Translations under genes and position numbers: made by a program
In this document: in pieces, positions 1 to 12,332 of the stretch
How the letters are laid out: the number at the start of each line of letters is the position of its first letter
Position numbering within the stretch: the stretch's first letter is position 1
Notes under the pieces: model-generated
What the model was told of the DNA's origin: nothing
What the model saw: only the letters and a program-made list of their open reading frames with translations
The model's database searches: none
NCBI GenBank assembly: GCA_029856365.1
Contig: JAHQWW010000115.1
Location: 1-12,332 of the forward strand
Reading direction: 5' to 3'
DNA: 12,332 nucleotides
Source: Candidatus Hodarchaeota archaeon
GTDB lineage: Archaea > Asgardarchaeota > Heimdallarchaeia > Hodarchaeales > Hodarchaeaceae

Positions 1-2
1 TA

Positions 3-215
3 TTTACTTGGAGGAATTTTTCAAATCTATCTTTGTTAACACTTGCTCAAATTTGTACTGAATTTGCAGAAGCTGCATCAATAATGGAGCTTCGAGCATT
101 ACACAGTTTTATGGAATATCGAAAAAATAAAACATCAGGAAATTATTTTGCTCTTTTGGCTCTGATATTTGTTTTTCTAATTCATAGATCTCTTTTACGT
201 CATTCCTATGGCTGA
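3..215 (+). CDS. C-terminal end (5'-truncated) of a probable ECF transporter transmembrane component T (EcfT/CbiQ-like)
   Basis: Frame is open from position 3: FTWRNFSNLSLLTLAQICTEFAEAASIMELRALHSF...YFALLALIFVFLIH. 'AEAASIMELRA' resembles the EcfT 'A..AMEARG' coupling-helix motif and is followed by a basic spacer and a terminal hydrophobic helix. The stop overlaps the aspS end by 10 nt (convergent). Confidence 0.45.
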   Translation, partial: FTWRNFSNLSLLTLAQICTEFAEAASIMELRALHSFMEYRKNKTSGNYFALLALIFVFLIHRSLLRHSYG

Positions 216-1531
216 AAAATCTCAGGAGTTCTAGGGAACATACATGCTTCTCGAATGTGAGATAAATTAGCTATCCATCGAATTAATCGTTCAAATCCGA
301 GTCCAAAACCTGCATGGGGAGGCATACCATATTTAAACATACGAAGATACCATTGAAAATCTTCCAGGTTAAATCCTTGCTGAGTTATCCTCTCTTTCAA
401 GATTTTATAATCTGAAACACGTTGGCCTCCACTTGAAAGTTCCCCAAATCCCTCTGGAGCCATTAGGTCTAAAGAACGAGTAATCTTAGGGTTTTGATCG
501 TGGCAGGCATAGTAAATCCCTCGTAAATGTGTTGGAAACTCGGTAAGGAAAAACGGTTCATGAAAAGCTTTTGATAAGGCTGTTTCTTCGGGGTTCCCAA
601 AATCAACTTGAGGATCTACTTCAATACCAAGCTCTTGTACTTTCTTTTTTGCTTCATTAAAAGTCAAACGTTTAAATGGCTTCGAGGGAACGGTGATAGT
701 TCGGTTTAGCAGTTCCAATTGGAGTTTTCCCTCTTTAAGAACCTCTTTCATAATAAAAATCAGGAGATCTTCCTGAACATCCATAATCTCTTTTTCTGTG
801 GCAAAAGCAATTTCATTTTCAATCTGCCAGAATTCTGTAATATGCTTAGGAGTATGGGATTTTTCTGCTCGCCAAGAAGGAATGATACCAAAGACCTTTT
901 CATGACAAGCGAGGGCAGCCTGTTTATAGAATTGGCAACTTTGCGCCAAAACAGCAGGATGTTCAAAGTAATCTAATCTGAATTGTTCAGCTCCACCTTC
1001 AGTCGATGTCGTGAGGATTAAAGGAGTAAAAATTTCCGTGAATCCTTTTTCAAGAAAAAACCTTCTTGTTGCGCTAGCAATGATGTTCTTGAGCTCAAAG
1101 ATTGCAACAACTTCGGGGTCTCTAATTGAAAGTTCTCGGTATCTGAATATGGTATCAATATCCATCTGAGTTTTCATTTTTGTTAAGTCAATAGGGAATT
1201 TTGAGGCTGCCTGAGAATGAATGTAAATCATTGACGGAATTAATTCTGCACCCAATTTTGATCGTGGATCAGCTTTAACAGATCCTTTAATAGATACAAC
1301 TGATTCAAGAGATACCTCCTTGCAAATTCGCCAAACCTCAGGATTAACTTTCTTCTCGTGAAGAGTTACTTGACAAATTCCTTGCTGATCACGAATTGTT
1401 AAAAAGATTAAGCGGCCTTTATCGCGAATTTGTTGAACCCACCCTCCTATTAGCACTTTTAATCCATCATTATTGCTATTAACATCACGACATCCGTGTG
1501 TTCGCATTTTTGGGCTGACAGCATAAATCAT
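206..1531 (-). CDS. aspS: Archaeal-type aspartyl-tRNA synthetase (class IIb) with AsnRS-like segments
   Basis: MRTH near the start, OB anticodon domain (GWVQQIRDKG..FLTIRD), motif 1 GFTEIFTP, TEGG, LAQSCQFYKQ, motif 2 WRAEKSHT..HITEF, ELSSGGQR, motif 3 YGMPPHAGFGLGFERL, FPR. No bacterial GAD insertion (441 aa). GAGG SD upstream of the ATG at 1531. Alternative ATG at 1507. Confidence 0.88.
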   Translation of the reverse strand: MIYAVSPKMRTHGCRDVNSNNDGLKVLIGGWVQQIRDKGRLIFLTIRDQQGICQVTLHEKKVNPEVWRICKEVSLESVVSIKGSVKADPRSKLGAELIPSMIYIHSQAASKFPIDLTKMKTQMDIDTIFRYRELSIRDPEVVAIFELKNIIASATRRFFLEKGFTEIFTPLILTTSTEGGAEQFRLDYFEHPAVLAQSCQFYKQAALACHEKVFGIIPSWRAEKSHTPKHITEFWQIENEIAFATEKEIMDVQEDLLIFIMKEVLKEGKLQLELLNRTITVPSKPFKRLTFNEAKKKVQELGIEVDPQVDFGNPEETALSKAFHEPFFLTEFPTHLRGIYYACHDQNPKITRSLDLMAPEGFGELSSGGQRVSDYKILKERITQQGFNLEDFQWYLRMFKYGMPPHAGFGLGFERLIRWIANLSHIREACMFPRTPEIFQP

Positions 1532-1835
1532 TATTGAATTCCTCGTTGGATTGATTGAAAAAGAATTTCCCTATTAATCTAACGGCTTATATCATTAGAT
1601 TCGTTAATTGTCTCATATCGTTTGAAACCAGCTCTTTAGAATTTGTTATACTTACTCTAGAATAATAACACAAGAAATCTTATGTTAATACATTCAAAGA
1701 AAAATTTGTTAAGAATTCTAAAAACAAAGAAATTATAATAATAGATCGTATTTTAAAAATGAAATCAATGTTGTTAAGTGTGGTATTAAATAGAGAAAAT
1801 AGCATTTGACGACTAATGACTTATATTCAACATGT

Positions 1836-1870
1836 AAAAAAAAGATGAGAAAGGGGCTCTTTCTCAATCT
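1836..1870 (-). terminator. Hairpin plus U-tract terminator of the 759-aa gene
   Basis: TGAGAAAG (1846-1853) / CTTTCTCA (1859-1866) forms a perfect 8-bp stem right after the TAG stop. It is followed on the minus strand by a run of 8 T (A-run 1836-1843). Confidence 0.7.
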
Positions 1871-4148
1871 ATGAACCGCCACCGAATATTTGATCGAATC
1901 CAACTGCGTCCATTTCTTCAAACAGGTCTTGGATTAAACCAAATTGTTGTGATTGAAGAAAATCATTTATTAATGTTTGTAAAGTTTCTATTGCTTCCTT
2001 AGTACCAAGTGAGAGCCCTGCAATGGATTTTATTGGATCAGCAAGATCTGTATCGGGTCTCGGAGCAGGAGGGTGAGGATAATGTAAAGTATTCTTCCAA
2101 TTATCTGTAATATCAGCAGAAATTACAGTGGTTTCATCAATTTCATAGCAACCTGCGGTAGCATTGGCTATTGCTAAATCCATCAGAAGTTTGGCTCTAT
2201 TTACCTCTGGATCTTGATTAAACTGTTCAAAGAATAGAGTACCATTATCCTGTGCAACACCTCTAGCAGCCGTATAGGTATCGTTGAATACACTTAATCC
2301 TTCAGTGAAAGAATAGGCAGAAGCAAGTGTATAATCTAGAGCTGTAAGCAAATGTTCTATCTCTGTGACGTTTGTGTAAAATGTACTAAGCATGTCCTTA
2401 AGGTTTATTAGCATAGGTTTGAGTGCATCATTAATAATGTCTCCATAGTCCTTTTGAATAAAATCACTGCTCTCATTTTGCGCCTTACCAATGTTATACT
2501 TGGCAGCTGCAAAGGTTTCACGAGTGTCACTCACCTCTGTCGAGAGAATATCTAACTCAGAACTGATCGCATCGAAATCCTTACCAGAGAAATCAATAGC
2601 GTTGATTGCTAGAACAACATCTTCAATCTCCATGTAACACTCAGTTCCATTAGTTGCTGCTCTCGCAAAGTATGCGAGAAGTTCGGTCATATCTTTGATG
2701 ATTTCTACTGTACCGTAGAAGGGTAATATTGAACCTTCTTTCAGTCCTTCGGTATCAATATCTTGAAGAGTATCATTAGCCTCTGTTAAATCGATAGCAG
2801 CATCCCCCATCCAATCATGAGCTCCTTCAAAATTTGAATCACCTAAATCATCTATTGCAAGAGTTGTTTTATAGGTGGCATTCAAAAAATCGAGAGCACC
2901 TGTTGCAACTTCAAGAATAATACCATATCCAGTTTCAGCTTCACCAACAATTGAAACAAAATCAGCCAGCTGGCCTGTTTCATCAGCAATTATGTCTTCC
3001 ATGATACCAGTTGTATCTTTTAATACGTCAATTACTCCATCTTTGGATTCACTGAAATTACCAATTGCATTAGATATCTTCTTTAATCCATCACTGAAAT
3101 CTTCGTTATAATCAGCTTCTAATCGGTTGATGGATCCACCAACGCCTCCGCCTATATCACTAGCTCCTAATACTGTGAATGTTTGGTTAAAACCTTCGAC
3201 TAGATTATAGTAACCAACTAATAAAGAGGGAATTTCATCAGAAAGTGTTGCTAAAATCCTTGAAATTTCTAGTATTGATGGCAGCTCTTGTAAATTGATA
3301 CCATTAAAATCCTCAGGAAGGAATGGTATCAATACTAATACCAAGAAGTTCCCTTGAACTTGGTCAAAGGCCACAGCTGATTCATGGAACCACTTGGCAG
3401 CACGTTTTGCAGCTTGTGAGAGATTTTCAATCTCTTCTGGATCACTTAGATCGATTCCGTTCTGAGCACCAGCACCACCTCCAAGTTCTACCCCAAAAAC
3501 ACTTGCAAATTCTGTTCCACCCGCTGCTAATGAGACACCACCGTCAACAATGTTGAACATTCCGTGATATATTAGAGGGACAGTGATCAAAAGAAAAATT
3601 ACTATGAGGGCAGCTAGCGGTTTAGTAATAAGAGAGAAAATAGAAATTTCTCCTTGTTTTGTCCAGAATCCAGTTGCTAGAGTAGAGAGGAAGAATCCAA
3701 GGAATAATGCTAGAAACTCGACAATAATGAGATCTAGAATGATCATCACTATGAGGATCATACTTACATCAATCGTTTCCGATATGTTACCAACAATTCC
3801 ACTCTCGAAGATCGCAACCACTGGAGTTGCTATACCAGTCGCCAAACCATAGGGATTGATAATAAAACCCAGAGTTAGCATATCGAGGATGTATAGAACT
3901 AGCCATGAAATTGGTGCTGCAAAGATACTAAGTAGACCTAATAGTTTAGAGCGGGATAAGATTCCTGTTAGACAAAAAGCGATTGGAATCACTAGCAGCT
4001 CTAATTGGAGTAGTAAAGCATTCTGTCTTGCGCCCAAAATTCCAAAGACAATTGCAATTAAAACTGGGGCAATAACAGCCGCTAAAAAACTCTGCCAGAG
4101 AGGAAGGGCTTTTATTGTGCGCAGATCATCAGATTCAGCTTCAAACAT
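1869..4148 (-). CDS. Hypothetical membrane protein: ~5-6 N-terminal TM segments plus a large acidic helical, probably extracellular and N-glycosylated domain
   Basis: 759-aa ORF. First ~195 aa are hydrophobic helices. The remainder is D/E-rich, amphipathic-helical and carries 11 N-x-S/T sequons. GTGA SD-like site upstream and a terminator downstream. Confidence 0.85.
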   Translation of the reverse strand: MFEAESDDLRTIKALPLWQSFLAAVIAPVLIAIVFGILGARQNALLLQLELLVIPIAFCLTGILSRSKLLGLLSIFAAPISWLVLYILDMLTLGFIINPYGLATGIATPVVAIFESGIVGNISETIDVSMILIVMIILDLIIVEFLALFLGFFLSTLATGFWTKQGEISIFSLITKPLAALIVIFLLITVPLIYHGMFNIVDGGVSLAAGGTEFASVFGVELGGGAGAQNGIDLSDPEEIENLSQAAKRAAKWFHESAVAFDQVQGNFLVLVLIPFLPEDFNGINLQELPSILEISRILATLSDEIPSLLVGYYNLVEGFNQTFTVLGASDIGGGVGGSINRLEADYNEDFSDGLKKISNAIGNFSESKDGVIDVLKDTTGIMEDIIADETGQLADFVSIVGEAETGYGIILEVATGALDFLNATYKTTLAIDDLGDSNFEGAHDWMGDAAIDLTEANDTLQDIDTEGLKEGSILPFYGTVEIIKDMTELLAYFARAATNGTECYMEIEDVVLAINAIDFSGKDFDAISSELDILSTEVSDTRETFAAAKYNIGKAQNESSDFIQKDYGDIINDALKPMLINLKDMLSTFYTNVTEIEHLLTALDYTLASAYSFTEGLSVFNDTYTAARGVAQDNGTLFFEQFNQDPEVNRAKLLMDLAIANATAGCYEIDETTVISADITDNWKNTLHYPHPPAPRPDTDLADPIKSIAGLSLGTKEAIETLQTLINDFLQSQQFGLIQDLFEEMDAVGFDQIFGGGS

Positions 4149-4343
4149 AATGAATCACTTTTTCTATTGTCTAGTATGATTAGTAGGAAACTTTCTTATT
4201 AAAATTAACTGTTTGAAAAGAAAAAATTTCCTTGGATGAGAAAATAATTGAAAAAAAATGATATTGAACTGTTAAATAATTGTTTTAAAAATCCTTTAAT
4301 GATTTCTTTATTTATAAACTCTGGATGTTTCATTAAAGGAAAA

Positions 4344-5240
4344 TTAAATTATAGAAATAAGCAAACTTATGAAACAGGTGACAAGTAATGCTGAACTCAA
4401 ATTAACAAAATCATTATTTATCAGTCGATTTCCTCGGTACAGTGTTGTTTTATTTCCACATCGTTTATGGGGGTTTGTTTCTGTTTCTTTTTTACAATGA
4501 TTACAATAATATATTCCTTGAATAGTTGCACCCTCAATTGAGTCGAGTATCGATCCCGAAAAACCGCCAACGATAATTAGAAAGAGAATAATAATTATTT
4601 GTCGATTAATGGCAATTGGAGGAAAAGAAATCACAATAGCGAAGAAATAGACAATCCCAATTAGTACACCCCCAAATATAGATGCGAGACAGCCATTAAG
4701 TGTTATCCCCCCGCTAGTACCTGGATCTACGATTCGACGTAAATTCGTGACTAATCTAGGAGGTTTTTTTGAAAGAATACCAATTTCTGTTGCCCATGTA
4801 TCGGCAGTATGAACTGAAAAAGCGACAAATACACCAATAAATAAGGGATTGTTGGGATTGTGCAAAATAGTGTCAGATTCAACTATTTTAGGGAGAAGTT
4901 CAAATAAAACATAACCAAAAGCGAATAATAATGGTATAAAACCATTAGCAATCACTTGCATTGCATCTCGTTTTACGGATCCTTTTGCAAAATCTATAGT
5001 TGTATTCGACTTGTCTTTTGCTTTCATTCTTGATAACATTGATGAACTGAAGAAGAAAACACAGAGTACGACCCAAAAGAAAGGGTAAATCACGAATAAC
5101 GAAATCCCTAGAATAGCAGCGACGGTTATTCCATATGGAACTGTGAGATATTTTTTTTTCAAGATTACAAAAAATATTGGTAAATTGAATAAGACCGAGA
5201 AAGGAACCATTAGAAGGAGATATGATATGATTGAATACAA
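4344..5240 (-). CDS. DUF92 (TMEM19/VTE6-like) integral membrane protein, cytidylyltransferase/CTP-dependent kinase-like superfamily
   Basis: Family motifs FFFSSS, K...RDAMQVIANG, TADTWATEIG, GTSGGITLNG, GSILDS.EGATIQ, C-x2-C...H..CG and INNDFVN. TTG start with a GAGG SD. Confidence 0.9.
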   Translation of the reverse strand: MYSIISYLLLMVPFSVLFNLPIFFVILKKKYLTVPYGITVAAILGISLFVIYPFFWVVLCVFFFSSSMLSRMKAKDKSNTTIDFAKGSVKRDAMQVIANGFIPLLFAFGYVLFELLPKIVESDTILHNPNNPLFIGVFVAFSVHTADTWATEIGILSKKPPRLVTNLRRIVDPGTSGGITLNGCLASIFGGVLIGIVYFFAIVISFPPIAINRQIIIILFLIIVGGFSGSILDSIEGATIQGIYYCNHCKKETETNPHKRCGNKTTLYRGNRLINNDFVNLSSALLVTCFISLLISII

Positions 5241-5292
5241 TTATGATCCTCATTATGGATTTCTTTGGTTTTTAAAGGATTTTATGGTGATA

Positions 5293-5300
5293 TTTATATA
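5293..5300 (-). promoter_or_regulatory. Candidate TATA box for the DUF92 gene
   Basis: Minus strand TATATAAA about 55 nt upstream of the TTG start. The AT-rich background limits certainty. Confidence 0.35.
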
Positions 5301-5445
5301 TCCCAATCATATAATAACTGTAGACTGAACGAGTGTTTTTAATTCTTTGCTAAAATACAAAAATTTAGGATAACATAAGACAACCAAATTATTATCACTT
5401 AGAAATGAATTATCAGCTCAAATAAAGTGTCATTTTATAAATGCA

Positions 5446-7401
5446 TTAAGAGAATTCTTTTCTAAATTCATCCCAAGTTTTAACTGTAAGTCCATATTTC
5501 CTGGCTTTTTCTAATTTTGCAGATCCAGGTTTTTCACCTATTACCAATAAATCCAGTTTTTTAGAAATTGAGGCCCATTCATAACCCTGTTGTTCAACTA
5601 ATTTCTTTAATTCCTTTTTTGTTAGCCCTTCGATTTTACCAGTAACATAGATAGTTTTATTAACTACTGGTTCTTGATCAAAAGGTATTTGTGGACCTTT
5701 ACTAGAAGGAAGGAACTGGTCCAAACCATTTGTTCTCACTCTTTTTGCTAATGGCTTTTTTCCATGACGATAAATGATTTCAACACCCTTTGCTAGAAGT
5801 TGATTTCCTAAAGAGGGATTATGAAGACCAGAATAGATATAATTAGCAGTGAGATCAGAGATCCCTTCCAGTAAAGTTAATTGTTTCACAGTTGCATTTT
5901 TCAAATCATCATAAGATTTAAAGCTTTTAGCTAAAGATTTTGCCATCCCCGTACCAAGAGACTCAATACCTAATCCTGCAAGAAATATATGAAAAGGAAG
6001 GGCTTTCTTTTCTTGAATACTGGTAAAAATTTTTGATCCATTCTTACCTAAATGATTCACAAGGACTCTTTCAGTTAATTTTTTATCATATAGGTCTGCA
6101 AAATGTCTAATAAGACCTAAATCATAAAGTTTTGCAATATTCTTTGGCCCTAAACCTTCGATATCAGTTATTCTCACCCAATGACGAATACTCTGGATAT
6201 CACGGTCACGACATACTGGTTCAGTGCAGATCAGGTTGACTCCATCACGCTTCAATACTGAACCACAGGAAGGACAGTAATTAGGAAATGATGTCTTATT
6301 CGCCCCCTTAGCGATTAATTCAGTTATCTTAGGGATAACATCACCAGAACGGATAACCATGACCGTGTCCCCCTCCGCCACCTCTAAAGCCTCTATAAAC
6401 TCAGCATTATGCAAGGTAGCTCGTCTGATAACAGCACCCATCACTTCGATTGGTTCTAGTTCTGCCACAGGAGTAAGTACCCCAGTCCTGCCAACTTGCC
6501 AAGTAATTTCTTGGACAATAGAAATGTCTCCCTGACTCGCAAATTTTAATGCAATCATCCATTTAGGATGATGTTCAGTTCTTCCTGCAGATACTCGTTG
6601 ATTTGCATCATTATACTTGAAGATGAGTCCATCAATCTCAAAATCTAGTGCTTGACGTTCTTGTTCGATACGTTGAAATAAGGTTTCAATATCACGTCTA
6701 ATAGGGGATGATAATAATTCAAAGTCAGCAGTATTGAATCCCCAAGAACGTAGAATCTCTCCATGAGCTTTCAGTGAGGCGTTCTCTTTTATTCCTAGTA
6801 ATTCAAATGCATAGAATTCTAATGACCTTTTGTCCAAGAAACTGAGATCTTTTTGTTTTACTGTACCAACTGCTAAATTTCGAGGACTACTATAATCTAT
6901 TCCTTCGACAGCTTTGATGCGGTTAAATTCCGAGACATACATGAAAAGCTCTCCACGAACATTGACAGCTGAAGTTGGGGGAATTATTTTCGGAATTGAT
7001 GAAATTTTAAAGACAGGCAAGGTCACATCATCTCCCATAACGCCATTTCCTCGTGTGGCAGCCTGAACCAAACTCCCATTTTCATAGATAAGGGATAAAG
7101 AAAAGCCATCGATCTTGTAACCAACGTAAAGATCGGCTCCTTGGCTCCATTTGACTACTTCATCAACATCGGTTGCTTTTTGACACGATAGCATGGGTAT
7201 TACATGGGTAACTTTCCCACCTTCAGGTGTTCCAACTATATGGAGAACAGGATTTTGAGGATCAATTTGTTGCAGCTTTTCTTCCAACGCATCATATGCT
7301 TCATCAGAAATCTCGGGTTCCCCATCATAATATTTCTTCTTATGATATAATATTTGATCCTCTAATTTTTTGATTTCAGGATTTTTTGACCTGTTCACCA
7401 T
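5446..7401 (-). CDS. ligA: NAD+-dependent DNA ligase
   Basis: Domain Ia YYDGEPEISDEAYD, adenylation motif KIDG, AATRGNG, VRGE, EIDGLIFK, WMIALKF, OB fold QVGRTGVLTPVA / RATLHN / RSGDVIP, Cys4 zinc finger CPSCG..LIC..C, HhH repeats (IEGLG, LGIESLG, LEGIS), C-terminal BRCT (VTG...KPGS.KL.KA...W). Confidence 0.97.
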   Translation of the reverse strand: MVNRSKNPEIKKLEDQILYHKKKYYDGEPEISDEAYDALEEKLQQIDPQNPVLHIVGTPEGGKVTHVIPMLSCQKATDVDEVVKWSQGADLYVGYKIDGFSLSLIYENGSLVQAATRGNGVMGDDVTLPVFKISSIPKIIPPTSAVNVRGELFMYVSEFNRIKAVEGIDYSSPRNLAVGTVKQKDLSFLDKRSLEFYAFELLGIKENASLKAHGEILRSWGFNTADFELLSSPIRRDIETLFQRIEQERQALDFEIDGLIFKYNDANQRVSAGRTEHHPKWMIALKFASQGDISIVQEITWQVGRTGVLTPVAELEPIEVMGAVIRRATLHNAEFIEALEVAEGDTVMVIRSGDVIPKITELIAKGANKTSFPNYCPSCGSVLKRDGVNLICTEPVCRDRDIQSIRHWVRITDIEGLGPKNIAKLYDLGLIRHFADLYDKKLTERVLVNHLGKNGSKIFTSIQEKKALPFHIFLAGLGIESLGTGMAKSLAKSFKSYDDLKNATVKQLTLLEGISDLTANYIYSGLHNPSLGNQLLAKGVEIIYRHGKKPLAKRVRTNGLDQFLPSSKGPQIPFDQEPVVNKTIYVTGKIEGLTKKELKKLVEQQGYEWASISKKLDLLVIGEKPGSAKLEKARKYGLTVKTWDEFRKEFS

Positions 7402-7585
7402 ATATATCGACCTGGTTTATGGAAATTTTATTTATTATCTATTTGATGAAAAATATGAGCACTAGGTTGGATCTTCATTCCTGTAAAGACTAGATTACCA
7501 TTATATATAGGTTATTTGTGATGAATATTTTAAAAATTAATGATGATAGAGAACCGAAAAAGTATCGCAAGTGTGTTGAACCTCA

Positions 7586-8422
7586 ATGGAAATTGATTTA
7601 CTTTTGAAAGTTGGGGGATCCTGTGTTTCCAATAAGATATTATTATATGAAGCATTGAAAACGAAATCTCCCGAAGATATTAAGACAGCTCTTAATGTTA
7701 GTCCAGAAAGAATTGATCAAATAGCTGCAGAAATAGGAGACGCGTTCTCCATCTTGAGTAAAATGATCATCTTGACTGGTGTCGGCAGTCCTGGTCATTT
7801 TACTGTCTTAAAACATGGATTACATAAAGGGAATAGTGGGGAGCTTGAACAGCATCTTGGGCTACTGGAGGCTCAAATTGCAGTAAATCGATTAAGACAG
7901 ACCATGTTAAAATCTTTTTTAAAGTACAAAATTCCAGCGTTTCAAGCTTACGCTTCTAGTATGTATGAATCTGATAAAATGCGAATTATAAGGGCAAATA
8001 CAGAGAATATAGAGAAGTTTCTAGCATCAGGATTGGTACCAGTGATTTCTGGGGATATGGTTCCAGATGTGACAATGGGATATAGTGTACTTTCGGGAGA
8101 TCAGATATTGGCTGATTTAGCCAAGAAATTTTTACCCAAAAAAATAGTTTATGGGTCGGATGTGGATGGTATTTTTGATTCAGACCCCAAAGTAAATCCT
8201 AATTCTCAATTAATACCAGAAATATCTCTTACTGAAATAGATTCTATAATTGAAGAAATCTCTGGAGAAGACGCGTCGGGACAGATGAAAGGAAAGCTTA
8301 TAGAGATTAAAACTTTACTAAATACTGGTTTTAAAGATATTATTCTTCTTAACATGACGAAAAAAGGAATTCTTTTTCGGGTACTGAATGAGGAAGATGT
8401 ACCTCATACTAAATTTCATTGA
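7586..8422 (+). CDS. ipk: Isopentenyl phosphate kinase (amino-acid kinase family)
   Basis: KVGGS..SNK, GVGSPGH with the IPK/FomA signature His, VPVISGD, VLSGDQI, SDVDGIF..DP, DASGQMKGKL (canonical DVTGGM.GK). Confidence 0.8.
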   Translation: MEIDLLLKVGGSCVSNKILLYEALKTKSPEDIKTALNVSPERIDQIAAEIGDAFSILSKMIILTGVGSPGHFTVLKHGLHKGNSGELEQHLGLLEAQIAVNRLRQTMLKSFLKYKIPAFQAYASSMYESDKMRIIRANTENIEKFLASGLVPVISGDMVPDVTMGYSVLSGDQILADLAKKFLPKKIVYGSDVDGIFDSDPKVNPNSQLIPEISLTEIDSIIEEISGEDASGQMKGKLIEIKTLLNTGFKDIILLNMTKKGILFRVLNEEDVPHTKFH

Positions 8423-8451
8423 TTTTTAACAGAAGAGACACTTTAATTTTC

Positions 8452-8991
8452 TTAGTAAGAAATGTCGTTGTTTATTCTTAATATTAATTCAACAGCTTGA
8501 TTTAAATGGTCTGAAACCTTATTTGATAACACAGGAACACCCTCAAGGGTGTTAATTCCCTCGGTGATAATAATTCCAGTTATAAATAGGGGTTTTCGAT
8601 TATTAAAACGTTTTTTTGTTTTATAATAGTCTCCAGTATTCTTACAAACAAAGATTAATGGGATCGCAGGGAAATTTGAGGGGTAACTTTCACAAAATAC
8701 AATATCCATATCCAATGGGAGGTACCTGAGGAGGGTGTGGAAGTCTGTTCGTTGATCGGTTTTTTGGAACAATACATTCTCATAAGGACTAGTTGATAAG
8801 ATAGTAGTTGCTCTAGTTTTTCTTAATATGGCTGAATCTTTATGAGTAGGATCAAGGTCGAATCTATGCCTCATAAATTTTATTATTGCTACTTTAAAAC
8901 CTCTATTGGCACAAATATCAGTTAAGTTCATCGTTGTCGTTGTTTTCCCTGTATTTTTACTTCCAATTATTCCAACAATATATTTTACCAT
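8452..8991 (-). CDS. mobB: Molybdopterin-guanine dinucleotide biosynthesis protein B (P-loop), divergent
   Basis: N-terminal Walker A GSKNTGKTT, RGFKVAIIK, HRFDLD...KDS, DIVFCESY (canonical DLVLVEGFK). ATG at 8991 is preferred over TTG at 9006 because MobB normally begins a few residues before the P-loop strand. Confidence 0.8.
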   Translation of the reverse strand: MVKYIVGIIGSKNTGKTTTTMNLTDICANRGFKVAIIKFMRHRFDLDPTHKDSAILRKTRATTILSTSPYENVLFQKTDQRTDFHTLLRYLPLDMDIVFCESYPSNFPAIPLIFVCKNTGDYYKTKKRFNNRKPLFITGIIITEGINTLEGVPVLSNKVSDHLNQAVELILRINNDISY

Positions 8992-9025
8992 TTTTCTGAA
9001 TTCCAAACTGTTGGAAGGTTTACCA

Positions 9026-9394
9026 TTAGATCATATAGATCAGTAAATAGATCAATACACCACCAAATACAATTAAGCCCCCTATTGTACCTCCAAGGAT
9101 TGCTAATAATGTAGATAAGATCATCCACATAATAATATCCTCTTCATGGGGTTTTTGATGAATAGTTACAAAAAGAACAGCAATACCACATATAATGGTT
9201 AAGGTACTCCATAAAAAGTTAAGTTCGGGAGGAATGGAAATAAAGTTTGGTAATATTGTGTTTATCGGTGTTGTTTGGCCAACCAGAGCTGTAATTCCCA
9301 AAAGGATCATAATAACCCCCCCAATGGCTGCTAAAAGTACTCCAGCTATTGAACCATATCGGTGCCATTTTGATTTATATCTACGTTTTGGCAA
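9026..9394 (-). CDS. Small hypothetical membrane protein (3-4 TM segments)
   Basis: Basic N-terminus, hydrophobic helices and a Gly-rich terminal hairpin GGTIGGLIVFGG. TTG start with a GAGG SD. Probably co-transcribed with mobB. Confidence 0.8.
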   Translation of the reverse strand: MPKRRYKSKWHRYGSIAGVLLAAIGGVIMILLGITALVGQTTPINTILPNFISIPPELNFLWSTLTIICGIAVLFVTIHQKPHEEDIIMWMILSTLLAILGGTIGGLIVFGGVLIYLLIYMI

Positions 9395-9432
9395 TTATGA
9401 ATTCCTCTATTCTATTACTCAAGTCAAGTAGG

Positions 9433-9442
9433 TTTATATAAA
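9433..9442. promoter_or_regulatory. Palindromic TATA box between divergent genes
   Basis: TTTATATAAA is a perfect palindrome lying between the 9394 (-) and 9517 (+) starts. Purine-rich BRE-like AAGTAGG precedes it on the + strand. Confidence 0.5.
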
Positions 9443-9516
9443 GAAAACCGAGCTTTTGAAATTCTAAATACTTGTAGATAATTTCAAAAGTACTCTAAGA
9501 TTCTTTCTTTCCTACA

Positions 9517-9963
9517 ATGAATCCTAATACACGAACTTCCTGGGAACGTTATTTTATGAAGATTGCTCAACAAGTAGCTACAAGGTCAACTTGCGATCGA
9601 AAACACATTGGCGCGGTGATTGTAAGGGATAAAACGATCCTCTCAACAGGATATAATGGTTCTATCCGCACTCTGCCACATTGTGATGATATTGGACATA
9701 TGATGGAAAATGGACATTGTGTTCGTACAGTACATGCAGAAGCCAATGCTATCGCACAAGCAGCTAAAAATGGAGTTAATGTGAATCAATCAGAGATCTA
9801 TATCACTGCGTCCCCCTGTTGGACGTGTTTTAAATTATTAGCTAATGCAGGGATTATCAAAGTTATTTTCGGAGAGTTCTATAAAGACGAGAGGATATTT
9901 GAAGCTGCAAAACTGGCTAATATCCAGCTGAAACACCTTGAATTGCGTACTAAAGAAAAATAA
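9517..9963 (+). CDS. dCMP deaminase (ComEB-like cytidine/deoxycytidylate deaminase)
   Basis: SWERYFM.IA..VATRSTC.R..GAVIV, STGYNG, zinc motifs HAEANAI and SPCWTC. Confidence 0.92.
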   Translation: MNPNTRTSWERYFMKIAQQVATRSTCDRKHIGAVIVRDKTILSTGYNGSIRTLPHCDDIGHMMENGHCVRTVHAEANAIAQAAKNGVNVNQSEIYITASPCWTCFKLLANAGIIKVIFGEFYKDERIFEAAKLANIQLKHLELRTKEK

Positions 9964-10094
9964 GTCATAATTGAAACTTGTTAAGGAGTTCAATTCATTG
10001 AGACTCATCCAGTAGGTTGAGCTCCCTCTTCAATAAAAAAATGAGAAGAAAAAAAATCCTAAATTACATCTTATCTTGTACGTGCTACCCAACT

Positions 10095-10466
10095 TTATTG
10101 AACATTATATCTTTGAAAATATTGAGTTCTTGCACGTTTTAATCGTTTTTTCCGTTCTCTGCTTTTCTTAACAACGGTTCTTCTTTTCTGTTTTTTAAAT
10201 TTATCTTTTTTAGATGAATGAGTTGATAATTTACTTGAGTGTGATCGATTAATTTTCTTTTTAGGATACTTCTTCTTTTTCTTCTCTATTTGGGTATTTA
10301 TTGAGGATTTTGTGACATGCGGGATCTTTTTGGGTGAAACAGAGGCAAATTGCCGCTTTTTCTTCTTCATGATCGCTTTTGTTTTTTCTTCTTCTTCCTC
10401 GAAATACTTTGTTGCGATATCTATTTCTGTGCGACCCCGTTTGTTTCTTCTTGAATGGACTGTCAT
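10095..10466 (-). CDS. Highly basic Lys/Arg-rich low-complexity protein of unknown function (123 aa)
   Basis: The GTG at 10475 in the ORF track lies inside an archaeal SD, AGGTGA (10477-10472), spaced 5 nt from the ATG at 10466, so that ATG is the better start. Minus-strand T-tracts follow the stop (10035-10056). Confidence 0.75.
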   Translation of the reverse strand: MTVHSRRNKRGRTEIDIATKYFEEEEEKTKAIMKKKKRQFASVSPKKIPHVTKSSINTQIEKKKKKYPKKKINRSHSSKLSTHSSKKDKFKKQKRRTVVKKSRERKKRLKRARTQYFQRYNVQ

Positions 10467-10471
10467 TGAAG

Positions 10472-10477
10472 TCACCT
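10472..10477 (-). promoter_or_regulatory. Shine-Dalgarno site AGGTGA
   Basis: Complementary to the 16S 3' end (UCACCU), 5 nt before the ATG at 10466. Confidence 0.7.
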
Positions 10478-10485
10478 GTAATCAA

Positions 10486-10830
10486 TATCGAGACTGTACA
10501 AATGTTACTTGTCTCGATAGTAGTTCTTTGTACGTCCCTAATCAGCTCAGAAGCGTCTCAGAGTCTTTCTGCTTTTCTCCCATGTGTTAAGTAATGATAA
10601 ACCTTATTATTGTTTAACATGGCGAGGTTTAAGCTATTGCTCTATCAACGATTTACGGGTCTGAATTAGTTCAGATAAATTATATTCTTTTTTCGAAACA
10701 CATTTGTTGTATATTGTTAGACTTAAACTACTGGTGTCTTATAAGTTTAGTCATTCATTCATCGTATCATACACAATTCTTAATTTGAAGTTTAAGCCAT
10801 GCTATGATACTTCTTGTACTACTATGAGCC
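10486..10830. ncRNA. Candidate structured RNA (long 5' leader of the basic-protein gene, or an independent ncRNA). No known family recognised.
   Basis: Series of inverted repeats (10486-10519, 10548-10571, 10577-10626, 10651-10680, 10720-10752, 10764-10810) plus long-range pairing of 10513-10524 with 10818-10828. No convincing ORF. Confidence 0.45.
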
Positions 10831-10850
10831 TTAGATTTTTAAGCTTATCC

Positions 10851-10858
10851 TTTTATAA
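10851..10858. promoter_or_regulatory. Candidate TATA box usable in both directions
   Basis: TTTTATAA (+) / TTATAAAA (-). On the minus strand it predicts a start near 10828-10830, matching the edge of the long-range stem. On the + strand it could serve the HAD gene. Confidence 0.45.
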
Positions 10859-10915
10859 TCCATGATAGAAAATTTTTGAAGCAGAAAAAGTAATTCATCA
10901 TCCGTTGGGTCGAGA

Positions 10916-11647
10916 ATGACTGATTTTCAAGTAATTTTTTTTAATGCCGGAGGAACACTAATTCAATTGAAGAATACAACATTGCCTATCCTTTATTCTC
11001 AACTTATGTCACGAATTCTAAAGAAATCTTTTTCACCCGAAGAAATATTCTTAGCTTTCCGCAAAGCTGAAGCATGGGTACTTTCTCGGAGAATACCAGG
11101 AGCATTATTCTCAGATCTAGACCAACGAAAATACCAAAATATTTTTTATGGTCAATTAGGGATTTTTAACCGAAAAAAAATCAACTGGATTGAAAAACAG
11201 ATTGCTGGCAAATTAGAAATGGATTATGTCTTGGAAAAAGGTACAAAGACATTGCTGCGTTTTTTGAAACAAAAATACCAGCTTGGACTTATATCAAACT
11301 GGGATGATTCATTAATAGATATCTTGCAAAACCTTGGAATTTTGGACTATTTTGATTCGATTACTCTATCTGGGGATATAGGAATAAGTAAGCCTGATGC
11401 TGCAATATTCAAATCCGCTCTCGATGACTTTCCAGAGGTTAAACCAAAACAGACTGTTTATATTGGAGATGAATATCTGAACGATGTTGTTCCAGCTCAA
11501 AAGTTGAAAATGGTTGCTATTCTTTTTGATAAAGGGCCCTCAGGCATGCATGGACGACCTTTTCAAACTGCTGTGAAATGTACTAGAATCAAAGAACTAA
11601 ACCAATTACCCGAAATTCTAAACAAACACGCTATAGTTCGTAAGTAA
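10916..11647 (+). CDS. HAD-superfamily subfamily IA protein (REG-2/HDHD3-like) with motif I Asp replaced by Asn
   Basis: Motif I FFNAGGTL (canonical FFDxGGTL), motif II ISNWD, motif III KPD..IF, motif IV YIGD...ND. Confidence 0.9.
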   Translation: MTDFQVIFFNAGGTLIQLKNTTLPILYSQLMSRILKKSFSPEEIFLAFRKAEAWVLSRRIPGALFSDLDQRKYQNIFYGQLGIFNRKKINWIEKQIAGKLEMDYVLEKGTKTLLRFLKQKYQLGLISNWDDSLIDILQNLGILDYFDSITLSGDIGISKPDAAIFKSALDDFPEVKPKQTVYIGDEYLNDVVPAQKLKMVAILFDKGPSGMHGRPFQTAVKCTRIKELNQLPEILNKHAIVRK

Positions 11648-11742
11648 TGAATATTAATAGAAATGGTTACAGGAGTAAATACATTTATTTAAAAAATCAT
11701 ATTGTTTTAGAATAATAAATCCCGTTATTAGAGGGAAAAGTT

Positions 11743-12332
11743 ATGTATAGTGATCTATCACCTCAGACACAATCAATTCTTCCAGGAAAAATAGGACATC
11801 TTTTTTCTGTAATGCGAGTAGCATCGTTTCATCACTCCCCACGATTCGCTTCTTGCTCTTTTGATGGAACTGTAAGAATTTGGAATGGTGAGAAACAGGA
11901 GAAGGTCCTTTTCTTTTTCTCCGAGGCTATCGAAGGACTTTCAATAACTCCTGACGATAACAAAATCATCGTGGTTCTCGCAGACTCATCGAAAGCTTTT
12001 CTTTATAATTTACAGAATGAACAAATGCATGAAATCGGCGGTGACATTGCCTTTCGGAATATTTTTGGAATAAATCCCAGTAGTACAAAAGCTGCTATCG
12101 CCACTTTCGATGATGATGTCTTTATATATCACCTTACCTCCCAGAAGTTAGGATCACATCTTTTTGTAGAAAATATGTCTGGAAATTCTTTAATCTGGAT
12201 AAATGATGATATTTTCTGTATTCCCAAGAGAGATGGTGGTGTTGCGTTAATTAGTAGCGAGAAACGAAAGATTGAACAAGAAATTCCTGTGCATGATGGG
12301 CTTATAACTTCTATTTGTAGAGACGGGGAGAG
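11743..12332 (+). CDS. WD40-repeat beta-propeller protein (3'-truncated, absent from the ORF track)
   Basis: Manual translation, open to the window end: MYSDLSPQ...GHLFSVMRVASFHHSPRFASCSFDGTVRIWN...ITPDDNKII...INPSSTKAAIATFDDDVFIY...VHDGLITSI. First repeat is canonical GH...WN. GAGGG SD at 11731-11735. Confidence 0.88.
   Translation, partial: MYSDLSPQTQSILPGKIGHLFSVMRVASFHHSPRFASCSFDGTVRIWNGEKQEKVLFFFSEAIEGLSITPDDNKIIVVLADSSKAFLYNLQNEQMHEIGGDIAFRNIFGINPSSTKAAIATFDDDVFIYHLTSQKLGSHLFVENMSGNSLIWINDDIFCIPKRDGGVALISSEKRKIEQEIPVHDGLITSICRDGE

Follow-up and report, generated by a model that had tools for sequence, protein, structure and literature searches.

Messenger RNA leaders in archaea are usually short. 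In bacteria, the leaders of ribosomal protein mRNAs serve as autogenous translational operators, and in archaea L7Ae binds a k-turn in its own leader. In leaders of the E. coli ompA type, a stem-loop at the 5′ terminus acts as a stabilizer of the mRNA. Bidirectional BRE-TATA-BRE promoters, with starts 49-50 bp apart, were described in Pyrococcus furiosus by dRNA-seq and in vitro transcription (PMC6640164). The same article, in a passage citing Smollett et al. 2017, refers to long 5′ untranslated leaders in Methanocaldococcus jannaschii (PMC6640164). A literature search found no cis-regulatory RNA of an Asgard archaeon.

The Hodarchaeales are among the closest archaeal relatives of eukaryotes. 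The locus described here comes from a Candidatus Hodarchaeota genome assembly of 4.24 Mb, 83.6% complete (GCA_029856365.1); the whole stretch of DNA analysed, 12,332 nucleotides of contig JAHQWW010000115.1, is referred to as the window. A 449-nt spacer between two divergent genes (10467-10915) holds the region of interest. A sequence-only reading had described this region as an unrecognised structured RNA of ~320 nt closed by a terminal stem, and had proposed either a new ncRNA or a cis-leader. The cis-leader is the part of that proposal that stood, on grounds of selection, compensatory change in hairpins, contiguity with the gene and the lack of a terminator; the single closed RNA did not. 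The region is probably the main part of a long (about 250-350 nt), cis-acting 5′ leader carried by the minus-strand mRNA of a small, very basic protein. The features are listed in Table 1.

Table 1. Features of the spacer and of the genes on either side, from the HAD gene to the basic-protein gene; positions are those of the window.
Feature	Position	Strand	Remarks
HAD-family hydrolase gene	10916-11647	+	Borders the spacer
B′ box GGATAAGCTTAAAAATCTAAGG, BRE/TATA-like; TATA core CTTAAAAAT at 10843-10835	10829-10850	-	In every long-spacer lineage
Predicted transcription start	10811-10815	-	Purines 20-24 nt after the TATA core; usual archaeal TATA-to-start distance
H4, 5′-terminal stem-loop	10764-10810	-	Outer stem GUAUCAUA/UAUGAUAC, inner stem CUUAA/UUAAG
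A′ box CTAAACTTATAAG, TATA-like, same orientation as B′	10738-10750	-	Most conserved spacer motif; degenerate in clade D
Helix enclosing the A′ box, GACUAAACU/AGUUUAAGUC	10720-10752	-	Moderate support; broken in several sequences
H3, small hairpin CUGAA/UUCAG	10659-10676	-	86% paired, no covariation in clade A
H2, long hairpin, variable top of the central domain	10577-10626	-	-15.2 kcal/mol; 71% paired, 7 pairs with double changes
H1a, hairpin CAGAA/UUCUG with GACUC-type loop	10548-10571	-	86% paired in clade A
Conserved UUAGGGAC and A/C-rich linker ACAWACAAAGA	10520-10541	-	Nearly invariant across clades
H0, 9-bp hairpin UAUCGAGAC/GUCUCGAUA	10486-10519 (arms 10486-10494/10511-10519)	-	Universal core element, 8 nt before the Shine-Dalgarno
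Shine-Dalgarno (SD) AGGUGA and start codon ATG	10477-10472; 10466-10464	-	CAGGTGAT and ATG/TTG kept in all relatives
Gene for 123-aa Lys/Arg-rich orphan protein	10095-10466	-	Other border of the spacer

The pair of HAD and basic-protein genes, separated by 368-477 nt, was found in 19 congeners, out of 21 congeneric species genomes, and at 13 further loci taken from metagenomes and from contigs encoding homologous proteins; in the 19 congeners the spacer measures 368-447 nt. The comparison set consisted of 33 further spacers from nine or ten clades. Synteny is constant in the relatives, with the HAD gene, the spacer, the basic-protein gene and a convergent deaminase gene in that order. The most divergent locus, L070, has a different upstream gene and a spacer of just 167 nt. 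In the two congeners without the basic-protein gene (G008 and G015) the HAD gene was likewise not found; both genomes are incomplete. The true start of the basic-protein gene is the ATG at 10466, with AGGUGA ahead of it. In one relative a TnpB/Cas12f-like gene (OrfB_IS605) lies past the deaminase gene (L071:1349-1487). Elsewhere in the window this Asgard archaeon encodes a complete bacterial-type NAD+-dependent DNA ligase with adenylation, OB, HhH and BRCT domains (5446-7401, minus strand) and a 759-aa ORF without a Pfam match at E ≤ 0.01 (1869-4148, minus strand). Near each other (4344-5240 and 7586-8422) stand two possible isoprenoid-lipid genes, one for a DUF92 membrane protein and one for a member of the amino-acid-kinase family whose size is like that of an isopentenyl phosphate kinase.

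Conservation in relatives was borne out by the comparison of spacers. Identity of 10476-10850 between species is 64-85%, compared to 31-59% at the 4-fold degenerate sites of the HAD gene, and is close to the 79-82% of HAD codon positions 1+2. These values indicate purifying selection on 10476-10850. From 10851 to the HAD start, identity is 35-60%, one very close pair excepted. Since identity falls beyond the box at 10829-10850, the constrained zone runs from the box to the basic-protein gene and belongs to the side of that gene.

The region is indeed unrecognised, in that Rfam 15 gave no match at or above the gathering threshold in the window or in 14 related loci, and the Rfam scans showed no known riboswitch aptamer. 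A permissive scan of 10300-11000 gave three C/D-box matches at chance level (12-13 bits, E 3-10). A C/D box sRNA near 10882-10905 and 10758-10766, defined by guide regions and by a conserved box C (RUGAUGA) at a distance of 50-70 nt from a conserved box D (CUGA), was rejected; GAUGAUGA (10897-10890) and GAUGAAUGA (10766-10758) are not conserved in relatives. The view that the region is not SRP RNA, RNase P RNA or tRNA also held. RNase P RNA (RF00373) has no match in the genome itself, which is 83.6% complete; it has matches at other loci in 13 of the 15 congeners searched, 11 of them above the gathering score, and the spacer is therefore not the RNase P RNA gene. The only match of the genome to SRP RNA (RF01857) is on another contig, C9, at 69.6 bits (E 2.8e-15, below the gathering score of 96.5 bits), and ARAGORN found no tRNA or tmRNA. 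A multicopy MITE or other repeat was eliminated by the presence of a single full-length copy of the spacer in its own genome, where other matches are no longer than 32 nt with E above 0.01. A small ORF on either strand was likewise rejected; translated matches across clades are 15-30 aa long, lie on conserved DNA motifs and do not share starts or ends.

The B′ box probably drives the basic-protein gene. A purine-rich GATAAG, 5′ of the TATA core in the minus sense, fits a BRE. The 23-mer GATAAGCTTAAAAATCTAGGGAT is common to all long-spacer lineages, the window (10849-10827, minus strand) differing from it by 2 mismatches. Its own genome has no second copy of this B′ 23-mer; when up to 3 mismatches to the clade-A consensus are allowed, 7 of the 21 congeners searched have it once, at the same locus, and the two 3-mismatch matches elsewhere in the class equal the control rate. 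An earlier prediction of a start at ~10830 had relied on TTATAAAA, which is present on the minus strand at 10858-10851 but is not conserved in relatives; the conserved box is CTTAAAAAT at 10843-10835. The flank of the TATA core opposite GATAAG is also conserved, and conservation of the two flanks extends over 22 nt. The box may thus be a bidirectional BRE-TATA-BRE promoter serving the HAD gene too, and the starts predicted at ~10812 (minus) and ~10866 (plus) lie about 50 bp apart. Within the genome, the regions upstream of tRNA genes, k-mer biases in position and strand, and motif-to-gene orientation, all based on crude gene calls, were uninformative as to the consensus and orientation of promoters. 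Directly after the TATA core there is a conserved GGGAUCAC, similar to the 16S rRNA 3′ end and complementary to the SD of the gene. It is treated as promoter flank, though it would become an anti-SD if transcription began farther upstream. Alifold suggested that GAUCAC (10827-10824) pairs with the SD (10472-10475); this was rejected, as GAUCAC lies upstream of the predicted start and the pairing has only 4 bp. In clade A, alifold gave no anti-SD element conserved inside the predicted transcript.

Seven of nine clades have a hairpin whose first base lies 19-24 nt past the TATA core, at the place expected for an archaeal start. By a crude test, a stem starts at the position of H4 in 20 of 33 sequences, compared to about 20% of shuffles. 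The outer stem of H4 is 96-99% paired with three double changes in clade A/F, and 98.8% paired with one double change in 10 close relatives. Between clades unrelated stems stand at this place, among them AAGACAUCUU/AAGUUGUCUU, GAAAUAUUUG/CAGAUAUUUC, GAACAUC/GAUGUUC, GAGAUUCAA/UUGAAUCUU, GUAUCAC/GUGAUAC, GUAUCUC/GAGAUAC, GAGGCAUC/GAUGCUUC and AUAGAAA/UUUCUAU. A column-based covariation analysis of the inner stem failed because the stem shifts register between species. Clade-wise alifold z-scores over H4 were -4.4 and -6.2 on the minus strand vs. -3.3 and -3.6 on the plus strand; in clade D H4 folds better on the plus strand, and clade B has no foldable hairpin.

The A′ and B′ boxes share the core GA.TAARCTTAWAA. 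In six clades A′ follows B′ at a constant 84-87 nt, and this holds even for clade B, in which no foldable hairpin intervenes. This distance corresponds to about nine turns of DNA, centre to centre (L009-L028, L056-L069). The fixed spacing could reflect phasing at the level of DNA or tandem promoters. The A′ box may represent a conserved loop or else an internal promoter, and a leader begun from it would be ~250 nt long; no other conserved TATA-like motif was found between it and the basic-protein gene. Clades A, C and G, and some members of clade B, have the helix around the A′ box, with changes from A-U to G-C or G-U. It is 78% paired in clade A, with 13 wobble pairs if read on the minus strand vs. 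2 on the plus strand. As read from the sequences, UAAAC/GUUUA is replaced by UAGAC/GUCUA or GUUUA in clades C and G.

H0 is the best-supported element of the whole spacer. With a covariance model of H0 and the ribosome-binding region, to which 32 sequences were aligned, 90% of cells are paired compared to 73% in shuffles, and none of 500 shuffles reached 90%. Double-sided changes occur in eight of the nine pairs, and the covariation score is 0.413 vs. 0.159, with slid controls at or below 0.118. Its G-U pairs are twice as many on the minus as on the plus strand, 12 vs. 6. The model has no other match in the genome. L070 has retained H0 despite its 167-nt spacer, and the short leader there has its own TATA.

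In the central domain, about 10535-10720, sequence is conserved within clades and extent is variable. The base of H2, CUC-CCAUG/CAUGG-GAG, is kept and the upper part varies; the hairpin is about 50 nt in clade A and an 11-nt mini-hairpin in clade B, and is absent in L018 and clade D. Its wobble pairs favour neither strand. The strand had been called ambiguous from wobble pairs, and counts are indeed mixed; across relatives this long hairpin is neutral rather than favouring plus. The GACUC-type loop of H1a is found by eye on other stems, GGCUUA/UAAGCC in clade C, UAAC/GUUA in clade B, GGAAC/GUUCC in clade D and GAAC/GUUU in L018, and the pyrimidine arm of H1a (tract 10548-10553) has three possible, mutually exclusive pairing registers. 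At the place matching H3, clades C and G have UUGAAG/CUUCAA. For clade A, alifold gives a long rod with the long-range helices CUAAUUCAG/CUGAUUAG and UAGAGC/GACUCUG, and in this model H3 competes with the pairing to CUGAUUAG. With all clades in one alignment, no part but the 3′ end was aligned well enough for alifold. The covariation of the central domain is weak, with an alifold term of -0.71 kcal/mol. A single consistent secondary structure for 10535-10720 was rejected; at least three competing schemes fit, and none does so across clades.

The structures are likely carried by the minus strand. This strand is favoured by the place of H4 with respect to the box, the alifold z-score of the 3′ part, the wobble pairs of H0 and of the A′-box helix, and the avoidance of U runs. 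In 16 diverse sequences the z-score of the 3′ part was -10.8 on the minus strand vs. -4.7 on the plus strand. Runs of five or more U are archaeal termination signals; they occur in the minus-sense leader of three of 33 sequences, compared to 11.5 expected from composition. The wobble pairs of the TCTGAA hairpin favour plus. On the minus strand no terminator-like hairpin or site was found between the structures and the basic-protein gene, and no conserved processing motif lies ahead of the gene. In L069, a divergent relative, the leader holds a palindromic A7-ACCCUCCAAAGGGU-U4 hairpin (L069:640-670) resembling a two-way terminator, of a kind absent from the other leaders. L069 belongs as well to the only three sequences with a minus-sense U5 run, here placed elsewhere, in the loop of H4. 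A leader is favoured because there is no terminator or U run, H0 abuts the SD, no TATA is nearer, and L070 has H0 in a short leader. The region is contiguous with the gene and probably on the same strand, and shows compensatory change in H0 and positional conservation in H4.

At 90% clustering the basic protein has 42 homologues. They are unnamed and 86-128 aa long, and every one comes from a Hodarchaeales/Heimdall-type MAG. A profile search run exhaustively against 1.84 billion representatives returned only 7 clusters, and neither this search nor Pfam, PDB or the Atlas gave relatives outside the family, which is confined to one genus-level group. The ends of the protein are conserved (MTxHSRRNKRGRTEIDIATxYFEEE and QKRRxVVKK...RxQYFQRYN), and the middle is variable and rich in Ser and Lys. 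An AlphaFold model contains a single helix (residues 17-41), with low confidence in the remainder, and is too poor for a fold search (pLDDT 65, pTM 0.24); the protein is predicted to be mostly disordered. Binding of RNA by this protein is a conjecture to which its charge is the sole pointer.

From these features we infer promoter use, the transcript ends and a regulatory mechanism. Transcription would start at about 10812, ~22 nt after the BRE/TATA-like box, and the RNA would open with the stem-loop at 10810-10764. It would then pass the A′ box (10750-10738), a possible internal promoter, and continue through a variable, probably rod-like central domain, about 10720-10535, to end with the conserved hairpin at 10519-10486, 8 nt before the SD. 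Such a leader would act in cis for post-transcriptional control. The 5′ stem-loop may stabilize the message, and the SD-proximal hairpin, with its conserved stem sequence UCGAG/CUCGA, would be the operator that sets translation. The most economical candidate for the binder is the basic protein itself, in a feedback loop; autogenous control through H0 is the mechanism we prefer.

An alternative, which we consider unlikely, is that the spacer is a control region at the level of DNA, the TATA-like boxes being promoters or factor sites and the inverted repeats operators for transcription factors. The extended B′ box is specific to this locus and conserved beyond the needs of a generic promoter, its spacing from A′ is held in the hairpin-less clade B, and in both H0 and H4 the stem bases keep their sequence, all in favour of this reading. 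Against it stand loops of H0 that vary from about 8 to 40 nt, stems extended by non-conserved complementary bases (in clade D, for example, to 12 bp with two U-G pairs), the tolerance of G-U pairs, and inner stems of H4 that change completely yet stay complementary. Conservation also spans 350 nt, not short sites alone, and the only conserved promoter-like boxes are about 300 nt upstream of H0.

It is quite unlikely that the B′ promoter gives rise to a separate or processed minus-strand ncRNA of about 250-340 nt that ends before the gene and possibly acts with the basic protein. Structured ncRNAs are of comparable length, conservation and multi-hairpin build, no known family matches, an apical hairpin of variable length is typical of structured RNAs, and alifold suggests a long rod-like central domain. 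Such an RNA would be expected to end or be processed before the gene, where there is neither a termination signal nor a conserved processing motif; its best-conserved element adjoins the SD, L018, clade D and L070 do without its central parts, and its overall covariation is weak. An RNP of the leader RNA and the basic protein, which had been suggested earlier, is pure conjecture. In the form of a Hodarchaeales-specific ribonucleoprotein, made of the disordered basic protein and a stable 250-340-nt RNA that is cleaved from the leader or made separately, it is very unlikely.

Runs of T5 or longer (U5+ in RNA) are found in the plus sense in 29 of 33 sequences, which argues against a plus-strand transcript as carrier of the structures, whether an upstream or antisense RNA from the A box or a long leader of the HAD gene. 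We consider this highly improbable. In its favour, the long hairpin has plus-strand G-U pairs in the window, one alifold window over this hairpin in clade A gave -4.4 on the plus strand vs. -2.5 on the minus strand, and the TATA boxes are near-symmetric, as in the bidirectional promoters documented in P. furiosus (PMC6640164). A start from the A box would land in the 5′ arm of H4, conservation drops from the B box to the HAD start, and H0 and the 3′ region favour minus.

As for the closed RNA of the sequence-only reading, all of the pairings that it listed exist, and its closing stem has 11 bp and one bulge (10513-24/10818-28). The stems are thus present, but the closing stem is not kept in close relatives. 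In 10 of these, 67% of its cells are paired and 6 of its 11 pairs depart via unpaired cells alone. Its 5′ arm (10513-10519) doubles as the 3′ arm of H0. With the shift of the predicted start from ~10830 to ~10812, its 3′ arm falls upstream of the start and therefore outside the transcript. Folding of 10511-10830 against dinucleotide shuffles gave modest z-scores, -1.77 (plus) and -2.47 (minus). A bulge-helix-bulge processing helix at this stem was rejected; the stem has only one 1-nt bulge and is not conserved. One ~320-nt RNA so closed is barely credible, for its 11-bp stem, though real in the window and part of the MFE fold of both strands, clashes with H0, which is conserved in all lineages.

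The putative leader may now be compared with the systems described at the outset. It resembles autogenous operators in having a conserved hairpin just before the ribosome-binding site of the gene of a very basic protein, with a conserved stem sequence and compensatory change. Unlike them, it has no k-turn or known leader motif and no Rfam match; those operators are far shorter, and the protein here is an orphan whose binding is putative. H4 is like the ompA-type stem-loop in that it starts a few nt from the 5′ end, here a predicted one, and in that its position is kept as its sequence changes. The archaeal decay machinery differs from that acting on ompA-type leaders, and clade B has no hairpin. 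The B′ box shares with the BRE-TATA-BRE promoters of P. furiosus a near-symmetric TATA core with conserved flanks, a place between divergent genes, and predicted starts ~50 bp apart; its flanks, in contrast, are conserved over 22 nt and unique to the locus, and its bidirectional use is putative. The promoter architecture, in which a TATA box specific to the locus and flanked by conserved sequence is followed at a fixed 84-87 nt by a second box, lends itself to testing.

Like the long leaders of M. jannaschii, this would be an unusually long leader for an archaeal mRNA. In contrast to those, this one has kept its sequence, and part of its structure, throughout a genus, and it would precede one orphan gene only, so that we regard it as specific to one orphan gene of one Asgard genus. 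It would be one more, unusually long example of a structured cis-acting mRNA leader rather than a new class of RNA. A leader of ~350 nt, under selection at about the level of codon positions 1+2 and joined to the gene of an orphan protamine-like protein, would provide an entry to post-transcriptional control in Asgard archaea.
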